Positions 1-64,000 of a stretch of DNA of 64,000 bases are shown here, one piece after another (the stretch's first letter is position 1; every line of letters begins with the position of its first letter). The position numbers and the translations under genes are program-made. A model generated the notes under the pieces. The model ran no database searches. It had not been told where the DNA came from and saw nothing but the letters and a program-made list of their open reading frames with translations. Location of the stretch: positions 1 to 64,000 of IMG/VR virus record IMGVR_UViG_3300045988_103907; one strand, 5' to 3'. This stretch comes from a virus.

Positions 1-77
1 GGTAAGACCTCCTGCTTATCTGTGTGAGTTTCAAAATTAGGTATATTATACCTTACTTTCTACTTTTTTTCAAGATG

Positions 78-186
78 GTCTATGCAAATCTCTATAAGTC
101 TATATTTATCGATATTGCGACATTATTTCGAAGTCGTTTTTTGCCATTCCAAAATGGACTCTATGCAAATCTCTGTAAGTCTATAT
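78..186. repeat. Two ~28-nt direct repeats (ATGGnCTATGCAAATCTCT[A/G]TAAGTCTATAT) at ~78-105 and ~156-186, followed by tandem TGGTGTCAAAAT x2 at ~200-223, immediately 3' of the integrase gene
   Basis: Read directly in sequence; position next to the int gene suggests arm-type recombinase binding sites or an att-flanking region. Confidence 0.5.
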
Positions 187-225
187 ATCTTTTGAAGATT
201 TGGTGTCAAAATTGGTGTCAAATAA

Positions 226-1392
226 TTAGGAAACAATCCTATTAAACTGTTTGATTGCCTCTGCTTCGGTCTCTTCTTTTAAGATATGAGTATACACTTT
301 TAAGGTTATATCGGGCGACGAATGTCCCATGAGGTATTGAACCGATTTAACATCCATCTTGGCTTTGACAAGCCGTGTACAATATTCGTGGCGCATACTA
401 TGGGCAGTGACTTCAGGCAATGGTTCATCATGGCAACTATTATAGGCTTTGATTAGTCCTTCAAAAATTCTAACAAGGTTTTTATTCGTATAGGGCCTTC
501 CAGTTTTTGCTATAAACAAGAAGTCGGCTTGCCCATCTATTATTCTCTCTGCTTTTACAATCGGTCGTTGTTTTATCGCTTCTTCAAAAGCAATGATGGC
601 GTCTTTAGACAATGGGATAGTCCTTATCCCACTTTCTGTTTTTGTAGGTGCTAAATACAGCCCGCCGCTCTTTCCATCGTACACCATCTGATGAGATATA
701 GTAACAGTGTTGTTATCAAAATCAAATGACTTTTTTGTTAGCCCGCATAATTCTCCTGCTCGAAGTCCTGTCTCGTGCAAAAGCATCACCATGCCAACAT
801 GCCTTTTATATACTCGACTAGATTTCATGAACTTGATCAGATTTTGATACTGCTCTTCTGTTAATATTTCTTTTTCTTTTGAGTCACATTTGACAACTGT
901 ATTTAATTTAAAAACGAATGGATTTCTAGGAATTATATTCTCATCAAACATTTCTTGAAATGCCGGTCTAGCTAAAGACATGACATCTCTGATTGTTGTA
1001 TAACAATATCCTTCGTTATCCAATTCTCGTGCAAATTGTTTTACATCGCGCACTAAAATATCAGTTGCATTCATTTCCCCAATTAGGTGATTCTGAAAGA
1101 TTTTCAAATTCTGCGATTTTGTTTTATAGCTGCTTGGCCTAATAGTGAGTTTTGTTTCTTCGAGATGTCTTTTTGCTAATTGGTACACTGTGATTTTTGA
1201 AATAGACGTTACACCAAAATTAAGTTTTTCTTGGATTTCAGCTTCTTTTTCTCTCAATTCTTTAAGTGAAGTGGCGTATATTATTGAGCGTTTTCCAAGT
1301 TTGTTTGTCCATCTATATTGGTATCTCCCATCCTTTCTCTGGCTCTCGCCGTCTTTTAAAACTTTGCCATTATTATCTTTACGTCTTATCAT
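226..1392 (-). CDS. int: Tyrosine-type site-specific integrase
   Basis: C-terminal catalytic signature AHSMRHEY...LMGHSS...KVYTHI (R..HxxR..H..Y), N-terminal SAM-like domain, 388 aa. Confidence 0.85.
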   Translation of the reverse strand: MIRRKDNNGKVLKDGESQRKDGRYQYRWTNKLGKRSIIYATSLKELREKEAEIQEKLNFGVTSISKITVYQLAKRHLEETKLTIRPSSYKTKSQNLKIFQNHLIGEMNATDILVRDVKQFARELDNEGYCYTTIRDVMSLARPAFQEMFDENIIPRNPFVFKLNTVVKCDSKEKEILTEEQYQNLIKFMKSSRVYKRHVGMVMLLHETGLRAGELCGLTKKSFDFDNNTVTISHQMVYDGKSGGLYLAPTKTESGIRTIPLSKDAIIAFEEAIKQRPIVKAERIIDGQADFLFIAKTGRPYTNKNLVRIFEGLIKAYNSCHDEPLPEVTAHSMRHEYCTRLVKAKMDVKSVQYLMGHSSPDITLKVYTHILKEETEAEAIKQFNRIVS

Positions 1393-1465
1393 GATGCGGA
1401 ACTCCTTACGTTATATAAGAAGCTCTGGTGTGACACCATGAGTATACCACATCAGAGCCTATATT

Positions 1466-1660
1466 TCAAACAGAATACGTTTGATCTATATATTTTTCGA
1501 GAGCCTTACGTTTGATAAGACGTTTATTCCCCACCCAAAGTACCAATGGACAGTTTTCATCATCAGTAATCGCTCTTAGTCTGCAGACCCCAATCCCCGT
1601 GTAAGCAGCCGCTTCATTTAACGTCAGGGTCGTCTTTTCCCAAATTGGGACTTCCTTCAT
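1466..1660 (-). CDS. Excisionase-like HTH DNA-binding protein
   Basis: 64 aa, LTLNEAAAYTGIGVCRLRAITDDENCPLVLWVGNKRLIKRKALEKYI resembles excisionase-family HTH; lies directly upstream of int with a 4-nt overlap to the next gene. Confidence 0.55.
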   Translation of the reverse strand: MKEVPIWEKTTLTLNEAAAYTGIGVCRLRAITDDENCPLVLWVGNKRLIKRKALEKYIDQTYSV

Positions 1661-2484
1661 TCAATCACCTCCTCCAGCTTGTGCTCGCCATATTTCGCCA
1701 CACATACATTATAAAGTAGCATGGCACGGGTCATGAGGCCAACTCCGCCGATACGAGGGGTCACCTTGATATCTTCGATGTCATAAACAGCGTCGGAGCA
1801 GTCGCCGTGCTGCTTGCCATTCTCGTCATAGTTGATACCAACATCAATGCAGACATCTGCGTTAAATAAATCTAATGGCGAAATAAAATCGCGTTCCCCA
1901 ACAGCGGAGATCACAACATCTACAAGACCATCGTGAAGAGTATAATAACGAAGAGCGTTACCCGTGCTATTTACAGAGATTACGTTACAGTGCCGCTTAA
2001 TCAGCATATCAACCAGCGGGCGACCTACGATATCAGATTGGCCGCACACGAGCACATTCTTTCCATCCAGATCGTAACCGATAGAATCAAAAATCTTCAT
2101 AACACCCAGTGGAGTGCAAGGCTGAAATGGTGATGTAGAATTAAAACCATCAACGTCAAGTTCGTCTGGAATAATGATATTCTTAGGATTGATATGTTTG
2201 GGCAGTGGCAACTGAACAATGATGCCATCTGCTTCTTCATAAATACGATTCTGCAATATCATTTTATTTAATTCATCTTCAGTCGTTTTCTCTGGTAACT
2301 TGATATATTTTGCTTTAATTTTAACCTCTTCACAATCTCGCAGCTTGCCGCGAATATAAGCATTAGATGCAGGGTTGTCCCCTATTTGATAAATAAGTAA
2401 AACAGGAGCGTAGTCGGCTTTTGCGATAATATTCTTGATTTTATTTTTGATATCTTGTGCGATAGATTTGCAATCAATAATCAT
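1657..2484 (-). CDS. folD: Bifunctional methylene-THF dehydrogenase / methenyl-THF cyclohydrolase (FolD)
   Basis: 275 aa; GIIVQLPLP motif, NAD(P) Rossmann region, overall FolD architecture. Confidence 0.8.
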   Translation of the reverse strand: MIIDCKSIAQDIKNKIKNIIAKADYAPVLLIYQIGDNPASNAYIRGKLRDCEEVKIKAKYIKLPEKTTEDELNKMILQNRIYEEADGIIVQLPLPKHINPKNIIIPDELDVDGFNSTSPFQPCTPLGVMKIFDSIGYDLDGKNVLVCGQSDIVGRPLVDMLIKRHCNVISVNSTGNALRYYTLHDGLVDVVISAVGERDFISPLDLFNADVCIDVGINYDENGKQHGDCSDAVYDIEDIKVTPRIGGVGLMTRAMLLYNVCVAKYGEHKLEEVIE

Positions 2485-2524
2485 TGTGAACCTCCTTTAT
2501 AAAACCCTAATTCTTCCATAAGAA

Positions 2525-2890
2525 TCACCTCGTTACTGTACTAACTCCATTATTTTTAATCTGTCCTTTTTGAACATGAATTATTACAGAGTCAGCATTA
2601 ACAGTATTGGTTGACTTATATTCGATATATGGAGCGTTGCTATCATATACAATTTTTACATGTCCTTTGATATTCATATAAGTGCCATTGCAAAGAACCG
2701 TAAGCATCTCGTAATTTTCTGCTGGGACATTAGATACCATAGTAGATGTATATCCGTAGATGCCCGGTTCCAATTCTTCAATAGTGGCAGTCCACTCAAT
2801 CGGATTATAATGACGATAGATACCGTCGCCAATCGCCCATACAAAATATCCAACAACAAGAGTAATGAGCACACCGACTGTCAAAAACAA
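2525..2890 (-). CDS. Membrane-anchored hypothetical protein (N-terminal TM, extracytoplasmic domain)
   Basis: 121 aa ORF with hydrophobic N-terminus; co-oriented. Confidence 0.4.
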   Translation of the reverse strand: MFLTVGVLITLVVGYFVWAIGDGIYRHYNPIEWTATIEELEPGIYGYTSTMVSNVPAENYEMLTVLCNGTYMNIKGHVKIVYDSNAPYIEYKSTNTVNADSVIIHVQKGQIKNNGVSTVTR

Positions 2891-2920
2891 GATCTTTCTC
2901 CAAGAGTGAGTTTTTCGTTA

Positions 2921-3412
2921 TTACCATCCAAATTCAACACCACTTTCGTTTACAATATAGATGCCGTTGTCTTTCAAATACTCAATAAACTCTTCATGTG
3001 GTAATTTATGGGCGAGCTCACAAATAGTGTAGTTACTTCTGCCTTTCACCCATTTTGTTTCTTTCCTCAAGTTAGACCATTGATGTACACGAAATTTCTT
3101 ACAACGAAATTTTAAATGAAAGGCATCTGCACACAAATCGCAAATTGGTATCTCTACATAAAAGTCACCCGGATAGCGTTTTCTTCGCCACCACTCTATA
3201 TCATAGAATACAATACCATAGAGTTCAGGATAATCTTCAAATCCATGTTCTCTAAGATAAGTAAAACCTAATCCATTGATGGTCCATTCTGGCGACCTTG
3301 GAACTGTATACCGAAGCTGCGATTCTGTATGCGAGATACAGGTATTGTTATATTTTCCATCAATGCCCATAATGTACCAGTTGGATTTATAATAGCCTAT
3401 TTGTTTAGTCAC
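2921..3412 (-). CDS. Hypothetical protein (Trp/Cys-rich)
   Basis: 163 aa ORF, co-oriented, 8-nt overlap with next gene. Confidence 0.4.
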   Translation of the reverse strand: MTKQIGYYKSNWYIMGIDGKYNNTCISHTESQLRYTVPRSPEWTINGLGFTYLREHGFEDYPELYGIVFYDIEWWRRKRYPGDFYVEIPICDLCADAFHLKFRCKKFRVHQWSNLRKETKWVKGRSNYTICELAHKLPHEEFIEYLKDNGIYIVNESGVEFGW

Positions 3413-3866
3413 AACTAATCACCTCCCCCGTATCATCACCCAACGGCCACGTGCATCCATAAAATGTTCCAAAATTTTCGATTTTAAAATAGTACCATTT
3501 TTTCGTCACGTAGTCATAAATACTGTAGCAAGTGCAGCGGCCATCCGGCCAATGGTTCTTTTTAATAGCATCAATATCAAGTTCTAAAAATCGTTTGATT
3601 TCGGATAATTTATATGAAGCAAAAATATAATCCCATGGGCCACGCCAATGGATAAACCACATGTGCTCTACGAAGTTCGGCCATTCTACAGAAAATCGTT
3701 CGACTGGTTTACTTCTGCTAAAATTCTTATATTGAAGAAAATAGTTGCTGATACCGTGTACACCAGTCCAATAATGGTCTTTAGTGCAGATGAAATGAGA
3801 ATAGCTTTCCCATTCTGGATTTTGTATTTCCCAGTGATTCTTTTCGATTGAAAATCTATCGTCCAT
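3405..3866 (-). CDS. Hypothetical protein (Trp-rich)
   Basis: 153 aa ORF, co-oriented. Confidence 0.4.
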   Translation of the reverse strand: MDDRFSIEKNHWEIQNPEWESYSHFICTKDHYWTGVHGISNYFLQYKNFSRSKPVERFSVEWPNFVEHMWFIHWRGPWDYIFASYKLSEIKRFLELDIDAIKKNHWPDGRCTCYSIYDYVTKKWYYFKIENFGTFYGCTWPLGDDTGEVISCD

Positions 3867-3939
3867 TCAATTTACCTCATAAAAGTCTAGTTTTACCGTA
3901 TTTTTTACTTGTTTTTGTAACGATAACACGTTATTTATT

Positions 3940-4350
3940 TTACTTTTTATGTTCCATAAGTTCTTTGATTCGCATTCTGTCATCGAAAATAGACATAAGC
4001 GCGATCATTTTCCATAATTCGAGCTCGGACGCTTCCTCAATGGGCTTACATCCATCTTTTCTTGCTTTGTCTGAAATAGAATCCTTATGAAGCCATCTCC
4101 AAACCTCAACAATACCACATGTTGTGTAACCGTATACTCCAAATAAGTCTGGCATATCATACTCTGCATTATGCCACGGAATCATTTTGATAAGAATATC
4201 CAGAGGGCTGCACTCATATGGATTGAATCCAATGAGATCAGGAATATATCCAAACATACCATGACTCATACTCATTCTTTTATTCTCTTTTGCGTCGGTC
4301 GGCTTTCCGTATTGACAATCACTAATATGAGCTTTCATCTCTTGCACCAT
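3940..4350 (-). CDS. Hypothetical protein
   Basis: 136 aa ORF, co-oriented. Confidence 0.4.
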   Translation of the reverse strand: MVQEMKAHISDCQYGKPTDAKENKRMSMSHGMFGYIPDLIGFNPYECSPLDILIKMIPWHNAEYDMPDLFGVYGYTTCGIVEVWRWLHKDSISDKARKDGCKPIEEASELELWKMIALMSIFDDRMRIKELMEHKK

Positions 4351-4392
4351 CCTTCGATTTTCTCACATACTCTACAAATTGCGTCAAAAAAG

Positions 4393-4776
4393 TCAACTCT
4401 CGTCTGCATTAGAAACAATTTGAAGTACGCTCTCCGCTTCTTTGCGAGCCACCAATCGTTGTTCATATTCTTTGTTTGCGATTCGTTCTTGCTCATGCAA
4501 TTCAAGTCCTTTCAACCAGTAAGATGGGCATTCGTAAATTTTTTCAAGCGTGTTTGCATCGCAAAAGTATTCTCGATCTCTCTTATTGTAATCGTAATAT
4601 CCAATAAACGACAGACCGTAATCGCTTATTACAACGTTGTCTTTTAAAAGGACCGGACGTTCATCCATGACCTTAACCCAACCGAGGAAGTTTTCGCAAG
4701 ATTCTGCGCAACTATCTCTTATTTGCCTTCTATAAGCGCACACTTCTTTATGTAGACATTTACTGCAAATAGCCAT
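4393..4776 (-). CDS. Cys-rich hypothetical protein (start trimmed to internal Met to avoid overlap)
   Basis: CSKCLHKEVCAYRRQIRDSCAESCENF cluster; track ORF 4393..4932 overlaps its upstream neighbour, internal MAICSKC start more plausible. Confidence 0.35.
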   Translation of the reverse strand: MAICSKCLHKEVCAYRRQIRDSCAESCENFLGWVKVMDERPVLLKDNVVISDYGLSFIGYYDYNKRDREYFCDANTLEKIYECPSYWLKGLELHEQERIANKEYEQRLVARKEAESVLQIVSNADES

Positions 4777-5170
4777 TTTTTCTCGCTTTCCAGCAGAAAT
4801 TCTCTGCCCAATCATAAAATAGTTTTGGAATGTCTCGTACACGAGAAACAACTTTATAAAGTAAGGTGTCACTAGACTTGTCTTCATGAGGTTCTTTATA
4901 AATACATTCCCATTTATACTCCCAGAGTTCAACTGTATTATCGTCTTGTGTGCTAATCTTCACTAAAATAGAATGAAGCTTGTCGTTTATACTTACGGAA
5001 GCATGACAATTTTCTTGTTTGAGAGGCCACTCATTTATTTTTGCAAATAAATCAAATGCCCTATCGACTGCCATTTCGAATAATGGTTGTTCATCAGAGC
5101 ACATACATATTCGTTCTATATCCCCATAATGCAGAAGATTTAGTTCCCAAACTTCCATTACGTTCACCAC
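4760..5170 (-). CDS. Hypothetical protein
   Basis: 136 aa ORF, co-oriented. Confidence 0.35.
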   Translation of the reverse strand: MVNVMEVWELNLLHYGDIERICMCSDEQPLFEMAVDRAFDLFAKINEWPLKQENCHASVSINDKLHSILVKISTQDDNTVELWEYKWECIYKEPHEDKSSDTLLYKVVSRVRDIPKLFYDWAENFCWKARKNGYLQ

Positions 5171-5405
5171 ACTTTAAAACATACATTTTAATCGTCAAAA
5201 ATTTCTTCTCGCAGAACCGGTTTATCATGGCTCTCTACACGACTGCTGCATTCTGGACATTGTGTTTGATAAAATAAAATCACATTCAATGACCTCGCAG
5301 CCAAAACACTTTCCGAATCAGACCAAAATTCACAACCACACCCTCATTTAAAATGATATGTAAGTTCTTTTGGGGTCTTCTTATGTTGAATAATTTTAAT
5401 CGCCA

Positions 5406-5738
5406 TTATTCTTCTCCTTCGCTCAGACTCTTCAAGATTTTTTGAATCCTATAATACCTACCGAGTGGTGTCTCAAAAATAGCTCTCAATCGCTCAAAAA
5501 ATGTTGGTTTACCGAACACCTCATTGTAATCTGCAATATCGATTTGTTTAGCGGTTTCTCCACATTCAGGGCAAGCGTATCGCAACTCAAAATTAGCAGC
5601 TGTGGTATAATAGTCTTTATAGATTGAATCAAATGTGTCGTCGGCATAAAAATCACAATGACAATAAGGGCATCTAAATTCAACTGCAAATTTTTGAAGT
5701 TCTGGTTCATGACCATGCTTTACAATCTTAGTCGCCAT
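5406..5738 (-). CDS. Zinc-ribbon hypothetical protein
   Basis: CPYCHC...CPECG cysteine pairs, 110 aa. Confidence 0.4.
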   Translation of the reverse strand: MATKIVKHGHEPELQKFAVEFRCPYCHCDFYADDTFDSIYKDYYTTAANFELRYACPECGETAKQIDIADYNEVFGKPTFFERLRAIFETPLGRYYRIQKILKSLSEGEE

Positions 5739-5746
5739 ATTTCACC

Positions 5747-5995
5747 TCAATCTATAAACACAAACGGGTTGTCAAACGCCCTCTGGAAGTTCATTGCATG
5801 AATCCTATTCTCTTCAGACAAAGCGACCTTGATAATTTCATCGTCGGTATGCGTCTCGTCATATTCTGCCGTGTCGCAAACCTTGTAAATTTTGCCGTCT
5901 TTGTTCTGAAGCAGCATTCCCTTACCAAGTTTTAATGGAGTTGTTTCCTTTTCTTCTCGAATATGTGCTTTCATATATTTATTCTTCCCACCCAC
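5747..5995 (-). CDS. Hypothetical protein
   Basis: 82 aa ORF, co-oriented. Confidence 0.35.
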   Translation of the reverse strand: MGGKNKYMKAHIREEKETTPLKLGKGMLLQNKDGKIYKVCDTAEYDETHTDDEIIKVALSEENRIHAMNFQRAFDNPFVFID

Positions 5996-6011
5996 CCATA
6001 AAATTTACCTT

Positions 6012-6323
6012 TTAATCGAGAGTCACTGCGCCATTCGGCCAGTTACCGGTCATTTCATACCATTCCGTCTGAAGTGCATTCTCCTTTTCCTTTATGCACA
6101 TTTTAACAAAGTCATGGATTTCTTCGTCCTGTGGCCTTTTAAAAGTCCATTGCTCATCCACGAATCCTATATCTTCAAGACACTTGCAGTAGCCAGCAAT
6201 CTCGTTATAAAAGATATGGTCGTATTCACCCAGAAGAGTATGCTCGTCAAACAGCTTTACTTGCCATGCAATTCCAAATGGAGCTTCTTTCTCGGCATAA
6301 GATTCAACCGTATAATACTTCAT
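6012..6323 (-). CDS. Hypothetical protein
   Basis: 103 aa ORF, co-oriented. Confidence 0.35.
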   Translation of the reverse strand: MKYYTVESYAEKEAPFGIAWQVKLFDEHTLLGEYDHIFYNEIAGYCKCLEDIGFVDEQWTFKRPQDEEIHDFVKMCIKEKENALQTEWYEMTGNWPNGAVTLD

Positions 6324-6341
6324 TATGTATTCTCCTTGCGT

Positions 6342-6875
6342 TTACTGCTTTCCGGTAGAACCAAAACCGCCTGCTCCACGCTCAGTTTCGTCCAATTCGG
6401 AAACCTCTTCAAAATCAGCCTGCCAGAACGGAACAACTGCCATCTGAGCAATGCGGTCGCCATGAGTAATCATTTGAGGGATATTGGAATGATTATGTAG
6501 TGCTACGATATATTCTCCACGGTAATCCTGATCACAAATCCCTGTTTTATTCGCAGGTGCAAGCCCCTGTTTCGTTGCCATACCACTGCGAGCATAGATA
6601 GCGACATACCAACCTTCCGGCGGAGCCATCCGCAAACCAGTATGTACCTTAACGGTCTCATGCGGCTGAATCATAATGCAGCGATCACCATTCTTGTTTA
6701 CAATCGTTGCGTCATCAAAACCGATATAGGCGTACAGGTCTGCACAAGCAGCGTTTTTTGAGCCATAAGTCGGCAGATGAGCATCTTCGTGCAGTTTATT
6801 GATTTTAATGTTGGGGCGATACGGCATCCGACTCATGCCATAGCCAAGATTAGTAGTTGCGTTTCCTAAATCCAT
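6342..6875 (-). CDS. dut: dUTP diphosphatase (dUTPase)
   Basis: Motifs ARSG, ICDQDYRGE, GDRIAQM, RGAGGFGSTG; 177 aa. Confidence 0.85.
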   Translation of the reverse strand: MDLGNATTNLGYGMSRMPYRPNIKINKLHEDAHLPTYGSKNAACADLYAYIGFDDATIVNKNGDRCIMIQPHETVKVHTGLRMAPPEGWYVAIYARSGMATKQGLAPANKTGICDQDYRGEYIVALHNHSNIPQMITHGDRIAQMAVVPFWQADFEEVSELDETERGAGGFGSTGKQ

Positions 6876-6876
6876 A

Positions 6877-7422
6877 TTATTTTCCTTTCTCTTCTGGAGT
6901 CCACCAAAGGACTATATTGTCGTATCCAGTAGTTTTCATGCAATCGATAACTCTCTGATTAGAGCTTCCCATATAAGGTAGTGAGATGTCACGTTTTGAT
7001 TCAATATATGAGCCATCCACGATGACATCAATAAGATTTAAAATCATATCGATGTCATCATTTTTATTGAGCGGATTTATCTGGCTTAGTAATTCTTCAT
7101 AGGTATATCCAGTCCACATCCAGATGTCTTTTTTATCTCCAAACTCAACTAAGACTTTATAAATAATATCACTGATTGTTTCTCGATTTTCTGGATATAA
7201 CGGATCTCCGCCCGTGAGCGTCAACCCTTGAATATAATCAGGCCGAAGCAGCTCAATTAGTTCGTCTAGCGTTTCTTCTGTGAATGGCTGACCTGCGTTT
7301 GGGTCCCATGTCTGTGGATTATGACAACCGGGGCAATGATGGTTACATCCCGCGCAGAATAACGTGACTCTTACGCCCGGACCATTTGCTATATCACATG
7401 GGACAATCTTCATATAATTCAT
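6877..7422 (-). CDS. nrdG: Anaerobic ribonucleoside-triphosphate reductase activating protein (radical SAM)
   Basis: CAGCNHHCPGCHNPQTW cluster; start moved to MNYMKIVPCD, preceded by GAGGGAA RBS (read on the minus strand). Confidence 0.8.
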   Translation of the reverse strand: MNYMKIVPCDIANGPGVRVTLFCAGCNHHCPGCHNPQTWDPNAGQPFTEETLDELIELLRPDYIQGLTLTGGDPLYPENRETISDIIYKVLVEFGDKKDIWMWTGYTYEELLSQINPLNKNDDIDMILNLIDVIVDGSYIESKRDISLPYMGSSNQRVIDCMKTTGYDNIVLWWTPEEKGK

Positions 7423-7831
7423 CAATGTTCCCTCGTGCTTTATTGATTTTATTTGCGGCAGCTTTCGCATCACTTTCTGTATCATAGATATTACGAATGT
7501 AATACTCAAAATCAGGATCGATGTTGTCGCTAATATCAAATCCTTCTAATTGAATAGACTCTTCCGCTATTATCAAATTGTCATCTTTTTCAAGTCTTGC
7601 ACCGATATTCACTCTCTTGACTTTACATTTTTTGATTCGATATACGTCTTTTACGATCTTTTTATATCCAAGGCAGATAGGACAACGATATTTCTTCTGA
7701 GTGCCATCAATGAATGTTATGTTCACATTTCCGTCAACATCACATTTATTACAATTTTTATCAGCATTCTCTCGCTCAATAATCCATGCAAAGCTTCCGG
7801 GAACGTGCTTTAAATTAAAGCTAGTATCCAT
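7394..7831 (-). CDS. Cys-rich hypothetical protein
   Basis: 145 aa, CNKCDVDGN...CPICLGYKK. Confidence 0.4.
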   Translation of the reverse strand: MDTSFNLKHVPGSFAWIIERENADKNCNKCDVDGNVNITFIDGTQKKYRCPICLGYKKIVKDVYRIKKCKVKRVNIGARLEKDDNLIIAEESIQLEGFDISDNIDPDFEYYIRNIYDTESDAKAAANKINKARGNIDELYEDCPM

Positions 7832-7832
7832 T

Positions 7833-8039
7833 TTAAATCACCTTTGTCCATAGACTCACACATACGATAATAAGAATATTCAGTGCAACGACAGTCCACT
7901 TTACATATTTAAGTTTGATGTCATACATTACAGTATTACATAAGAAATCGTATAGAATTTCTTCAGAGCGGATAATTGCTGCCGTAAGAATTAAAATAAA
8001 ATACGATTCAACAAGAAGCCAAGCAATCTCAGTCAACAT
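7833..8039 (-). CDS. Small membrane protein
   Basis: 68 aa, two hydrophobic segments. Confidence 0.3.
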   Translation of the reverse strand: MLTEIAWLLVESYFILILTAAIIRSEEILYDFLCNTVMYDIKLKYVKWTVVALNILIIVCVSLWTKVI

Positions 8040-8313
8040 CGATTAACACCTCCTCGACAGGAATAATCCGACCATCAACGTAGTAGCATATCTGACCGTG
8101 CTCATTATAATAAGGAGACATATAGCCATTATATATCATGTAGTACATAATCTTTGTATCTCGCTCATACACGATTGGGGAATTTCCAAGTCTGTAGAAA
8201 TATTTATACTCATCAACTGTTTCATTCCCATATGTATCAGTATCTGAACATCCAGTTAGCATAATCGCTGCTAAAAGTACGCATACGGCAGTATTTTTGA
8301 AAGTCTTAAACAT
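8029..8313 (-). CDS. Putative lipoprotein
   Basis: Internal start MFKTFKNTAVCVLLAAIMLTGCSD (signal peptide + LTGC lipobox), AAAGGA RBS upstream of that ATG. Confidence 0.45.
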   Translation of the reverse strand: MFKTFKNTAVCVLLAAIMLTGCSDTDTYGNETVDEYKYFYRLGNSPIVYERDTKIMYYMIYNGYMSPYYNEHGQICYYVDGRIIPVEEVLIDVD

Positions 8314-8341
8314 ACTTTTCCTTTCTAATAAAAGCGGAATT

Positions 8342-8644
8342 TTAGTTATTATGTCCACGCCATTCTTGTATTCTTTCGCACCATTCCTGTATGTCTTCGC
8401 TGTCATAAAAACAGCTTATAATTGCCACTCCGCAGATCATACCAATAAACGAAGACATCATTGCCAACAAAGCAGCTATCATACTATTCCTCCACTTGTG
8501 TAAATCATCACTGTAAAAATCACAAAAAGAATCGCTGCACTGGCTGGAATTGAAAACGAATGCTGTAACACAATGCCGCAGATTACGCTTATAATCGTAA
8601 ACACAATGGTCGTGCAAACATACGATTGCCCCATGGCTAACCAA
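8342..8644 (-). CDS. Small membrane/Cys-rich hypothetical protein
   Basis: 100 aa ORF with C-terminal hydrophobic segment. Confidence 0.3.
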   Translation of the reverse strand: MVSHGAIVCLHDHCVYDYKRNLRHCVTAFVFNSSQCSDSFCDFYSDDLHKWRNSMIAALLAMMSSFIGMICGVAIISCFYDSEDIQEWCERIQEWRGHNN

Positions 8645-8679
8645 ACTATCATATTCTATCTCCTAGAACGGCACTTTTA

Positions 8680-8901
8680 TCAAAATCTCAAATAACTCCA
8701 ATAATCAGTGTATAGAAGTTTTGCGCTTACGTCTGGCTCGTAAAAAGCAAGTGGATGTTCGCGATAGAATCCTTGACGAACAAAGTCCGTTGCCTCATTC
8801 TCGCTCTCGGCAGGAATCTCGTAGTATGAAAAACTACGTTCACCATTAGCCATTAAGTACGATAAGCTTACGCCATATACATGTGTTTGCCCGTAATTCA
8901 T
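8680..8901 (-). CDS. Hypothetical protein
   Basis: 73 aa, co-oriented. Confidence 0.3.
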   Translation of the reverse strand: MNYGQTHVYGVSLSYLMANGERSFSYYEIPAESENEATDFVRQGFYREHPLAFYEPDVSAKLLYTDYWSYLRF

Positions 8902-9110
8902 TACTTGTCCCTCTTTTTACGATACATTGTAACAGTATACGGTTCATAACCATCTTCTTCCGTCCAGTCCAAACTAAAACCAGCACGTTGGTAGACTTCC
9001 ATCTCAATTTGTTTTTCTGTCATATTGTCATCAACATAGAATTCAAAATTACAGTCTTCAAATCCTTTTGCTTTTAGAACTCCTGTGATTTTTTTCATAA
9101 TGCACCCCAC
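8901..9110 (-). CDS. Hypothetical protein
   Basis: 69 aa, co-oriented. Confidence 0.3.
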   Translation of the reverse strand: MGCIMKKITGVLKAKGFEDCNFEFYVDDNMTEKQIEMEVYQRAGFSLDWTEEDGYEPYTVTMYRKKRDK

Positions 9111-9239
9111 TTTTCACGACCGCAGGTATCACAGATAAAGTGCCACTTATCATGCCAGCTATGAGTGCTATCGTAAAGCATAACACCGCCACATCTACTG
9201 CATTCGGGAAGAAACCAATGGAGTAGACGTTTCAAGAGT

Positions 9240-9599
9240 TTAGCAATCATTCTTACTCTTTCTCCACAATCCGTGCTTTTTCATAATCTCGAAGAAATCT
9301 TCCATAAGAGCATCGGCCATCTTACCAGAGATTTCAGGAAGGTCTAAACCAAAATCTCTAAAAGCACAATGTAAACAACCCCATGGAGTTAAAGCAAATT
9401 TTTCATAAAACTCATCTTCAGGATTGCTTTCTTTTGAGTCTAACATATTCGTCTCGTACTCAAACTGTCTCACTTCATTCTTTGTGAGCCATTTCTGCCA
9501 CTTACCACAAACAGAGCAATACAGACCAATCTGGCTACCTTTGCTCTGGATAAAGAAAGATTTACTGCCACACTTACATTTGAAGTCCATCTCAGCCAC
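9240..9599 (-). CDS. Zinc-ribbon hypothetical protein
   Basis: CKCGSKSFF...CSVCGKWQKW; 119 aa. Confidence 0.4.
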   Translation of the reverse strand: MAEMDFKCKCGSKSFFIQSKGSQIGLYCSVCGKWQKWLTKNEVRQFEYETNMLDSKESNPEDEFYEKFALTPWGCLHCAFRDFGLDLPEISGKMADALMEDFFEIMKKHGLWRKSKNDC

Positions 9600-9792
9600 C
9601 TGCCTTTTCTACATTCTGAACCATGCAGCTCATACCGGGATGAGATTTTTCAAAACGATAATGTGCTTTGTTCATAGCATCATTTTGATCCGGTGCTTTA
9701 ACCATATATGTATTGAATGCCTGATGTCCATCATCATAGTACATTACTTCAACAGACCAATAATCCATATAGCTCCCTTCATGCCACCACAC
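9592..9792 (-). CDS. Hypothetical protein
   Basis: 66 aa, co-oriented. Confidence 0.3.
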   Translation of the reverse strand: MWWHEGSYMDYWSVEVMYYDDGHQAFNTYMVKAPDQNDAMNKAHYRFEKSHPGMSCMVQNVEKAGG

Positions 9793-9832
9793 CCACCCCC
9801 GCTAGTTAGTTTACTTGCTTCGACTGCCCTTA

Positions 9833-10044
9833 ATGAAGCACTCAAGCAAAATAAGAGCCAACCAAATACCTGTCGCGATCTTGACCGTAAAAGTGATGTT
9901 TAACAGCTTAAAAATCAGCCAGATAATACCAATCGTGGTAATCCACGAAATAAAGTAAGTTAAGGCAAGAAATAAAACGGTTCCAAGAAAAGAACCAAGT
10001 GCCTTAAAGAAATTCTTCCACGCTTCTATTCCAATTACCTTCTT
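9833..10044 (-). CDS. Orphan two-TM membrane-protein coding region with no canonical start (ends ...LLECFIKGSRSK), in frame directly after the TGA stop of the upstream gene
   Basis: Translated by hand: KKVIGIEAWKNFFKALGSFLGTVLFLALTYFISWITTIGIIWLIFKLLNITFTVKIATGIWLALILLECFIKGSRSK; strong TM character; no ATG/GTG/TTG in frame. Confidence 0.3.
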
Positions 10045-10266
10045 TCAATCATTCTCGATATGGACACAAGCCGGAATAACCATCTCAGAGTTGTATAAAT
10101 GTACGAGACCCCCATCTTTAAGCACTACCGCATTCACGTAGCAATTATTTTCTATTATAGTAGAAACTTTCATACACAGTGTTTTATTATTTCCGTAATA
10201 AAACGGAGCGCCTTGATCGATACATTCGAATTCTATCGGCTCATATCTACTTTCAAAAATTTTCAT
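10045..10266 (-). CDS. Hypothetical protein (ends at TGA that is in frame with the downstream TM-coding region)
   Basis: 73 aa ORF. Confidence 0.35.
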   Translation of the reverse strand: MKIFESRYEPIEFECIDQGAPFYYGNNKTLCMKVSTIIENNCYVNAVVLKDGGLVHLYNSEMVIPACVHIEND

Positions 10267-10267
10267 T

Positions 10268-10543
10268 TTATAGCTCCTCTTTGATGCACTGATTAGTCAG
10301 CTTTTCATATACATCCTCGTAAAGCTCCTGCTTGTCGCCGTTATAGGTATACTCTGCATAGATGCCGTCACCGCTAATGGTGGTGGACAGCAGAGCCTTA
10401 TAGTTCTGGAGAGTTTTGCAGCCCCAGACCACAAAAACGTTTTCCAGCGTAATTTCATCGGACGTATGCTCATAGTACCACTTGACAAGAGCATTCTTAC
10501 AAACACTTTCGAAGTGAGCCATACCTGTAATAATCATAATCAA
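10268..10543 (-). CDS. Hypothetical protein
   Basis: 91 aa, co-oriented. Confidence 0.3.
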   Translation of the reverse strand: MIMIITGMAHFESVCKNALVKWYYEHTSDEITLENVFVVWGCKTLQNYKALLSTTISGDGIYAEYTYNGDKQELYEDVYEKLTNQCIKEEL

Positions 10544-11031
10544 GTCTCCTTTTTGAATATAACCGTAATCCAGTTATCTGGATAATCATCTTCTTCCTTT
10601 GTTGTTTTCACATATCCGGGCATTTCAAAATTCCACGCAAGATAATTTAGAATTTCAAGGTTGTGTAAATCGCAATAATACCAGTCCCATGGTCTACTCC
10701 ATTCCGACCAATGAAGAAGATATGCATTATCACGGCAAGTAAGATAAAAACTATTGTCCAAAGTACACACGCTGCACACTTTTGGAAACGCATGTCTTAG
10801 GATACGGTCAGTTCGCTTATCGCTCCACTTATTCAACTTCTTGCGACGGAACCTCTCTGCGACAACAAAGAGTCTCTCAAGCCAGTAGATAATGATAAGA
10901 ATCGGATACAGAAACCAATAAGGTGTTTTAATGTTCATGTCCTTGTAATGATAGTATTTTGTGACCTTGGTTTCTTTCTTCTTTTCTTCTTGCAGCTTCT
11001 TACTAAGTCTGTCCATATTTAATCCCACCAA
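10540..11031 (-). CDS. Membrane hypothetical protein
   Basis: 163 aa with internal hydrophobic helix. Confidence 0.35.
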   Translation of the reverse strand: MVGLNMDRLSKKLQEEKKKETKVTKYYHYKDMNIKTPYWFLYPILIIIYWLERLFVVAERFRRKKLNKWSDKRTDRILRHAFPKVCSVCTLDNSFYLTCRDNAYLLHWSEWSRPWDWYYCDLHNLEILNYLAWNFEMPGYVKTTKEEDDYPDNWITVIFKKET

Positions 11032-11066
11032 CCCACCCTGCTTTTATTCCATCAATAAGATGCTAC

Positions 11067-11918
11067 TTACTCACCCTTAGTTACAACGGTGTCAGCACCC
11101 TGTACAGTTACCCAGCCATGCTTCAAACGTGCCTCTGCTTCCTTCATCTGAATCAGTTCAGGAGTGATGGACTCGGAAAGTACCTTATTTGCATCAGCCT
11201 CAGCCTGTGCCTCAATCATCTTAACGTCAGCTTCCGTCTGAGCCTTGACCTTATCAGTTTCGGCCTGAGCCAGAGCGGTCTGCTTGTTCAGTTCGGCAAT
11301 CTCCGCATCCTGCTTGGCCTGCTCCTTAGCACGAATCTTCTGCATCAGGGTATCGTCCGGCTGTGCATCAACAATCAGAGCAGAAGAGACATTGATACCA
11401 TATTCGGCGGTCAGCTTCTCATTTAGGTAATTAGTGATTGCGGTATTCACACCTGCTCGATCATCAGAATAAATCTGCATGACACTAAACTGAGGAGTCA
11501 CTTCCTTGACATAAGCAATAATGTCATTCTGAATCTTGCTCTCCATAAGGCTCTCGCCGTCCATGCCACCAAACTTGGTATACAGCTCAACGACATGTTC
11601 AGGCAGGAAATTATAGTTTACAGTCAGATTGATTGCAATCGTACCGCCATTTGCAGGAGCATCAATATGCCAGTCTGCGTGCTCCTTTGCACCGTAATCA
11701 GATGCTGCATTAGAAAAGACTACTCGCTGCTGAGTAATCGGGAACTCAGACACATGCTTTAGAGGACTCATAAAATGCCAGCCCTGAGAAATAGTCTGCT
11801 GCTCGACCCCCTTCGCGGAATAAACAACACCAACATAACCAGTATGTACCCGCTCGGTACAAAGCACTGCGCCAATTGCAACGAGGAACGCAACAAAAAT
11901 TGCCATAAATTTCTTCAT
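11067..11918 (-). CDS. SPFH/band-7 (prohibitin/HflK-like) membrane protein
   Basis: N-terminal anchor, SPFH core, C-terminal coiled coil AKEQAKQDAEIAELNKQ... Confidence 0.7.
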   Translation of the reverse strand: MKKFMAIFVAFLVAIGAVLCTERVHTGYVGVVYSAKGVEQQTISQGWHFMSPLKHVSEFPITQQRVVFSNAASDYGAKEHADWHIDAPANGGTIAINLTVNYNFLPEHVVELYTKFGGMDGESLMESKIQNDIIAYVKEVTPQFSVMQIYSDDRAGVNTAITNYLNEKLTAEYGINVSSALIVDAQPDDTLMQKIRAKEQAKQDAEIAELNKQTALAQAETDKVKAQTEADVKMIEAQAEADANKVLSESITPELIQMKEAEARLKHGWVTVQGADTVVTKGE

Positions 11919-12040
11919 AAATATCTCCTTAATCTTTATAGTTGTCTTTCAGAATGTAATAGGCGATAACCCATACAATCACGAAGAAAACAATGATTTC
12001 TTTCATATGTAACCCCACCAACCCACCGCTTATACATTAT

Positions 12041-14242
12041 TTAGTTGTCGCTCAAATGAACCACTCGATCTCGAATTTCCTGAGTGCGCCCCTGATTCCA
12101 AAAATTGGTTCCCAGGTAACCGCAGGTACGTCTTACGACATTCATTTTGTTCTGGTCACGATTACCACAATTCGGGCACTCCCATACAAGCTTGTGGTTT
12201 TTCTCATCTTCTACAATTTTAATTTCGCCGTCGTAACCACAGCACTGGCAGTAGTCGGACTTGGTGTTCAGCTCCGCATACATGATGTTGTCGTAAATGA
12301 ACTGCATAACACTAAGCACCGCAGGAATGTTCTGCTGCAGATTTGGCACCTCGATATAGCTAATCGCTCCTCCGGGAGAAAGCTTCTGGAACTCGCTCTC
12401 AAACTTTAGCTTAGTGAAAGCATCGATATGTTCACGGACAACGACATGATAAGAATTTGTTACGTAGTCATGGTCAGTAACATCTGGAATCATACCGAAC
12501 CGCTTCTGCAAGCAACGTGCAAATTCATATGTAGTGGACTCCAAAGGAGTACCATACAGGGAGTAATCGATGTTTTCAGCGGCCTTCCACTCGTTACACT
12601 TATCATTCATGTGCTGCATAATTTCGAGAGCGAAAGGTTTAGCATCAGGATCGGTGTGGCTCTTGCCGGTCATATACTTCACACACTCATACAGACCGGC
12701 ATAGCCCAGGCTGATGGTGGAATAGCCGCCGAAGAGTAACTTGTCGATCTTCTCGCCCTTCTTTAGACGAGCTAATGCACCGTACTGCCACAGGATAGGG
12801 GCCATATCAGAAGGAGTGCCGAGTAGACGCTTGTGACGAATCTGTAGAGCTCGATGACACAATTCGAGTCGTTCATCGAAGATTTTCCAGAATTTATCCT
12901 TGTCCCTTTTTGAACTGCAAGCCACATCTACCAGATTGATAGTTACCACACCCTGGTTAAAGCGGCCATAATACTTATGCCCCTTAACCCAATTCTTGGC
13001 ATTAGCTACGTTCTCAGTGGTGCGGTCAGGAGTAAGGAAGGATCTACAGCCCATGCTAGGCCACACACCGCCTTTAAGCTCCTTCATAACCTTTGCGGAA
13101 ATATAATCAGGAACCATTCGCTTGGCAGTACACTTAGCCGCCAGCTCAGTCAGGTAATAATACTTAGAATCAGGATGAATGTTATCCTCATCAAGAGCAT
13201 AAATGAGCTTTGGGAAGGCCGGAGTAACCCATACACCAACTTCATTCTTTACACCCTGAATGCGCTGTTTTAACACTTCTTCAACAATTAGAGCTAAATC
13301 ATCACGAGTCTGACCTTCTGGAACTTCATCGAGATACATGAACACGGTGATAAAGGGGGCCTGACCATTGGTGGTCATCAAAGTGACGACCTGATACTGG
13401 ATGGTCTGCACGCCACGAGCAATTTCTTTATGTAAACGCTCTTCTACAATTCGATTGATAGTTTCAGACTCCGGCATCTTATCGATTTCATTATTCTGAA
13501 CCATCTCGTAAAATTCTTGGTGTACTTCACTTGTAATCTTCTTGCGGGAAACATCCACGAATGGAGCCAGATGTGAAAGTGTAATACTCTGACCTCCAAA
13601 TTGCATCGAAGCCACCTGTGCGATGATCTGGGTCGCAATATTGCAGGCCGTGGAAAAGCTGTGGGGCTTTTCGATATAGGTGCCGGAGATGACAGTGCCG
13701 TTCTGGAGCATATCTTCCAGATTGACCAGATCGCAATTATGGCAGTGCATCACAAAATAATCTTTATCATGCACATGAATTAAACCATTTTTGTGTGCAT
13801 CTCGGATATCCTTTGGAAGTAGAAGTCTGTCAGTTAGTTCCTTAGATACCTCTCCGGCCATGTAATCACGTTGCGTGCTATTGATGGTTGCGTTCTTATT
13901 ACTATTTTCCTGATTGATTGCGTCGTTCTGGGCATCAAGAATTTCAAGAATACTTGCGTTGGTTTTCTCTTTATCTCGAATTTCCTGACGATACTGTCGC
14001 CACTGACTATATGCATCTGCAACATCGATGAACGGGCTATTTGCTAGACTGTCCACTACGATATCCTGAATCTGCTCAACAGAAAGAATGTCCGGCATGT
14101 CTGCGATATAGTCAGCAATCGCATTCGACACACGAGCGTCGATACCACCCGGCGTACAGGTCATCGCCTTCTCAATCGCATTTACAATCTTACTTTTGTC
14201 AAAAGGAACTTTCGTTCCGTTTCGTTTAATCACATAATCCAT
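12041..14242 (-). CDS. nrdD: Anaerobic ribonucleoside-triphosphate reductase (class III RNR)
   Basis: N-terminal ATP-cone (VIKRNGTKVPFDKSKI), C-terminal Zn site CPNCGN and glycyl-radical motif RTCGYLG; 733 aa. Confidence 0.9.
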   Translation of the reverse strand: MDYVIKRNGTKVPFDKSKIVNAIEKAMTCTPGGIDARVSNAIADYIADMPDILSVEQIQDIVVDSLANSPFIDVADAYSQWRQYRQEIRDKEKTNASILEILDAQNDAINQENSNKNATINSTQRDYMAGEVSKELTDRLLLPKDIRDAHKNGLIHVHDKDYFVMHCHNCDLVNLEDMLQNGTVISGTYIEKPHSFSTACNIATQIIAQVASMQFGGQSITLSHLAPFVDVSRKKITSEVHQEFYEMVQNNEIDKMPESETINRIVEERLHKEIARGVQTIQYQVVTLMTTNGQAPFITVFMYLDEVPEGQTRDDLALIVEEVLKQRIQGVKNEVGVWVTPAFPKLIYALDEDNIHPDSKYYYLTELAAKCTAKRMVPDYISAKVMKELKGGVWPSMGCRSFLTPDRTTENVANAKNWVKGHKYYGRFNQGVVTINLVDVACSSKRDKDKFWKIFDERLELCHRALQIRHKRLLGTPSDMAPILWQYGALARLKKGEKIDKLLFGGYSTISLGYAGLYECVKYMTGKSHTDPDAKPFALEIMQHMNDKCNEWKAAENIDYSLYGTPLESTTYEFARCLQKRFGMIPDVTDHDYVTNSYHVVVREHIDAFTKLKFESEFQKLSPGGAISYIEVPNLQQNIPAVLSVMQFIYDNIMYAELNTKSDYCQCCGYDGEIKIVEDEKNHKLVWECPNCGNRDQNKMNVVRRTCGYLGTNFWNQGRTQEIRDRVVHLSDN

Positions 14243-14254
14243 GTGATTCCTCCT

Positions 14255-15778
14255 TTACTCAACGTTCTGTGCGTTGTTATTCTCGGAAGTGATAGTAGAA
14301 TCACTTACAAGATTTACATTCTTAGTAACCTTGGCATCGTAACTGTTGGCACGTACAATCTCTCGCATATCAATGCCAGTGGCTTCCTTAACAGCCTCAA
14401 AAGTCTGTGCCATGACCGCCGGGACATTCCCAGAAATCTCAGAAACGCCATTTGCGTTACCGCCGATAATGGAAACCTTATCAATAGATGCCAGAGGCTT
14501 TGCAACCTGTTCTGCGATACTAGGCAGAATTTTAATGATCATCTCGCCCATTGCAGCACCGTTATACTGTTTGTAAGCCTCAGCCTTCTTCAGCATAGCC
14601 TCTGCTTCGGCAATACCCTTCTGCTTGATAGCATCTGCTTCAGCAGTACCAACCATTCGGATACCTTCAGCTTCCTGCTCCTTAGCAAACTTGGCAGACT
14701 CGGCAGCACGCTCTGCCTCGTACTTCTTTGCCTCAGCTTCCTTTTGACGCTTATACAGGTCTGCATCAGCCTGTTTGCGAATTTCAGCGTCCAACTTCTG
14801 CTGACGAACCTCTGCTTCCTGAGCGGCCAGTTCAACCATCTTTTTCTGTTTTGCAATCTCTGCATCAGCCTCAGCTTCCTTGATTTCCTTGGCACGAAGA
14901 TTCATCTGAATTTGACCAGCAGCTTCAGCATCAGCGGTCGCCTTGTCAGCTTTAGTCTTCAGAGCAGCCTGTGCCAGGACGAACTCATTGTTGCGTTGCG
15001 CAATAGCAGTCTTAGATTCAATTTCCTTCTCGTTTGCTTCGCGAGTAGTATCAGCCTTAGCGCGAGCAATATCACGAGCTGCTTCAGCCTTAGCAATCTC
15101 TGCCTGCTTCTTCACCAACTCTTCCTGCTGAACACCAATTGCCTCGATGACACCATGATTATGACCCTGAGCATCAATAGCATCCTTGATATCCTGAACA
15201 TTGAAAGTAACAACTTCCAGACCCATCTTTGCCAGATCAGGACGAGCATTCTCAACGACGGAAATTGCCATCTGCTTACGATTAGTCAGGATATCGTTGA
15301 CAGTCATCTCAGAAACAATCTCTCGCAGATTGCCCTGAAGGACATCATTGATCTTCTCGTTAATGCCATCTTCACTCATGCCAAGGAAGTTGGAAATAGC
15401 AGCCTGCTGACGAGCACTAATGTAAGTCTTTGCATCCTCGCAACCGGCGCTCTTAATCTCATCATCAGTTACAGTAGAGTTTTCAGAGTAAACCTGAACA
15501 GTAACAACAGAGTCCAGCCACAGAGAAACACCCTCTTTAGTCTTAACACCTGTTTCAGGAGTCTTAACATCAATCTTAAGCAGTCGCATATTTAGACGGT
15601 CAGCTCGCTGAATAACCGGAAGGACGAACACGCCACGACCACAGATAACTTTTGGCTTAGACAGCCCAAAACCTGTCACGACGATTGCCTGAGTAGGAGG
15701 AGCCTTCTTGTAGCAAGTAAATGCAAAGGCGACCAGAAGGACAATAACGACAGGAATTGCAATAAACATCATATTCAT
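14255..15778 (-). CDS. Flotillin-like SPFH protein (FloT/YqiK family)
   Basis: N-terminal TM, SPFH domain, long Ala/Glu/Lys-rich coiled coil; 507 aa. Confidence 0.75.
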   Translation of the reverse strand: MNMMFIAIPVVIVLLVAFAFTCYKKAPPTQAIVVTGFGLSKPKVICGRGVFVLPVIQRADRLNMRLLKIDVKTPETGVKTKEGVSLWLDSVVTVQVYSENSTVTDDEIKSAGCEDAKTYISARQQAAISNFLGMSEDGINEKINDVLQGNLREIVSEMTVNDILTNRKQMAISVVENARPDLAKMGLEVVTFNVQDIKDAIDAQGHNHGVIEAIGVQQEELVKKQAEIAKAEAARDIARAKADTTREANEKEIESKTAIAQRNNEFVLAQAALKTKADKATADAEAAGQIQMNLRAKEIKEAEADAEIAKQKKMVELAAQEAEVRQQKLDAEIRKQADADLYKRQKEAEAKKYEAERAAESAKFAKEQEAEGIRMVGTAEADAIKQKGIAEAEAMLKKAEAYKQYNGAAMGEMIIKILPSIAEQVAKPLASIDKVSIIGGNANGVSEISGNVPAVMAQTFEAVKEATGIDMREIVRANSYDAKVTKNVNLVSDSTITSENNNAQNVE

Positions 15779-15794
15779 GTATTTTTCTCCTTGA

Positions 15795-15884
15795 TTATTT
15801 TAAAACAAATTTGGCAAAGCCAAAAAACAACATTGTAACAAACAGGGCGAATGCCGCAAATGGTTCTTCCCAGTTGTATCTCAT
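15795..15884 (-). CDS. Small hydrophobic peptide (MRYNWEEPFAAFALFVTMLFFGFAKFVLK) immediately upstream of flotillin
   Basis: AAGAGG RBS 8 nt upstream of ATG; below ORF-track size threshold. Confidence 0.3.
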   Translation of the reverse strand: MRYNWEEPFAAFALFVTMLFFGFAKFVLK

Positions 15885-15897
15885 ATATGTAAACCTC

Positions 15898-16338
15898 TTA
15901 GAATTTGACTTCATCGGCACAATCAGGAACCACGGCAGTCTCAATGTTTGGAGCATGAATCTCTGGACAGAAAACCAAATCATCCGTATAGTCAGGCTTT
16001 GCATGACGAGGAATGTAATCCGGCATCGTAGTCAGCTTGTCAGTTACCTCGTTAGGAATCTTCTTTAGCGTATCTACGACACTTTCAGCAACTTTCTGCT
16101 GTTCCTCTAAAAGTCGGATTTTATAGTCCAAATACCAACGTGCCTTCGTTAAATCTTGAAGCAGAGAATTGCCATCCTTGTGCCCTGCACGGCTCAGATA
16201 CTTACCAGTGTTCCAAAGATAAGCATCCTTGTCCAATCCCCATTCATGAAGCACCTTAATTGCTTCATACGGATTATCTGCGCCTCCGTAGTGGGAAGGA
16301 TGGTCTGTATTTTTCTTGATGTCATCAAGTGTTTCCAT
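15898..16338 (-). CDS. DUF3310-like phage protein
   Basis: HPSHYGG...PYEAIKVLHEWGL...KYLSRAG signature recalled from DUF3310 family. Confidence 0.45.
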   Translation of the reverse strand: METLDDIKKNTDHPSHYGGADNPYEAIKVLHEWGLDKDAYLWNTGKYLSRAGHKDGNSLLQDLTKARWYLDYKIRLLEEQQKVAESVVDTLKKIPNEVTDKLTTMPDYIPRHAKPDYTDDLVFCPEIHAPNIETAVVPDCADEVKF

Positions 16339-17116
16339 TTAAAGCCTCCTGTTTCAGTTTGTCGTATTTATCACGAATCTCGTGGAACTTACCACAAGAC
16401 ATCATTCCTTCAGTACAACCATTACCACAGCAGTTGGGGCCAGCATACTTAAACAGATGAGGAGCAATCGGATAAACCAGCTTTAACATCTCGGTTGCAA
16501 GCTCCCTGATTTCCGGCTGCGCTCGCTCACAACAACGCAGGTTAAAGAAATTATTCAACGAACGAGCGTTCATTGTAACAATCATCTTTGTAGAACAAGC
16601 ATTTGGAAGAACAGAACGTGCATTCTCGTTTGCAATCTTGGACGCTTTTGCGCGTGCCTTTTTCTCAGTCAAACGAGAATCAGCAACCATCAGTTCCTCA
16701 GTAATCTTGTCCTCAAGAATCTGACATAGGTGCTTATAGGAATATTCAGCAGTCTGAATTGCCTGTTCAAACACTTCTCGTGCTTCGCTATCCTCATCAA
16801 TAACATCAGGAATGATGATTTCTGCATTATTCATTCGCACATAGCGCTGACTCTGCACACTAAATGACGCAATGCGGTGGCGGGTTATCTGAGCAAGCAA
16901 AGAACGGCTCACACTTTCGATTCCAAAAGTAAAAGTCACATGTTCAGTAGGACTGGCGTGACCAAGGCTAGAAAGTCGATTCAAAAATTCATCGACCTTC
17001 TCATCGGTCAGTCCATCCATCAAATCCTGAATACTCGAATTGGAATAGCACAGCTTTGCAGCGGCAGCTACCACCTTTTCAGGATCAGGAGTATGTGCAA
17101 TCAGTTCAACAGTCAT
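16325..17116 (-). CDS. thyX: Flavin-dependent thymidylate synthase
   Basis: ThyX motif RHRIASFSVQSQRY; 263 aa. Confidence 0.85.
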   Translation of the reverse strand: MTVELIAHTPDPEKVVAAAAKLCYSNSSIQDLMDGLTDEKVDEFLNRLSSLGHASPTEHVTFTFGIESVSRSLLAQITRHRIASFSVQSQRYVRMNNAEIIIPDVIDEDSEAREVFEQAIQTAEYSYKHLCQILEDKITEELMVADSRLTEKKARAKASKIANENARSVLPNACSTKMIVTMNARSLNNFFNLRCCERAQPEIRELATEMLKLVYPIAPHLFKYAGPNCCGNGCTEGMMSCGKFHEIRDKYDKLKQEALNGNT

Positions 17117-17126
17117 TTAACTCTCC

Positions 17127-17351
17127 TTAATATTCATCCTGCCAGTTTTCAGGAATGTCGTTCTTACCAATTACAATGCAATTTTTAGGTGCAACATTTA
17201 AAGTGTACTTTCCATCTTGAACTTTAATCATTACGTTCATAATGGCGACAACTTTATGAATACTCCAAAGAACTCCTCGACCTTTTCGAGTTCTAGCTCT
17301 AAGAACTGTATCGCCAACATGAATCTCTCTATTGAGAATATCGGTTACCAT
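17127..17351 (-). CDS. Hypothetical protein
   Basis: 74 aa, co-oriented. Confidence 0.3.
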   Translation of the reverse strand: MVTDILNREIHVGDTVLRARTRKGRGVLWSIHKVVAIMNVMIKVQDGKYTLNVAPKNCIVIGKNDIPENWQDEY

Positions 17352-17510
17352 TTAATTCTCCTTTATTTTAGAAGTGCAAACTTAAACCAATCCGGAAAGC
17401 TGGATACTGAAATTCCATATTTGATAAGGCAAGACAGCAGCCACAACGCAATCATGATTCCGACCGCAATAAAATAATCCTTGAAAATCTTAATAAAAGA
17501 GATCCACATC

Positions 17511-17714
17511 TTAATCCTGTCTCTCATTTACCTCACCTCTTTCAATCAACTCATCCACGGTAACCTCTCCACAGAGAACCTGTTTAAGCTGCTCTTCCGA
17601 TAACTGATATGTAATCGGCTCTCCACACTCGACAGGATATCGAGCTAAGGTTCTATAGTACTCTGCAAGGGCTCGTTCCTTACGACCCTGCTCACGATGG
17701 TCAATACCAATCAT
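17511..17714 (-). CDS. Hypothetical protein
   Basis: 67 aa, ATGA overlap with neighbour. Confidence 0.3.
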   Translation of the reverse strand: MIGIDHREQGRKERALAEYYRTLARYPVECGEPITYQLSEEQLKQVLCGEVTVDELIERGEVNERQD

Positions 17715-17959
17715 ATCGCCCCACCTCCTTCCTCAAATTCTTCACTCTTTCCGGTCACGACATAGACGTCATCTTCGAGATCTTCTTTATCAACAAACGA
17801 TATTTCTCCTAGTCGCAGGCCGCACTTGTTACTTTCCGGTCTGTTGTCAATTATGTAGAAGTCGCCAGCATCACAAAGAACCTTATACCAGTGCCCTTTC
17901 TGCAAAGTGGCTTCTGCCGGGCCCCACTCTTTATAATCCGTCCTGAAGTACATCCTCAT
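17711..17959 (-). CDS. Hypothetical protein
   Basis: 82 aa. Confidence 0.3.
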   Translation of the reverse strand: MRMYFRTDYKEWGPAEATLQKGHWYKVLCDAGDFYIIDNRPESNKCGLRLGEISFVDKEDLEDDVYVVTGKSEEFEEGGGAI

Positions 17960-18306
17960 TAGGACTCCTTATAGGGCTCCATATCACCCTTCCAAATCTG
18001 GAAATAAGGATGTGCGTCAATGCCGTAGACCTGACCCTTCATGCCGGTGCTAGTAATCTTATAAGGCTTTCCGTCTTCAAGGCTATTGATGAAATCCTGA
18101 TACTGCGGACTCATCTTGAAGAAATCCTTCTTACCCTGAATCCTCTTTACCTTAATGGTGACCTCATCACCAATCTTTGGTTCCCATTCCTCTACTGGCA
18201 TTCCAGCCAGAAAGTCAGGGCCACCAGCCTTCTTGATTCTCCGGGCAAGGATTCGTGCTTTACGCTGCTCTCTGCGCCGGTCTTCTCGATTCATCGAATT
18301 ACTCAT
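17959..18306 (-). CDS. Hypothetical protein with basic N-terminus
   Basis: 115 aa; REDRRREQRKARILARRIKK. Confidence 0.35.
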   Translation of the reverse strand: MSNSMNREDRRREQRKARILARRIKKAGGPDFLAGMPVEEWEPKIGDEVTIKVKRIQGKKDFFKMSPQYQDFINSLEDGKPYKITSTGMKGQVYGIDAHPYFQIWKGDMEPYKES

Positions 18307-18565
18307 ATTCTGTTCCTTTCAGCTTATCAAAGTAGGGATCGCCGTCTCGCTTCTCTAATAAGTTGAGCTCCCCGGCGGAGCCTACAGAATACAAACGAAA
18401 ATTTTTAAAAATCTCAGCACCTTTAATAGTGGCTAGAGATGCGATTATATACAATATATTGTGTTCTTCTGTGCCATCCATAAGCTGAACTTCAAGCCGC
18501 TCACGTTTTGGAATGGCAAGTTTTCGGAAGTCTGTCATACAATGCCTTCCTGTTCTGCTTTCCAC
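18299..18565 (-). CDS. Hypothetical protein
   Basis: 88 aa. Confidence 0.3.
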   Translation of the reverse strand: MESRTGRHCMTDFRKLAIPKRERLEVQLMDGTEEHNILYIIASLATIKGAEIFKNFRLYSVGSAGELNLLEKRDGDPYFDKLKGTEYE

Positions 18566-18963
18566 TGGGCGTATCGATCTTGACCAGCTTTAATTGCATG
18601 GTTTCTATCCTTAGCAAAAACATAGGCAGACCAGACAAAACATTCTTTTCCATAAACTGTTGTTTTCCTTGCATAAGGAGACTTCTCTACATCATCTTCT
18701 CCATAAAACTCTGGTCTTTCACAAAACGTGCTCCACTTTGTTTCTCCGTCTTTATATTCTTTATAAAAAACACACCAAACACCAACTGGGTCGATAATAT
18801 TATCTTCGTATTCCTCCACACAAGCATCATAGGCTGCAGCGATACGCTCTGCGTTTTCCTTGTTGTCCGTAATAGTGATGATGAAATGTTCAGAACAATC
18901 ACAAGAAGTTACTGCATAAAACTTTTTCATTTTGTTCTCCATTACTTTTGTGGAATTGTACAA
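18535..18963 (-). CDS. Hypothetical protein
   Basis: 142 aa. Confidence 0.35.
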   Translation of the reverse strand: MYNSTKVMENKMKKFYAVTSCDCSEHFIITITDNKENAERIAAAYDACVEEYEDNIIDPVGVWCVFYKEYKDGETKWSTFCERPEFYGEDDVEKSPYARKTTVYGKECFVWSAYVFAKDRNHAIKAGQDRYAQWKAEQEGIV

Positions 18964-19220
18964 GACAGACTACCTTTCGAGTACGATTCGTAAATCTCAG
19001 AAATGACATCGTGGCATCTACTCTCGGAGTCATAACCGCCAAGAAGAATTCCTCTATCATTTATATCTTGTCTTGCGTACACATTAAAATTTGAAGTGTC
19101 GTACACATCAAAACTTGAAATGTCGATGATAGCCATGCGGTCAAGATTTATAATTTCTCCGCCTTGTGTTAAAAGTAGCATTTTAATCCTCCGGCATATC
19201 GAAACCAATACGGTTTTCAC
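18942..19220 (-). CDS. Hypothetical protein
   Basis: 92 aa. Confidence 0.3.
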   Translation of the reverse strand: MKTVLVSICRRIKMLLLTQGGEIINLDRMAIIDISSFDVYDTSNFNVYARQDINDRGILLGGYDSESRCHDVISEIYESYSKGSLSCTIPQK

Positions 19221-19407
19221 AAAGAGCAGTGTTAATCTCTTGAATTACGTCCTTTGCCCTCTCTGTAGTTTGATAATAGCCAAGTCGAAACCATGTGTGT
19301 GAATCGGGTCCATAAGCTCTAATTGTCGTTGTGTTTTCCACTATACGAATAGAAAAGCATTCATTTGTATTAACAACTCCTGTTTTATTCTGTGTTAAAA
19401 TAAACAT
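19183..19407 (-). CDS. Hypothetical protein
   Basis: 74 aa. Confidence 0.3.
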   Translation of the reverse strand: MFILTQNKTGVVNTNECFSIRIVENTTTIRAYGPDSHTWFRLGYYQTTERAKDVIQEINTALCENRIGFDMPED

Positions 19408-19416
19408 TGTAAAGCC

Positions 19417-19689
19417 TCATAAATCTGCAAGCTGGGCAGGAGACCAGATGTCTGGAATATCCCAATCTTCCTTTGTCTGCCCGTTATAAATTCCGTAAAA
19501 ATATCCTTCAGACGGCACATAGACGATTCTTTGCCAGCCATTCATTCCGTGTGACTCCTTTGGCTCAAAATCACGAGTCAAAATTCTACGTCCACCATTG
19601 CTATAAGCGAATGCCTTTGTAGGAACCTCGATACATTTGTTATCCAGAATCCGAAGGATGTACTTAATTGTCTTCTTTGAAAGATTCAT
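19417..19689 (-). CDS. Hypothetical protein
   Basis: 90 aa. Confidence 0.3.
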   Translation of the reverse strand: MNLSKKTIKYILRILDNKCIEVPTKAFAYSNGGRRILTRDFEPKESHGMNGWQRIVYVPSEGYFYGIYNGQTKEDWDIPDIWSPAQLADL

Positions 19690-19789
19690 CTCTTGACTCC
19701 TCTACATCAATCATATCTAAAATCTCATCCAGATTTTTGCTGACCCAACTTTCCTTGCAAAATCAATAAAATCCTTAACCTGATCTTCT

Positions 19790-20086
19790 TTAATAACCAT
19801 CTTCATCCTCCACTTTTATCCACCCACATCCCGGAACATAATCCGCTTCCCAGTAATCTCTTGCCATGAAGATGAACCGTTCTCCTTCTTCGTTTACAAA
19901 ACCGGCGATAAGCGATTCTTTTGCAGAGATATACATGAAGTCAGCCTTGCCAGAAGGAACATTCTTGAGATGTTCTTTTACTTCCTTAATTCTTTTCGCA
20001 ACAGACTTATCAAGCAAGTTCACATCACATTCATTACCATTTTTGCCCATCCAATAAAAGGAATCTTTTAACTTATTTTTAGGCAT
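19790..20086 (-). CDS. Hypothetical protein
   Basis: 98 aa. Confidence 0.3.
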   Translation of the reverse strand: MPKNKLKDSFYWMGKNGNECDVNLLDKSVAKRIKEVKEHLKNVPSGKADFMYISAKESLIAGFVNEEGERFIFMARDYWEADYVPGCGWIKVEDEDGY

Positions 20087-20097
20087 TGTTTATCACC

Positions 20098-20325
20098 TTA
20101 TCGTGCATACAAGTCAAGTAGTCGCCCAACAAAATCATCAATATATTTCAAATGATTTGTATTACACGCAATACTTTCCATCGCACATCGCCTATCAACT
20201 GCAATCCACCATGCGCAGTTCTCTTTTGAGCATTTGCACTTATCTTTGTAGTAAAATAAACCAGAACTGGCGAACTTCAGCGGACAATCTTTTACATCAG
20301 CCATAAGACACCTCATTCTTGTCAT
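20098..20325 (-). CDS. Cys-rich hypothetical protein
   Basis: 75 aa, multiple Cys. Confidence 0.3.
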   Translation of the reverse strand: MTRMRCLMADVKDCPLKFASSGLFYYKDKCKCSKENCAWWIAVDRRCAMESIACNTNHLKYIDDFVGRLLDLYAR

Positions 20326-21628
20326 CTCTAAATCTTACAAAGGTCGGGAATTGCAGGGATTCAGCACCAGTTTTCTTGTCGCATGACTTTTCTTTGTATT
20401 TTACTTCTACGATTTTTCCGATATAGTCATCAAGATTTGCCCACACGGCAGCTCTCGTAGCGTCATCAAAGCCAGAACCAACCCGAAGTTCGTTGCCCTT
20501 GTAGTCCACAACTAGGGCACCCATCGTACCAGCCAGCCGATTCTGTCCTTCCTCGATTGCAGTAATGCGAAGGTCAACCGTGTAGAAACGCTTGATTTTA
20601 AGACAACCAGTATGACGCTTACGCTGATAAGGAACGCTCGTGTTTAACATCAAACCCTCCCAATCATGTGCCACAGCATAATCAAGCCACTTCGGAATCA
20701 CACTCTGGTCAGTACCTTCGTATACCATTGGAACAATTTCGATGTTTTCAAGGTTCTTACGAGCAATCTCCGCACGAAGACAATTTAGCCATTCCCGGCG
20801 GGTTTGATACTGGACAGCACACTTTCCACAGTCGAACTCTACAACAGGAATTACATCAAAAATCACAAATTTAATTCCAGTCTTGTTCTTGCTGTCAGAA
20901 TTAAGTAGGCCAGTGCCGAAACGAAACGCCTCTCCGTCCGACATTCCTTCAGGGTTCTTATAAATGAGTTCGCCATCAAACACCAAAGAATCTCGCCTCT
21001 CCACACCTCCATCATATAGAGCGAGCAGATCATTCTTAATATGGTCGAGTCCTTCAAACTTCTGCGCTTGACGAGAAATTAAATCTCCACGATACATTGT
21101 GCCCCTATTGCCGTTCATCTTCTGGCTCAGACTGAACCAGATGCCGGGTTTCAGTTTCACCTTATCGATTGGATATCCCTGCTGAACTTCCCAGACAGGA
21201 ATGATTTCCTCGCCATATACCTTGTTAATGGTGGCTGCTTCCACGCCAATCGGCAGGTTCTTGGTAAACAGTCGTTTCAAGAATTCTTCGTGCTCAGGAT
21301 TTTTATGTAAATAATTCTGGATTGTTGCGATAGACACGTCAGAACCAGTGTTGTGACCAGCACCTGTAATATAAAGGTATCCGCAACTGAGATACTGAAT
21401 ATCAATTTCAGGCTTGGCATTAACCTGCTTATTGATTTTTGCATCCGACAGTCCAGTTACGATTGCTGGATCAAGCAAGAATCGGAAGAAGGCCATCAGC
21501 TCGTCAGCCTCATCTCCGAAATCCTTTCGTACATCCAGTAAAATGCGGGCTTTGTCTGTCTTTTTCTTCGTGCTTTGTAATGCCCTTACCATCGCATTGA
21601 GCTTACCTATGAGCTCCTTATCTGTCAT
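20297..21628 (-). CDS. ATP-dependent ligase-family nucleotidyltransferase (probable DNA ligase)
   Basis: Motif I KMNGNRG (K-x-[D/N]-G-x-R), motif III LVFDGELIY, motif IV FVIFDV, motif V WEGLMLN...KIK; GAGGAGG RBS before ATG. Confidence 0.6.
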   Translation of the reverse strand: MTDKELIGKLNAMVRALQSTKKKTDKARILLDVRKDFGDEADELMAFFRFLLDPAIVTGLSDAKINKQVNAKPEIDIQYLSCGYLYITGAGHNTGSDVSIATIQNYLHKNPEHEEFLKRLFTKNLPIGVEAATINKVYGEEIIPVWEVQQGYPIDKVKLKPGIWFSLSQKMNGNRGTMYRGDLISRQAQKFEGLDHIKNDLLALYDGGVERRDSLVFDGELIYKNPEGMSDGEAFRFGTGLLNSDSKNKTGIKFVIFDVIPVVEFDCGKCAVQYQTRREWLNCLRAEIARKNLENIEIVPMVYEGTDQSVIPKWLDYAVAHDWEGLMLNTSVPYQRKRHTGCLKIKRFYTVDLRITAIEEGQNRLAGTMGALVVDYKGNELRVGSGFDDATRAAVWANLDDYIGKIVEVKYKEKSCDKKTGAESLQFPTFVRFRDDKNEVSYG

Positions 21629-21641
21629 AAAGCCTCCTCAT

Positions 21642-21659
21642 GCATCCTGTGTTGTGTAG
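21642..21659 (-). promoter_or_regulatory. Recurrent motif copy (CTACACAACACAGGATGC on the coding strand) directly upstream of ligase RBS
   Basis: Member of the GTATCCTGT/ACAGGATAC motif family, downstream of a terminator hairpin. Confidence 0.4.
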
Positions 21660-21667
21660 TTACAACC

Positions 21668-21700
21668 AATAAAGAAAGGCTTGCCATTACGAGCAAGCCA
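21668..21700 (-). terminator. Rho-independent terminator (GGCTTGC-TCGTAATG-GCAAGCC followed by TTTCTTTATT on the minus strand)
   Basis: 7-bp GC-rich stem plus T-rich tail read on the minus strand, downstream of the recD-like gene. Confidence 0.5.
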
Positions 21701-21710
21701 TTTCTTTCTC

Positions 21711-21790
21711 GTATCCTGTATTATATAGCTAAAGAGAGATTTTTAAGCCTCCGAGATGGAGACTTTTTATAGCTATATTATACAGGATGC
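21711..21790. promoter_or_regulatory. Inverted pair of the recurrent motif (GTATCCTGTATTATATAGCT ... AGCTATATTATACAGGATGC) with 40-nt spacer containing a small CTCC/GGAG hairpin
   Basis: Exact 20-bp inverted repeat read in sequence. Confidence 0.5.
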
Positions 21791-21801
21791 TTATATAATT
21801 G

Positions 21802-24132
21802 TCAATGCTTTTCTGAAAATTCTTTCCGTAAAAATTCCTTCAGGAACGTCCGCTTATATGGAACTCTCGAAGTCTTTACCGCCCGATCAAGAGCATGAGT
21901 TTCAGCACAAATCACACAATACTTCTTAGCACGAGTGATGGCCGTATAGAGCCATTCTCTCGTCAACATCAAGTACGCAGAGTTATCCATACCAACAATC
22001 ACATACGGAGCCTCACTGCCCTGCAGTTTATGACAACTTAAAGCATAAGCAAGTTCAAGCGTTGCCCAGATGTTATTCCCACCAAAGTAATGTGGAATGA
22101 AGATCGTTCCCCACTGGTCAAAATCAACCAGAATAAAACTGCTTTCAATCTTTCGAATGATGCCACGGTTGCCGTTAAACACCGGACACTTCTCTTCTTT
22201 TTTCTTTGTCTTGAGATTGTATGTATGAAGTTCATAGTTATTCTTGTTGATAATGACCTGATCGCCCTCGCGCAGAGTGTACACTCTGTCCTTTCCATCA
22301 CCATAGACGGAAATCTTCGCTTCGGTCTGACCACGATTTGGATTCACAATCTCCTGAATAGCGTTATTCACCTCGTAGGTGCAGATGCTACCACGGAGCT
22401 TCTGCGGAAGTACAATCTGAATCTTCGCACTATCATTCCCTACCTTATTATATAAGGTACGGTACTGATTGATGATGTGGTTGAACGACTCATTTGCATC
22501 CTTATAGATATCAAGCTCCAAGTCACGAAGTTCACCACGAATCTCATTGCCAGCCCAGCCATAAGGAACCAACTGCGTAGCATTACGAACCTTAATGCTT
22601 TCCGTGATAATTGCAGACTTAGCTGCCTGACGATGGATCTTAGTCAAACGAGCAACAGGAACAACCTTAGATGCAAGCATATCCTTGAAGATGTTGCACA
22701 TACCGATACTCTCAAGCTGTCCGTCATCACCAATCATGATAAATCGCTTACCAGTTTCGATTGCTTGAATCAAATCGTAAAATAATTTAGCGCCAACCAT
22801 AGAGGTTTCATCCAGAATGATGATATCCTCCTCTAAAGGATTGTTCTTATTATGAATAAAGCCACCATTTTCAATGTCGTAACCAAGGAGGCGGTGAATT
22901 GTCTTGCCGTCCTGACCAGTAATCTCCTGCATACGAGCAGCAGCACGACCAGAGAGTGCAGTCTGGGCAAACGACTTACCACGAAGAACCTTTAGGACAC
23001 CAGCGACAACGGTACTTTTACCGGTTCCTCCGTAGCCTGTCAAGATACAGACATTACTAGAGCATACCTTTTTAATAGCATCTCTCTGCCCCTCGGTGTA
23101 CTCGATGCCAAGAGCACGTTCCGCCTCATCGATTGCAGCGTCCATGTTTCGACCAATCGGCTCAACAGGTGCATCCGCCAGACGCTTAATTTCCTTTGCA
23201 ATCTCATTTTCCAGATTCCACACTCTGGTCAAAGCAAATTCTTGACGATCATCACTCCACCAAAGCGTTTCACGGACATCGTGCAGATGGAAAAGTGCTC
23301 TCTTGATAACCTCTTGGTCACCCTCATCCAAGCCAAGTTCCTTAATGCAACTATTTATTGTCTGGTTTGCCGGGATGATAGAATTGCCTTCTTCGGCACG
23401 GTCGGCAAGAAAATGCATGACGTAAGCTTCAATTCGGAACTGAGAGTTTGGCTTCAATCCCATATTCAATGCAAGAGCGTCAGCTTTCTTCCATCCAATA
23501 CCATATACATCGTCAATCAGAACATAAGGGTTCTCTTCAATCTTCCTAACCAGAGTGTCTGCACCGTGATATTGATGAACAAGTTTCCCGATTGCACTGG
23601 GAGTCAAACCATACTCAATCAGCTTCGTGTATGCTTCGCTATTATCAATATTATTTTCAAAGGCATCGATAATTTTCTGTGCTCGACCTTCCGTGATGCC
23701 ACTAACAGTGCAAAGAGACTTGATATCACCGTTCTTGATGATCTCATACGGATTGTCAAATGCTTCATAAAGCATCTCAAACTGATGTTCTGTTAAGATA
23801 AAATGGAGAAAGCTTTTCTGTTCTTCTGGGTCAGTAATCTCTTGAAACTCATTCATGTAGACGATTTTATACTGGTCACCAAACTTTTCATGGTGAACAT
23901 ACTCGCCACAGAACGAATAAGTCTTATCCATATCAAGACTAGGGACGTTGCCTTTCAGTCGGAGGTCACTATATCGGCTCATGATAGGGTTTCCCTGCTT
24001 GATTTTTACCACTTCGGCAGAGAAAGTGGCGAAGCCGCCGGGCTCCACCTCCTTCCCATCTTTCGGATAAAAGACTCGTTTTATCCTGATATAGCAACGA
24101 ATCATATTTTCATTAAATTTCTTATTTGCCAC
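21802..24132 (-). CDS. RecD-like SF1 DNA helicase
   Basis: Walker A ILTGYGGTGKST, C-terminal HKLQGSEAPYVIVGM typical of RecD/RecD2; 776 aa. Confidence 0.8.
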   Translation of the reverse strand: MANKKFNENMIRCYIRIKRVFYPKDGKEVEPGGFATFSAEVVKIKQGNPIMSRYSDLRLKGNVPSLDMDKTYSFCGEYVHHEKFGDQYKIVYMNEFQEITDPEEQKSFLHFILTEHQFEMLYEAFDNPYEIIKNGDIKSLCTVSGITEGRAQKIIDAFENNIDNSEAYTKLIEYGLTPSAIGKLVHQYHGADTLVRKIEENPYVLIDDVYGIGWKKADALALNMGLKPNSQFRIEAYVMHFLADRAEEGNSIIPANQTINSCIKELGLDEGDQEVIKRALFHLHDVRETLWWSDDRQEFALTRVWNLENEIAKEIKRLADAPVEPIGRNMDAAIDEAERALGIEYTEGQRDAIKKVCSSNVCILTGYGGTGKSTVVAGVLKVLRGKSFAQTALSGRAAARMQEITGQDGKTIHRLLGYDIENGGFIHNKNNPLEEDIIILDETSMVGAKLFYDLIQAIETGKRFIMIGDDGQLESIGMCNIFKDMLASKVVPVARLTKIHRQAAKSAIITESIKVRNATQLVPYGWAGNEIRGELRDLELDIYKDANESFNHIINQYRTLYNKVGNDSAKIQIVLPQKLRGSICTYEVNNAIQEIVNPNRGQTEAKISVYGDGKDRVYTLREGDQVIINKNNYELHTYNLKTKKKEEKCPVFNGNRGIIRKIESSFILVDFDQWGTIFIPHYFGGNNIWATLELAYALSCHKLQGSEAPYVIVGMDNSAYLMLTREWLYTAITRAKKYCVICAETHALDRAVKTSRVPYKRTFLKEFLRKEFSEKH

Positions 24133-24144
24133 TTTATAGTCCTC

Positions 24145-27100
24145 TTACGCTATCTCTCTATCATGCAGCCACTGCTTGTAAGGTTTGAAGTCGCTTGCAA
24201 TAACGTGCGATTCATCTTCCTTCTTTCCGAGCACAGCTACCTGACTTCCCTTTACAATCAAATCCTGATAATCTGACAAGACTCTCGGCCATACGGTCAG
24301 CTCAATGATACCATCGCCAGAATACAGATTTACAAATGCAAACTGCATACCAGTCTTTGTTTTCTTCTTTTGGATCTTTGCGATAATACCAACAAGCACA
24401 CAAGAATCACCTTCTTCAATTTCAGAAAAATCCTTAATGTAAGTAAATGCCTTCTCGAAAGGATTCGGGTCACTGATAAAGGTCTGCAAAGTCTGGAACT
24501 CCCAAAGTTCTTCATCTTGTAGATATTTCGTAGTCTGCTCGGCCATATATGCTTCTTTCTTTTTCAGCTTCTCAGTTTCATGTACGACACGACGCTTTTC
24601 ATTATAGATTCGTAGGACGGTTTCTTTATCAACCTTCTTACCAACCTTACAATGCTCCGTATCAATATCCCACTTACTCAGCAAAACTGCCTTGGTAGGA
24701 AGTGTACTGACTGGTTTAAATTCAGATTGTTCCAAACCGCTGGCAATATACTTTTCCAAAAATACTCGTTTGTTCTTTGTAGGAATCGCACCGGATTTGA
24801 CCAACGCAATGATCTGCGCTTTCGTTGCACGAACACGACTCGTAAAATCATCAAGTCCCTTAAATTTTCCATTTCTATCTCGTTCTGCAATGATAGTTTC
24901 AGCAAGTGTATTGCCAATACCACCGATAGCAGATAAGCCAAACAGAATTTTGCCATTTGACACAGTGAAATCCATACCGGAACGATTGATACTCGGCGGA
25001 AGAATCTGAATATCAAAGCTGCGTGCATCCACCATAATCTTGTTGACCTTGCCAACCTTTGCTTTATTTAGGTTCAACATAGCCTTAAAGAATGCAAGCG
25101 GATGGTGTGTTTTTAAGTATGCGGTTTGAAGGCAGATAACGGCATACGCCTGAGAATGGCTGGCGTTGAACCCATAGCCGCCCTTCGTTGACAACTCGTT
25201 GCAAATGTACTCGGCGGTCGCTTTATCGTATCCATTCGCAATAATCTCATCATGAAGAAGTTCGACTTCTTCCTTGACTTTCTCAGGTTTCTTCTTTGCC
25301 AAACACTTACGCATTCTATCAGCACCGGCATCGTTTCGACCGCCAAAGACCTTCGTGAGCTTCATGCTCTGTTCCTGATAGATGTTCACGCCATAGGTAC
25401 TGCGGAAAATTGGTTCCATATCAGGATGGAAGTAGTGAATATGTTCAGGATGATACTTGCAATCAACGTATGTAGGAATCGACGGCATTGCATCAGGACG
25501 ATAAAGAGCAATCAGAGCAGACAACTCTTCAATCGACCTAGGCTGAAGCTGCGCAACCAGATCTTTCATGCCAGACGATTCAATCTGGAATAGATTGTCT
25601 GTCTTACCGGAACAAATCAAATCGTAAGTTGCCTTGTCGTTCTCGAACTCTGGATTGTTGATATCAATTTCCCAGTCTGGAATATTATCCTCACGCTTCG
25701 CTTCATCAATAGCAACCAGCGACGCAACACCAAGAATATCAAACTTGACGAGTCCAATCTTCTCGTCCATCACTTTATCAACAGAAATAACGTGTTCTCC
25801 GTCAGTGCCGTGCCGAATGCCGATATACTCATAATAAGGATGTCGGCAGACAATAACACCGCCAGCATGAATACCATATCCTCGTGGGCGACCATTGATA
25901 TGACTTGCGATGTCAAGTAGTTCCTTATACTTCGGATTTTCAACCACTTCCGGGTTGGCTTCACGACAATCCTTCCATGTCTTTTGAACAAACTTCTCGC
26001 TGATTTTTCTTATTTCGGCATACGGAAAACCGAGAACTTTACCAACGTCCTGAATCGAAGTGACCGGAGTAGTGTACACGATGTTCATAACCTGAACTAC
26101 TCGATCTTCTCCATACTTCTGTGTCAGATACTCGACGACCTTGGCACGGTCACTGACATCAACATCAACGTCAGGAAGGTCTTTTCGCTCAATGGTAAGG
26201 AATCGTCCGAAGTCAAGTTCATACTTGATGGAATCAAGCTGCGTAATGCCAATCAGGTAACATACAAGTGAGCCAGCTGCAGAACCACGACCAGGGCCAA
26301 CAATGACATCATTTTTCTTACACCAGTTGATGTAATCAACCAGAATCAAAAAGTAATCACAGAAGTCTTTCTTCTCAATGACAAATAACTCGTCATCAAC
26401 ACGCTTACGATAGATTTTCTGTTTTTCTACATCAAACTTGTCAATACCGCGTTTCTTCCATCCCTCTTTTACAAGGTCTTTCAAGTAAGCTGCTGAGTTA
26501 GAATACTGTGGAGGAATCTCGATTTTAGGAAGTTCAGGTTCGTGCCAAGGCATATCCACATAGTCACATAAGTCAGCAACCTCATCAGTATTGTTGATAC
26601 ACCATTCTGCTGCATCATATCCAATCTGACTATCAAGGACCTCATGTTGCTCTTTACGAGACATAAAATAGCATCCCTCGTAGATTTCTGCGGCAGTTTC
26701 CGTATCATGTGCGATACGAAGGAAGTAATCTTGATAATAAAGATCCTCTTTGGTAGCAGCATGAACATCGTTTGTGACGACTACTTTTGTATGAGTATCG
26801 TTTGCCAACCGCATGATTTTCTGATTATATTTTGCTTGTTCACTGTTTGCGTGAGCCTGAACCTCAAGATAATAGTGAGGGAATAAGTTCTTATACTCTT
26901 GAACCAGCTTGACACAAGTGTCATAATCATCCGTTCTGGACAGCCTACTCGCCAAACAAGCAGACAGGATAATTAAATTATTCGTATCTTCCTTAGCGAT
27001 ATCCTCTTTTGTGATACGAGGACGGCTGTAAAAGCCATGAAGATGACCGAGTGTAGATAAGCGATTGACTGCCTGACGACCAGCTTCGTTTTTTGCGATG

Positions 27101-27360
27101 ATAATCAAGTGCCAGTATTTACTGTTCTTGTCCTTTACTTCCCTGTCCTCGCACTCGTATGCCTCAATACCATAAAGAAGTTTTACACTAGGATATTTGT
27201 CTTTTAGTTCTGAGTAGTACGGCCAGCTTGTTACCTCACCATGTTCCGTAATGGCAATGGCTTTTAAACCGAGTTCAGATGCTCTTTTTAGATTTTCTTC
27301 AGGAGAAGAGTACCCATCTAGCAGACTATAATTCGAGTGCGTGTGTAAACTACTTGACAT
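24145..27360 (-). CDS. dnaE: DNA polymerase III alpha subunit (DnaE-type, PHP domain)
   Basis: N-terminal PHP MSSSLHTHSNYSLLDG...ITEHG, 1071 aa, polymerase core and OB fold region. Confidence 0.9.
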   Translation of the reverse strand: MSSSLHTHSNYSLLDGYSSPEENLKRASELGLKAIAITEHGEVTSWPYYSELKDKYPSVKLLYGIEAYECEDREVKDKNSKYWHLIIIAKNEAGRQAVNRLSTLGHLHGFYSRPRITKEDIAKEDTNNLIILSACLASRLSRTDDYDTCVKLVQEYKNLFPHYYLEVQAHANSEQAKYNQKIMRLANDTHTKVVVTNDVHAATKEDLYYQDYFLRIAHDTETAAEIYEGCYFMSRKEQHEVLDSQIGYDAAEWCINNTDEVADLCDYVDMPWHEPELPKIEIPPQYSNSAAYLKDLVKEGWKKRGIDKFDVEKQKIYRKRVDDELFVIEKKDFCDYFLILVDYINWCKKNDVIVGPGRGSAAGSLVCYLIGITQLDSIKYELDFGRFLTIERKDLPDVDVDVSDRAKVVEYLTQKYGEDRVVQVMNIVYTTPVTSIQDVGKVLGFPYAEIRKISEKFVQKTWKDCREANPEVVENPKYKELLDIASHINGRPRGYGIHAGGVIVCRHPYYEYIGIRHGTDGEHVISVDKVMDEKIGLVKFDILGVASLVAIDEAKREDNIPDWEIDINNPEFENDKATYDLICSGKTDNLFQIESSGMKDLVAQLQPRSIEELSALIALYRPDAMPSIPTYVDCKYHPEHIHYFHPDMEPIFRSTYGVNIYQEQSMKLTKVFGGRNDAGADRMRKCLAKKKPEKVKEEVELLHDEIIANGYDKATAEYICNELSTKGGYGFNASHSQAYAVICLQTAYLKTHHPLAFFKAMLNLNKAKVGKVNKIMVDARSFDIQILPPSINRSGMDFTVSNGKILFGLSAIGGIGNTLAETIIAERDRNGKFKGLDDFTSRVRATKAQIIALVKSGAIPTKNKRVFLEKYIASGLEQSEFKPVSTLPTKAVLLSKWDIDTEHCKVGKKVDKETVLRIYNEKRRVVHETEKLKKKEAYMAEQTTKYLQDEELWEFQTLQTFISDPNPFEKAFTYIKDFSEIEEGDSCVLVGIIAKIQKKKTKTGMQFAFVNLYSGDGIIELTVWPRVLSDYQDLIVKGSQVAVLGKKEDESHVIASDFKPYKQWLHDREIA

Positions 27361-27362
27361 TC

Positions 27363-28118
27363 TTACTCCTTCCTCTTATCTCCAAACTTAATAATGTCAT
27401 CAAAAAGCATCACATAGTCGTCAGTGTACTTGTTACCATGAAAATGGCCGAAGTACCAGAATGGTTTACAATCGTTAGGATAGCATTCGTATATATTATC
27501 AAAGAATATTTCAGTTGACTGGTCTACTGTGCTTTGATCAATACCACCGATAAACAATTCAGTTGGAATGAACCGGAATGGACAGGTATGCGTGAGCATA
27601 ACATCAATATCATCGATTTGAGGATCGTGTGTAATATTCCAGATCTTTTTCTTAGTCTTCTCATTAGGCTGTTCATCCGGCCACCAGTTCCATCCACGCT
27701 CCAACCGATAACATTTATCTACGGAATAAGCTCCGCCACAAACAAGACAGTTCAGAATTTCCCTATCAGCAAGAATCTGGTAAACTTCGCCATCAATAGC
27801 GAAATACTGATTTGGATAATGTGAATCATGCCACACCTTACTACAAATATCTCCACTGATTTTCTTTGTCCTATAACCATCCTTACGAGACGGGCGGCGC
27901 TCGTGGTTGCCATGAATACAAAACAGATTTGCAGGAATATCTGCGGCGATAGTCTTGATACTCCATTCGCAAGGGTCGTCCTTGCCGTAATAGTTCAAAC
28001 CGACATCGCCAAGGCAGACAATCCAGTCATTCTTTCCAAGATTGTGTTCGTGGCAAAACTTTTCCAATTCTAAAAAACGATTGTAATCACCATGAATATC
28101 GCCTGTAATGTAAACCAT
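27363..28118 (-). CDS. Calcineurin-like metallophosphoesterase
   Basis: GDIHGDY ... CLGDVGLNY ... IHGNHE motifs. Confidence 0.65.
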   Translation of the reverse strand: MVYITGDIHGDYNRFLELEKFCHEHNLGKNDWIVCLGDVGLNYYGKDDPCEWSIKTIAADIPANLFCIHGNHERRPSRKDGYRTKKISGDICSKVWHDSHYPNQYFAIDGEVYQILADREILNCLVCGGAYSVDKCYRLERGWNWWPDEQPNEKTKKKIWNITHDPQIDDIDVMLTHTCPFRFIPTELFIGGIDQSTVDQSTEIFFDNIYECYPNDCKPFWYFGHFHGNKYTDDYVMLFDDIIKFGDKRKE

Positions 28119-28310
28119 TCATTCACCCCTCTCATAAACTCGCCAATGCCATGTGCTACCATCGCCCGGATAAAACCTATCGCAAAAGTCCTCAAAACGA
28201 CATCCTTCACATGGATCATCTTTTGATAAATCTATCACTGGATGGCTTTGGCATTCTGCGATAAATTCTTTAACGTCTGCTTCAAACTGTTCAGGCATCA
28301 GCATTGTCAA
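28119..28310 (-). CDS. Cys-rich hypothetical protein
   Basis: 63 aa; its TGA is immediately followed in frame by the ATG of the phosphoesterase gene. Confidence 0.35.
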   Translation of the reverse strand: MTMLMPEQFEADVKEFIAECQSHPVIDLSKDDPCEGCRFEDFCDRFYPGDGSTWHWRVYERGE

Positions 28311-28638
28311 TTAACTCTCCATTTTTTACAACCTTAGCCTTATCATCCCAATATTCATTAGCTCCAACCTTTCTAGGAGCAGTGCCAAAATGTTCTTTCC
28401 ATTCAGGAAGACTCTCGTTGATGGCATCAAAATACAGTCCCCATTCAGCACAAGCCTCAAGTGCGTTATAAAGCAGTTCACCTTCCCGGCAAGTCCAGAG
28501 AATCAAACCAGCACCATGCTTCTGTTCCTGAATTGCCTGATAGATAACATTCCAATTCGGCTCACCAATATCAGGATATTCATTCTCGCAGAGCGTACCA
28601 TCAAAGTCGATGGCGATAGCACGTTTCCAATTTCCCAT
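28291..28638 (-). CDS. Small HAD-like hydrolase (DxDGT motif)
   Basis: IAIDFDGTLC motif I; 115 aa is short for a full HAD fold. Confidence 0.45.
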   Translation of the reverse strand: MGNWKRAIAIDFDGTLCENEYPDIGEPNWNVIYQAIQEQKHGAGLILWTCREGELLYNALEACAEWGLYFDAINESLPEWKEHFGTAPRKVGANEYWDDKAKVVKNGELIDNADA

Positions 28639-28639
28639 A

Positions 28640-30364
28640 TCAAATCACCTCAAAATCAACAATCTGTGCCTGCGGAGTCACCTTGTTTCCGTATTGATTT
28701 AAGGATAACCGGCACACAGCATTGATATATTTTTCTTCCCGACCACCATAAAAGTCATTGTTGATCCAGTCAATCATCCGGCCATTATCTACAAAGCACA
28801 CAAAATCAATGCCTTTTTCTTCGTCAGAATATTTCCACATATTACCGTTCTTGCCCATCGGAGCACATCCACTATGAATCAGCGGGATGTTTTTAATGTA
28901 AAAATACGGCTCAGAGATTCCCTGTGCCCAGATTTTATGCATCTCGTACATGGTCTTCGGCAATGCAACGGTCAGCCTACTATAGTCAAAATCAAAATCA
29001 ACTACGATCGCCTTACTCATCGTGACATTTTTAAGCAGCTCATTACAATCCGCAATCGCTTTTGGCACATTTTCTTTCTTGATTTTCACACCAGCTGCGT
29101 TATCATGACCAAGAACTGACTCAAAATCTCCGGTACTCATCAAGAACTCCTTTAAACTTTCAATCGGAGAACCGTCAGGATTTCTCATTGAACCACCGTA
29201 ATGATCCGGTTCATCAGCGAAGGTACGAAGCAGTACGCACGGTTTTGCATACATTTCAGCCAGCTTGATTGCCACAACACCAGTCAGAGTGTTATCAAGA
29301 ATGCCGGTGGAGTTACAGAAAAGAATCTTATTCTGGTCTGCACCATGCTTTTCAATCAGTTCCTGAAGCTCTGCGACAGCCTTATCCTTGGCCTTGTTTT
29401 GCTGATACTTACAAGAGGAGCACTCGCGAGCCACATGCTGCGCCAGAGTTTCATCAATCGTAACACCAGCATTCTTACCACGAGTCGGAGTGTACTGGAA
29501 CGTCTGTTCCTCACCAACCATCGCACGGAACATCCGCTTCTTTTGCTCGGACGAGCCAACGCGAATCAGTGCGTTCATCATCGGAACGACGTAGAATTGA
29601 ACGTCATTGATAGTCGGGTCACCCTTGATGTTGAAACTATTCGCCTCAATCAAAGCACAAATCATCGGATTTACAATTCGTGCCAGACCTTTCGTGCAAA
29701 GGCGCTTTGTCTCATGCGAGTGCATATCCATAACGTCACCGATGTTTCCGACGGCCACCAGATCAAGATATCGGTCTGCAACATCAGTCCAATTATATTC
29801 ATCAACAGCCTGAAGGAATTTATACACCACGCCAGCGCCAGAAAGTTCCTTGTTAGGATATGTACCATTCTGATTATTGACGATTACTGCGTAAGGATTC
29901 TCTCTATCACAGATATGATGGTCAAGAATCAGAATATCGATGCCCTTATCACGAAGTTCTTTGCATTGCTCAACATCGTTACTGCCAGCGTCAGGAATAA
30001 TCAGCAGAGTGGTTTCAGGTGGAACCTCAATTTCTTTAGAGAGTCCATGCTCCTTGCCACTATGATGCAGAACATTGATTTTTCCAAAATAACCAATCGT
30101 CTTCAAATACTGAAACATCATTGAGGCACTTGTGAAACCATCCACATCACAGTCTACAAGGATAGAGATAATAGACTTATTCCAGATGTGTTTGTTCAAC
30201 AGCCTGACAGCATCTTCTATGTTGTCCAGTTCCCACGGAGAATTTAAGCAAGAATCATCCAGATTCATGTAGGTCTTATAATCCTCAATCCCTCTATTCT
30301 CCATAATCGTTCCAATCGGGTCTGATAGGTCGTTCCTACTCCCATTCCAGAGTTTTACATTCAT
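28640..30364 (-). CDS. RecJ-like DHH-family exonuclease
   Basis: ILVDCDVDGFTSA and ILDHHICD (DHH) motifs; 574 aa. Confidence 0.65.
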   Translation of the reverse strand: MNVKLWNGSRNDLSDPIGTIMENRGIEDYKTYMNLDDSCLNSPWELDNIEDAVRLLNKHIWNKSIISILVDCDVDGFTSASMMFQYLKTIGYFGKINVLHHSGKEHGLSKEIEVPPETTLLIIPDAGSNDVEQCKELRDKGIDILILDHHICDRENPYAVIVNNQNGTYPNKELSGAGVVYKFLQAVDEYNWTDVADRYLDLVAVGNIGDVMDMHSHETKRLCTKGLARIVNPMICALIEANSFNIKGDPTINDVQFYVVPMMNALIRVGSSEQKKRMFRAMVGEEQTFQYTPTRGKNAGVTIDETLAQHVARECSSCKYQQNKAKDKAVAELQELIEKHGADQNKILFCNSTGILDNTLTGVVAIKLAEMYAKPCVLLRTFADEPDHYGGSMRNPDGSPIESLKEFLMSTGDFESVLGHDNAAGVKIKKENVPKAIADCNELLKNVTMSKAIVVDFDFDYSRLTVALPKTMYEMHKIWAQGISEPYFYIKNIPLIHSGCAPMGKNGNMWKYSDEEKGIDFVCFVDNGRMIDWINNDFYGGREEKYINAVCRLSLNQYGNKVTPQAQIVDFEVI

Positions 30365-31383
30365 TTAATTCTCCTAACACAGTTCTCGATCAATGCCTTA
30401 AATTTTTCAGGATTATCAGTCGGGGCTTCCTTTTCATCCAGAATCCCTTTATCATCTACTACAGCATACACACTTACGCCATCAACGAATCGATTGGCGA
30501 GAACCATAAGCTCACTAAGCTGAACGTCTTTATCAAAGACAAAACAAATATCAACGCAAAGACGTGTCAAAATTTCAATTTGATTTTGTGAAACCTTCTT
30601 ACCGCCAGTCGCCACACAGTTGCAGACATCCATGTTCCACATCTGCATGACAGACTTTTCAGCTTCACCAACATATACCAGACCTTCATTCTTAATGTAC
30701 GGCTCTGTCTTAAACAAACCATACAGAATACGGTTTCTGGCACACGGCTCAAGATACAGATACTTTAATTCACCTTCAGGCGGCTTACCAAAGTATCTTC
30801 CCTTTACACCAACCAGAGTGCCAATTTCATCTCTTATTGGAATCGTAATTCTATTTGTTAGTTCATCAAAGCCAATCTCAAACTCCTGCTGCGTCTCATA
30901 AGATATCCCATCGTCAGCAAAAATCTGGTTCACATAAGGTTTGTAATAACCGAGGATGGCTTCGGAGATGGGGACTATCGGACGGTCATCCTCGTGTTCT
31001 TCACCTTCATTTTGCATGGCAATGAGCTCTTTTAGAATCAACATACTTTTAGGAAGGTCTTCCTCGAAGTTGTGATAATAGTCAAGTCCAACCCATTCGC
31101 AGATTTGCTTAATAGCTTTTGGGAAAGACAGTTCCAGAAAGAACTGGACGACAGAAATCAAATCATAACTGGTCTTTCCATTTGCAATATCTCGTGTGTA
31201 ATCTACCGCAGTAAGATTTTCATTCTCGTAAATGCAGAGTGCCGTTCTATTATCACCATCTGGATTTGCACACTGGTAATAATCAGTCTTGTGACTGATG
31301 TGATGACAACCAAGTTCCTCCAGAATCGGTTCAATCTGCTGTTCTTCAAGAATGTAATTTTTCAGATCTGCGATATTTACCAT
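30361..31383 (-). CDS. DnaG-like DNA primase (RNA-polymerase + Toprim domains)
   Basis: ITIPIRDEIGTLVGVKGRYF (primase GxGGR-like), Toprim VYVGEAEKSVMQMW...FVFDKD. Confidence 0.6.
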   Translation of the reverse strand: MVNIADLKNYILEEQQIEPILEELGCHHISHKTDYYQCANPDGDNRTALCIYENENLTAVDYTRDIANGKTSYDLISVVQFFLELSFPKAIKQICEWVGLDYYHNFEEDLPKSMLILKELIAMQNEGEEHEDDRPIVPISEAILGYYKPYVNQIFADDGISYETQQEFEIGFDELTNRITIPIRDEIGTLVGVKGRYFGKPPEGELKYLYLEPCARNRILYGLFKTEPYIKNEGLVYVGEAEKSVMQMWNMDVCNCVATGGKKVSQNQIEILTRLCVDICFVFDKDVQLSELMVLANRFVDGVSVYAVVDDKGILDEKEAPTDNPEKFKALIENCVRRIK

Positions 31384-31392
31384 TGTAGTTCC

Positions 31393-32916
31393 TTACTTTC
31401 TGGTGCAGACACCGACCTCTTTCCAGACATTCTGGTTCAAATTCACTTCAAACATGATTTTCTTCTTCTCACCAAAACGGTTCTTATCGATGTTTCCGAC
31501 GTAATACCGTTTATCTGGATTCAACCGATGGGCACAGTCACCGCCCCATTCAGGGTCATGAGAGATATATTGATACTTCGCAAACTTATCTTTTGGGATC
31601 TCCTTGAATAGAACCATTGTCCAAGCAACGTGCTTAATCATCTTTGACTCAGCAATATTATTTGAGTTCAGTTCATCAGGAAGATATTCATGAGCATTTT
31701 CAGCCAACTGGATACTACCGTAGATAAAGATTTTAAGGTTTTTCGCAATCTCTTCAAGTTCGGTGGCTGTAACCTTAAACGCTGCCCATTCACCAATCGA
31801 AGCAATATCGTTCTTTAGAGTATCATAGAACACATACTTGACACCCTGGGTGAGAGCTGCCTTCTGGATTTCGAACCGCAAAGACTTATCACTGTAATCA
31901 GCAGAGACATCCTTTGCGATAATCAAACCCTGTGATTCATTCTCGATCCACTGGCAAACATCAAGCACATTGCGATACTCTTCACTTTCCTCGTAGACAC
32001 GAGCGGTGAATTCATCAATGCTTTCTATGTACTCTCCATCTTCATTTTGTTTTCGGAAGATGAAGTCCCCGTTTGCATCACGGTACATTCCAAGGGTGAT
32101 TTCTCGTTCATCCTTATGAAAACGATGACCATGCAGCTCTTGAAACTCAGGATTATTGATAGCAGTGACCAGTAAGCAGTATCGGACGGATTCGAGATCC
32201 ATCTCATTTAGCAGCAGAAGTGCTTTTTGCTTCTGAACCAATGTGACGTATGCAACAATCGCCATCATATATCTAGTCTTGCCAGCATTAGATGGCATAC
32301 CATTAAACATCACTGTGCCCAACTTTAACCCTCGGAACAAATCGTTCATGATAGGATACTGGAACGGCAAGCCCATATCAGGAACGCTTAGACGTTCATT
32401 GACCATCGGCAATAGACCGTTATTCAAAATCTCAGCGTCATCGTTTGTAATGATGACGGTATTGATCTTGTCGGCCTTACCACGAATCAGTTTGTAAATG
32501 TCCTGAGCACTAAACATTTCAAACTGCCGATGCTTCAAGATTCCTTCAATGTTGAATCCGTTTCTCTGATACTCACGAAGTAACGAATATTTCTTCAGGA
32601 TATTGAAATATCCCTTGATATCATCGTCATTCGCAAGGCTCATGTAGTATTCAATGGTTGACCAGCCCTTCAGCCGCTTATACTGGGACAATCTGGACTC
32701 GTCTTCAGCCATAAACGTTAAAACAGATGTTTTATTGAATTCTTGCGTCCGAGTTTCGTAAATAATTAACGCTGCATCGTAGAAAAATTTTGTTGCTTCA
32801 TCGGCAAAATCGTACTTGCTCTTGACATAATGCCCATACTCAACCAAATAGTCAGGATGCTTGTAAATTGCGCCGACAAATAGAATTTCGTTCGGGATAT
32901 TTGAAATGAGTTCCAC
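31393..32916 (-). CDS. DnaB-like replicative helicase
   Basis: Walker A GMPSNAGKTRYMM, H4-like NRFGEKKKIMFEVNL; 507 aa. Confidence 0.7.
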   Translation of the reverse strand: MELISNIPNEILFVGAIYKHPDYLVEYGHYVKSKYDFADEATKFFYDAALIIYETRTQEFNKTSVLTFMAEDESRLSQYKRLKGWSTIEYYMSLANDDDIKGYFNILKKYSLLREYQRNGFNIEGILKHRQFEMFSAQDIYKLIRGKADKINTVIITNDDAEILNNGLLPMVNERLSVPDMGLPFQYPIMNDLFRGLKLGTVMFNGMPSNAGKTRYMMAIVAYVTLVQKQKALLLLNEMDLESVRYCLLVTAINNPEFQELHGHRFHKDEREITLGMYRDANGDFIFRKQNEDGEYIESIDEFTARVYEESEEYRNVLDVCQWIENESQGLIIAKDVSADYSDKSLRFEIQKAALTQGVKYVFYDTLKNDIASIGEWAAFKVTATELEEIAKNLKIFIYGSIQLAENAHEYLPDELNSNNIAESKMIKHVAWTMVLFKEIPKDKFAKYQYISHDPEWGGDCAHRLNPDKRYYVGNIDKNRFGEKKKIMFEVNLNQNVWKEVGVCTRK

Positions 32917-32937
32917 TCATCCACCTCCCTCGTGCTT

Positions 32938-33630
32938 TTATATCTCATCGAGAATTGCATTTATATCAATTTCATTCTCGTTTTTGCTCTGTTTTGGTAC
33001 TGTTTTCATCCGTTTCAGTACCGTTTCCGTCAGGTTTTCCTTCGTTTTACCTTCGCATTCACTACGAATCGAAGCTTGTCTTTCTTTTTGTTCGAGATAA
33101 CTCGGATATTGTGCCAGCAAAACAGCCAAGTCATAGTTCCATCGCTGGCTCATATCACAACCCTTTGCTTCTTTCTCGGCAATTATCTTATCTAGTCGGG
33201 GTTTCGCTAGAACCCACATATCGTAAAGTTCTAGCGGAGGAATAGAACCTCTATATTTGTAATAATTGCCGGAAATCAACTGCGTAAGTTTCGAGTAGAA
33301 GCTGCCCGGAACAACCGCCGGGGCGTATGTATCTCGAATATGGTCGAAAAGAATCTTTTTTTCTTCCTGTTTGATCTGTGCAAGCTCACGATTGTGGTCT
33401 TGTTCTCTCTTTTTGGAAAGAAGATCATCGACTTTTTTATCCGTAGCATCTTTTACTGTGTCAAAAAATGCCCTTAGCAGGTCATCTGTCCAAGGGCGTT
33501 TTTGATTTTTCTTTTTTTCTACAAAGCAATCCTTGTGGTAAAAACCAGTCTTGTCGTAGAAAAAAGTGCTACGGTCTCGCTCGATGAAAATGTTCTTCCC
33601 GCAAATTTTGCATTTACGGGTAAGTTCCAT
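32938..33630 (-). CDS. Zinc-finger hypothetical protein (possible replication accessory)
   Basis: CKICGKN...HKDCF N-terminal Zn motif, charged helical remainder. Confidence 0.4.
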   Translation of the reverse strand: MELTRKCKICGKNIFIERDRSTFFYDKTGFYHKDCFVEKKKNQKRPWTDDLLRAFFDTVKDATDKKVDDLLSKKREQDHNRELAQIKQEEKKILFDHIRDTYAPAVVPGSFYSKLTQLISGNYYKYRGSIPPLELYDMWVLAKPRLDKIIAEKEAKGCDMSQRWNYDLAVLLAQYPSYLEQKERQASIRSECEGKTKENLTETVLKRMKTVPKQSKNENEIDINAILDEI

Positions 33631-34766
33631 TAAGCCAGTTCCTTCTCCATGATTGCGGCAACCTTCTTCAGTTCCTCGATATCAGTCATGGAACGGAATC
33701 GAGTAGACAAGCCAGCTTCCTCAACCGCATTCTTTGCTGCGTTTTTCTTAATCGGAGATGCATCAGACAACATCTTGCTTAGATTGGCCTTTAGCTCATC
33801 AAGCGAAAGTTCTTTCTTTACATCAGAAGATTCTTCAATTTCATTCTCATCAAGACCAAGATCACGCATATTCAGCTTGATTTCAGTCTTGACTGCATCG
33901 CTCAGTCCGTTTTTAATAACGAAATCCTTATTCTTTGCACTATTAGAGATAAGGCTTTGGTATTCCAGCAAGGTAAGATCTTCAACAATTTCTTCGTCTC
34001 GATGCACATCAGATCTGTCTTTAACGAAATAAGCAAGATGTGCACCGTTCTGTTTGTACAGACGAATTTCAGTATCAACATTATGACCCTGACCTTTAAA
34101 TCCATCAGGAATCTTTCGACCAGTCGATACGCTAACAGAAGAACCATTCACAATCTTGTTTTCAGTCTCGTCCTTTTCGCGGCAGACAACAACATAATGA
34201 ACACCAGTTGCATTCAAATCCAGAATTAAAGATTGGCCCTTAAAGTTCAGTTGCTGGTAGTCCTTCAATTCCATACCAGCGCCTTCAATCTTGACTGCCT
34301 TTTCATCGCCAGTCAAACCTTGTGCGTTTGCTTTTACTTTTGCACGCTTTTTCGAGAATTCCGAAAGCCCCTGCTTACAAGTAAGGGTCAAAATATACGT
34401 GGAATCAACAACAATCGCATCAGCACGGAATGGATTACCATCCGCATCGAGAATTACGCTTCCATCCGAATACTCAAAGTCTTCATCGTCAGCAACAGTC
34501 TTAATGAAATCCTGTACCTCTGCGAGAGACTGCGTATATACAACAAGCAGGTTTTCAGGATTAACACCATTTGCCTCAAGTTCCTCTGTGTAATTGTCAA
34601 CAGAGCCATTCTCGGTATCAATATATAAAACACGAAATGGACGGCCATCAGCATTCTTCAAATAACACATCTGCATAGCCAGACGAGATTTCCCAGTCCC
34701 CTGTTCGCCATAGACAAGAATCTTAATTTTCTTGCGAATGGCATTTGCCTTACGAATCATAGCCAT
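33630..34766 (-). CDS. P-loop NTPase (RecA-like/AAA; possible helicase loader or recombination ATPase)
   Basis: Walker A GEQGTGKSRLAMQM, Walker B-like AIVVDSTYI. Confidence 0.6.
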   Translation of the reverse strand: MAMIRKANAIRKKIKILVYGEQGTGKSRLAMQMCYLKNADGRPFRVLYIDTENGSVDNYTEELEANGVNPENLLVVYTQSLAEVQDFIKTVADDEDFEYSDGSVILDADGNPFRADAIVVDSTYILTLTCKQGLSEFSKKRAKVKANAQGLTGDEKAVKIEGAGMELKDYQQLNFKGQSLILDLNATGVHYVVVCREKDETENKIVNGSSVSVSTGRKIPDGFKGQGHNVDTEIRLYKQNGAHLAYFVKDRSDVHRDEEIVEDLTLLEYQSLISNSAKNKDFVIKNGLSDAVKTEIKLNMRDLGLDENEIEESSDVKKELSLDELKANLSKMLSDASPIKKNAAKNAVEEAGLSTRFRSMTDIEELKKVAAIMEKELA

Positions 34767-34799
34767 ATATGTAAATTCCTCTCTAAATCTTTTCTTTTA

Positions 34800-35093
34800 T
34801 TAAACTTTCAAACACTCATACCATGGATCACCAGTCTCAACTGCATGAGCAATATAATCCAACTGGCGGGTAATGCTATCCACACTATCAGCCAGAATAT
34901 CCTTACACCCTACCGGAATAGCATTATCATTACATTCCGCATAAGCTATAGCTTCTTCAATAATCTCAGGATGCGTAGTAAACAAAATAGACATCATGGG
35001 AGAATCTTCTTCTGGCTCTTTTTCAAGCGTCTCAATATAAACAATGTAAAACTTCATGCCATTATAGGCAGTATATTCAAGAGTATTTTGCAT
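34800..35093 (-). CDS. Hypothetical protein
   Basis: 97 aa; motif copy and AGAGAGGG RBS immediately upstream. Confidence 0.35.
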   Translation of the reverse strand: MQNTLEYTAYNGMKFYIVYIETLEKEPEEDSPMMSILFTTHPEIIEEAIAYAECNDNAIPVGCKDILADSVDSITRQLDYIAHAVETGDPWYECLKV

Positions 35094-35107
35094 AACTAGC
35101 CCTCTCT

Positions 35108-35127
35108 GTATCCTGTATTACTTAGCT
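35108..35127 (-). promoter_or_regulatory. Recurrent motif copy GTATCCTGTATTACTTAGCT
   Basis: Read in sequence, intergenic. Confidence 0.4.
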
Positions 35128-35138
35128 AAGACTAAAAA

Positions 35139-36242
35139 TTACAGTCCCCAGTCATCTTCTTCCTCGTTTACAGGAGTTGCAGTAGACTTGTTAGAATCAC
35201 CCCACCAAGAAGTGTCGTTCTCAGCGGCCTTACCGTCGAAGTCCTTCTTTGCCTGAGCATTGGCAGCAATCTTTGCCCGTGCCTCGGAGATATTGTCCTC
35301 AGTGTAAGTGGGCTCTGCATCCTTCTCGCCAGGGTTCGGATCAAAGGAATCAGGGTTAACACCCTCAATATACAGCTTGCGAACCGCCGGAGTGCTCTGG
35401 CGCTTCATCTTGTTGGGGCCACCCCAGATATTCTCGGTCTCAACTTCCTCAACCTTCTGCTGATTAACGATAGGGCCAAAGCACTCAAAACTGGTATAGG
35501 GCTTCAAACGCTTACGAATAGAGTCTGCCAGAACCTTATTCTGAGTGTTTGCCTTATAGTCAATGAAAAACTCTGCATCCTCGATAGTGTTGTAATTCAC
35601 GATCTTTGCATCGACAACTACCTCATCGCACTCATCGCTCTTGCGGCAACCAGTGTAAATAATGGTCTGAGTAAACAGAGCCAGCTCCTCGAAACCCTCT
35701 GCATCGAAGTCAATTTCCTTGGAGCTCAGAGACACCTGAGTAGGAACGAAGCGGATCTGGTGCTTGTCGTTGTAAGTGCTGTACTCGATGTTGCCACGGA
35801 TATACACGTTGTCACCGTCATGCAGATTCTCGGAAATCTCCTTGGCTGCATCGAAGTCGGTCAGAGTCTTGTTATCATTGACAACCTTACCAGACTCATT
35901 CGTCTTCTTGGTAACACCGACCTTAACGCCAATCATATCATAGCCTTCCGGTGCAACATAAGTCAGACGATCCTTCCAAGCGACTTCCTTCTTATCCTTC
36001 TCGATGCCCTTGTCCTTATCGGCACGGCGGAAGAAGTAAACCTTATCACGAGGCATACCAGCCAGATCAATATAGAAAGTGTTTTCATTGGAAGTCTGAA
36101 CGCCAAAGCTTAGGACACGGCGCATAGCGCCACTCTTGGTCTCCTTCTCGTTATAGAAGTTACTACGCTGGGTGCCGGTGACCTTACCAGCCATCTCAAA
36201 AGAACCACGGGTCTGAGGAAGATTAAAAATTCTATCTGCCAT
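35139..36242 (-). CDS. Hypothetical protein with acidic C-terminal tail (possible SSB-like)
   Basis: 367 aa ending NEEEDDWGL; position next to the ATPase in the replication module; no firm motif. Confidence 0.3.
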   Translation of the reverse strand: MADRIFNLPQTRGSFEMAGKVTGTQRSNFYNEKETKSGAMRRVLSFGVQTSNENTFYIDLAGMPRDKVYFFRRADKDKGIEKDKKEVAWKDRLTYVAPEGYDMIGVKVGVTKKTNESGKVVNDNKTLTDFDAAKEISENLHDGDNVYIRGNIEYSTYNDKHQIRFVPTQVSLSSKEIDFDAEGFEELALFTQTIIYTGCRKSDECDEVVVDAKIVNYNTIEDAEFFIDYKANTQNKVLADSIRKRLKPYTSFECFGPIVNQQKVEEVETENIWGGPNKMKRQSTPAVRKLYIEGVNPDSFDPNPGEKDAEPTYTEDNISEARAKIAANAQAKKDFDGKAAENDTSWWGDSNKSTATPVNEEEDDWGL

Positions 36243-36388
36243 ATCAAGTCTCCTTTATGTAATTTTGTTTCATTGATAATCACTTATATTTCTTTTTTGT
36301 TGTCTTGAATCAATTCATGCACTATTCATTTTATGTATTCTCCTCCGTTTGGCTTATTGATGGCTTATATTTTATACGGCATTCGCCG

Positions 36389-36601
36389 TTAAAAATCGTC
36401 CTTTAAAGGATTATGTACAAACATTGCGCCGAGCACTACTGGAAACCGTTCTGAACACTCAGGACATAAATCAAAACTCAAAAACAAACCATCAAGTTGG
36501 CTACCATAAGAGTATTGATGCTCAAAACTGATTCCCTGCTCGCTACCTATCGGCTTGATTTCACGACCACACCAGTTACATATTTTTTTACATGTGTTCA
36601 T
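36389..36601 (-). CDS. Cys-rich hypothetical protein
   Basis: 70 aa, CNWCG...CPEC. Confidence 0.3.
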   Translation of the reverse strand: MNTCKKICNWCGREIKPIGSEQGISFEHQYSYGSQLDGLFLSFDLCPECSERFPVVLGAMFVHNPLKDDF

Positions 36602-36618
36602 ACGGCATCACCCCATTT

Positions 36619-36897
36619 TTAATATTCTCTATCACGGAACATTTTAGATTGAGCACGAGTCAGTCTGTTGTTCCGACCATACTTAGGTCTGAATGCGGAC
36701 TGCAATTTGTTGTTTACATATTCGAGGTCACTCTCCAGAATCTTCGCAGCTTCTTCAATGTAATCTCGAATGGCACAATACTGGTCGTTGTTGATACAGT
36801 GCGTCTTTAGATAATCAAGCATATCGACTGCCTGATTTTTCAAAAGAAGTGTATCCTCAAGCTGAGTCTTACGCCGTTGGAAGAAATCTATATTCAA
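36619..36897 (-). CDS. Hypothetical protein
   Basis: 92 aa. Confidence 0.3.
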   Translation of the reverse strand: MNIDFFQRRKTQLEDTLLLKNQAVDMLDYLKTHCINNDQYCAIRDYIEEAAKILESDLEYVNNKLQSAFRPKYGRNNRLTRAQSKMFRDREY

Positions 36898-37103
36898 CTA
36901 AACATCTCCTCCTTCTTTTCAGTAAACCTACTCCAATCCATCTTGTGATGACATTCTGGACACTTCAGCTCAAGCTTTTCCAGCTTCGTCACACAAAACG
37001 GACAAAGATATGTATTTTTCTCCTTCTGGAAAATGGGACTCGCTGGAATGCTTAAAGAACCGGGGTCGATGGTTGCATTGATTGAGATTTTGTTGTTCAT
37101 CAT
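36894..37103 (-). CDS. Zinc-ribbon hypothetical protein
   Basis: CPFC...CPEC; 69 aa. Confidence 0.3.
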   Translation of the reverse strand: MMNNKISINATIDPGSLSIPASPIFQKEKNTYLCPFCVTKLEKLELKCPECHHKMDWSRFTEKKEEMFS

Positions 37104-37120
37104 GTCACCTCTTATTTGAA

Positions 37121-37657
37121 TTAGCCTTTTATAAGTTTTCGTAACTCCAACTTGCTTGGTAAGAAGTCTCGGCAGAAATACGCACTGCCAAATGACACTC
37201 CCTCGACGGGCTTGTCCTTATGCTTGTCATCCATAAATCCGATTCTTGAGTCAAAGCAGAGCATTTGAACATCGTTATTGAAGATTTCAAATCTCGTCTT
37301 GCCTTGGATACTGTTTGCCGGAAGTAATAAAGCAAATGGTTTTCCAAGCTCATACGCTCTGCGGAGCACCCTATCTTTCTTACTAAACGGCGGATTTGAA
37401 ATCATAATATCCCAGCACTCAGGTTCATATGTAAAGAAATCTTGCCCATTATCAATGTGGCTGCACTCTACTTGATATCCCGCTTCTCGAAATACTTTTG
37501 CGAATTCAGACCAATCCTTATCAAATGGACACCAAATCACTACTTGGCTCGATGGGGGGATGAACTCAAGCAACGGAGTTACTGCGTACCGTGGCGTGTA
37601 TCGCTCATCTCCATTAGATGAACGGTCTGCCGTAAGATAACCCTTATTTTCTGGCAT
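37121..37657 (-). CDS. Dam-like DNA N6-adenine methyltransferase
   Basis: ISNPPFSKKD catalytic motif; start set at MPENKGY with GTGAGGG RBS; resembles phage Dam family. Confidence 0.7.
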   Translation of the reverse strand: MPENKGYLTADRSSNGDERYTPRYAVTPLLEFIPPSSQVVIWCPFDKDWSEFAKVFREAGYQVECSHIDNGQDFFTYEPECWDIMISNPPFSKKDRVLRRAYELGKPFALLLPANSIQGKTRFEIFNNDVQMLCFDSRIGFMDDKHKDKPVEGVSFGSAYFCRDFLPSKLELRKLIKG

Positions 37658-38288
37658 TTTCGCCCTCACTTTCGATGTAAGCCGTGAACTGTTCTGCAAA
37701 GGCACGAGCAACACCATGAAAAGTCTTGGCTCTATTTTTCGCATCCTCACCACGTTTGGCTGCGCCACGATTCCTTACATTGCCTTTATTGGCCGAAGTT
37801 CCACAAGGACAATACGGACCCTTCGGTTCAACCGCTTCAACCGGAACCAGATTAGGAAGACCTTTCAGCCATAAACAGGTCTTCTTTGTCCATGGGTGGT
37901 CCTTACCATAAAATTCATATGGCTGAATCATCTGCGATGGTTTTGGCATTTTATAGACAGCACTTGGAATTGGATTCTCAACACAAATGTGTTTAATCGG
38001 TGCGTTATAAAACGCCATAAAAAATTCCTTAGCTTCCAATCCTTGTTGATACCGTTCTTGATTCAATTTGTGCCCAGCCCACAACCATCGTGCGCCAGCA
38101 TTTGATAAATATGTACACGGAGGATGCGCAATCAATAGATCCCACTGCTCAACATAGTGTTGTATGCCATCCATTGTGACTATCTGCCCACCCTGTAGAG
38201 CTACCAGTGCATTACCCAAAATATGCCACTCTGGGTGACCACCGGACGGAGGTTGAATATCGCAAGAATACGCTTCATGACCAAGCAA
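37644..38288 (-). CDS. C5-cytosine DNA methyltransferase-like protein (short; start uncertain)
   Basis: Motif IV-like AHPPCTYLSNAG and motif VI-like ICVENP; coding signal extends upstream of the TTG start toward an AAGGAGG RBS with no canonical in-frame start. Confidence 0.55.
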   Translation of the reverse strand: MLGHEAYSCDIQPPSGGHPEWHILGNALVALQGGQIVTMDGIQHYVEQWDLLIAHPPCTYLSNAGARWLWAGHKLNQERYQQGLEAKEFFMAFYNAPIKHICVENPIPSAVYKMPKPSQMIQPYEFYGKDHPWTKKTCLWLKGLPNLVPVEAVEPKGPYCPCGTSANKGNVRNRGAAKRGEDAKNRAKTFHGVARAFAEQFTAYIESEGENARK

Positions 38289-38362
38289 TCGAAATGCTTT
38301 ACAAACTTCCTGTGATTCCTCACAGGCAATTAGAACTCGTAAGATTACACATTCCTCCTTTT

Positions 38363-38382
38363 CGTATCCTGTGTAATATATC
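38363..38382 (-). promoter_or_regulatory. Recurrent motif copy CGTATCCTGTGTAATATATC just upstream of the methyltransferase RBS
   Basis: Read in sequence. Confidence 0.4.
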
Positions 38383-38487
38383 TAAAACTTTAAAAATGAG
38401 CGAAAAACAATAGACGTATTAACGTCATATTATTCATTCGCTTATAAAACAAAAGTTCTAGCAGGTTTTATGTACGCCCTATCGGGC

Positions 38488-38579
38488 TGGTGGGACGTAA
38501 GGGACTCGAACCCCTGTGAGGTGTTATTCTCATCACCCGGTTATGAGCCAGGAGCTTTAACCAACTAAGCTAACGTCCC
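38488..38579 (-). tRNA. tRNA with CAU anticodon (Met/Ile2-type anticodon loop CUCAUAA) and an unusual ~20-nt variable arm; 92 nt with encoded CCA
   Basis: Hand-folded: acceptor GGGACGU/ACGUCCC, D arm GCUU/AAGC, anticodon stem CCUGG/CCGGG, T arm AGGGG-UUCGAGU-CCCUU. Confidence 0.5.
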
Positions 38580-38589
38580 ATGCAAACGC

Positions 38590-38680
38590 CGACTTTCATC
38601 GGCGCGATACCAGTGAAGGAATCGAACCTTATCTCTCGGTGTTTCCGAGCGCTTTTACCATTAAGCTATCCAGCCGTATA
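38590..38680 (-). ncRNA. tRNA-like element with canonical T arm (AAGG-UUCGAUU-CCUU) and D-arm-like segment but no foldable acceptor/anticodon stem; possible pseudo-tRNA
   Basis: Hand-folding fails (anticodon stem CUCGG/CCGAG encloses only 5 nt); followed by hairpin CGCCGA-UGAAAG-UCGGCG. Confidence 0.25.
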
Positions 38681-38806
38681 CCTCAGAATTTAATTCTCAC
38701 TATCCAAGCTACGTCGCGTTCCAATATGATCACTCTTGGCAACCATGTCGTAACATATAGGTTTCTTTCGGCTCTGAGTAACCGGTGCAGCGTAAGGGGC
38801 TGCGTG

Positions 38807-38882
38807 TGGAGCGACTGACGGGGTATGATCCCGCAACATTCAGATTGGAAATCTGACGCTCTGCCAATTGAACTACAGTCGC
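38807..38882 (-). tRNA. tRNA-Gly (UCC)
   Basis: Acceptor GCGACUG/CAGUCGC, anticodon loop UUUCCAA, 76 nt with CCA; atypical T loop AUCAUAC. Confidence 0.7.
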
Positions 38883-38988
38883 ATAATCACCCAGCTTGCA
38901 AAGCACTACTGCACCATCACTGGCGAGCTGGGAATAATAGTGGTAATCAAAGGAGATCAACAAACGGTACGCAACCATAAGTTGATAA

Positions 38989-39077
38989 TGGTGGACACGA
39001 CCCGATTTGAACGGGCACACCGCTGTTAACGGCAAAAGAGCCTAAATCTTTCATGTCTGCGATTCCATCACGTGTCC
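38989..39077 (-). tRNA. tRNA-Leu (UAG), class II
   Basis: Acceptor GGACACG/CGUGUCC, anticodon stem AAAGA/UCUUU loop UUUAGGC, variable arm CCG-UUAACAG-CGG, T arm GCCCG-UUCAAAU-CGGGU, CCA encoded. Confidence 0.65.
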
Positions 39078-39082
39078 ATAAA

Positions 39083-39172
39083 TTGAGGGTGTCGGGATCG
39101 AACCGACGATCGGCTATAAAGCACGCTGTCTGGGTCAAAGCCAGATGCCATTTACCACTTGGCGAACCCTCA
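39083..39172 (-). tRNA. tRNA with UUG anticodon (Gln-type loop CUUUGAC) and an unusual 21-nt variable arm; 90 nt, no encoded CCA
   Basis: Acceptor UGAGGGU/ACCCUCA, D arm GCCA/UGGC, anticodon stem UCUGG/CCAGA, T arm GUCGG-UUCGAUC-CCGAC. Confidence 0.5.
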
Positions 39173-39271
39173 TTATGTAACTTGGCTTGCTGCGTCCTAC
39201 TGCTCCGTTTTTTTGGAGAGCCAAGAATAATAGGAAGGTATTCATGAAAAGCAAGTGGAATACTCCACTGG

Positions 39272-39343
39272 TCCAAAATGTCGAATTCGAATCGCTCTTC
39301 TGCGTCCCAAACGCAGCGTGCTGCCATTACACTACATTCTGGA
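39272..39343 (-). ncRNA. Degenerate tRNA-like sequence (intact acceptor and UGG anticodon arm, defective D and T stems); possible pseudo-tRNA-Pro
   Basis: Acceptor UCCAGAA/UUUUGGA, anticodon stem CUGCG/CGCAG loop UUUGGGA; T stem pairs only 3 bp around UUCGAAU. Confidence 0.3.
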
Positions 39344-39345
39344 TA

Positions 39346-39433
39346 TGGTGCTACCGGAGGGGTATGATCCCTCAATTCCTCTCGGACGGTTGCTTTTAAG
39401 GCAACTGTGTCTCGCCAATTGCACCACGGTAGC
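39346..39433 (-). tRNA. tRNA-Leu (UAA), class II
   Basis: Acceptor GCUACCG/CGGUAGC, anticodon stem GUUGC/GCAAC loop CUUAAAA, variable arm UCC-GAGA-GGA, T arm GAGGG-AUCAUAC-CCCUC, CCA encoded. Confidence 0.7.
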
Positions 39434-39465
39434 ATATAATGTGGCGAGATAACTCGCCACATGTA

Positions 39466-40347
39466 TTATTTTCTTAATTCTTTCCTAGTTGCCGGGAGGC
39501 CATAATATCTACACCATTTTCTAACGGCATTATCAGTCACTCCATATTTTTCGCCAACCTTTAAGAAAGACATAGTTGTTATATCATTCAACAAAGTTTC
39601 TTTTGATGGCCATTCAACATTCCTTCTATCCGGCGAATGCCTATAGCATTCTTTACACAATGTTCCTTTCGTATTGTATTGTAAAGGTTTGCCACACACA
39701 GAGCATCGTCTGCATCTACATTCTCTTTTCTTAACAGGAACTGAAACTTCCTTTTTAGTAAATTCGATATTGTTTTCTTTAATCAATCTTTTAGCTTTGT
39801 CGTACCAACTCTTCGCGGAATAATTTATACCAATTTTAGAAAGTGCTTGTTTTATATTTGGTGATACTTTAAGTGCTTCTATCAACTTTTCTTCTGGAAC
39901 GGCCTCTTTGTATCTTATATTTTTCCCGCAGTAATTATCTGTTTGAGCATGACAATTTGGACATAAAAGTTGTAGATTGCTCAACTCATTGTTAAGCCTA
40001 TCTCCATCTACATGATGAACCTCCAATGGAATTTCATGTCCCAACTATTCTGTATTGCCACAACATTCACATTTATGAGGTCTTATGTAAAGCAAGGCTT
40101 TCCTTAACTGACTGCTAAAATATACTCCCTTTGTAAATTTTGACAAATCAAAGTTACCTTTGTTCTAGCCTTGTCCAGTAAAATGGGATATGTCTATATT
40201 ATTCTCTTCAACATATTTCTTTAAAGCCGAGTGAGTTCCACCGCTGTTGTCTTTATATCCAAGTTTTCTTGCAACAGCATCTAAGCTTTTACTCTCTCTA
40301 AAAGCTTGCTCAATTTCTTTTTTTGTAAATTTGTCGATTCTTTTCAT
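39466..40347 (-). CDS. HNH homing-endonuclease-like gene whose single reading frame is interrupted by two in-frame TAG codons (40165-40167 and 40045-40047): pseudogene or amber-recoded/suppressed gene
   Basis: Joined frame: N-terminal HTH-like 60 aa, TAG, ...IRPHKCECCGNTE, TAG, LGHEIPLEVHHVDGDRLNNELSNLQLLCPNCH (classic HNH), Zn-finger region, C-terminal KYGVTDNAVRKW HTH. Confidence 0.6.
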
Positions 40348-40538
40348 GAATTTGCCTCCAATATCTAATATGTGGACGTTCGGACTCTGGTGCCAAGGAC
40401 GGTATTCGAAACCGCATGTGTTTCCACAGCGAGGTTTGGGCTCGCCCTGTCTCCCATTTGCAGCACCTTGGCATATTGCCGGTCTTTCCCGGCTGTCAGC
40501 CCCGCGCAGGGCATTTTCGGAGGAAGAAAATATCTTAG

Positions 40539-42749
40539 TTATTCGTGCCGATTCTCATAGAATTCATTCCGTAACTGAATAATACCCTTCTTGCAAAAAG
40601 ATTCCTGGTCTTTCTCTCGTTGCTCACGCATCCAACCATAGAACAGGTTATCCTCAGCAGTAAACAACTTTGCGGTATTTTCATAATAGCCACGCTTCTG
40701 AACGCTCTGCATAACACCACGCAAGAACTTCCAGTGCTTATAATAAGGAAGCTTCAGCTTAAACATAAAATTGTTGTTATCTCTCAAAACAAAGCCTTCA
40801 ATATGCTCGATGCCATGGTACAGATAATTCTCATTCATGACCTCTTCATACCAAGGATAGAATTCACTCCAGCTCTCAAAGATCTTAACCTTCTCCTTAA
40901 TCTGCAAATGACACTTTTCAGCAACACGCTTCAGATCATCGTAATCCATCACACTGAAGTTCATATCATTCGCAACAATATCCAGCAAAACAATGTGCGG
41001 TTTCTTGTATTCGATGATATGAGCATCATTCACAGGATCAATCACTTCAAAAATGATGGAACCATTCTCTTTTGCAACCTCCTTCAAATTCTTACGGTCT
41101 TCATCAGAGGTCGTATCCATGAGAATCTTTCGGAACATATCTGCAAAAGGCCCTTCAGGAGTGGATTTACTTGCAATGAACATACCATCCTGTTCTGCAT
41201 CATACGAGACAATGCCAAGAAATCCGTTTTCCTTCAGATATGCAGTCACCGGGAACTTCAAAGTGTTCTGTAGGTTTCCAATTCTCGTTTCATTCCGCTC
41301 ATCGACCGCAAAGGACTTATCATAGCTTCGAGCTACAATCTTATTCGTCTTTGTGTTAATGAACAATCCCCTTGCTTTGGTAGAAACCTCATCCCAGTGC
41401 TTCTTATAAAATGCTTCACGAGAGAAGTTGAAGGAAGAAATATCTCCGAATCGCTTCTCAAACACATATTTGCTTTGACGCATCTTACTGACAAGTTCTG
41501 CGTTATCGAACTCAGTTTTCATTTCAACGGCAGTTTCAGTCTTTGGCTCCTCTTTTCGGAATACATCGTTCTTTGTTTCTACACATTTGATTGACTGACC
41601 GTGTTCAAGTTCCACGCAACGGAGATATCCACCAAACTCAATTTTTCCTTCGAGGTTGTAGCACCGATGCCCCATATCAATAGGAACATCCTGCACATTT
41701 CGATGACCGAATATCTGAATGTAGCTATCCGGCATCGATTTTTCCCAAGACTCAGCCACGGTTAGCATATCAGGATAGCGACCAACACCCTTTACCATCT
41801 GGTCAGTAGACACGAATGGTAGAAATTCAGGCAAATAACTCAAACCACCATGGCTAACGAAGTATCTTTTCTCGTCGTAATCAAAATAGGAGCACTGTCC
41901 TACTCTCGAATAAACCTTACGAGCCGTATTATGGTCAATCCCTGCTTTGAAAAGCTGCGGACGAGTGTAGTTTGCGAACTCCTCGCTCTGAACCGGTTCA
42001 TCATGGCCCCACTTGTTCAGCCACCGTTCGTGATTTCCTTCAAGGAGAATTACATTCTTCCGATTATTGTCTACAACATCACAAAGGAACTTGAACATCT
42101 CTACATTCTCAATACCGCGATCCAGATAATCACCAACAAAAATGTACAGTTCATCATCCTTCAGGTCACCAAGGTACTCTTTCAAGCAACTGTAACATCC
42201 ATGTACATCACCGATGATATGAATTTTGTTCCAGTTGTTAAAGTCCTGCGGAACATAGTTCAATTTCTCAAGGACATTTACATCTGACGAAAGTACAGTC
42301 ACACCAGACGGAATCTTCTGTGTAGCAAATCGCGCATACATCTTATCAATAGCAGCATCTGGAACTCGCTTCAGAGGAGCACGAAGCGCATTACGCCGTT
42401 TACACTCATCAATCGGCAAATCAGTCATGTCGATGATGTACATTCTGTATCTGTACTGCTTTGCAAGATTCTTATAGCGATTGATTTCAACAGTTTTAGA
42501 GTTCGTTGCATCAATCACGGTAAATTCACCGTGAGACATCCGAACCTCCAACAGTTTAAAGAGCATATCCCAGACAACATCATCGTTCTGAGGAGAGATT
42601 TCCATTGTGCCAGCCGGGGTTTCCTGACCACCCTGACACATAAGGCGAATCGTATCGGCACTAAGCGTATACTTTTCCAGATCATGCTCTTTAATATAGG
42701 TGGATTTCCCGCATCCGGGTGCTCCACGGAAAAGAAGCAAAGTTCTCAT
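40539..42749 (-). CDS. Pnkp-like polynucleotide kinase / metallophosphatase / ligase-like adenylyltransferase (end-healing and sealing RNA-repair enzyme)
   Basis: N-terminal P-loop GAPGCGKST, central calcineurin-like IHIIGDVHGCYSCL...GDYLDRG...GNHE, C-terminal ligase motif I-like LKENGFLG; 736 aa. Confidence 0.65.
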   Translation of the reverse strand: MRTLLLFRGAPGCGKSTYIKEHDLEKYTLSADTIRLMCQGGQETPAGTMEISPQNDDVVWDMLFKLLEVRMSHGEFTVIDATNSKTVEINRYKNLAKQYRYRMYIIDMTDLPIDECKRRNALRAPLKRVPDAAIDKMYARFATQKIPSGVTVLSSDVNVLEKLNYVPQDFNNWNKIHIIGDVHGCYSCLKEYLGDLKDDELYIFVGDYLDRGIENVEMFKFLCDVVDNNRKNVILLEGNHERWLNKWGHDEPVQSEEFANYTRPQLFKAGIDHNTARKVYSRVGQCSYFDYDEKRYFVSHGGLSYLPEFLPFVSTDQMVKGVGRYPDMLTVAESWEKSMPDSYIQIFGHRNVQDVPIDMGHRCYNLEGKIEFGGYLRCVELEHGQSIKCVETKNDVFRKEEPKTETAVEMKTEFDNAELVSKMRQSKYVFEKRFGDISSFNFSREAFYKKHWDEVSTKARGLFINTKTNKIVARSYDKSFAVDERNETRIGNLQNTLKFPVTAYLKENGFLGIVSYDAEQDGMFIASKSTPEGPFADMFRKILMDTTSDEDRKNLKEVAKENGSIIFEVIDPVNDAHIIEYKKPHIVLLDIVANDMNFSVMDYDDLKRVAEKCHLQIKEKVKIFESWSEFYPWYEEVMNENYLYHGIEHIEGFVLRDNNNFMFKLKLPYYKHWKFLRGVMQSVQKRGYYENTAKLFTAEDNLFYGWMREQREKDQESFCKKGIIQLRNEFYENRHE

Positions 42750-42825
42750 TGTTTTCTCTCCTTTTACTTAACGCATTATCATTATTTATTCATTTCCAAT
42801 TCTTTATAAAATGTCTATTTTAGTT

Positions 42826-42845
42826 TAGTATCCTGTGTCATATAG
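42826..42845 (-). promoter_or_regulatory. Recurrent motif copy TAGTATCCTGTGTCATATAG between terminator and Pnkp-like gene
   Basis: Read in sequence. Confidence 0.4.
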
Positions 42846-42849
42846 TTAT

Positions 42850-42890
42850 GATGTTAAAATCAAGGGGCCGAAGCCCCCTGTTTTTAATTT
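42850..42890. terminator. Bidirectional Rho-independent terminator GGGGCCGAAGCCCC flanked by A/T runs
   Basis: GC stem with GAA-type loop, TGTTTTTAATTTTT on plus side, TTGATTTTAA on minus side. Confidence 0.6.
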
Positions 42891-43810
42891 TTGTGGAAGT
42901 ATTCGACCCAGCCCTTGTATCCCTGCCGGAAACTAATGTAAGCTACCTTGCTACACTTTCTTCCAATAATGTCTGCAAGAGGTTTTTTACCATTTCCGAA
43001 ACTAAGCTCCGCAAGGTTGAACTCTGAATTACTCTTACAGTAATCGTAGACCTTCACATACTCACCATTTCTGGTCAGATGTCTTCGATCTAAAATCTTT
43101 GTATGATGTCTTTTTTCGAGAATGTCATTCAGCCTCACAAAATAACTATGGATTGTATTTACAGACATCTTCGGGTCGCTGTCTACACCAGTTCTATCCT
43201 CTGTTTTACGAAGAATGTAATCACCATTTATGACATAAAATGTTCTGTATCCTCCCATATTGGGCGCATCATACTGTTTCATTTCATAACACTGCTTGAT
43301 GATATCCATCAACCTTGCGTCAACATCAGTCCTATCGAGGACAGTACGAGATTCAAAGTCTACATCGTTAATTGTTAGATTAGAAACCTCACTAGAAGTA
43401 AGACCGATCCAGTACAAAACAGCAATCACATTCATACGAATCTGATACGCTTCTTCATACTTGTTTAAGAAACCAACAAACTCATCAACCGATGCAAAAT
43501 ACTTGTCCTCGTACATATTGTCTGAACTCACATCGCTCTCTGAGAATTCAGCCAAATCATACATGCTTGTACGATTTTCGTTCTTGATATAACCAGTGAT
43601 TATCGATTTCACATTTCTGAATGAACGACTTGAGTTTACCCAATTGTATTTGGCAAACATCTTTACAAAATCATCTTTTGTGAAGTCGAATAGCTCATAC
43701 CCGCACTCCGCTTCGTAGTCCATAACATGGTTAAGTGTCGATATAACAAACTCGCCGCTTCTATCAGAATACTTTTCAGCAAAAGCGTTGATCTTTTCTT
43801 CAGTAAGCAT
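42884..43810 (-). CDS. Hypothetical protein
   Basis: 308 aa ORF; no firm motif recognised. Confidence 0.4.
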   Translation of the reverse strand: MLTEEKINAFAEKYSDRSGEFVISTLNHVMDYEAECGYELFDFTKDDFVKMFAKYNWVNSSRSFRNVKSIITGYIKNENRTSMYDLAEFSESDVSSDNMYEDKYFASVDEFVGFLNKYEEAYQIRMNVIAVLYWIGLTSSEVSNLTINDVDFESRTVLDRTDVDARLMDIIKQCYEMKQYDAPNMGGYRTFYVINGDYILRKTEDRTGVDSDPKMSVNTIHSYFVRLNDILEKRHHTKILDRRHLTRNGEYVKVYDYCKSNSEFNLAELSFGNGKKPLADIIGRKCSKVAYISFRQGYKGWVEYFHKN

Positions 43811-43863
43811 AATGGCACACTCCTTCTTATTATATGTAGTGTACCATTAACCCTTATAAAAAA

Positions 43864-44283
43864 TCAAGCAAATGCGGCAAAATTCTGAAATTCCATAGTA
43901 TGTTGTACGCCGCTCACGAACGCCGAGATCAAAAACGGTTCATCCTTGCATCTGGCCATTGCGATCATATTCATATGACGCTCAGACAAGACACCAAGCT
44001 TTTTGATAAACTGCCCTTTGTTAAGTGTGTCAGTCTCTTCACAGAGAACGATACTGTCAACCTCTAGGAAATCGCAATCTTCCTTTGAGAGCAGGACATG
44101 AACCGGAGAACGCTTGTATGTTCTGGAAGACAACGGATTCCCTTTGATTGTGGGACTGAAGAAGTTGCGCTTATTGTTACTCGTCACAACGAACGGTCGA
44201 ATACCGCGCTGCTGATGACCTGTCGCATTGGATAGATCAACCAACCAAACCTCTCCGACCTTTGGGTCAATATTGTTGTCCAT
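43864..44283 (-). CDS. MazF/PemK-like endoribonuclease toxin
   Basis: GEVWLVDLSNATGHQQRGIRPFVVTSNN...VHVLL...LEVDSIVLCEETDTLNKGQF pattern typical of PemK/MazF. Confidence 0.6.
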   Translation of the reverse strand: MDNNIDPKVGEVWLVDLSNATGHQQRGIRPFVVTSNNKRNFFSPTIKGNPLSSRTYKRSPVHVLLSKEDCDFLEVDSIVLCEETDTLNKGQFIKKLGVLSERHMNMIAMARCKDEPFLISAFVSGVQHTMEFQNFAAFA

Positions 44284-44320
44284 AGTCTTTCTCCTCTATA
44301 ATAGTGTAGCTCCGTTCCAT

Positions 44321-44340
44321 AGCTATATTATACAGGATAC
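44321..44340 (+). promoter_or_regulatory. Recurrent motif copy in inverted orientation (AGCTATATTATACAGGATAC) upstream of the MazF-like gene
   Basis: Read in sequence. Confidence 0.4.
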
Positions 44341-44374
44341 CTTTACAGAAGTCAATAGGTTTTCGAAAATATTT

Positions 44375-44701
44375 TTAGTGCCCGTACAACTCTGGATTCT
44401 CTGATACGAACACGCTGGTGTTATCGAAGATCATCTCATACGCTTTCTCTTTATCGCCCGGCCTAAACTCAACCCTCCTTACTTCGTAGCATTCTTGCCG
44501 CAGCTCAACATGACTTTCGTTTCCAAAAAATCCAATGCCTTTGACAATCCCATGTGTCTCTACACCAATATCGTTCATCTTCTTGCAGATCATGTGAACA
44601 TCCACACCATTACAAATAAAGCAGACCCACACTCGCTTTTTTCTTATGTACTTCAAAAAGTTTTCAACCTGTATAATTTCCAAAACCTTTTTCTCACTCA
44701 T
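44375..44701 (-). CDS. Hypothetical protein upstream of MazF-like toxin (candidate non-canonical antitoxin)
   Basis: 108 aa; no AbrB/MazE-like motif seen. Confidence 0.35.
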   Translation of the reverse strand: MSEKKVLEIIQVENFLKYIRKKRVWVCFICNGVDVHMICKKMNDIGVETHGIVKGIGFFGNESHVELRQECYEVRRVEFRPGDKEKAYEMIFDNTSVFVSENPELYGH

Positions 44702-44737
44702 TGAAATACCGCCTTCCGCTCACATAAACAACTTTCA

Positions 44738-44795
44738 AGATATATTATACACATCTTTTTGTTTTCGTCAATATATTACACATCTTTTTGTTGTA
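44738..44795. repeat. Tandem degenerate copies ATATATTATACACATCTTTTTGTT / ATATATTACACATCTTTTTGTTGT related to the recurrent motif
   Basis: Read in sequence, intergenic. Confidence 0.4.
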
Positions 44796-44824
44796 TTATT
44801 TATCGAAATTTTAGATGATGCCAT

Positions 44825-45451
44825 TTACTCAGCATCATCCACAACCAGCTTCGCGTCATAATAAAACCTGTGTGCGCCAAATTGTCCAGCAAATGTTGCT
44901 CCTCGCTCGTGCCAACTGCCGGGAGCTGCCGCCGGGGTTACAAACCATTGAATAGGTTTGTCCGAAATCTTAGCGCCGTAGTCAAACACCATAGATACGG
45001 CCAGCTCGTTCTCTGCCATCACATTCCTATTATATAAGGTACTATACCCATACTTCTTAAAGACTTCCTGTATTGTAATCCCATCAATCACAGCAGAATC
45101 ATAAAGACATTGAGCCACAGCCATCTGACCTTCTAAGCTATCAGCACCTGCTTCACAAGCAACGATCTGCTCTGCAAGAGCACGCTCGTCATCGGTGAGT
45201 TCGCATTTCCCCTGGCTAAAGTTCACCACTTTCGTCTCAACAACAGTCTCTACAATGACTTCTGGCTCCTTTTCCTCTTGCTGCACAGTACTCACTGCCG
45301 GAGGACTACTATTATAAAGGTACGAATTGCTCTGATTCTGAATCACCGGGCTGATCTTCGATACCAGATTCCCTGCCAGCAGGCACATTATACATATAAT
45401 AGCAATACTTTGCTCACGATTTATTAACAAATTAGGGTTAATAAGAATCAC
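44825..45451 (-). CDS. SleB/CwlJ-like cell-wall hydrolase with N-terminal membrane anchor
   Basis: LAEQIVACEAGADSLEGQMAVAQCLYD resembles Hydrolase_2 signature; N-terminal IAIICIMCLLAGNLV. Confidence 0.55.
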   Translation of the reverse strand: MILINPNLLINREQSIAIICIMCLLAGNLVSKISPVIQNQSNSYLYNSSPPAVSTVQQEEKEPEVIVETVVETKVVNFSQGKCELTDDERALAEQIVACEAGADSLEGQMAVAQCLYDSAVIDGITIQEVFKKYGYSTLYNRNVMAENELAVSMVFDYGAKISDKPIQWFVTPAAAPGSWHERGATFAGQFGAHRFYYDAKLVVDDAE

Positions 45452-45472
45452 TTCCTTTCAAAAATATTGGTT

Positions 45473-45628
45473 TTATAAGCTGCGCAAAAATTCATACAAC
45501 TCAATTTCACCTTGTAGCCAAACGACATCTCCGCCAGTCTTCAAATATACCGAATAGATTTCATCAAGATGCTCGAAGATAGATTCCACTTTCTTAACTG
45601 TATTCCAATCAATAGGTACACTACTCAT
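45473..45628 (-). CDS. Small hypothetical protein (51 aa, MSSVPIDWNTVKKVESIFEHL...)
   Basis: GGAG RBS 9 nt before ATG; below ORF-track threshold. Confidence 0.3.
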   Translation of the reverse strand: MSSVPIDWNTVKKVESIFEHLDEIYSVYLKTGGDVVWLQGEIELYEFLRSL

Positions 45629-45634
45629 AGTCAC

Positions 45635-46411
45635 TCACTCCATTTCGTTCAGAAGCTCTTTTGCATGGTCAAGCACAGTATTGGAAACGACCTTGCCGCC
45701 GCGATTTAGAAGCAAGAACACACGCAACGTATCCTTCTTAGAAAGATTCCGCAAATCCGCGATAGCAATTGCAGTCTCATCAAAGGTTCTCTTATCCTTC
45801 TTAGAGAGTTCACTGTACAGATATCCTTTATAACGGAACCGATCTTCGTAGAACGCAGCAAGTGTCAGAAGTCTCTGCTTACCGTCAATGATTTCATAAA
45901 GGTAGTTCTGATTTTCATGCCATTCGTCCATGCCAATGTTTTTCAGAACAAATCGACCGATTTCACCACCCATAAAAATTGTCTCAAGAAGCAGTTTACG
46001 GTCATCATCCGTCCATACGGACCCACGCTGGTAACTCGGATTGCAATTGATGCCAAAGAAATAATACCTGTGAAGTAAAGATTCAATAGTCACGTTTGAG
46101 TAAGAAATCTTAATATCTTCATTCTCTGTCAGTTGAGATTTTTTCTCAACACCTGCTTTACGAATGTTAAACCACGTTTCGTACCTATATCCATCATCAT
46201 AAGAAACACCGTAATATAAACCACCGTCGCAGACTTCATCAATCTTGCATCCGCTAAGATTACCAATCTCTACAGCATCTCCCACATCATAATAGTATGT
46301 AGGCTCGCCAGCACGACTTGCCATCTCAGGAAGCTCCGTAAAAGTAGGCGACTTACGAGCTATTTCTTTCGGTGCCAATTGTTTAGCTTCTACTGTCTTC
46401 TTTTTCAGCAC
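45635..46411 (-). CDS. DUF262/ParB-like domain protein
   Basis: IIDGKQRLLTLAAF resembles the DGQQR motif of DUF262 (GmrSD N-domain) / ParB DGHHR. Confidence 0.5.
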   Translation of the reverse strand: MLKKKTVEAKQLAPKEIARKSPTFTELPEMASRAGEPTYYYDVGDAVEIGNLSGCKIDEVCDGGLYYGVSYDDGYRYETWFNIRKAGVEKKSQLTENEDIKISYSNVTIESLLHRYYFFGINCNPSYQRGSVWTDDDRKLLLETIFMGGEIGRFVLKNIGMDEWHENQNYLYEIIDGKQRLLTLAAFYEDRFRYKGYLYSELSKKDKRTFDETAIAIADLRNLSKKDTLRVFLLLNRGGKVVSNTVLDHAKELLNEME

Positions 46412-46431
46412 AATAAAGCTCTCCTTAAATC

Positions 46432-46665
46432 TTAGTTTTTATTTAACTTTTCAAAGAACAGCTTTTGCTTCAATTCATCGGGAAGTTCAGGAAGTGGCAT
46501 CCAGTATTCAACATTGTCAAGCGGAATGCTTTCTCGGCTTTCTGCCCAAGTCCCATCACTGTAAACGAATGCTTTCAAAATGTCTCCATCAGAACATGCT
46601 ACAAACACATCTTCCATTGTCTTAGTAGGAAGTCCATCTTTTACACTAACCCAATCCATAGTCAT
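46432..46665 (-). CDS. Hypothetical protein
   Basis: 77 aa. Confidence 0.3.
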   Translation of the reverse strand: MTMDWVSVKDGLPTKTMEDVFVACSDGDILKAFVYSDGTWAESRESIPLDNVEYWMPLPELPDELKQKLFFEKLNKN

Positions 46666-46689
46666 ACCATCCTTAAATCTCAGCTTTTA

Positions 46690-46938
46690 TCAAAAATCAG
46701 AATGCAGCACTACCGGGGAACGACTGTCTACATCGCAGAACACACACTCCCATTTTGGGGATTCCTCGTAATATTTATAGTTTCCTTGCGGTTTCCATGT
46801 TAAAACCAAAACATTTTTTTGACTGCTATAATAAGCAGTATTCACCTCTGTTGCATCACATTCCCAGCCGCTATCCGTTTCGATAAAAACATCACTTGGT
46901 AGCTTTTCCAAAATCTTAATTAACTCTGTAGCAATCAT
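46690..46938 (-). CDS. Hypothetical protein
   Basis: 82 aa. Confidence 0.3.
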   Translation of the reverse strand: MIATELIKILEKLPSDVFIETDSGWECDATEVNTAYYSSQKNVLVLTWKPQGNYKYYEESPKWECVFCDVDSRSPVVLHSDF

Positions 46939-46956
46939 ATAAAGCTCTCCTAGAAC

Positions 46957-47166
46957 TTAACTTTTATCAGTCGTATCAATCGCAACATTCAAAAAAGAAA
47001 TCAATAATTGAGCATTTTCTTTTGTTAATGTCACAGAACTTAATTCCATATCTGGAGCATCACTGAAATATCCCAGCGTGATATTATTATCTGGCGTAGA
47101 AATACAAATGTCAACATTATATTTTCCATCGGTTGTGCTTAACCATCCAATGATTTTACTATCCAT
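46957..47166 (-). CDS. Hypothetical protein
   Basis: 69 aa. Confidence 0.3.
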   Translation of the reverse strand: MDSKIIGWLSTTDGKYNVDICISTPDNNITLGYFSDAPDMELSSVTLTKENAQLLISFLNVAIDTTDKS

Positions 47167-47523
47167 TTTATATCACTCCTTCCGGCCATGTTCCCTTGTT
47201 AACCGCTCATTTTGAGCATCGTCAAGCTTAATCACCTTCCGCTCACTCTGAGCATCAGCAAGAGAGGCTACTTTCATCATACTATACACAAGCACGATAT
47301 TAGCCACCATAAGCAAAAACTATCATAGTCCACATTATACTACCCTCACATTTCTTTTGGCTTGATTATCTTGTATTGAGGTCGTCTCAAGCATACACCG
47401 CATAAAGATATTATTCAACACAATTATCAAAATTACCAAAATTTTACTAATAATCCTACGTCATCAATAGTTATATCATCGGTCTACACATCCTTTTGTT
47501 AAGTATCCACAAGAACCCGGATT

Positions 47524-47814
47524 TTACTCCGTCTCTGCCTTTCCACCAACTCCGGCGATAAACACCCGATGCTTTCCATTCTCGTCACGCTGCCAATCAC
47601 CACCAAGCATCTCAACAGTATTCAAGGCTGTATGATAAATCTCAACGGAATCCATTGCCTTTTCTTCATCTCCAAAATCATTGGTATGAATCCAACGCCA
47701 ATTATTATCCAACCAGCTGACAACTTTCATAACACCAGCCCGCAGTTCTTTTTCTTTCGTGTTTGTCATTTTTCCACTCCTTTGTTTTACATATCCTGGT
47801 TCACGGCATTCCAT
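47524..47814 (-). CDS. Hypothetical protein
   Basis: 96 aa. Confidence 0.3.
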   Translation of the reverse strand: MECREPGYVKQRSGKMTNTKEKELRAGVMKVVSWLDNNWRWIHTNDFGDEEKAMDSVEIYHTALNTVEMLGGDWQRDENGKHRVFIAGVGGKAETE

Positions 47815-48296
47815 ACCTCAGTCGAAATCATGTCGTTCTCATCGGATAGGCGATCAATCCAAGCATTGAGCACTTCACGGTACACTGTCATATTTGGACA
47901 AAAATGACTGTTGGTGAATACCGGCATATCGTCATTACACAGAATTCTCATAATAGCAGCACACACGGCTGCAGATCTTGATACACCAGCACCACAATTC
48001 ACGCAGAACCAATCCGTCTTATCTGCTTCGTGATTGTCAAGAACAAACTTCACAATATTCTTGGCCTGAACATCCGTAATGCAGGTGCCTTCCAAATCAG
48101 TAGTGCAATCATCAAACTTCAGCGGTAGAAAAGTAATATTACCCTCACACTTATGAAAATCAATATGATGACCATTAGCTTCAGTGATTGAGATAAACCG
48201 AATCCGTTCAAAATGTGGCCGTCGGATAAAGTCTTCTGCATCTTCTGCGCTCATCACCGAGAACTTCCATTTTCTTCGATACATAGTAATAATCAT
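47787..48296 (-). CDS. CX5R dual-specificity/tyrosine phosphatase-like protein
   Basis: WFCVNCGAGVSRSAAVCAAIM (HCxAGxxRS-type P-loop). Confidence 0.6.
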   Translation of the reverse strand: MIITMYRRKWKFSVMSAEDAEDFIRRPHFERIRFISITEANGHHIDFHKCEGNITFLPLKFDDCTTDLEGTCITDVQAKNIVKFVLDNHEADKTDWFCVNCGAGVSRSAAVCAAIMRILCNDDMPVFTNSHFCPNMTVYREVLNAWIDRLSDENDMISTEVWNAVNQDM

Positions 48297-48317
48297 TTCG
48301 TTTTCCCTCCAAAGAAT

Positions 48318-48560
48318 TTAGGTTTTATATGGGTCTACGTTAAAAGCTTCCTTGATATATTCTGCCTTAACCCTTTCGAGCACTTCATCGACGATGTTAA
48401 TAGCAATTTCTAACCCATGCACTTTACCATGTAGATATATTCTGTCACCATTCTTTTTCATATCGAGAGCAGACTCAAAATGCTCTCGTCTAGCGTCAAT
48501 GTATTCATCATATAATCGATTGTAAATTTCTTCCAGTTCTTTCATATTCGCACCTCCCAC
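48318..48560 (-). CDS. Hypothetical protein
   Basis: 80 aa. Confidence 0.3.
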   Translation of the reverse strand: MGGANMKELEEIYNRLYDEYIDARREHFESALDMKKNGDRIYLHGKVHGLEIAINIVDEVLERVKAEYIKEAFNVDPYKT

Positions 48561-48831
48561 TCAAAACACAAACGGATTGTTGTTCACTGTTATTATAATT
48601 GCCACATTCAAAGCAAACATTATAAATGCGGTCATTCCCTATCACCTCAATTTCTAAATTCAATATCTACAACAATATTCTCAGGCTCTGTCATGTACCT
48701 TCGTGCCAGCAGTTCTACCATGCGTTCCTTGTCCCCAAGATTGCTATTACGCAAAAGATACGAATAAACTTGTCTGCCTCTATACAAGAACACAGCCCAT
48801 GCATTTCTCCTCAATGGATTCGTGGTCTTAA

Positions 48832-49176
48832 TCATTCCATCGCTTCCTCCAGAGAGGTGGTCACGTCACCAAAGTCAAAGTCCAGAGCACCAATCATATC
48901 ATCCAAAGCGTCTACTGCATCAGACAGGTTTGTACAAGCCTCGTCTGCCTTATCATACCGCTCACTCCCCTGCAGATTCTCAGGCATGTTATCACGATAC
49001 TCTTCTTCTTCCCACTGAATATCCTCAACGTCTGATTTTACACTTTCGAACTCCGACACCAGCTCATCCAGCTTCTTACGGATAGAATCAAAGCGGTCAA
49101 TGGTCTGCTTAATGTTTTTTCTACGAGTGTTATTCATTTTCAAATCTCCTCTCAATCTACAATACCAAGCTTGCAA
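48832..49176 (-). CDS. Acidic coiled-coil hypothetical protein
   Basis: 114 aa. Confidence 0.3.
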   Translation of the reverse strand: MQAWYCRLRGDLKMNNTRRKNIKQTIDRFDSIRKKLDELVSEFESVKSDVEDIQWEEEEYRDNMPENLQGSERYDKADEACTNLSDAVDALDDMIGALDFDFGDVTTSLEEAME

Positions 49177-49553
49177 ATGTTTTTCGGATCAGTGATATAA
49201 CCAAACGTCAATGTGTTTCGCAGATACCCTTTATACTCAAATCCACGATCACGAGCTGCCAAACGACACACATCTCGAATCGCAGACTCTCTCGGCCAAG
49301 AAACACCAGCCAACTGATACTTCCACTGAAGATCTCTCAGCTTCTGCCATTCAATCACAGGCTTCTTTTCATCTTCGAAACACAAGCCATTCTGCACGGC
49401 ATACTTCAGAGCATCACACCGCTTGCTCTCTTCCGATGTGCAAGTTCCCCACTCATTTTCGAGACGGCGATACGCCCTATCAAACGGTGCTTGCTTCACT
49501 GCATCAATACCAAACGCTGCGCCAAGCAGGCCCAAACCAAGTAACAGTCCCAT
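49152..49553 (-). CDS. Secreted hypothetical protein (signal peptide)
   Basis: MGLLLGLGLLGAAFGIDA N-terminus. Confidence 0.35.
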   Translation of the reverse strand: MGLLLGLGLLGAAFGIDAVKQAPFDRAYRRLENEWGTCTSEESKRCDALKYAVQNGLCFEDEKKPVIEWQKLRDLQWKYQLAGVSWPRESAIRDVCRLAARDRGFEYKGYLRNTLTFGYITDPKNICKLGIVD

Positions 49554-49568
49554 AATTCAAACCTCCAT

Positions 49569-50258
49569 TTATGCTGTTCCCAGCTCTCTTTTAACAAGCG
49601 GACGACGTTTTGTTGCGTTTTTCAACCAATCGTTTCCACTAGGAGCTTGTCTATCCACTCTTGTATTACGGCCACTCCCTATCGGACACACCCGTCGATA
49701 ATCATCAACGGTCTTACAACCAAGAGATTCAGCTTCGTCCAGTGCTTTTCGCACATAAGCCCATGTACCACCGCCTAGATCAGAACACTTTCCAATCACG
49801 GCAAGCACGAGTTCATCACCCATACGCTCAACATATTCTGCCAATGCCTTCTTTCCTGTGGCACCGAGCTTCCCGATATTCTCTCGAAATACGTCCTCGA
49901 TAGATTTCGTCGTTGTCTCTTCATAAGACGAAGACGATATCTTTTCTTTTTCTTTCTCTTTTTCTTTTTCTAGCTTGCTCTTGCTTGCGTTTGCTTCGTT
50001 TTGCTTACGCTTGCTTTCTCCGCCAGCCCTTCCAGAAATGCGCTTACCTTCGATGTATTCAGCATCCTTAATTAAATCCCTCTTGATAGCAGGCCACACA
50101 TACCGCTCATTTCCGTTAAGTTCAGGCTCCGTTCCAGACGATTTATATTTCATCATCGCCAGTACCAGACGCCCCACCTCAGCAGCACTAAGTGGTTCAA
50201 AGTAGCTCTCATAAGTATCCCAGATTTTAATATAAGTATCAGCCATCATACACCTCAA
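49569..50258 (-). CDS. Hypothetical protein with KE-repeat linker and DnaD-like C-terminal region (possible replication-associated)
   Basis: KSKLEKEKEKEKEK low-complexity run; C-terminal LAEYVERMGDELVLAVIGKCSDLGGGTWAYVRKALDEAE reminiscent of DnaD-like domains. Confidence 0.35.
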   Translation of the reverse strand: MRCMMADTYIKIWDTYESYFEPLSAAEVGRLVLAMMKYKSSGTEPELNGNERYVWPAIKRDLIKDAEYIEGKRISGRAGGESKRKQNEANASKSKLEKEKEKEKEKISSSSYEETTTKSIEDVFRENIGKLGATGKKALAEYVERMGDELVLAVIGKCSDLGGGTWAYVRKALDEAESLGCKTVDDYRRVCPIGSGRNTRVDRQAPSGNDWLKNATKRRPLVKRELGTA

Positions 50259-51124
50259 GAGTCTTCATGACAGTCCACGCCATAATCAATCCCAGAGTAG
50301 TATTCATCATCCACTTCTTCATCCAGACCAATATAGCGAAGCGTAATTGCCTGACTACTGTGATTCAGACTATGCTGCAACCACGCAAGAGCTTTTACGT
50401 CATTTGGATGAGATTCAATAAACTGATATCCGAAAGTTTTGCGGCAACTATGAGAACCAAGCTGTACAGAAAGATTTAACTCCTTACCAACTTGACGCAT
50501 GATTCTACCAAAAGAATCTACATCAAGCGGATCGCCCATTTCTTTTGGATTCGCATCATACTTACGGAACACATCAGATTTACTCACGCTTGTTCCACCG
50601 TTTGTTCTCATGGAGTTCTTCCAACTGCCTTGCCGAGACGGGAAGAGCCAATCGTCATAAGACAATCCATCAATATTGATATAAGTTTGAATACACTTTA
50701 ATGCCGGGACCGGAACTTTAAGAATGCGATACTTATTTGTTTTCTTTTCCTTAACACGAAGTTTTGCGTTGAAATTCACCACAACCTTTCCATTCATATC
50801 TGTAGCTGCTACATCAGAAACCTTCAAACGAAGCAAATCACTTGCTCTGAATCCTGTGCAACATCCTACATTAAACAAACACCAGTTGCGGTACTGACGT
50901 TTAATCCAAAAATATTCTGAAATACGTTTGATATCCTCTTTGTCTTTAATTGGCTGAACTGACCCATGATTTGCTTCCATACGAGTTAGGCTATAATTCT
51001 TTTTAACTACGTTCTGACGTTTTTCTTTGTTAGAAGAATCGTAGTCAGAAAAATCAAGAGCAACAGTATTTTCGATTTTCTTTTCGTTTTCAAGCGCACT
51101 CATCACATTCACCTTAAACTCCAT
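50255..51124 (-). CDS. Second tyrosine recombinase (XerC/D-like)
   Basis: LGSHSCRKTFG ... LQHSLNHSSQAITLRYI (R, H-x-x-R, H, Y). Confidence 0.7.
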   Translation of the reverse strand: MEFKVNVMSALENEKKIENTVALDFSDYDSSNKEKRQNVVKKNYSLTRMEANHGSVQPIKDKEDIKRISEYFWIKRQYRNWCLFNVGCCTGFRASDLLRLKVSDVAATDMNGKVVVNFNAKLRVKEKKTNKYRILKVPVPALKCIQTYINIDGLSYDDWLFPSRQGSWKNSMRTNGGTSVSKSDVFRKYDANPKEMGDPLDVDSFGRIMRQVGKELNLSVQLGSHSCRKTFGYQFIESHPNDVKALAWLQHSLNHSSQAITLRYIGLDEEVDDEYYSGIDYGVDCHEDS

Positions 51125-51338
51125 ACTTCAAACAATACTTACCGTAAGATAATCCTTCAGCATCTGCCATTCTTACAATCTCAACAAATGTTGGTTTATG
51201 TTTCTTTTTGTTCTTACATCGAATGGATGCCTCATTTCTTATTATCTTACGACATTTATCACAATAGAGCTTTCCACATTTAGGGCCATACCATGTAATG
51301 CCACAGCGATTACACGTTATGTTTCCATATACCATCAT
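51114..51338 (-). CDS. Zinc-ribbon hypothetical protein
   Basis: CNRCG...CGKLYCDKC; 74 aa. Confidence 0.35.
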   Translation of the reverse strand: MMVYGNITCNRCGITWYGPKCGKLYCDKCRKIIRNEASIRCKNKKKHKPTFVEIVRMADAEGLSYGKYCLKYGV

Positions 51339-51341
51339 AAT

Positions 51342-51611
51342 TCACACCTCAAACTTGTCAATTTTCCAATGATGTCGATAGTAATTTCCAGAGCTCCCAC
51401 TCACAACGGACGCCTCACATGAATCACACCACGTTTCGTCCTGGTTCACACTATTTCCTTCCGAGTCCCGGCAATCCTTATAAAGCAAGAACATCTTTTC
51501 AGACAACTTCTCTTTATCTTTGTTAGTGGTAATAATATTCCCTTCCGCGTAGAAATCGCTAGAGTCGATACATTCATGTAAAATATGAATCGTCATTTTT
51601 ATGTACCTCAA
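51342..51611 (-). CDS. Hypothetical protein
   Basis: 89 aa. Confidence 0.3.
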   Translation of the reverse strand: MRYIKMTIHILHECIDSSDFYAEGNIITTNKDKEKLSEKMFLLYKDCRDSEGNSVNQDETWCDSCEASVVSGSSGNYYRHHWKIDKFEV

Positions 51612-52228
51612 TTCTTTTCAAACAGATCGTTGCGAACTTTCGGAGTAAACTGACGAGTGTCAAGTTGCTCAATGGCAGTTTCCAACCTACCATCCATCCA
51701 GCCCTTATCTTTTTCATTCATAATGATTTCAAGCAAAAACTTTGCATCCTTAGCTTCCCTACGCTTCCGGCGAGCCCTTTTAAGTTCTGCCATAAGCTGA
51801 TAACCTTGCGCTGCGTTTACAGTCTTGAACTCAATAGCGTGTTCCAGATCATCAATCTCGTCGCCTGCAGCAGTTAAGTCACCATACACTTTTGAATACA
51901 TTTCATTCAGATTACACATAGTCCTATCCGTAATGACCAAATCCTTTTTGAGTTTTGCAAGCCATTCGGAATCTTCCATCTGAAATGCGTATGTATTCGG
52001 CCTTACAACCGGAGCCGTTATATTCGGACTTTTGCCTGCGATGGTAGCTTCATCCATAGACTTCGGTGCGTAGTGCCCGCTCTTATACCCGGCGGGAAGC
52101 TTGTTGATTTCACAAATCGCCAGTCCCTTAGATTCAAACTGTAACGCCAGGTTAATATCACAAGTTGCACAAATCCGACCCCCTTTCCGCTTCATAATAT
52201 AGTTATGACCATTCGATATTACGTACAT
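51608..52228 (-). CDS. Hypothetical protein
   Basis: 206 aa. Confidence 0.35.
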   Translation of the reverse strand: MYVISNGHNYIMKRKGGRICATCDINLALQFESKGLAICEINKLPAGYKSGHYAPKSMDEATIAGKSPNITAPVVRPNTYAFQMEDSEWLAKLKKDLVITDRTMCNLNEMYSKVYGDLTAAGDEIDDLEHAIEFKTVNAAQGYQLMAELKRARRKRREAKDAKFLLEIIMNEKDKGWMDGRLETAIEQLDTRQFTPKVRNDLFEKN

Positions 52229-53533
52229 TTACTTGTTCTCCTGTTCTTTCATCAGTTCTTTGACCGCTTTCTTAAACACTCGCATGGCTTTATCATTCTC
52301 AAGAAACACTTTTGTCTTGGGACTCGGAGCCCGACCATGAATACGTTTGTACTGCTTCATCATATTATCCATCTTGGTGAATCCAATCCTGTTATAAACC
52401 ATACGATAAGTCCTGTGATAATGAATGGTTTTATCACCAAGCTTTTGTGCCAACGGTTCGATGATCGGGACCAGGTAAGTTGCCGTCTCACTCTGCTTCT
52501 TAGGCTTCTCATTAACAACTTCCTTGGCTTCCACCTCAACCACGGGAGCATCACTTACATTTACTTCAGGAATTACTTTAATAGTATTCAAAACTGGGCG
52601 AAGTTCATTTTGATTCTGATGCAGACGTTCAATAGATGCCGCGTACATATCTGCGACAACAGCACCCATAACGGATTTCCAAGTGGAGTCCTCTTCGATA
52701 ATATCAATCGTAGAGATTTTCCCACTACGATTCGTTCTTTTAACATACTTCGCACGAGCGTCTTCCAAAACGAAACCATAATTACGATTCAGATATTCAT
52801 AGATCTTGTGAATCGTTTCTTTATTCGTATAACCTTTTGTATTTGCAATCACACCAATCTTGCTATACAAATCTTTACGCCAGCCACTCATTTCATCCTG
52901 AAACACATTGCGAGGAGTGTAGCTCTTAGCACGAATCGCGTTATCCATCTGCTTTTCCTTAATCTGATGAACACACTGAGATACACTGCTAATTGCATTC
53001 AGTGCTTCATTGCTGGTGGCACGAGCTTCCTCAATCTGGTCACTAAGATCCTTCCTAGTAGAATCAAGTTCACTCTGAAGATTCTTCATACTATCAAACA
53101 GAGCATGAAGTCTTACATCAATGAACTCCTTACTCAGTGCAGCGTCCATCTGAGGAGTAGCCAGAACGGAATCACCATGCATCAGAGATTCCATAATGTC
53201 CCAGCAAAAATCCATAAACGCATCTGCTTTCGGCTGACGAGAAAGACGGCAGATTTCCATAACACCACGCAAACTGTAACATACGACTTCACGTTCTACC
53301 GTTCTATTTCCTTCAACTTTAATCAAATTGATTAAGGTTGAAAGCGGATCAAGGCGGTCTGCGTTTCGCTTGTGAATTGTACCAATTGAGATTTGCGGAT
53401 TCCCATACTCAAGTGCCGCGCCAATCTGTTCACGGGTCATATAATACTGGTGTTTATCATTCTGGTACACATCCACATTCAGTGCGCCGAAGAGCTTAGA
53501 GGTTATTACGGTCATAGAATTGTTAGTAGCCAT
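52229..53533 (-). CDS. Bro-N/antirepressor-like protein
   Basis: N-terminal ...TREQIGAALEYGNPQISIGTIHKRNADRLD...EGNRTVEREVVCYSLRGVMEICRLSRQPKADAFMDF resembles Bro-N/KilAC-type domains; 434 aa. Confidence 0.45.
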   Translation of the reverse strand: MATNNSMTVITSKLFGALNVDVYQNDKHQYYMTREQIGAALEYGNPQISIGTIHKRNADRLDPLSTLINLIKVEGNRTVEREVVCYSLRGVMEICRLSRQPKADAFMDFCWDIMESLMHGDSVLATPQMDAALSKEFIDVRLHALFDSMKNLQSELDSTRKDLSDQIEEARATSNEALNAISSVSQCVHQIKEKQMDNAIRAKSYTPRNVFQDEMSGWRKDLYSKIGVIANTKGYTNKETIHKIYEYLNRNYGFVLEDARAKYVKRTNRSGKISTIDIIEEDSTWKSVMGAVVADMYAASIERLHQNQNELRPVLNTIKVIPEVNVSDAPVVEVEAKEVVNEKPKKQSETATYLVPIIEPLAQKLGDKTIHYHRTYRMVYNRIGFTKMDNMMKQYKRIHGRAPSPKTKVFLENDKAMRVFKKAVKELMKEQENK

Positions 53534-53554
53534 TTTGTTTTACTCCTTTTTATT

Positions 53555-53578
53555 TATTTAATAACGTAAATACGTTAT
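53555..53578. promoter_or_regulatory. Perfect palindrome TAATAACGTA-AA-TACGTTATTA upstream of the antirepressor-like gene
   Basis: Read in sequence; operator-like. Confidence 0.45.
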
Positions 53579-53615
53579 TATTTCGCTTTCGAATTTTCAT
53601 AGAAGAACTGTTTTA

Positions 53616-53876
53616 TCAAATTTCTACGATTTTCCACCAATCGTATACGTCACAAGCATCAATACGAATATCACCTTTTAATCGCAAAACACTAAAATTC
53701 TGTTCACCGTTTTCATCTTCATAATATCTACAATAATGATTTACAAGAATATCGTCCACTTGTTTGTTCATTTCATTTTCCGCCTCAAGAATCGTATTGA
53801 AACCCTTTTTATAAACAACTTCTGGGAGAAATGAATTCTCACCTTTTGCAATATAAATATTGATAAGTGCAAACAT
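53616..53876 (-). CDS. Hypothetical protein
   Basis: 86 aa, packed co-oriented ORF. Confidence 0.3.
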   Translation of the reverse strand: MFALINIYIAKGENSFLPEVVYKKGFNTILEAENEMNKQVDDILVNHYCRYYEDENGEQNFSVLRLKGDIRIDACDVYDWWKIVEI

Positions 53877-53897
53877 TTTGTCCTCACAATCTATTCA

Positions 53898-54158
53898 TCA
53901 AGCCGTCTCTTTTTCCATGTATTTCAAAGCGTTAGCGAGATATCTGAACTCCTTACTCTTGTGCATTCCATCAAACCACTGAGCAACATACCAGTTGCCA
54001 AGACAATCACAGCGACACTTCAATTTGCCAAACCTGAACTCCGGTCGTACCGTTGGCATCCTACTCAGCTTATTCCACAGGTTTAAAGCCTCTTCTCTAT
54101 TCATTGGAAATGATATCCAAGGCTCATGCCCATCTGTAAATTCAAGCTTCAAAACCAT
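53898..54158 (-). CDS. Hypothetical protein
   Basis: 86 aa. Confidence 0.3.
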   Translation of the reverse strand: MVLKLEFTDGHEPWISFPMNREEALNLWNKLSRMPTVRPEFRFGKLKCRCDCLGNWYVAQWFDGMHKSKEFRYLANALKYMEKETA

Positions 54159-54167
54159 ATCATCACC

Positions 54168-54380
54168 TCAAAACTGATATTTCCAAAACAGCTTTGCATT
54201 GCCGGTAATGGTCTGCAAATAACAAATATACTCACTAAAGGAGCACACGCCCTTCATTTTCATCTTACGTGCTCCCACAGCTCGCGCAGCCACCTTCGGA
54301 TCATAATCAACAGCGTCAATAAATGCACTGTCAATCATCTTCTGCTCAAACTCTTTAATCTTATTGACATCCATATCCAT
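54168..54380 (-). CDS. Hypothetical protein
   Basis: 70 aa. Confidence 0.3.
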   Translation of the reverse strand: MDMDVNKIKEFEQKMIDSAFIDAVDYDPKVAARAVGARKMKMKGVCSFSEYICYLQTITGNAKLFWKYQF

Positions 54381-54649
54381 TACTCCTTACACAGATTCTC
54401 AATTTTACGGGTCACTTTAAATCCTTGCCAAGTCCAACTCATATCTTTATTACCGACCAATGCAACCATTCCTTCTGGGTCAAATGCAATCTGAAAATCC
54501 TGATAGTCAGAATAAGTTGCCATGCACTCCTCTGAATCTCTTTTTATGAAATCCTTTGCCGCCCGTTCACTCTTAAAAAACTCCGGCTCAAATGCTGCGC
54601 CGTCAGAACTGCATTCAATAACGCACCAAACCTCATCACACAGTTTCAT
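54380..54649 (-). CDS. Hypothetical protein
   Basis: 89 aa. Confidence 0.3.
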   Translation of the reverse strand: MKLCDEVWCVIECSSDGAAFEPEFFKSERAAKDFIKRDSEECMATYSDYQDFQIAFDPEGMVALVGNKDMSWTWQGFKVTRKIENLCKE

Positions 54650-54661
54650 TTTTAAATCTCC

Positions 54662-54895
54662 TTACTCAAAATCCCACCATGCGTTAATAGATGTATTCGG
54701 AACATAAACCTCAAGCATATGATGACCGTCACGAATCCATTCAGGTTCATAACCTTCGTCTCGCAGTTCTTTCATTAAACTCTCAAAATCATTATTAACA
54801 GACTCCACCGCATCTTCCATTGTTTTGTGCTCTACACGGTAAGGACCATTGCACATCGTATCGTCATAAATAACAACCACTGCTTTATTTTTCAT
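54662..54895 (-). CDS. Hypothetical protein
   Basis: 77 aa. Confidence 0.3.
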   Translation of the reverse strand: MKNKAVVVIYDDTMCNGPYRVEHKTMEDAVESVNNDFESLMKELRDEGYEPEWIRDGHHMLEVYVPNTSINAWWDFE

Positions 54896-54905
54896 ATCTA
54901 AAACC

Positions 54906-55160
54906 TCAACAACAATCAGCTACAATTTTCTCAAGCATGTTCATAAATTCATTAAAATTATTAAAGCTATCACGTTTAATTTCTGCCCCGAAAATAGAAC
55001 AATAAAGAATCTTTGCGCCGCTATCAGGGGTATAATCAATGCCACAATTCTCATATGCTTGAATTAAATCAGACGGTTTGGCATTTACGACATATACATC
55101 ACCAAATTCTTCTACGATTAGAGTGCACTCATACCATAATCTTGTTTTATAATATTTCAT
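54906..55160 (-). CDS. Hypothetical protein
   Basis: 84 aa. Confidence 0.3.
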   Translation of the reverse strand: MKYYKTRLWYECTLIVEEFGDVYVVNAKPSDLIQAYENCGIDYTPDSGAKILYCSIFGAEIKRDSFNNFNEFMNMLEKIVADCC

Positions 55161-55177
55161 TTTCTAAAACCTCGATT

Positions 55178-55495
55178 TTATTTAATTTCAATATTCATTT
55201 TGCCAAATAAATATTTAACAGATTCTTCAATCGCATCAATAGACCAAACATTAGGATTACACACACCAAGAATTTTATCGCCAGAAGCATTATCACGTGC
55301 ATCACAAAAATGCCACCAGCTATTATCGCCAGCATCATATTCATAATAAACATCCACATCAATTTCAGGGTGACCATCTACATGATATTTAATCTGATCT
55401 TTATCATTAAATGTATCCGGTTTGTATCCACGTCCATTCCATCCAGAAGGATTCATCTTAGAAAGAAAATCTCTTGCAATTTCACGTGCCGTCAT
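55178..55495 (-). CDS. Hypothetical protein
   Basis: 105 aa. Confidence 0.3.
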   Translation of the reverse strand: MTAREIARDFLSKMNPSGWNGRGYKPDTFNDKDQIKYHVDGHPEIDVDVYYEYDAGDNSWWHFCDARDNASGDKILGVCNPNVWSIDAIEESVKYLFGKMNIEIK

Positions 55496-55686
55496 AAACT
55501 CATACTCCCTAAAATAAAAGCCTTTTTTGAATCAAAAGGTTTTAGTAGCTCAAACTTGTCGGTTTCTTCATTAAAAATTCCAACCGTCGCACCTTCTTTT
55601 AACCAATAAGAAAGTGTATCAAGTGCTTCCTTAATCTCGTCCATCGAGTTATCCCATCCACCATTGGAAACAATCACAACACTCAC
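55492..55686 (-). CDS. Hypothetical protein
   Basis: 64 aa. Confidence 0.3.
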   Translation of the reverse strand: MSVVIVSNGGWDNSMDEIKEALDTLSYWLKEGATVGIFNEETDKFELLKPFDSKKAFILGSMSL

Positions 55687-55943
55687 TCCCTTAATTCTCC
55701 ATCCTCATAATCAAAAACATGACAACAATCTTCGCAGCCTTTCTTATACAGGTCGGTTTGAATCTTATCATTTACTGCATCTTGCTCAATAACCGTAATT
55801 AAATCGTACCACGAAAATGTCTTTCCGTCTTTAGAGTAAAAAATCAGCATACCCGGATAGCATTCTTTGTCTGCCGACCCCGTGGCAATCAACCAACCAT
55901 TATGAATTTTGATTTTGAAATCATGTTCATTAACGTTAATCAT
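55683..55943 (-). CDS. Hypothetical protein
   Basis: 86 aa. Confidence 0.3.
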   Translation of the reverse strand: MINVNEHDFKIKIHNGWLIATGSADKECYPGMLIFYSKDGKTFSWYDLITVIEQDAVNDKIQTDLYKKGCEDCCHVFDYEDGELRE

Positions 55944-55956
55944 TCATCTTTCTCCT

Positions 55957-56151
55957 TTATATTATTATCTTCTCTTCACCAAGCGTTTCGGTTTCATACG
56001 TTGTATAGACAAGCTCTGTCGGCTTGCTGTAACACGTTTTCATCCAGTCAAGTTCTGCATCACGCAGCTCTTTTGTGGGATAGACTTCATGCCCTCTATA
56101 TGTATCGCCGTACATAAAGTGTCTGACAGAGTATTCAAGATGGTAATACAT
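55957..56151 (-). CDS. Hypothetical protein
   Basis: 64 aa. Confidence 0.3.
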   Translation of the reverse strand: MYYHLEYSVRHFMYGDTYRGHEVYPTKELRDAELDWMKTCYSKPTELVYTTYETETLGEEKIII

Positions 56152-56336
56152 TATCGTTTTTCCAACTCCTCACACACTTTTGCAATGATAGCCAAACCTG
56201 TACGCCGAAAATCTGCATTGTAAGGATTTTGTGCTTGAACATCTAAATGGTACAGCAATTTTTCCAAATCAGAGCTATATTCAACGCCTGCTGTTTTACA
56301 AAGGACCTCGGCCATCGCTTGAGTGTCATATTTCAT
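56151..56336 (-). CDS. Hypothetical protein
   Basis: 61 aa. Confidence 0.25.
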   Translation of the reverse strand: MKYDTQAMAEVLCKTAGVEYSSDLEKLLYHLDVQAQNPYNADFRRTGLAIIAKVCEELEKR

Positions 56337-56351
56337 AATAAAACTCTCCTT

Positions 56352-56687
56352 TTACACACTCACGTTCTCGTAAACCCAACCGACGCCTTTACTATGGAAT
56401 TCATCCACCCAAAGGAACCAATCATCTTGTGTAAAGTTACCAACTGGGAAACCTCTCCAATTCTGATCAAGAACTAATTCTCCACGTTCATTTTCCGTCC
56501 ATGCAATATCAGTATTCTCTCTCCAAAGACGTTCAACAAACTTATCACAGTCCTCTTTATTCCGACTCATTTTGTGCATCCACTGTGCATCCGAATATGA
56601 ATTATCAATAGGTTCTGCAACAGCACACGGGCAATTCTTACATGATTTTTCAATACAAGAAAAACAAGGACCGTTATAATAGCTCAT
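56352..56687 (-). CDS. Cys-rich hypothetical protein
   Basis: CFSCIEKSCKNCPC; 111 aa. Confidence 0.35.
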   Translation of the reverse strand: MSYYNGPCFSCIEKSCKNCPCAVAEPIDNSYSDAQWMHKMSRNKEDCDKFVERLWRENTDIAWTENERGELVLDQNWRGFPVGNFTQDDWFLWVDEFHSKGVGWVYENVSV

Positions 56688-56690
56688 AAT

Positions 56691-57209
56691 TTACACCTCA
56701 CTAAAATCAACATTAGCTAATACTTCATTACCATATTCAACAAGCGCATTCCTAAACCAGTTTTCATTCTTTTTCCACCACTGCTCTGCTTGCTGCGGAG
56801 TCATTTCAATTCCATTGTCTTTTGCAATACCAATAATATCATCGGTACACCAACGTGTTTCTGCAAACCAATACTGATTTACGTCATTATCCTTTTCCTG
56901 TTCGTCTTCAATATAGTTAGGGCAATAGTTGGTGTAGAAATCCACATCAAAAAGTGTGATAGTCATATCATTTCCGCTTAATTCACGTTCAACGTCAGCT
57001 ACTTCTTCTCTGAGATACAGCTCAGACATAATACCGTCTTCATGTTCCTGAATCCATTTCTCTGTAATATTGAACTTTTTCGCCAGTTCATCAACCTCAA
57101 ACACCCATGTGCCATAATTTGTATTCTTAGTGCCATACTCTACCATATAATCAGCAATCTGACGTTCCATCATGTTGTCATCCATCTTTATTTTCCTCCT
57201 AAAATTCAA
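56691..57209 (-). CDS. Acidic hypothetical protein
   Basis: 172 aa. Confidence 0.35.
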   Translation of the reverse strand: MNFRRKIKMDDNMMERQIADYMVEYGTKNTNYGTWVFEVDELAKKFNITEKWIQEHEDGIMSELYLREEVADVERELSGNDMTITLFDVDFYTNYCPNYIEDEQEKDNDVNQYWFAETRWCTDDIIGIAKDNGIEMTPQQAEQWWKKNENWFRNALVEYGNEVLANVDFSEV

Positions 57210-58072
57210 CGTTTATCAAAGTTATAAGTGACCGTCACAACCTTTTCTGCATCACCAATACGGCATCGATCTTCCCTCAATGCCTTTTCAAGACCATAGC
57301 TTACACTGTATGTGATACCGTTTTCAAACACGTCAGAACCGATAAATCCGAATGTTCTGTCAATCTCCTTCCATTCTCCGTGTTCTTCTCGATAAAGCGT
57401 ATATCCATAGTTCTCACCGGAAAGATAATCGCTATAAGTCTTTACCTCATCACGCATGATTCGTTCTGCTTCATTTTTGGTACTATCAGAACCATCCGTA
57501 ATAGCGGTCACAATCCAGCCAACATTACTATCGTCCCATGAACCTCTGAACTGTGTATCGCAATCCATGGACAAGCCAGAATGGTCATGCAGCCAAAGAG
57601 GAAGCCATGCAATATACTTATCAAGAAGAATCTGACAATCGCGAATCGAAAACTCACCAGTAACGTATGTAACAATCTCGTTATACTTCAAACCAACATA
57701 CATCGGGTTTACCGAAACCTTTTCATTAAAAAGAGTTCCAATACCGCAGATGGCATATCTTTTTTCGTCGCTATAATTTTCATCAACAACGACACATGTA
57801 TCTTCCAGCTTCATATTAAAAAGCGCATCAAGAACTTCATCATCATAACAATATTTGTAAACCAGGTTATTCCAAAACTCTTCCGGTGTTTTTGCATCAA
57901 CCTTATCGCCCAGATTGTATCGAGAATGGAAACAGGCCATTACAGAATCGTGGTCATCCCACCAACGAGGATTATTATCCGCTTCATTATCGCGCTGGAT
58001 ATGCAAGCAATACAGATTATCGCCGTAAGTCCACTTTATTATTTCGTTGTCATAACAATACAGAGCAGTCAT
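57206..58072 (-). CDS. Hypothetical protein
   Basis: 288 aa. Confidence 0.35.
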   Translation of the reverse strand: MTALYCYDNEIIKWTYGDNLYCLHIQRDNEADNNPRWWDDHDSVMACFHSRYNLGDKVDAKTPEEFWNNLVYKYCYDDEVLDALFNMKLEDTCVVVDENYSDEKRYAICGIGTLFNEKVSVNPMYVGLKYNEIVTYVTGEFSIRDCQILLDKYIAWLPLWLHDHSGLSMDCDTQFRGSWDDSNVGWIVTAITDGSDSTKNEAERIMRDEVKTYSDYLSGENYGYTLYREEHGEWKEIDRTFGFIGSDVFENGITYSVSYGLEKALREDRCRIGDAEKVVTVTYNFDKR

Positions 58073-58090
58073 GTTTATTCTCCTTGAAGT

Positions 58091-58576
58091 TTATTCATAC
58101 CAGTAAGTTTCTTTATCGTCTTCATCGATGTCATCATGATTTGCAGCTGAATAATCTACGCCATCAATAGTGACATATTCTTCGTCGAGTTCATTCACGG
58201 CATCTGCAGTAGATTCCGACACCTCGATATCAAAAATCTCTTTTGTTTCCGTATTCACCTTGCATTTCGTAGTGACTTCAAAGCCACCGTCCCAAACAGA
58301 AGTAAACATGACATCTTTAATATTTTCAGGGTATTTCGTATCAACCACTTCGCAAATTGCAAAATCCCAGTTTCCATCGCCAAGCTCAAAATGAGCGTCC
58401 GTCACATAGGCACTGTCATTGTTGATTTCAAAATCAACTTCTGTTTCTCCGCCAGATTGACTCACGATTTGCTCAACACGTTTTCTCATCTCTGCTTGAG
58501 CCTCATCAAGAGTTTCAAAACAATCAGGTTCGAAAATTTTCCGTTCGTTAACAGCGATCAAAATATAGTTTTTCAT
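58091..58576 (-). CDS. Acidic hypothetical protein
   Basis: 161 aa, C-terminal DDIDEDDKE. Confidence 0.35.
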   Translation of the reverse strand: MKNYILIAVNERKIFEPDCFETLDEAQAEMRKRVEQIVSQSGGETEVDFEINNDSAYVTDAHFELGDGNWDFAICEVVDTKYPENIKDVMFTSVWDGGFEVTTKCKVNTETKEIFDIEVSESTADAVNELDEEYVTIDGVDYSAANHDDIDEDDKETYWYE

Positions 58577-58592
58577 ATCTAAAATCTCCCTT

Positions 58593-58784
58593 TTATAAAA
58601 TGATTCCGTAATTCTTCATTTTTTTGATTGTCTCAATAGACTTTTTAATTCCGGTTGCTTTGCCATAATACCATGTCATTCTCTCTTCATCGCCTTCTTT
58701 TTGTGCAGTGTAAGCAATATCTTGGCAATAAGAATATTCGTCCTTTAAGGCAATGATAATCTTTTTAACATCATTCATATTCAT
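58593..58784 (-). CDS. Hypothetical protein
   Basis: 63 aa. Confidence 0.25.
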   Translation of the reverse strand: MNMNDVKKIIIALKDEYSYCQDIAYTAQKEGDEERMTWYYGKATGIKKSIETIKKMKNYGIIL

Positions 58785-58791
58785 TCACCTC

Positions 58792-59064
58792 TTATGCACT
58801 AGCCTTTTCTTCAAAAGCGTCCCAATCAGACCAAATCTTATCGACCTCTCCGTTCTTAAAACCATTTTTATAATCGGTAAACTCAACATAATAGTTGCTC
58901 GTCCACTCGTTCAAAGGATGCTCATAAAAGGCTGCGATTCCACGCTTCGTTTCAACAACAAAACTATCGACCAAAACACCTTCAATATAAGCACCAGTGT
59001 ATAGTGCTTTATTCTGGTGCATCCAACGGCCAAAAGCACCCGCATTAAGATAAAACCGAGTCAT
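58792..59064 (-). CDS. Hypothetical protein
   Basis: 90 aa. Confidence 0.3.
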   Translation of the reverse strand: MTRFYLNAGAFGRWMHQNKALYTGAYIEGVLVDSFVVETKRGIAAFYEHPLNEWTSNYYVEFTDYKNGFKNGEVDKIWSDWDAFEEKASA

Positions 59065-59067
59065 AAT

Positions 59068-59388
59068 TCATTCCACCTCCATAAGTCTACTAGCTAATTC
59101 TTCCAACATTTCTTTAATAGCATCAGCGTCGTCAATAAGTTCTCTGACACTAGAAGGACAACCGCCTTCCCCACGATGTCCCACCCACATCTCTGCGTGC
59201 TCATCAGCATCAAAATCACGAGCATATTCATAAACTGATTCAGGGAAGTTCTCAACCTCCACACAAACGATTAAGTTCTCTCCTGTTGGAGAATAATTTT
59301 CAATTTCAATTCTGCCATCACCTGTATAGTCACATACGCGCCAATCCAGCGATTCCAAAACATCAATATATTTAGGATGAATTTTCAT
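59068..59388 (-). CDS. Acidic hypothetical protein
   Basis: 106 aa. Confidence 0.3.
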   Translation of the reverse strand: MKIHPKYIDVLESLDWRVCDYTGDGRIEIENYSPTGENLIVCVEVENFPESVYEYARDFDADEHAEMWVGHRGEGGCPSSVRELIDDADAIKEMLEELASRLMEVE

Positions 59389-59401
59389 AACTCATTCTCC
59401 T

Positions 59402-59650
59402 TTACTCTGCTATAATCATAGCTAGAACTGGTTCACCAGAATCCTTTAGCTGAAGTTCTAGGATATCGCCATCATCCACGACCTCACATTTGTTCAGATA
59501 ATCCTGAAGGAAGAACATCTGACATTCTTGCCAAAAGATTTCTCTCGGGTTTTCGTTCTCATCTACAAATACATCCTTGTGATGAAAAGATTCATTCCAA
59601 ACCCAACCTTCACCATCAAAACAAGCGTGAACTTCCATCAGATCCCACAT
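59402..59650 (-). CDS. Small acidic protein (MWDLME... N-terminus)
   Basis: 82 aa. Confidence 0.3.
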   Translation of the reverse strand: MWDLMEVHACFDGEGWVWNESFHHKDVFVDENENPREIFWQECQMFFLQDYLNKCEVVDDGDILELQLKDSGEPVLAMIIAE

Positions 59651-59652
59651 AA

Positions 59653-59904
59653 TCAGTCCTCCCCAAAAATATGACGCTTGTTAAGATCATCATAGATAAT
59701 ATCTTCAATTTTGTTTTTGGTATTATCATCGAGTTCTCCGTAAGGAGCATCATCAAGATAATAGAAGTAAATTTCATTTCCAAGATTCTTGTACATGACA
59801 CTTACATAAAATCCAGCTGAAATTCCATTCAGTAAAGCATATCCAATACCGTATACTTCTGAATAATTGTTACCCATTAAATCCCACATAATTAATCCTT
59901 CCAA
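59653..59904 (-). CDS. MWDL-family small protein, paralog 1
   Basis: MWDLMGNNYSEVYGIGYALL...MYKN...FGED. Confidence 0.4.
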   Translation of the reverse strand: MEGLIMWDLMGNNYSEVYGIGYALLNGISAGFYVSVMYKNLGNEIYFYYLDDAPYGELDDNTKNKIEDIIYDDLNKRHIFGED

Positions 59905-60113
59905 AAGTTGAGTTTCTTTTTGATTGTCATCTCAATTTCATCTTTATCACCGTCAGATAGAATCTTATTATCGTACTCGGAATAGCAAAACATAACGCTA
60001 CGGCCATTATATTTATACATAACCATTGCTGTTTTTAATTGTTTGTCACGAAAAAAGGTTGCGCACCCAATCCCATATTTTTTAGAATATTCATTTTCAA
60101 CTAAATCCCACAT
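59892..60113 (-). CDS. MWDL-family small protein, paralog 2
   Basis: MWDLVENEYSKKYGIGCATF...MYKY...FWKD. Confidence 0.4.
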   Translation of the reverse strand: MWDLVENEYSKKYGIGCATFFRDKQLKTAMVMYKYNGRSVMFCYSEYDNKILSDGDKDEIEMTIKKKLNFWKD

Positions 60114-60115
60114 AG

Positions 60116-60367
60116 TTAATCCTCTACAAAAATCCCTTTCTCTTTCAAATAGGCTTTTAAAATATTCTCACACGTTTTCTTTTCTAGCCGAGTGCTCACT
60201 TCTAATAGACAATAAAAGAACTCAATAGAATTTGTATCTTCATATATTTTGAACATAAGTGTTACACACCCAAGCTTATCAATATCGTAAAATACAGCAT
60301 ATCCAATCTTGTTATCATTTGAATATTGACATTTAGCTAAAACCCACATTTTATCACTCCTCCGCAT
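60116..60367 (-). CDS. MWDL-family small protein, paralog 3
   Basis: MWVLAKCQYSNDNKIGYAVF...MFKIY...FVED. Confidence 0.4.
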   Translation of the reverse strand: MRRSDKMWVLAKCQYSNDNKIGYAVFYDIDKLGCVTLMFKIYEDTNSIEFFYCLLEVSTRLEKKTCENILKAYLKEKGIFVED

Positions 60368-60563
60368 TCCTTACCGTAACATAATCAATATCTATCGGAT
60401 TCGGATTGTCAGGTTCGATTTCTCCGGCAATAAACCTATCTTTTGCAATCTCATAAGCATCATCTTTATTGTCTGCTTCAACAAACGTTGTGTAAGTAAC
60501 ACTTGTTTCAATAGTAACGTAATAGCCGTTCATTTTATACTCCTCCAACATTCTTAAATCCAT
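60354..60563 (-). CDS. Hypothetical protein
   Basis: 69 aa. Confidence 0.3.
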   Translation of the reverse strand: MDLRMLEEYKMNGYYVTIETSVTYTTFVEADNKDDAYEIAKDRFIAGEIEPDNPNPIDIDYVTVRNAEE

Positions 60564-60771
60564 AAAGGCTATAACCTTTATATTTGAAATACCGCATCGC
60601 TTTGTTAATCTGAGAAGAGCTTGCTGTCGGATGACTTTTTAGGTATGTATTCTTATATTCGCACAGCTTTTTATACTCGTCACTTTCACGATAGGTTTTC
60701 AGTTTCTCACAATGGTCGTGGCAACCAGGATAACGATCCGGTGCCACACAGTAACGACAAGGATCAGTCAT
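60535..60771 (-). CDS. Cys-rich hypothetical protein
   Basis: CRYCVAPDRYPGCHDHC; 78 aa. Confidence 0.3.
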   Translation of the reverse strand: MTDPCRYCVAPDRYPGCHDHCEKLKTYRESDEYKKLCEYKNTYLKSHPTASSSQINKAMRYFKYKGYSLYGFKNVGGV

Positions 60772-61231
60772 TTTCTGCTACCTCATCAATCCATTCTTTA
60801 ATTTCCTTCCACGAATTAAAATACATCGGAAGGCTACTCCAATTACAACAAATACGAATATCACCATTAGAGCTTTCAAGTTCATCAACCCAATATCCAT
60901 TACATTCCAACTTTTGTTTAATCTTTTCTACTCTACCAAGAGAGCTAAATACATCTGCGATGCAGTTACTCCATGCGTCGTTTTCAGGTACATTACAATC
61001 AAAATTTTCATTAAAGCACTCTGCTAATTCTTCTGCATACTCAATCGCTTCATCGTAAGAATAACCATATTTTTCTTCAATCAAGTCAATATTAAGTTCA
61101 ATCTGGTTTTTTGCATCGCTGATACGATACTGAAATTCTCTATAGCGGTAAGCTGCTTCAATCTGTTCAGGTGTCATCTCCCAAGAGTTCCCATTCCAGC
61201 TAGTCACAACAATCTTATTTTCGTTATTCAT
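60764..61231 (-). CDS. Acidic hypothetical protein
   Basis: 155 aa. Confidence 0.35.
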   Translation of the reverse strand: MNNENKIVVTSWNGNSWEMTPEQIEAAYRYREFQYRISDAKNQIELNIDLIEEKYGYSYDEAIEYAEELAECFNENFDCNVPENDAWSNCIADVFSSLGRVEKIKQKLECNGYWVDELESSNGDIRICCNWSSLPMYFNSWKEIKEWIDEVAEND

Positions 61232-61419
61232 ACTGCAAACTCCTTTTCTCTCGTAAACTTAATCACCAGCGCATTCACGTTGGCTGCTTCCATCGTGCTC
61301 GCTTTCGCATCTTCATGGTTTCCTGCTCTAAGGAACACAACAGACTGGTCAATCAGTTTTCTGCGGTAGAAACTAAGTGCTGTGAGAATCACTTTCATAT
61401 CTTTGTTGGTCATACTCAA
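61228..61419 (-). CDS. Hypothetical protein
   Basis: 63 aa. Confidence 0.25.
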   Translation of the reverse strand: MSMTNKDMKVILTALSFYRRKLIDQSVVFLRAGNHEDAKASTMEAANVNALVIKFTREKEFAV

Positions 61420-61637
61420 ATCTCCTTATCGTATTCGTACCCACCACCACAACGATTCTGAAGATACCAAAGAGCATCGTTTTGCGTTTCGTGACACGAC
61501 ACATGATAATTGAATCCGTAAGAATCATAGATAGCCAACTGATATCCACGTTGCACTGGAGCACCGTAATAAGGATGCATCATAACTTCACTAATATAAG
61601 CCGTATTCTTCGATTCCTTGCTCTTATAAACTTTCAT
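61416..61637 (-). CDS. Hypothetical protein
   Basis: 73 aa. Confidence 0.3.
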   Translation of the reverse strand: MKVYKSKESKNTAYISEVMMHPYYGAPVQRGYQLAIYDSYGFNYHVSCHETQNDALWYLQNRCGGGYEYDKEI

Positions 61638-61651
61638 AGTGTAATCTCCTT

Positions 61652-62083
61652 TTACATCATTTCGTAATAGTTATTGTAATATTTGAAAGATTTATCTGTT
61701 CTTTTATCTTCGTTGCATACAATCTTTAACGGAACCCACTTCAAAACAGTTGGTTTTCTTCTGTACACTTCACGTAAAGATAAGGTTCTACAAACATCAA
61801 TGCGATCAAAATACCATTGATTGTCTTGATAGCTGTAATAACATGAAAGGTCAACATACGTTCCGTATTCTGTACCATCACTCATAAAAACAATACACGG
61901 AACGGAAAGATATTTTGATTCTCCTAAAATCCCAAAATCAAGTTTTGGTGGAAGTTCGCTTTCTGCATCATGAATATATTTCGTTGGAATCATAGAAAAT
62001 TGTCTTTCTACTCTTTCGACGATATCCAAATAGTATGGATCGGAAAATAACGGACGATTCTTTTTATACTGTTCAAATGTCAT
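61652..62083 (-). CDS. Hypothetical protein
   Basis: 143 aa. Confidence 0.35.
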   Translation of the reverse strand: MTFEQYKKNRPLFSDPYYLDIVERVERQFSMIPTKYIHDAESELPPKLDFGILGESKYLSVPCIVFMSDGTEYGTYVDLSCYYSYQDNQWYFDRIDVCRTLSLREVYRRKPTVLKWVPLKIVCNEDKRTDKSFKYYNNYYEMM

Positions 62084-62095
62084 AATGTAACCTCC

Positions 62096-62317
62096 TTAGT
62101 CATTGTAAAAGTCATTAAGTAATTCTAAACGACACTCTTGTTCTTCCTCCTCTAACAGATCATAATATCGGTCCAAATAATCCTGTTCGTAATCTCTGAT
62201 TTCTTCTTCGAGTTTTTGCTTTTCTTCTTCGAGTCTTTGTTTTTCTTCAAAGAAAGCATCTATTCCTTCTTCGATAGGATTATCTCTTAATGGTTTCATT
62301 AGAATCTCCTTAATCAT
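62096..62317 (-). CDS. Acidic coiled-coil hypothetical protein
   Basis: 73 aa, EEKQRLEEEKQKLEEE. Confidence 0.3.
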   Translation of the reverse strand: MIKEILMKPLRDNPIEEGIDAFFEEKQRLEEEKQKLEEEIRDYEQDYLDRYYDLLEEEEQECRLELLNDFYND

Positions 62318-62335
62318 TGTAAAATATCTGTTTTA

Positions 62336-62530
62336 TTACATATCCATATCGACAGCAATGACATCTTTCAGTCCACTGTTATCAGTAATATCGAGGCCAC
62401 GGTAACAAAAAGGATTTCCCAATTCGTGCCAATCACGAAACCCAGTCTTATCATAGACACCAAAGACAAGCTCCGTGTACTCGTCGTAGCCGATCTGATT
62501 CAGACGATTGATAAATTCGATAACTTTCAT
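62336..62530 (-). CDS. Hypothetical protein
   Basis: 64 aa. Confidence 0.25.
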   Translation of the reverse strand: MKVIEFINRLNQIGYDEYTELVFGVYDKTGFRDWHELGNPFCYRGLDITDNSGLKDVIAVDMDM

Positions 62531-62558
62531 AATATTTCTCCTTTATAAAAGCATGATT

Positions 62559-62783
62559 TTAGATATTCCAAGCATCACAAAGATCTTTGGGCTTATCATT
62601 CGGCATCCATACTTTTGCATTATCATTAAGGAAGTAACAGCAACCAAAAAATCCCATAGGAGAATCACAAAGATTCTGTTCCCCATCTTTAACACCAACT
62701 TGATAAATAATATAGATAAACTCAGCAAGTTCATGCTTATCCATCCGCTTAATACGATCGTACATTGTTTCCATATCAATCAT
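62559..62783 (-). CDS. Hypothetical protein
   Basis: 74 aa; preferred over the overlapping hydrophobic frame 62543..62779. Confidence 0.3.
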   Translation of the reverse strand: MIDMETMYDRIKRMDKHELAEFIYIIYQVGVKDGEQNLCDSPMGFFGCCYFLNDNAKVWMPNDKPKDLCDAWNI

Positions 62784-62788
62784 TCCTT

Positions 62789-63178
62789 TTAGATATCACT
62801 CTCTTCGTTTTTAAGACGACACTGTTCTTGACACTTGTCATAATAATCAATAACTTCGTTAATCTTCTCAGGAGATTCTTCTCTATATTTCTTATACATC
62901 TCCACTGCCTCTTTCGCTTTACAATCGTATGCCCACCGATAAGCCTTTACAAATCTCTGCTGGCGGCGACCATAATTCTTATCCTTCTCTCTAGCTTCAT
63001 ATATCTTTTTAACAGTTCTTTTAGTGACTTTATCGTTGTTTATCGAAACTCTATGCATTACATCGGAAAACTCAAGAAACATACTTTCAGGTACATATCC
63101 ATTGTGATCTCGCATCTGTGTCCACATCTTTCCAAGCATCTGAAAGTCCTTTTTACCGATATAAGCCATACATAACAC
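62789..63178 (-). CDS. Hypothetical protein
   Basis: 129 aa. Confidence 0.35.
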   Translation of the reverse strand: MLCMAYIGKKDFQMLGKMWTQMRDHNGYVPESMFLEFSDVMHRVSINNDKVTKRTVKKIYEAREKDKNYGRRQQRFVKAYRWAYDCKAKEAVEMYKKYREESPEKINEVIDYYDKCQEQCRLKNEESDI

Positions 63179-63259
63179 TCCTTTTAATATTATTGTGTTT
63201 TCACATTCTGGTAGCGGTTATGTCTGCCCTAGTACCGCTAATCACCTAGCATCTGCTGC

Positions 63260-63508
63260 TTATACCACCCAGACTTGACTTCTTATGTAGTCCTCAATGT
63301 CTGCCGGGTATCTATTGCGCTGGATATACTGACACAGAACACGCTGCACATCTCTGTTATCGCCGTAATCCATTGCAATAGAAATATCTTCACAATGAGT
63401 GCCAACACCCAGACGCTCATACTTTCTAACCTCAAGATAGAAATCATGTGCGCTGTATCGTCTGCCGTTTTTACGGTCAAGAATCAGATCAATTATCAAA
63501 ATTTTCAC
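63260..63508 (-). CDS. Hypothetical protein
   Basis: 82 aa. Confidence 0.3.
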   Translation of the reverse strand: MKILIIDLILDRKNGRRYSAHDFYLEVRKYERLGVGTHCEDISIAMDYGDNRDVQRVLCQYIQRNRYPADIEDYIRSQVWVV

Positions 63509-63511
63509 CTC

Positions 63512-63748
63512 TTAACCAAAAATATAAATTGCTGACGTTCTGGAAGTCACGGCATAATATGTTCCGGTTTTGTATCCTTTGAGTAACATTCCATCGCAAC
63601 CATAAACACCAGAGGAATATCCGACCTGAGAAAGATAATCTTCTCTTTTGATAATCTTTTCATAATCCTCATTGTTTGCACGAGTAACATCTTCTGCCAT
63701 TCCAAGGGCAACCATATTCTTCAGTTCTTTCCGAGTGTACTTACGCAT
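63512..63748 (-). CDS. Hypothetical protein
   Basis: 78 aa. Confidence 0.3.
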   Translation of the reverse strand: MRKYTRKELKNMVALGMAEDVTRANNEDYEKIIKREDYLSQVGYSSGVYGCDGMLLKGYKTGTYYAVTSRTSAIYIFG

Positions 63749-63977
63749 TTTCTTCCATCTCCTTTACAGTCTCATCGTCCCAATGGAATCCACGCTTTTC
63801 ATAAAGCGGAATCCAATGAGATTCGTAAAAGTCGTACCCACAGCCATCAATACCGAAAACGTACTCAAAATCTTCCTGTTCGTAGATACGGAATCCGCAA
63901 TCTGCCATTTCCTGAAGATGATTTTCAAGCCACCAGTTATCACACGAATCGCCAAACTGCCACATCGTTCCCCACAT
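63741..63977 (-). CDS. Hypothetical protein
   Basis: 78 aa. Confidence 0.3.
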   Translation of the reverse strand: MWGTMWQFGDSCDNWWLENHLQEMADCGFRIYEQEDFEYVFGIDGCGYDFYESHWIPLYEKRGFHWDDETVKEMEENA

Positions 63978-64000
63978 AGGAAAGAAGTCGTCACGCTCGA

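What the first reader, a model, noticed from the sequence alone, without database searches (positions are those of the whole stretch)
38488..39433. Phage tRNA island with two tRNAs that carry class-II-style long variable arms on non-class-II anticodons
At least five tRNAs sit between the methyltransferase genes and the HNH gene. Hand-folded, they are CAU, Gly-UCC, Leu-UAG, UUG and Leu-UAA. The CAU tRNA (38488..38579, 92 nt) has a typical Met/Ile2 anticodon loop, CUCAUAA. It also has a 20-nt variable region with its own 4-bp stem. The UUG tRNA (39083..39172, 90 nt) has a 3-bp D stem and a 21-nt variable arm. In bacteria, long variable arms normally belong only to Leu, Ser, Tyr and Sec tRNAs. 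These could be novel phage tRNA variants, for example with altered identity elements or synthetase recognition. They could also be tRNAs carrying small insertions. The cluster lies beside an HNH endonuclease, as in the tRNA regions of T4 and T5.
Basis: seen in the sequence. Interest (0 to 1): 0.7.

Follow-up and report, generated by a model that had tools for sequence, protein, structure and literature searches.

The report
Phage tRNAs with an extra arm
Two real tRNA genes of an uncultured gut phage, one reading a glutamine codon and one probably an isoleucine codon, carry an extra hairpin arm that bacterial tRNAs of these types are not supposed to have, and I found the same oddity in many other uncultured phages.

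Summary
ARAGORN and the Rfam tRNA model both call a 92-nt tRNA(CAU) at 38488-38579 and a 90-nt tRNA-Gln(UUG) at 39083-39172, both on the minus strand. Both keep a normal cloverleaf and 7-nt anticodon loop. A 15-17-nt hairpin sits in the variable region (20 and 21 nt in total).

They are length variants of ordinary tRNAs. Sister phages (~135 kb, gut metagenomes) have 71-77-nt tRNA-Gln and 75-77-nt Ile2-like tRNA(CAU), or tRNA-Ile(UAU), in the same slots.

The window's island is a mosaic. A 1.5-kb cassette carrying the HNH gene, three Leu tRNAs, tRNA-Pro and the long tRNA-Gln has replaced the version in its closest relatives.

Long-arm tRNA-Gln(UUG) is widespread: 24 distinct arm sequences on at least 15 distinct tRNA bodies in viral contigs, folding better than shuffles. 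Long arms also occur on Ile, Val, Pro, Asn, Gly and Cys anticodons.

Codon substitutions show CAA still behaves as Gln and AUA as Ile.

Most likely these are working decoders with a tolerated, selectively kept extra arm. Its purpose is unproven; escape from tRNA-cutting host defences is one guess. I found no description of such phage tRNAs in the searched literature.

The parts
38488..38579 (-). tRNA(CAU), 92 nt with encoded CCA (38488-38490). Probably a lysidine-dependent tRNA-Ile2; elongator Met is not excluded.
   Evidence: ARAGORN. Rfam tRNA 58.4 bits. G1-C72 and a U.G pair in the anticodon stem argue against an initiator (sequence). Slot equivalence with Ile2-like 77-nt and Ile-UAU alleles.
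38516..38535 (-). Variable region of tRNA(CAU), UGAUGAGAAUAACACCUCAC: 4-bp stem UGAG/CUCA with an 8-nt loop.
   Evidence: The stem is invariant and the loop variable in 13 distinct family members; the fifth pair is G-C, A-U, or A.C in the window.
38616..38668 (-). tRNA-like element with a 5-nt 'anticodon' loop, inside a conserved 227-nt spacer.
   Evidence: Rfam tRNA 29.1 bits. T-stem covariation in relatives.
38807..38882 (-). tRNA-Gly(UCC)
   Evidence: 61 bits.
38989..39077 (-). tRNA-Leu(UAG), 5 nt downstream of tRNA-Gln.
   Evidence: 44.1 bits.
39083..39172 (-). tRNA-Gln(UUG), 90 nt, no encoded CCA, U1-A72, discriminator A73.
   Evidence: ARAGORN. Rfam tRNA 52.8 bits. Alignment to short alleles and to T4 tRNA-Gln.
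39108..39128 (-). Variable region of tRNA-Gln, CAGCGUGCUUUAUAGCCGAUC: hairpin of 5 pairs with one bulged U and loop UUAU. C44, A45 and C48 are kept.
   Evidence: 45.2 bits.
39346..39433 (-). tRNA-Leu(UAA)
   Evidence: 44.2 bits.
39466..40044 (-). HNH endonuclease ORF (192 aa), a free-standing homing-endonuclease-like gene inside the tRNA island.
   Evidence: Pfam HNH_3 and HNH. Present or absent at this and other slots in relatives.
40388..40472 (-). tRNA-Leu(CAA)
38979..40472 (-). Exchanged cassette: Leu-CAA, HNH, Leu-UAA, Pro, long-arm Gln and Leu-UAG. It has no blastn homology to the closest relatives, although their flanks are 92-96% identical.
40539..42749 (-). Polynucleotide kinase + metallophosphatase + Rnl1-type RNA ligase fusion (a tRNA repair enzyme), directly upstream of the island.
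   Evidence: Pfam AAA_33, Metallophos and RNA_lig_T4_1.

Best explanation
**What they are.** Both are genuine phage tRNA genes. One is a tRNA-Gln(UUG) that reads CAA. The other is a tRNA(CAU) that most likely reads AUA as isoleucine after lysidine modification; I put elongator Met at about 30%.

**The extra arm.** Each has a 15-17-nt hairpin inserted at position 47 of the variable loop. That is where natural class II tRNAs (Leu, Ser, Tyr) carry their extra arm. The nucleotides that make tertiary contacts (44, 45, 48) are kept.

**Origin.** They are alleles of ordinary-length tRNAs found in the same slots of sister phages. They sit in a T4-like tRNA island that is reshuffled by cassette exchange around free-standing HNH endonuclease genes.

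**How they most likely work.** They are still charged with the usual amino acid and used in translation. The arm would project from the hinge of the L-shaped molecule, as in tRNA-Leu or tRNA-Ser, and so be tolerated by the ribosome and EF-Tu.

**Selection.** The arm is kept by selection rather than being fresh junk. Hairpin potential is preserved across many independent lineages.

**What the arm is for.** This is inference only. My leading guess (about 25%) is that it changes how tRNA-binding proteins see the phage tRNA, for example host tRNA-cleaving defence nucleases. The main alternative is a tolerated insertion that spreads by linkage to the homing endonuclease.

**Shown:** gene reality, position of the insert, allelism, mosaicism, recurrence, no recoding signal.
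**Inferred:** charging, use in translation, adaptive value.
For: - **Real tRNAs.** Two independent detectors agree on the cloverleaf and the anticodons.
- **Allelic slots.** Across 80 related loci, the Gln slot holds 71/72/74/75/77-nt and 87/88/90-nt alleles. The CAU slot holds 75/77/81/92-nt alleles or Ile-UAU.
- **Same body, with and without arm.** The 88-nt allele of L037 shares its body with the 72-nt allele but has a long arm of different sequence.
- **Ile2 link.** The 77-nt CAU allele matches annotated E. coli tRNA-Ile at 81%. T4's annotated tRNA-Ile has the same CAU anticodon and ARAGORN also labels it Met.
- **CAU arm conservation.** The 4-bp stem is invariant, variation is concentrated in the loop, and the fifth pair is G-C, A-U or broken.
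- **Gln arm recurrence.** There are 24 distinct variable regions of 15-25 nt on at least 15 distinct tRNA bodies. 23 of 24 fold better than the shuffle mean (Wilcoxon p 2e-7), and nearly all keep CA at the start and C at the end.
- **A lone long-arm tRNA.** One family is the only tRNA of ~45-kb phages and sits just upstream of the scaffold and major head genes.
- **Standard decoding.** Window CAA codons are replaced mainly by CAG, and ATA by ATC/ATT. Synonymous fractions are 0.56-0.57 for CAA and 0.50-0.59 for ATA, against 0.64-0.67 for the GAA and AAA controls.
- **Cassette exchange.** Breakpoints lie at 40473 and 38978 relative to relatives whose repair-enzyme protein is 100% identical.
- **Homing endonuclease genes** occupy several slots of the island.
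- **Independent assemblies.** The arrangement is in four separate assemblies.
- **Context.** A tRNA repair enzyme lies next door. Published work shows phage tRNAs resist host tRNases through changes in the tRNA body (PMC10264068, PMC12445682, PMC11464382).
Against: - No expression, processing or charging data exist; all relatives are uncultured.
- Sister phages manage with ordinary-length alleles, so the arm is not required.
- In the window's CAU tRNA the fifth arm pair is broken (A.C), and neither arm on its own folds significantly better than shuffles.
- Covariation in the CAU arm rests on very few events.
- The 92-nt CAU allele has no detectable match to E. coli tRNA-Ile, so Ile2 identity rests on slot equivalence and on the A-ending-codon pattern of the set.
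- AUA (7% of Ile) and CAA (24% of Gln) are rare in the window's genes, so demand for these tRNAs is not obvious from this region.
- The host, and therefore its synthetases and defences, is unknown. The nearest cultured relatives are Firmicutes phages at only ~33% polymerase identity.
Confidence: 0.6

Rival explanations
1. Selfish or neutral insertion. The hairpins are functionless indels that the tRNA tolerates. They persist because they are linked to homing endonuclease cassettes, or because they destroy an endonuclease target site. They do nothing for translation or defence.
For: - Long-arm tRNA-Gln is enriched on haplotypes with a 0.75-1 kb insert between Leu-CAA and Leu-UAA: 7 of 10 long-arm genomes against 4 of about 68 short-arm genomes. 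Five of the seven inserts are HNH homologues.
- The long Gln allele arrived in the window on the same 1.5-kb cassette as the HNH gene.
- Close relatives lack the arms.
- The CAU arm of the window has a broken pair.
Against: - Three long-arm genomes (L012, L070, L072) have no endonuclease gene at that slot.
- The ~45-kb phages keep a nearly invariant long arm in their single tRNA, with no tRNA island or endonuclease context.
- Hairpin potential is preserved across about two dozen unrelated arm sequences.
- The association is confounded by linkage and shared ancestry.
Confidence: 0.25
2. Identity switch. The class-II-style arm recruits SerRS, LeuRS or TyrRS, so CAA or AUA/AUG is partly read as another amino acid (recoding or deliberate mistranslation). 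This would parallel nematode V-arm tRNAs or allo-tRNAs.
For: - SerRS recognises the long arm rather than the anticodon (PMC7609411, PMC5389517).
- The Gln tRNA has G2-C71, A3-U70 and C11-G24, and its discriminator is A73 as in tRNA-Leu (sequence).
Against: - CAA codons of the window are exchanged mainly with CAG. They show no excess of Ser, Leu or Tyr codons in relatives, and behave the same in long-arm and short-arm genomes.
- The weak 1-72 pair typical of tRNA-Gln is kept in nearly all long-arm families.
- A73 is also present in the normal-length alleles.
- The bodies are homologous to tRNA-Gln and to the CAU alleles, not to Leu, Ser or Tyr tRNAs.
- The acceptor/T arrangement is 7/5, not 8/4 or 9/3.
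Confidence: 0.07
3. Not translational adaptors. They are tRNA-shaped decoys, regulators or decaying pseudogenes, for example sponges for host tRNA nucleases, like the other tRNA-like RNAs in the island.
For: - The island does contain non-canonical tRNA-like elements: 38616-38668 and a 'His-AUG' with G33 in relatives.
- T4 has stable RNAs of unknown function beside its tRNAs.
- The codons these tRNAs would read are rare in the window.
Against: - Their covariance-model scores (52.8-58.4 bits) are higher than those of the island's Leu and Pro tRNAs (44-45 bits).
- U8, A14, G18G19, U33, purine 37, the GTTC T loop and the 7/5 helices are intact, and the CAU tRNA encodes CCA.
- They are the only Gln and CAU genes of the island and occupy slots filled by canonical tRNAs in relatives.
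- Compensatory changes maintain all four standard helices in the CAU family.
Confidence: 0.1
4. The arm is an intervening sequence. It is cut out of the precursor and the halves are rejoined by the neighbouring kinase-phosphatase-ligase enzyme, giving a normal-length mature tRNA.
For: - A heal-and-seal RNA repair enzyme is encoded directly upstream.
- The insert is a discrete block relative to the short alleles.
Against: - Every relative with short-arm tRNAs carries the same enzyme; that is how the relatives were found.
- No endonuclease, intron or ribozyme signature was detected in the region.
- The ~45-kb phages with a long-arm Gln showed no such enzyme among the neighbouring genes I examined.
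- The insert lies where natural extra arms lie.
Confidence: 0.03

Closest known systems
Class II (type 2) bacterial tRNAs: tRNA-Leu, tRNA-Ser, tRNA-Tyr, tRNA-Sec
   Same: The extra stem-loop is inserted between positions 45 and 48 of the variable region. Total variable region is 15-25 nt and the cloverleaf is otherwise standard.
   Different: The anticodons are UUG and CAU, and the bodies are homologous to tRNA-Gln and to CAU tRNAs. Reviews state that long arms are restricted to Leu, Ser, Tyr and Sec (PMC7609411, PMC9976931).
Phage T4 tRNA cluster (Gln-Leu-Gly-Pro-Ser-Thr-Ile(CAU)-segB-Arg-rnaD-rnaC)
   Same: The order Gln, Leu, Gly with only a few nt between Gln and Leu. It also has Pro-UGG, a CAU tRNA near the end, a homing endonuclease gene inside the cluster and tRNA-like stable RNAs. 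The phage also encodes RNA ligase and kinase functions for tRNA repair.
   Different: T4 tRNA-Gln (74 nt) and tRNA-Ile (74 nt) have normal variable loops. T4's endonuclease is GIY-YIG (SegB), not HNH. There is no detectable overall DNA similarity beyond tRNA-Gly to T4-like phages.
Nematode and other eukaryotic V-arm-containing tRNAs (nev-tRNAs; Hamashima et al., cited as ref. 8 in PMC5389517; content recalled from memory)
   Same: A long variable arm combined with an anticodon that does not belong to Leu, Ser or Tyr.
   Different: From memory, those derive from tRNA-Leu and are charged with Leu. Here the bodies are Gln-like and CAU-type, the setting is a phage, and codon evidence shows standard decoding.
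allo-tRNAs and 8/4 tRNAs of bacteria and phages (PMC5389517)
   Same: Found by metagenome mining, some in phage tRNA clusters. They have a long variable arm with non-Ser anticodons.
   Different: allo-tRNAs have 8/4 or 9/3 acceptor/T helices and tRNA-Sec-like D arms. The window tRNAs have the canonical 7/5 arrangement and ordinary D arms.
Phage tRNAs that escape host tRNA nucleases (T5 tRNA-Lys against PARIS, tRNA-Tyr against retron Eco7, tRNA-Thr against P2 OLD; PMC11464382, PMC11555353, PMC12445682, PMC10264068)
   Same: Phage-encoded copies of a host tRNA that differ in body structure. Here there is also a hypervariable allelic series and tRNA repair genes nearby.
   Different: The known cases rely on anticodon-loop or anticodon-stem changes. 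No case uses a variable-arm insertion, and no nuclease target is known here.

Membership tests
tRNA (Rfam RF00005) | Covariance-model score above the gathering threshold, with the full cloverleaf matched. | tested here: met
   58.4 and 52.8 bits against a threshold of 29, model positions 1-71 of 71. ARAGORN agrees.
Class II tRNA (structural class) | Variable region longer than 10 nt that forms its own stem-loop between positions 44/45 and 48. | tested here: met
   20 nt and 21 nt with 4-5-bp stems. Stem conservation in the families.
Class II tRNA (Leu/Ser/Tyr isoacceptors) | Anticodon of Leu, Ser or Tyr, with the body related to those tRNAs. | tested here: not met
   The anticodons are UUG and CAU in canonical 7-nt loops. 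The bodies align with short tRNA-Gln and CAU alleles.
tRNA-Gln | UUG or CUG anticodon, and a weak 1-72 pair (U1-A72) used by GlnRS and GatCAB. | tested here: met
   UUG and U1-A72. Nearly all of the 24 long-arm variants keep U-A, A-U or G.U at 1-72.
tRNA-Gln | Discriminator G73 (E. coli GlnRS identity element; from memory). | tested here: not met
   A73. The normal-length alleles of the same phage group also have A73, so this is a property of the lineage and not of the long arm.
tRNA-Gln | Charged with Gln (directly or via Glu-tRNA-Gln). | not testable with these tools
   Indirect only: CAA is exchanged with CAG at normal synonymous rates.
tRNA-Ile2 (lysidine, AUA reader) | CAU anticodon with sequence relatedness to known tRNA-Ile2. 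| tested here: inconclusive
   The 77-nt allele in the same slot hits annotated E. coli tRNA-Ile at 81%. The 92-nt allele gives no hit. The slot is alternatively filled by tRNA-Ile(UAU) in four relatives. T4's homologous position holds tRNA-Ile(CAU).
tRNA-Ile2 (lysidine, AUA reader) | Substrate of TilS. | not testable with these tools
   The host and its TilS type are unknown.
Bacterial initiator tRNA-fMet | Mismatch at 1-72 and three consecutive G-C pairs at the bottom of the anticodon stem (from memory). | tested here: not met
   G1-C72 is paired, and the anticodon stem CCUGG/CCGGG has U.G at 29-41.
allo-tRNA / 8/4 tRNA (PMC5389517) | 12-bp acceptor branch split 8/4 or 9/3. | tested here: not met
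   7-bp acceptor stem and 5-bp T stem in both tRNAs.
Intron-containing tRNA | Intervening sequence in the anticodon loop (group I or protein-spliced), or a matching intron model. | tested here: not met
   The anticodon loops are intact. The Rfam scan of 38200-40700 at E up to 5 finds only tRNA. By contrast, many hits of the generic scan in giant-virus contigs do have anticodon-loop inserts.

The most novel reading that the evidence does not exclude
The extra arm is a counter-defence device. By adding a hairpin at the hinge of the tRNA, gut phages would make their own tRNA-Gln, tRNA-Ile and other tRNAs unrecognisable to host or prophage tRNA-cleaving immune nucleases, or make them selectively recognisable to phage enzymes, while keeping them usable by synthetases and ribosomes. 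The many independent long-arm lineages across isotypes would then be convergent products of an arms race. That would be a new, structural class of escape, beyond the anticodon-loop and anticodon-stem mutations known so far.
Probability: 0.22. Interest if true: 0.85.

Novelty: new variant of a known kind. Interest (0 to 1): 0.6.

Why it matters
Textbooks and current reviews restrict long variable arms in bacteria to the Leu, Ser, Tyr and Sec tRNAs. For SerRS the arm is itself an identity signal.

A recurrent, conserved set of phage tRNAs combines that arm with Gln, Ile and other anticodons. This shows that the class I / class II division of tRNA shape is not fixed in viruses.

It raises testable questions:
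- How do GlnRS or GluRS/GatCAB, IleRS, TilS and SerRS treat such hybrids?
- Is the arm a way of escaping the tRNA-targeting immune systems now being found in bacteria?

The natural pairs of long-arm and short-arm alleles in near-identical phage backgrounds are ready-made experimental controls. Such scaffolds may also be useful for engineering orthogonal or tagged tRNAs.

Tried and rejected
1. **Only class I synthetase substrates tolerate a long arm.** The first examples (Gln, Ile, CAU, Trp) suggested this. A generic scan refuted it by finding long-arm Asn-GUU, Pro-UGG and Gly-UCC tRNAs.
2. **Recoding of CAA or AUA.** Codon substitution patterns are normal.
3. **Misfolded ordinary Leu/Ser/Tyr tRNA.** Rejected by the covariance-model alignment.
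4. **Ribozymes or introns in or between the tRNAs,** including the theta ribozymes reported next to gut-phage tRNAs (PMC10879173). Nothing appeared in Rfam at E up to 5.
5. **Cultured relatives.** The tRNA region matches only tRNA-Gly of T4-like phages. Two long-arm Gln families match no annotated phage tRNA over full length, only an unannotated faecal fragment.
6. **Host chromosomal origin.** The genome-collection scan gave 112 non-tRNA chance matches out of 120. Six long-arm Gln loci were found, all in Clostridia-type MAG contigs; four of the five whose tRNA neighbourhood I read are phage-like tRNA arrays.
7. **Host identification.** The exact repair-enzyme protein returned only metagenome contigs.
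8. **Similarity of the 92-nt CAU tRNA to E. coli tRNAs.** None found.
9. **Promoter and terminator scan.** Uninformative, apart from a terminator-like hairpin at 38413-38426 downstream of the island.
10. **Literature.** Eight full-text searches found no description of phage or bacterial long-arm tRNA-Gln or tRNA-Ile2. Subscription journals are largely outside the library.
Full report
**1. The observation**

ARAGORN finds seven tRNA genes between 38488 and 40472, all on the minus strand:
- CAU, 38488-38579, 92 nt
- Gly-UCC, 38807-38882
- Leu-UAG, 38989-39077
- Gln-UUG, 39083-39172, 90 nt
- Pro-UGG, 39269-39342
- Leu-UAA, 39346-39433
- Leu-CAA, 40388-40472, beyond the HNH ORF

The Rfam tRNA covariance model independently matches the CAU tRNA at 58.4 bits and the UUG tRNA at 52.8 bits, against a gathering score of 29. 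Both matches cover all 71 model positions. In both, a 17-nt insertion is placed in the variable region and the 7-nt anticodon loops CUCAUAA and CUUUGAC are intact.

The variable regions are:
- 38516-38535, UGAUGAGAAUAACACCUCAC, with stem UGAG/CUCA
- 39108-39128, CAGCGUGCUUUAUAGCCGAUC, with five pairs, one bulge and loop UUAU

The strand is minus. tRNA-Pro was missed. The D stem of tRNA-Gln is 4 bp. A weak tRNA-like element lies at 38616-38668.

**2. Surroundings**

The window is part of a large uncultured phage, or a phage-like element. Its genes include:
- DnaE-type polymerase, primase, helicase, RecJ-like exonuclease, DNA ligase and anaerobic ribonucleotide reductase
- ThyX, FolD and integrases
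- DNA methyltransferase-like ORFs just downstream of the island
- an HNH ORF inside the island
- directly upstream, a 736-aa fusion of polynucleotide kinase, metallophosphatase and Rnl1-type RNA ligase, which is a tRNA heal-and-seal enzyme
- a MazF-like toxin and a GmrSD-like gene

The polymerase is at most ~35% identical to cultured phages, the best of which infect Firmicutes. GC content is about 41%. The host is unknown.

**3. Relatives show that these are length alleles of ordinary tRNAs**

The repair enzyme retrieved 80 loci from ~75-150-kb IMG/VR contigs, at 90-100% protein identity. ARAGORN on these loci shows the same island with very variable occupants.

| Slot | Alleles seen (number of loci) |
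|---|---|
| Gln-UUG | 71 nt (42), 72 (17), 74 (7), 75 (2), 77 (1), 87 (1), 88 (2), 90 (6) |
| Last slot | CAU tRNAs of 77 nt (51), 75 (2), 81 (5), 92 (8); tRNA-Ile(UAU) of 76 nt (4); an odd 91-nt tRNA (1) |

Alignments show that the long alleles differ from the short ones, and from T4 tRNA-Gln and tRNA-Ile, by one block in the variable loop.

The 88-nt allele of L037 shares its body with the 72-nt allele. It has a long arm whose stem sequence differs from the window's (CGCU/AGCG against CG-GCU/AGC-CG). The flanking CAG and RUC are kept.

**4. The island is a mosaic**

Against L001 and L006, whose repair-enzyme protein is 100% identical, homology of 92-96% stops at 40473 and resumes at 38978. 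Everything from Leu-CAA through HNH, Leu-UAA, Pro and Gln to Leu-UAG has been replaced. That cassette matches L066/L078 (HNH 96% identical) and L007/L014.

HNH homologues or other 0.75-1.8-kb inserts sit at four different positions of the island in different relatives.

Long-arm Gln alleles are enriched on insert-bearing haplotypes, 7 of 10 against 4 of about 68. This is confounded by linkage, and three long-arm genomes have no insert.

No locus among the 80 combined Gln90 with CAU92. Four independent ENA assemblies do carry exactly the window's arrangement, so it is real.

**5. Identity of the CAU tRNA**

It is not an initiator: it has G1-C72 and a U.G pair in the anticodon stem.

Several points favour an AUA-reading tRNA-Ile2.
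- The 77-nt allele in the same slot matches annotated E. coli tRNA-Ile at 81%.
- The slot is alternatively occupied by tRNA-Ile(UAU).
- T4's equivalent gene is annotated tRNA-Ile, has anticodon CAU, and ARAGORN labels it Met as well.
- The rest of the set reads mostly A-ending codons: five of the other six tRNAs have U34.

Against this, the 92-nt allele itself has no E. coli match.

I estimate Ile2 at about 65% and elongator Met at about 30%.

**6. Is the arm conserved?**

*CAU family.* A pattern scan of viral contigs gave 35 loci with the 92-nt CAU tRNA and 13 distinct sequences once the related loci are included. The cloverleaf is 95.7% paired. In the arm:
- the four basal pairs never vary
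- the next pair is G-C in ten sequences, A-U in one, and A.C in the window's version and one other variant
- almost all variation lies in the apical loop; one member has a 6-bp stem with a GAAA loop

This is conservation with only a few covariation events.

*tRNA-Gln.* The scan CCAAGNGG...CUUUGA...GGUUCRA, with room for a 15-25-nt variable region, matched 94 stretches. ARAGORN of the first 80 retrieved loci long tRNA-Gln(UUG). Over all loci there are 24 distinct variable regions, on at least 15 distinct tRNA bodies.
- All but one form 3-7-bp hairpins by minimum-energy folding.
- 23 of 24 are more stable than the mean of their shuffles (mean -3.8 against -1.4 kcal/mol; Wilcoxon p 2e-7). The 24 are not all independent.
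- Nearly all begin with CA and all end with C. So positions 44, 45 and 48, which make tertiary contacts, are kept and the insert sits where class II tRNAs have theirs.
- Nearly all keep a weak 1-72 pair.

One family (84 nt, about 40 loci) is the only tRNA of ~45-kb phages and lies just upstream of the scaffold and major head genes.

**7. How general is it?**

Bystander tRNAs in the fetched loci included long-arm Ile-UAU and Trp-CCA. This suggested a restriction to substrates of class I synthetases.

A generic scan for tRNAs with a GCUC/GAGC D arm and a long gap refuted that. Apart from many anticodon-loop introns in giant-virus contigs, it found long variable arms on Asn-GUU, Pro-UGG, Gly-UCC, Cys-GCA, Val-UAC, Ile-UAU and another CAU tRNA.

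The converse also occurs. In 23 relatives tRNA-Leu(CAA) is only 79 nt including CCA, with a 5-nt variable loop. Variable-arm length is therefore unusually plastic in these phage tRNAs.

In the collection of bacterial species genomes, 112 of the first 120 pattern matches were not tRNAs. The six long-arm Gln loci all lay in Clostridia-type MAG contigs. Four of the five whose tRNA neighbourhood I read are phage-like tRNA arrays, some with tmRNA and suppressor-type tRNAs.

Cultured phages in GenBank have no full-length match.

**8. Decoding**

I aligned 15 window genes with their orthologues in the 80 loci.
- CAA codons are conserved or replaced mostly by CAG. The synonymous share of changes is 0.56 in short-arm and 0.57 in long-arm genomes.
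- The controls GAA and AAA give 0.64-0.67.
- ATA is replaced mostly by ATC or ATT, not ATG.
- There is no excess of Ser, Leu or Tyr codons.

So there is no sign of reassignment. CAA makes up 24% of Gln codons and ATA 7% of Ile codons in the window's long ORFs.

**9. Mechanism**

*Shown:* real tRNA genes, insertion at the class II position, allelism with canonical tRNAs, cassette exchange around homing-endonuclease genes, recurrence and hairpin conservation, standard codon meaning.

*Inferred:* they are charged by the usual enzymes and used on the ribosome, with the arm projecting from the hinge as in tRNA-Leu or tRNA-Ser.

The purpose of the arm is open. The context fits the published picture of phage tRNAs evolving body changes to resist host tRNases (PMC10264068, PMC11464382, PMC11555353, PMC12445682). 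That context is a tRNA repair enzyme, toxin genes and a hypervariable allelic series. I rate that reading at about one in four to one in five. A tolerated insertion spreading with the endonuclease cassette is about equally likely.

**10. Comparison with what is known, and novelty**

Reviews restrict long arms to Leu, Ser, Tyr and Sec (PMC7609411, PMC9976931).

Known exceptions are eukaryotic V-arm tRNAs and allo-tRNAs (PMC5389517). These have Leu-like, Ser-like or Sec-like bodies, or 8/4 and 9/3 helices. That differs from the canonical 7/5 Gln-type and CAU-type bodies seen here.

Eight full-text searches found no report of long-arm tRNA-Gln or tRNA-Ile2 in phages or bacteria. The library lacks most subscription journals.

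I class the finding as a new variant of a known kind and score its interest at 0.6.

Noticed in passing
window 38616-38668 (-), within spacer 38580-38806: A tRNA-like element (Rfam tRNA 29.1 bits) with a 5-nt 'anticodon' loop and a poor acceptor stem. It sits in a 227-nt spacer conserved in many relatives, and its T stem covaries (AAGG/CCTT to GAGG/CCTC). It is reminiscent of T4's stable RNAs rnaC and rnaD beside its tRNA cluster.
   Followed up: partly
L007:13974-14162 and about 20 other related loci: Relatives with the 75-nt Gly allele carry an unrelated ~188-nt spacer before the CAU tRNA. It has several hairpins showing compensatory changes (for example GGATCT/AGATCT, GGATTT/AAATCC, GGGATTT/AGTCCC). 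It may be a structured small RNA.
   Followed up: no
L004:6631-6709 and 22 other related loci: A tRNA-Leu(CAA) of only 79 nt including CCA, with a 5-nt variable loop. This is the converse anomaly: a class II anticodon on a class I shape, in the same island of sister phages.
   Followed up: partly
L004:7309-7382 and 16 other related loci: A 74-nt 'tRNA-His(AUG)' call with G at position 33, between Leu-UAG and Gly. It is a non-canonical tRNA-like gene that is absent from the window.
   Followed up: no
L065 and L309 (91 nt); related L379 and L388: tRNA-Ile(UAU)-type genes with a 21-22-nt variable arm containing CCAGAUAAG. In L065 this replaces the CAU tRNA in the last slot of the island.
   Followed up: partly
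L345, L364, L433 (viral contigs): The same motif, RGGCGAAUAG, occurs in the long variable regions of three different isotypes (Gly-UCC, Ile-UAU, Val-UAC) from different contigs, and does not form an obvious hairpin.
   Followed up: no
window 40539-42749 (-): A 736-aa fusion of polynucleotide kinase, metallophosphatase and Rnl1-type RNA ligase. The domain order matches bacterial Pnkp repair enzymes (comparison from memory). It is conserved at 90-100% identity in more than 100 gut phage contigs.
   Followed up: partly
window 43864-44283 (-) and 45635-46411 (-): A MazF/PemK-like endoribonuclease toxin and a GmrSD-like restriction domain protein are encoded a few kb from the tRNA island. Integrase-family genes lie at 226-1392, 42884-43810 and 50255-51124.
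   Followed up: no
window 38947-39462 (-): A 171-aa ORF that public gene callers annotate in identical contigs lies entirely over the tRNA genes, so it is almost certainly spurious.
   Followed up: partly
L184, L276, L143, L145: Other phage-like tRNA arrays with long-arm tRNA-Gln also carry tmRNA genes and CUA-anticodon (amber suppressor type) tRNAs. This hints that some of these phages use recoded stop codons.
   Followed up: no

Follow-up and report, generated by a model that had tools for sequence, protein, structure and literature searches.

The HNH frame, its neighbourhood and its relatives

A predicted free-standing HNH homing-endonuclease gene is located on the minus strand of the window (the whole stretch of 64 kb of viral DNA that was analysed), where it lies between two tRNA-Leu genes (Table 1). 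Translation of the window revealed exactly two in-frame stops in this gene, both of them TAG and 39 codons apart, which confirms the claim of an earlier note that one continuous frame of about 293 codons is broken by two TAG codons only. The second TAG splits the HNH motif, as had been proposed, with the CxxC pair (CECCGNTE) before it and the HH...N...CPNCH part behind it. The joined protein matched the Pfam profiles PF01844 (HNH) with 25.0 bits at a cutoff of 21.4 bits and PF13392 (HNH_3) with 24.8 bits at a cutoff of 24.8 bits, and residues of the HNH superfamily were present in the translation (C93-x2-C96, H111-H112, N119/N120/N124, C129-P-N-C132-H133). A total of 763 homologues were found, many of them full length with about 300 amino acids, and the residues of the beta-beta-alpha metal finger (two Cys pairs, His-His, Asn, His) were invariant or nearly so in the homologue alignment. 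Judged from profile matches and residues, the frame is a member of the HNH endonuclease superfamily. The hairpin directly behind the gene lacks a U-tract and forms the 3' border of the HNH cassette.

Table 1. Features of the HNH locus, listed in minus-strand order with window positions.
Feature	Position	Strand	Remarks
Polynucleotide kinase/phosphatase/RNA ligase fusion	40539..42749	minus	tRNA-repair type; PHROG 8238 RNA ligase, E = 1e-222; upstream neighbour of the HNH gene
tRNA-Leu(CAA)	40388..40472	minus	upstream flank of the HNH cassette; ARAGORN
Shine-Dalgarno sequence GGAGG	40355..40359	minus	7 nt 5' of the HNH ATG; read from the sequence
HNH homing-endonuclease gene, free-standing	39466..40347	minus	293 codons plus TAA stop; ATG at 40345-40347; translation, Pfam
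In-frame TAG, codon 61	40165..40167	minus	context FTGQG-TAG-NKG; predicted Trp
In-frame TAG, codon 101	40045..40047	minus	context CCGNTE-TAG-LGHEIPLEVHH, inside the HNH zinc/metal finger; predicted Trp
Hairpin	39439..39462	minus	10-bp stem (ATGTGGCGAG / CTCGCCACAT), 4-nt loop; directly 3' of the HNH TAA; read from the sequence
tRNA-Leu(UAA)	39346..39433	minus	downstream flank of the HNH cassette; ARAGORN
Rest of tRNA cluster	38488..39342	minus	Pro-UGG, Gln-UUG (90 nt), Leu-UAG, Gly-UCC, tRNA remnant, Met-CAU (92 nt); ARAGORN, Rfam

According to its annotation, the window comprises that half of a phage genome which serves replication and nucleotide metabolism, with a DNA polymerase III alpha-type enzyme, a helicase, RecJ, NrdD, a DNA ligase, an integrase and the kinase/phosphatase/RNA-ligase fusion. 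Using this fusion as an anchor, 80 relatives with 90-100% identity were fetched. In IMG/VR, more than 100 contigs of 110-140 kb carry a DNA polymerase and an RNA ligase 90-100% identical to those of the window, and the coordinates indicate that the window is approximately the first 64 kb of a human-gut phage genome of about 135 kb. Megablast against 50,697 phage genomes gave no near-identity match to the locus, and the best match of the DNA polymerase in the annotated phage collection was 35% identical. By these sequence comparisons a close annotated relative is absent, and phAss-1, a TAG-to-Gln phage of similar size, is not a close one. As relatives of the TerL-like protein at 62-76% identity were mostly found in Clostridia MAGs, the host is probably a Clostridium-class Firmicute. 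Pfam and PHROGs gave almost nothing for the late region and gene names used for it are tentative; the label TerL-like was based on Walker A/B motifs and a weak match to T4 gp17 (E = 0.54). Neither a TrpRS nor a release factor was found in the part examined, about 100 of about 130 kb, which covers the closest genome (contig 101066) except for about 27 kb.

Conservation of the frame and use of TAG

Copies of the HNH gene in the relatives showed 50-66% protein identity overall, those of the Logan contigs L001-L003 58-66%. All full-length copies of the family have an open frame with TAG as the only in-frame stop, and no in-frame TAA, TGA or frameshift was found in any of them. TAG occupies positions 61 and 100/101 in nearly all copies (W61 in 17 of 17, W101 in 16 of 17) and in some copies also positions 22, 126, 139 or 181. 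Database homologues seemingly carrying Gln at these positions have TAG in their DNA. The earlier note had kept as an alternative a decayed pseudogene with two chance amber mutations. A single transition turns TGG into TAG, decay is common among homing endonucleases, and relative L069 indeed carries a deleted remnant. Against decay, which we regard as extremely improbable, stand the same two TAGs kept at about 50% protein identity in frames free of any other stop or frameshift, and the use of TAG by the same genomes in other conserved genes of the late region, the putative packaging genes included, alongside a suppressor tRNA that fits the codon. We take the retention of frame and TAGs through such divergence as excluding it.

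In a greedy ORF map of the window, the minus-strand ORFs of at least 50 amino acids were terminated by TAA in 58 and by TGA in 40 cases, and the sole TAG-ended one was the N-terminal fragment of the HNH gene. The original count of roughly 95 minus-strand genes, none of them stopping at TAG, thus compares well with the approximately 98 ORFs found here to end with TAA or TGA. For the 55 most reliable ORFs of at least 100 amino acids the numbers were 37 TAA, 18 TGA and no TAG, which for a TAG share of about 15% among all stops would occur with a probability of about 1e-4. In the closest relative, contig 101066 (in L142 and L217), one TAG-ended ORF was observed, with two more stops following directly; a second one, in relative L265, has more stops six codons further on. 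The phage family does not use TAG as a terminator, as reliable ORFs end only with TAA or TGA.

Naive ORF maps with TAG read as sense codon were rich in artefacts, either ORFs on the antisense strand or genes extended at the N-terminus through TAGs located upstream. Other minus-strand TAGs of the window with an open frame on both sides turned out to be located in alternative frames of real genes or 5' of start codons. Two candidates for additional TAG genes, at position 18687 of the window and at L142:13143-13622 in a relative, were spurious frames. Since the remaining candidates in the window were spurious, the HNH gene is its only TAG-containing gene. Outside the window, in-frame TAG codons were present in late-region genes of close relatives, where the earlier note had suggested to look for them. 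The observations named there as contrary to a sense TAG came out the other way: TAG is no ordinary stop, in-frame TAGs occur elsewhere in the family, and no full-length copy is frameshifted, the copy in L069 being a deletion remnant.

The amino acid at TAG and the suppressor tRNA

The codons used by HNH homologues at the TAG positions were compared for 80-82 loci for which DNA was available; loci from related contigs are not phylogenetically independent, which applies to all column and allele counts of this study. In column 61 TGG was found 52 times, TAG 17 times and CAA/CAG never. Column 101 contained 64 TGG, 16 TAG and a single TGA, the latter from a TGA-recoded phage, again with no CAA/CAG. 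In contrast, column 126 is a conserved Gln column (57 CAA, 16 CAG, 1 TAG), and the codon-126 TAG of L001/L002 placed there counts against the Trp reading. Homologues from other phages served as controls. In L404, L406 and L407, from other large phages, nine TAGs were located at E, R, N, Q, K and H columns with TGG kept at the Trp columns, which is code-15-like, while L438 has TGA at the Trp columns, which is code-4-like. The distinct behaviour of these controls indicates that the column approach separates the three recodings. A generic Pfam HNH profile scored Q slightly higher than W at codon 101 (25.3 versus 23.8 bits) and was uninformative.

For the remaining genes, 181 reference ORFs were compared by tblastn with 373 loci, and the tally was freed of spurious ORFs by removing reference ORFs with recurrent TAA or TGA in relatives. 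In the filtered tally, which concerns putative packaging and unannotated late-region genes of close relatives, every TAG present in at least 4 loci falls in a TGG column (Table 2). Altogether, recurrent TAG sites numbered 13 in at least 8 genes, all of them in Trp or aromatic columns, with no CAA/CAG among about 1000 codon observations. TAG at CAG columns was detected seven times, each time in a single contig and at a frequency like that of background TAA/TGA variants. Contig 101066 carries one TAG in each of three packaging/late-region genes, and the orthologues of contig 107720 have Trp at exactly those positions. Contexts of the TAG sites in the family (X = TAG) include CYNCK-X-LVTEIEPNDEIFLR, ITYSPL-X-K and HFTGQG-X-NK. 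By these alignments, TAG behaves as a synonym of TGG and alternates with a conserved Trp codon.

Table 2. TAG and TGG codons at recurrent sites outside the HNH gene (numbers of loci, which are not phylogenetically independent).
Protein and site	TAG	TGG	Remarks
TerL-like W63	54	85	
TerL-like W56	6	133	
341-aa protein W89	31	44	
341-aa protein W69	15	60	
248-aa protein W69	9	62	
TerS-like W48	9	62	other codons Phe or Tyr
160-aa protein W85	4	67	
Orthologues of window ORF 56691-57209, W114	7	24	

The earlier note had pointed to amber-to-Gln recoding (code 15). In this recoding, found in crAss-like phages, Lak phages and phAss-1, a suppressor tRNA reads TAG as glutamine, and no other amber reassignment has been reported in phages (Borges et al.; Babkin et al.). 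Gene callers already translate the genes of this family with Q (P0001, P0003), and the one L001 TAG in a Gln column as well as the seven single-contig TAGs replacing CAG fit such a reading. However, glutamine would predict TAG mainly in Gln columns and CAA/CAG in TAG columns, and neither was seen, although TAG-to-CAG is a single transition. Moreover, HNH homologues that truly follow code 15 have their TAGs in polar columns and TGG at the positions in question, and the TAG-at-CAG cases stay near the nonsense background. With TAG alternating with TGG in Trp columns and a suppressor that is an allele of the phage's own tRNA-Trp (see below), the glutamine reading was not supported, and we consider it very unlikely.

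As stated in the earlier note, no tRNA with a CUA anticodon was found in the 64-kb window, in this case among 7-8 tRNAs predicted by ARAGORN and Rfam. The suggested search beyond the window was successful in the relatives, where a second tRNA cluster adjoins the putative packaging genes about 16 kb past window position 64000. ARAGORN found a tRNA(CUA) in this cluster in 40 of the 80 relatives. A variant missed by ARAGORN was recovered with a regular expression and the Rfam tRNA model (45.3 bits); it is the form carried by the contigs most similar to the window and by those with the same HNH gene. In total, 113 locus copies were found in the family and, by pattern scan, at least 117 IMG/VR contigs carry the tRNA, among them 107720 and 097151, with the same HNH gene as the window, and 101066, 113318 and 114994, with flanking genes identical to those of the window. 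Because the genome of the window is known only to 64 kb, its own suppressor is deduced from these near-identical relatives. Together with the diverged orthologues that keep both frame and TAGs, this tRNA supports the earlier proposal that TAG is read as sense or suppressed.

The tRNA(CUA) occurs in the family as GCGCCTATAATTCAAAGGTAGAAGTCAGGTCTCTAAAACCTGTATGTGCTGTCTCGAAAGCAGCTGGGCGTGCCA and as types A and B. In a few relatives, a tRNA-Trp(CCA) occupies exactly the same slot, with the same coordinates, between tRNA-Met and tRNA-Ser. CCA and CUA alleles have an invariant acceptor stem (G1-U72), the discriminator G73 and the CU-NNN-AA loop in common, and in their other stems 13 of 21 pairs have changed in a compensatory manner. 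To judge from this pattern, both alleles are functional tRNAs with a conserved synthetase-facing surface, and the tRNA(CUA), which derives from the phage tRNA-Trp(CCA) and is its positional allele, is of Trp type. TAG at Trp sites was found in 77 of 112 loci with the CUA allele, in none of 7 with the CCA allele and in 4 of 33 with neither. Two of the latter four loci are truncated; the other two, L302 and L304, have TAG at a Trp site and no CUA tRNA in their cluster. A neighbour of the CUA tRNA (L300 7441-7512, loop AUUUAAU) was rejected as an ochre suppressor, as it represents a tRNA-Lys(UUU) that has lost 2 nt of its anticodon loop. No HDV-like ribozyme was found next to the tRNA(CUA).

E. 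coli su7 (supU), a laboratory mutant of tRNA-Trp that became an amber suppressor by a CCA-to-CUA change, inserts mainly Gln. A Trp-like tRNA body is thus no proof of Trp insertion, and su7 is a precedent both for pure glutamine decoding and for an ambiguous one, in which the Trp-derived tRNA(CUA) would be charged with Trp and Gln, giving mixed products of which only the Trp fraction is fully active. Ambiguous decoding would cover the dominant TAGs in Trp columns along with the occasional ones in Gln columns. On the other side, fixed TAGs are essentially confined to Trp columns, and relatives were found in Clostridia MAGs, many Firmicutes being generally known to possess no GlnRS. On balance, we regard ambiguous decoding as unlikely. 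Alignments and tRNA homology together point to insertion of Trp at TAG.

Mobility, a probable translational gate and known systems

Where the HNH gene is absent, the two tRNA-Leu genes are separated by about 200 nt only, and about 70 of the 80 relatives have just this spacer. A full-length HNH gene was found at this site in 7-8 of the 80 close relatives. The gene of the window itself, at 97.5% nucleotide identity and with both TAGs, is present in two of the 80, five have variants with 52-58% protein identity to the window copy (L064/L071, L083/L099, L096), and one has the deletion remnant (L069). This sporadic presence at one intergenic site among near-identical genomes fits a free-standing homing endonuclease gene. 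HNH-less relatives with 99% identity elsewhere have divergent sequence in place of about 1.5 kb around the HNH gene, a segment that includes five tRNA genes. The upstream tRNA-Leu(CAA) has an unusual anticodon loop, CCCAAAC with C33; the four genomes with an HNH gene that were compared (window, L123, L064, L083) all have this allele, and the HNH-less L058 has the canonical loop. The swapped flank is compatible with co-conversion, though the whole tRNA cassette is mosaic anyway.

Taken together, we hold it to be quite likely that the locus carries an intact HNH homing-endonuclease gene between two tRNA-Leu genes and that both TAGs are sense codons, most likely for Trp, decoded by a phage-encoded Trp-derived tRNA(CUA) in a family that dropped TAG as terminator and uses it as a rare synonym of TGG. 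The suppressor tRNA would be charged by the host TrpRS. The HNH gene belongs to an early/middle tRNA operon, while the suppressor gene follows a YonO-like RNA polymerase gene on the opposite strand, next to the packaging/late-region genes. The mRNA of the nuclease would therefore be untranslatable until the suppressor accumulates, and since the phage has integrases, the nuclease would be silent in lysogens too. In this way, the TAGs may prevent translation of the nuclease up to the synthesis of the suppressor and limit the toxicity of the nuclease early in infection or in lysogens. TAG is near-fixed in the HNH genes of the family, whereas TAG and TGG are polymorphic in late-region genes, which fits selection for gating the nuclease. 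From this arrangement of genes and codons, TAG probably gates nuclease expression.

For the family as a whole, we find it reasonably likely that widespread human-gut phages of about 135 kb employ an early, still polymorphic TAG-to-Trp variant of the code, in which a tRNA-Trp slot carries either CCA or CUA, TAG terminators were purged, TGG-to-TAG changes occur only with the CUA allele and homing endonucleases fixed TAG as a translational gate. This would represent a third kind of phage stop recoding; no codon-level report of TAG-to-Trp in phages was found in full-text literature searches. If true, it adds to the reassignments to which a phage may subject a host with the standard code. Within the family, alleles that provide the suppressor exist beside alleles that do not, which makes the order of steps traceable (loss of TAG stops, anticodon switch of tRNA-Trp, TGG-to-TAG drift or selection). 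As virus gene callers use code 15, databases hold Gln at conserved Trp positions (P0001, P0003) or truncated fragments (P0002). The tRNA(CUA) may also serve genetic-code engineering as a natural Trp-type amber suppressor.

To our knowledge, NCBI table 32 of the Balanophoraceae plastid (TAG = Trp) is the only established TAG-to-Trp code. The assignment is the same, but there it is found in a plant plastid with extreme AT bias, in an unrelated lineage and probably with an unrelated mechanism. The su7 suppressor arose by the same CCA-to-CUA route; here, in contrast, naturally occurring alleles have diverged from each other with compensatory changes in their stems, and the codons point to Trp. Free-standing homing endonucleases reside in the tRNA clusters of other phages, such as SegB of T4 and the HNH enzymes of the T5 tRNA region. 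As in these phages, the nuclease described here lies between tRNA genes and is sporadic among close relatives, with flanking tRNA alleles that differ between carriers and non-carriers. SegB is a GIY-YIG enzyme, whereas the present one is a predicted homing enzyme of the HNH type. We know of no SegB or T5-region nuclease gated by stop-codon suppression.

A study of theta ribozymes assigned 19.4% of 180 phage tRNA-Sup(CUA) to the Trp isotype using tRNAscan-SE and mentioned a 'rarely reported code 32' (PMC10879173). This hints at the same phenomenon, although by isotype prediction only and without codon-level evidence, gene links or allele comparison. With the code-15 phages, i.e. crAss-like phages, Lak and phAss-1 (PMC9523058, PMC10607447), the family shares in-frame TAG in conserved genes, the lack of TAG terminators, a phage tRNA(CUA) and the human gut, and the 136-kb genome of phAss-1 is of similar size. 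It differs from them in that TAG aligns with Trp and the suppressor is tRNA-Trp-like. Only TAG-to-Gln and TGA-to-Trp were described as phage stop recodings by Borges et al. (10.1101/2021.08.26.457843). In TGA-to-Trp (code 4) gut phages such as Agate and Jade a stop likewise replaces TGG, and the suppressor tRNA is carried by the phage of a standard-code host. Here, however, the codon is TAG, with TGA as a normal terminator in the window (40 of 98 ORFs), and recoding is sparse, with few codons per genome and polymorphism within the family. In Agate, a homing endonuclease of the early region, located in a group I intron, favours the recoded stop over TGG, and a delay of its production was proposed (Borges et al., 10.1101/2021.08.26.457843). 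The gating logic suggested here is the one proposed for this TGA-rich intron endonuclease, and the present nuclease would both fit and extend the idea that suppression gates toxic or late functions.

Divergent tRNA alleles around the HNH gene

Comparing the tRNA cluster around the HNH homing endonuclease gene among related phages (window 38488-40472; ~12300-14300 in the relatives' loci L058, L064, L083 and L123), several very divergent alleles were found per tRNA slot, while the flanking genes of the same phages were 97-100% identical. Furthermore, a tRNA-repair gene (kinase/phosphatase/RNA ligase) adjoins the cluster in the window. Together, the divergent alleles and the neighbouring repair gene suggest either an arms race against host tRNA nucleases or co-conversion driven by the nuclease. 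In the anticodon loop of the tRNA-Leu(CAA), CCCAAAC, position 33 is C rather than U. All four genomes with the HNH gene in the comparison (window, L123, L064, L083) share this base, and the HNH-less L058 possesses a canonical anticodon loop in its tRNA-Leu(CAA). The target of the nuclease may lie within this canonical allele.

The long extra arms of the window tRNAs with Gln (UUG) and CAU anticodons were unexpected. In relatives such as L058, the slot of the UUG tRNA is occupied by a normal 71-nt tRNA-Gln. A further partial tRNA match in the cluster is probably a tRNA remnant.

Coordinates of tRNAs, genes and putative intron-like elements in the window and in loci of related contigs
Feature	Location	Strand	Remarks
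tRNA, CAU anticodon	window 38488-38579	minus	92 nt, long extra arm
Partial tRNA match	window 38616-38668		Rfam 29.1 bits, model positions 8-63
tRNA, Gln anticodon (UUG)	window 39083-39172	minus	90 nt, long extra arm
tRNA-Leu(CAA)	window 40388-40472		
Integrase gene 1	window 226-1392		left end of the window
DNA polymerase match	window 24145-27360		
Integrase gene 2	L490 12259-13248		among tail genes
Group-I-intron-like RNA	L300 9557-9946		Rfam Intron_gpI, 31.8 bits, E = 1.7e-5
tRNA-Lys(UUU)	L300 7441-7512		2-nt deletion in anticodon loop (AUUUAAU); adjoins suppressor
YonO-like single-subunit RNA polymerase	L217 7892-10375	minus	827 aa; DFDGD motif, Pfam RdRP (PF05183) match
Reliable ORF ending in TAG	L142 9052-9501 (= L217 18804-19253)	minus	contig 101066
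TAG-terminated ORF	L265 17999-18412		

Integrases and putative introns or inteins

In relatives, a group-I-intron-like RNA interrupts the gene for the TerL-like packaging ATPase; in L300, this RNA scored under the Rfam cut-off of 50 and contains no endonuclease ORF. The DNA polymerase match was longer by ~800 nt or ~230 nt in some relatives (loci L034, L039, L044, L056, L057 and L036-L038, L040, L048, L053, L054), a pattern suggestive of introns or inteins within the gene. The genome encodes two tyrosine recombinases (integrases), the second of which adjoins a Holliday-junction resolvase gene.

TAG codons and the suppressor tRNA in relatives

Upstream of the relatives' packaging genes and the tRNA cluster with the suppressor tRNA(CUA), a gene for a YonO-like RNA polymerase was identified. 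Next to the suppressor, the window's closest contigs carry a tRNA-Lys(UUU) whose anticodon loop lacks 2 nt; this tRNA has the appearance of an ochre suppressor and probably does not function. In the relatives' loci L302 and L304, TAG was found at a Trp site of a 341-aa late-region gene, and a CUA tRNA was absent from the tRNA cluster adjoining the packaging genes.

As a terminator, TAG was found for only one reliable ORF of contig 101066, the closest relative, where two more stop codons follow immediately. A second TAG-terminated ORF, detected in the relative L265, is followed by further stops six codons downstream. Such backup stops are as expected if TAG is leaky.

Among the database homologues of the HNH nuclease, P0001, P0003, P0005, P0008, P0009, P0011 and P0023 from public collections show Gln at the TAG positions, while P0002, P0014, P0041 and P0044 are C-terminal fragments starting just past codon 101. 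Both kinds of entries are annotation errors, caused by the assumption of code 15 (TAG as Gln) or code 11.
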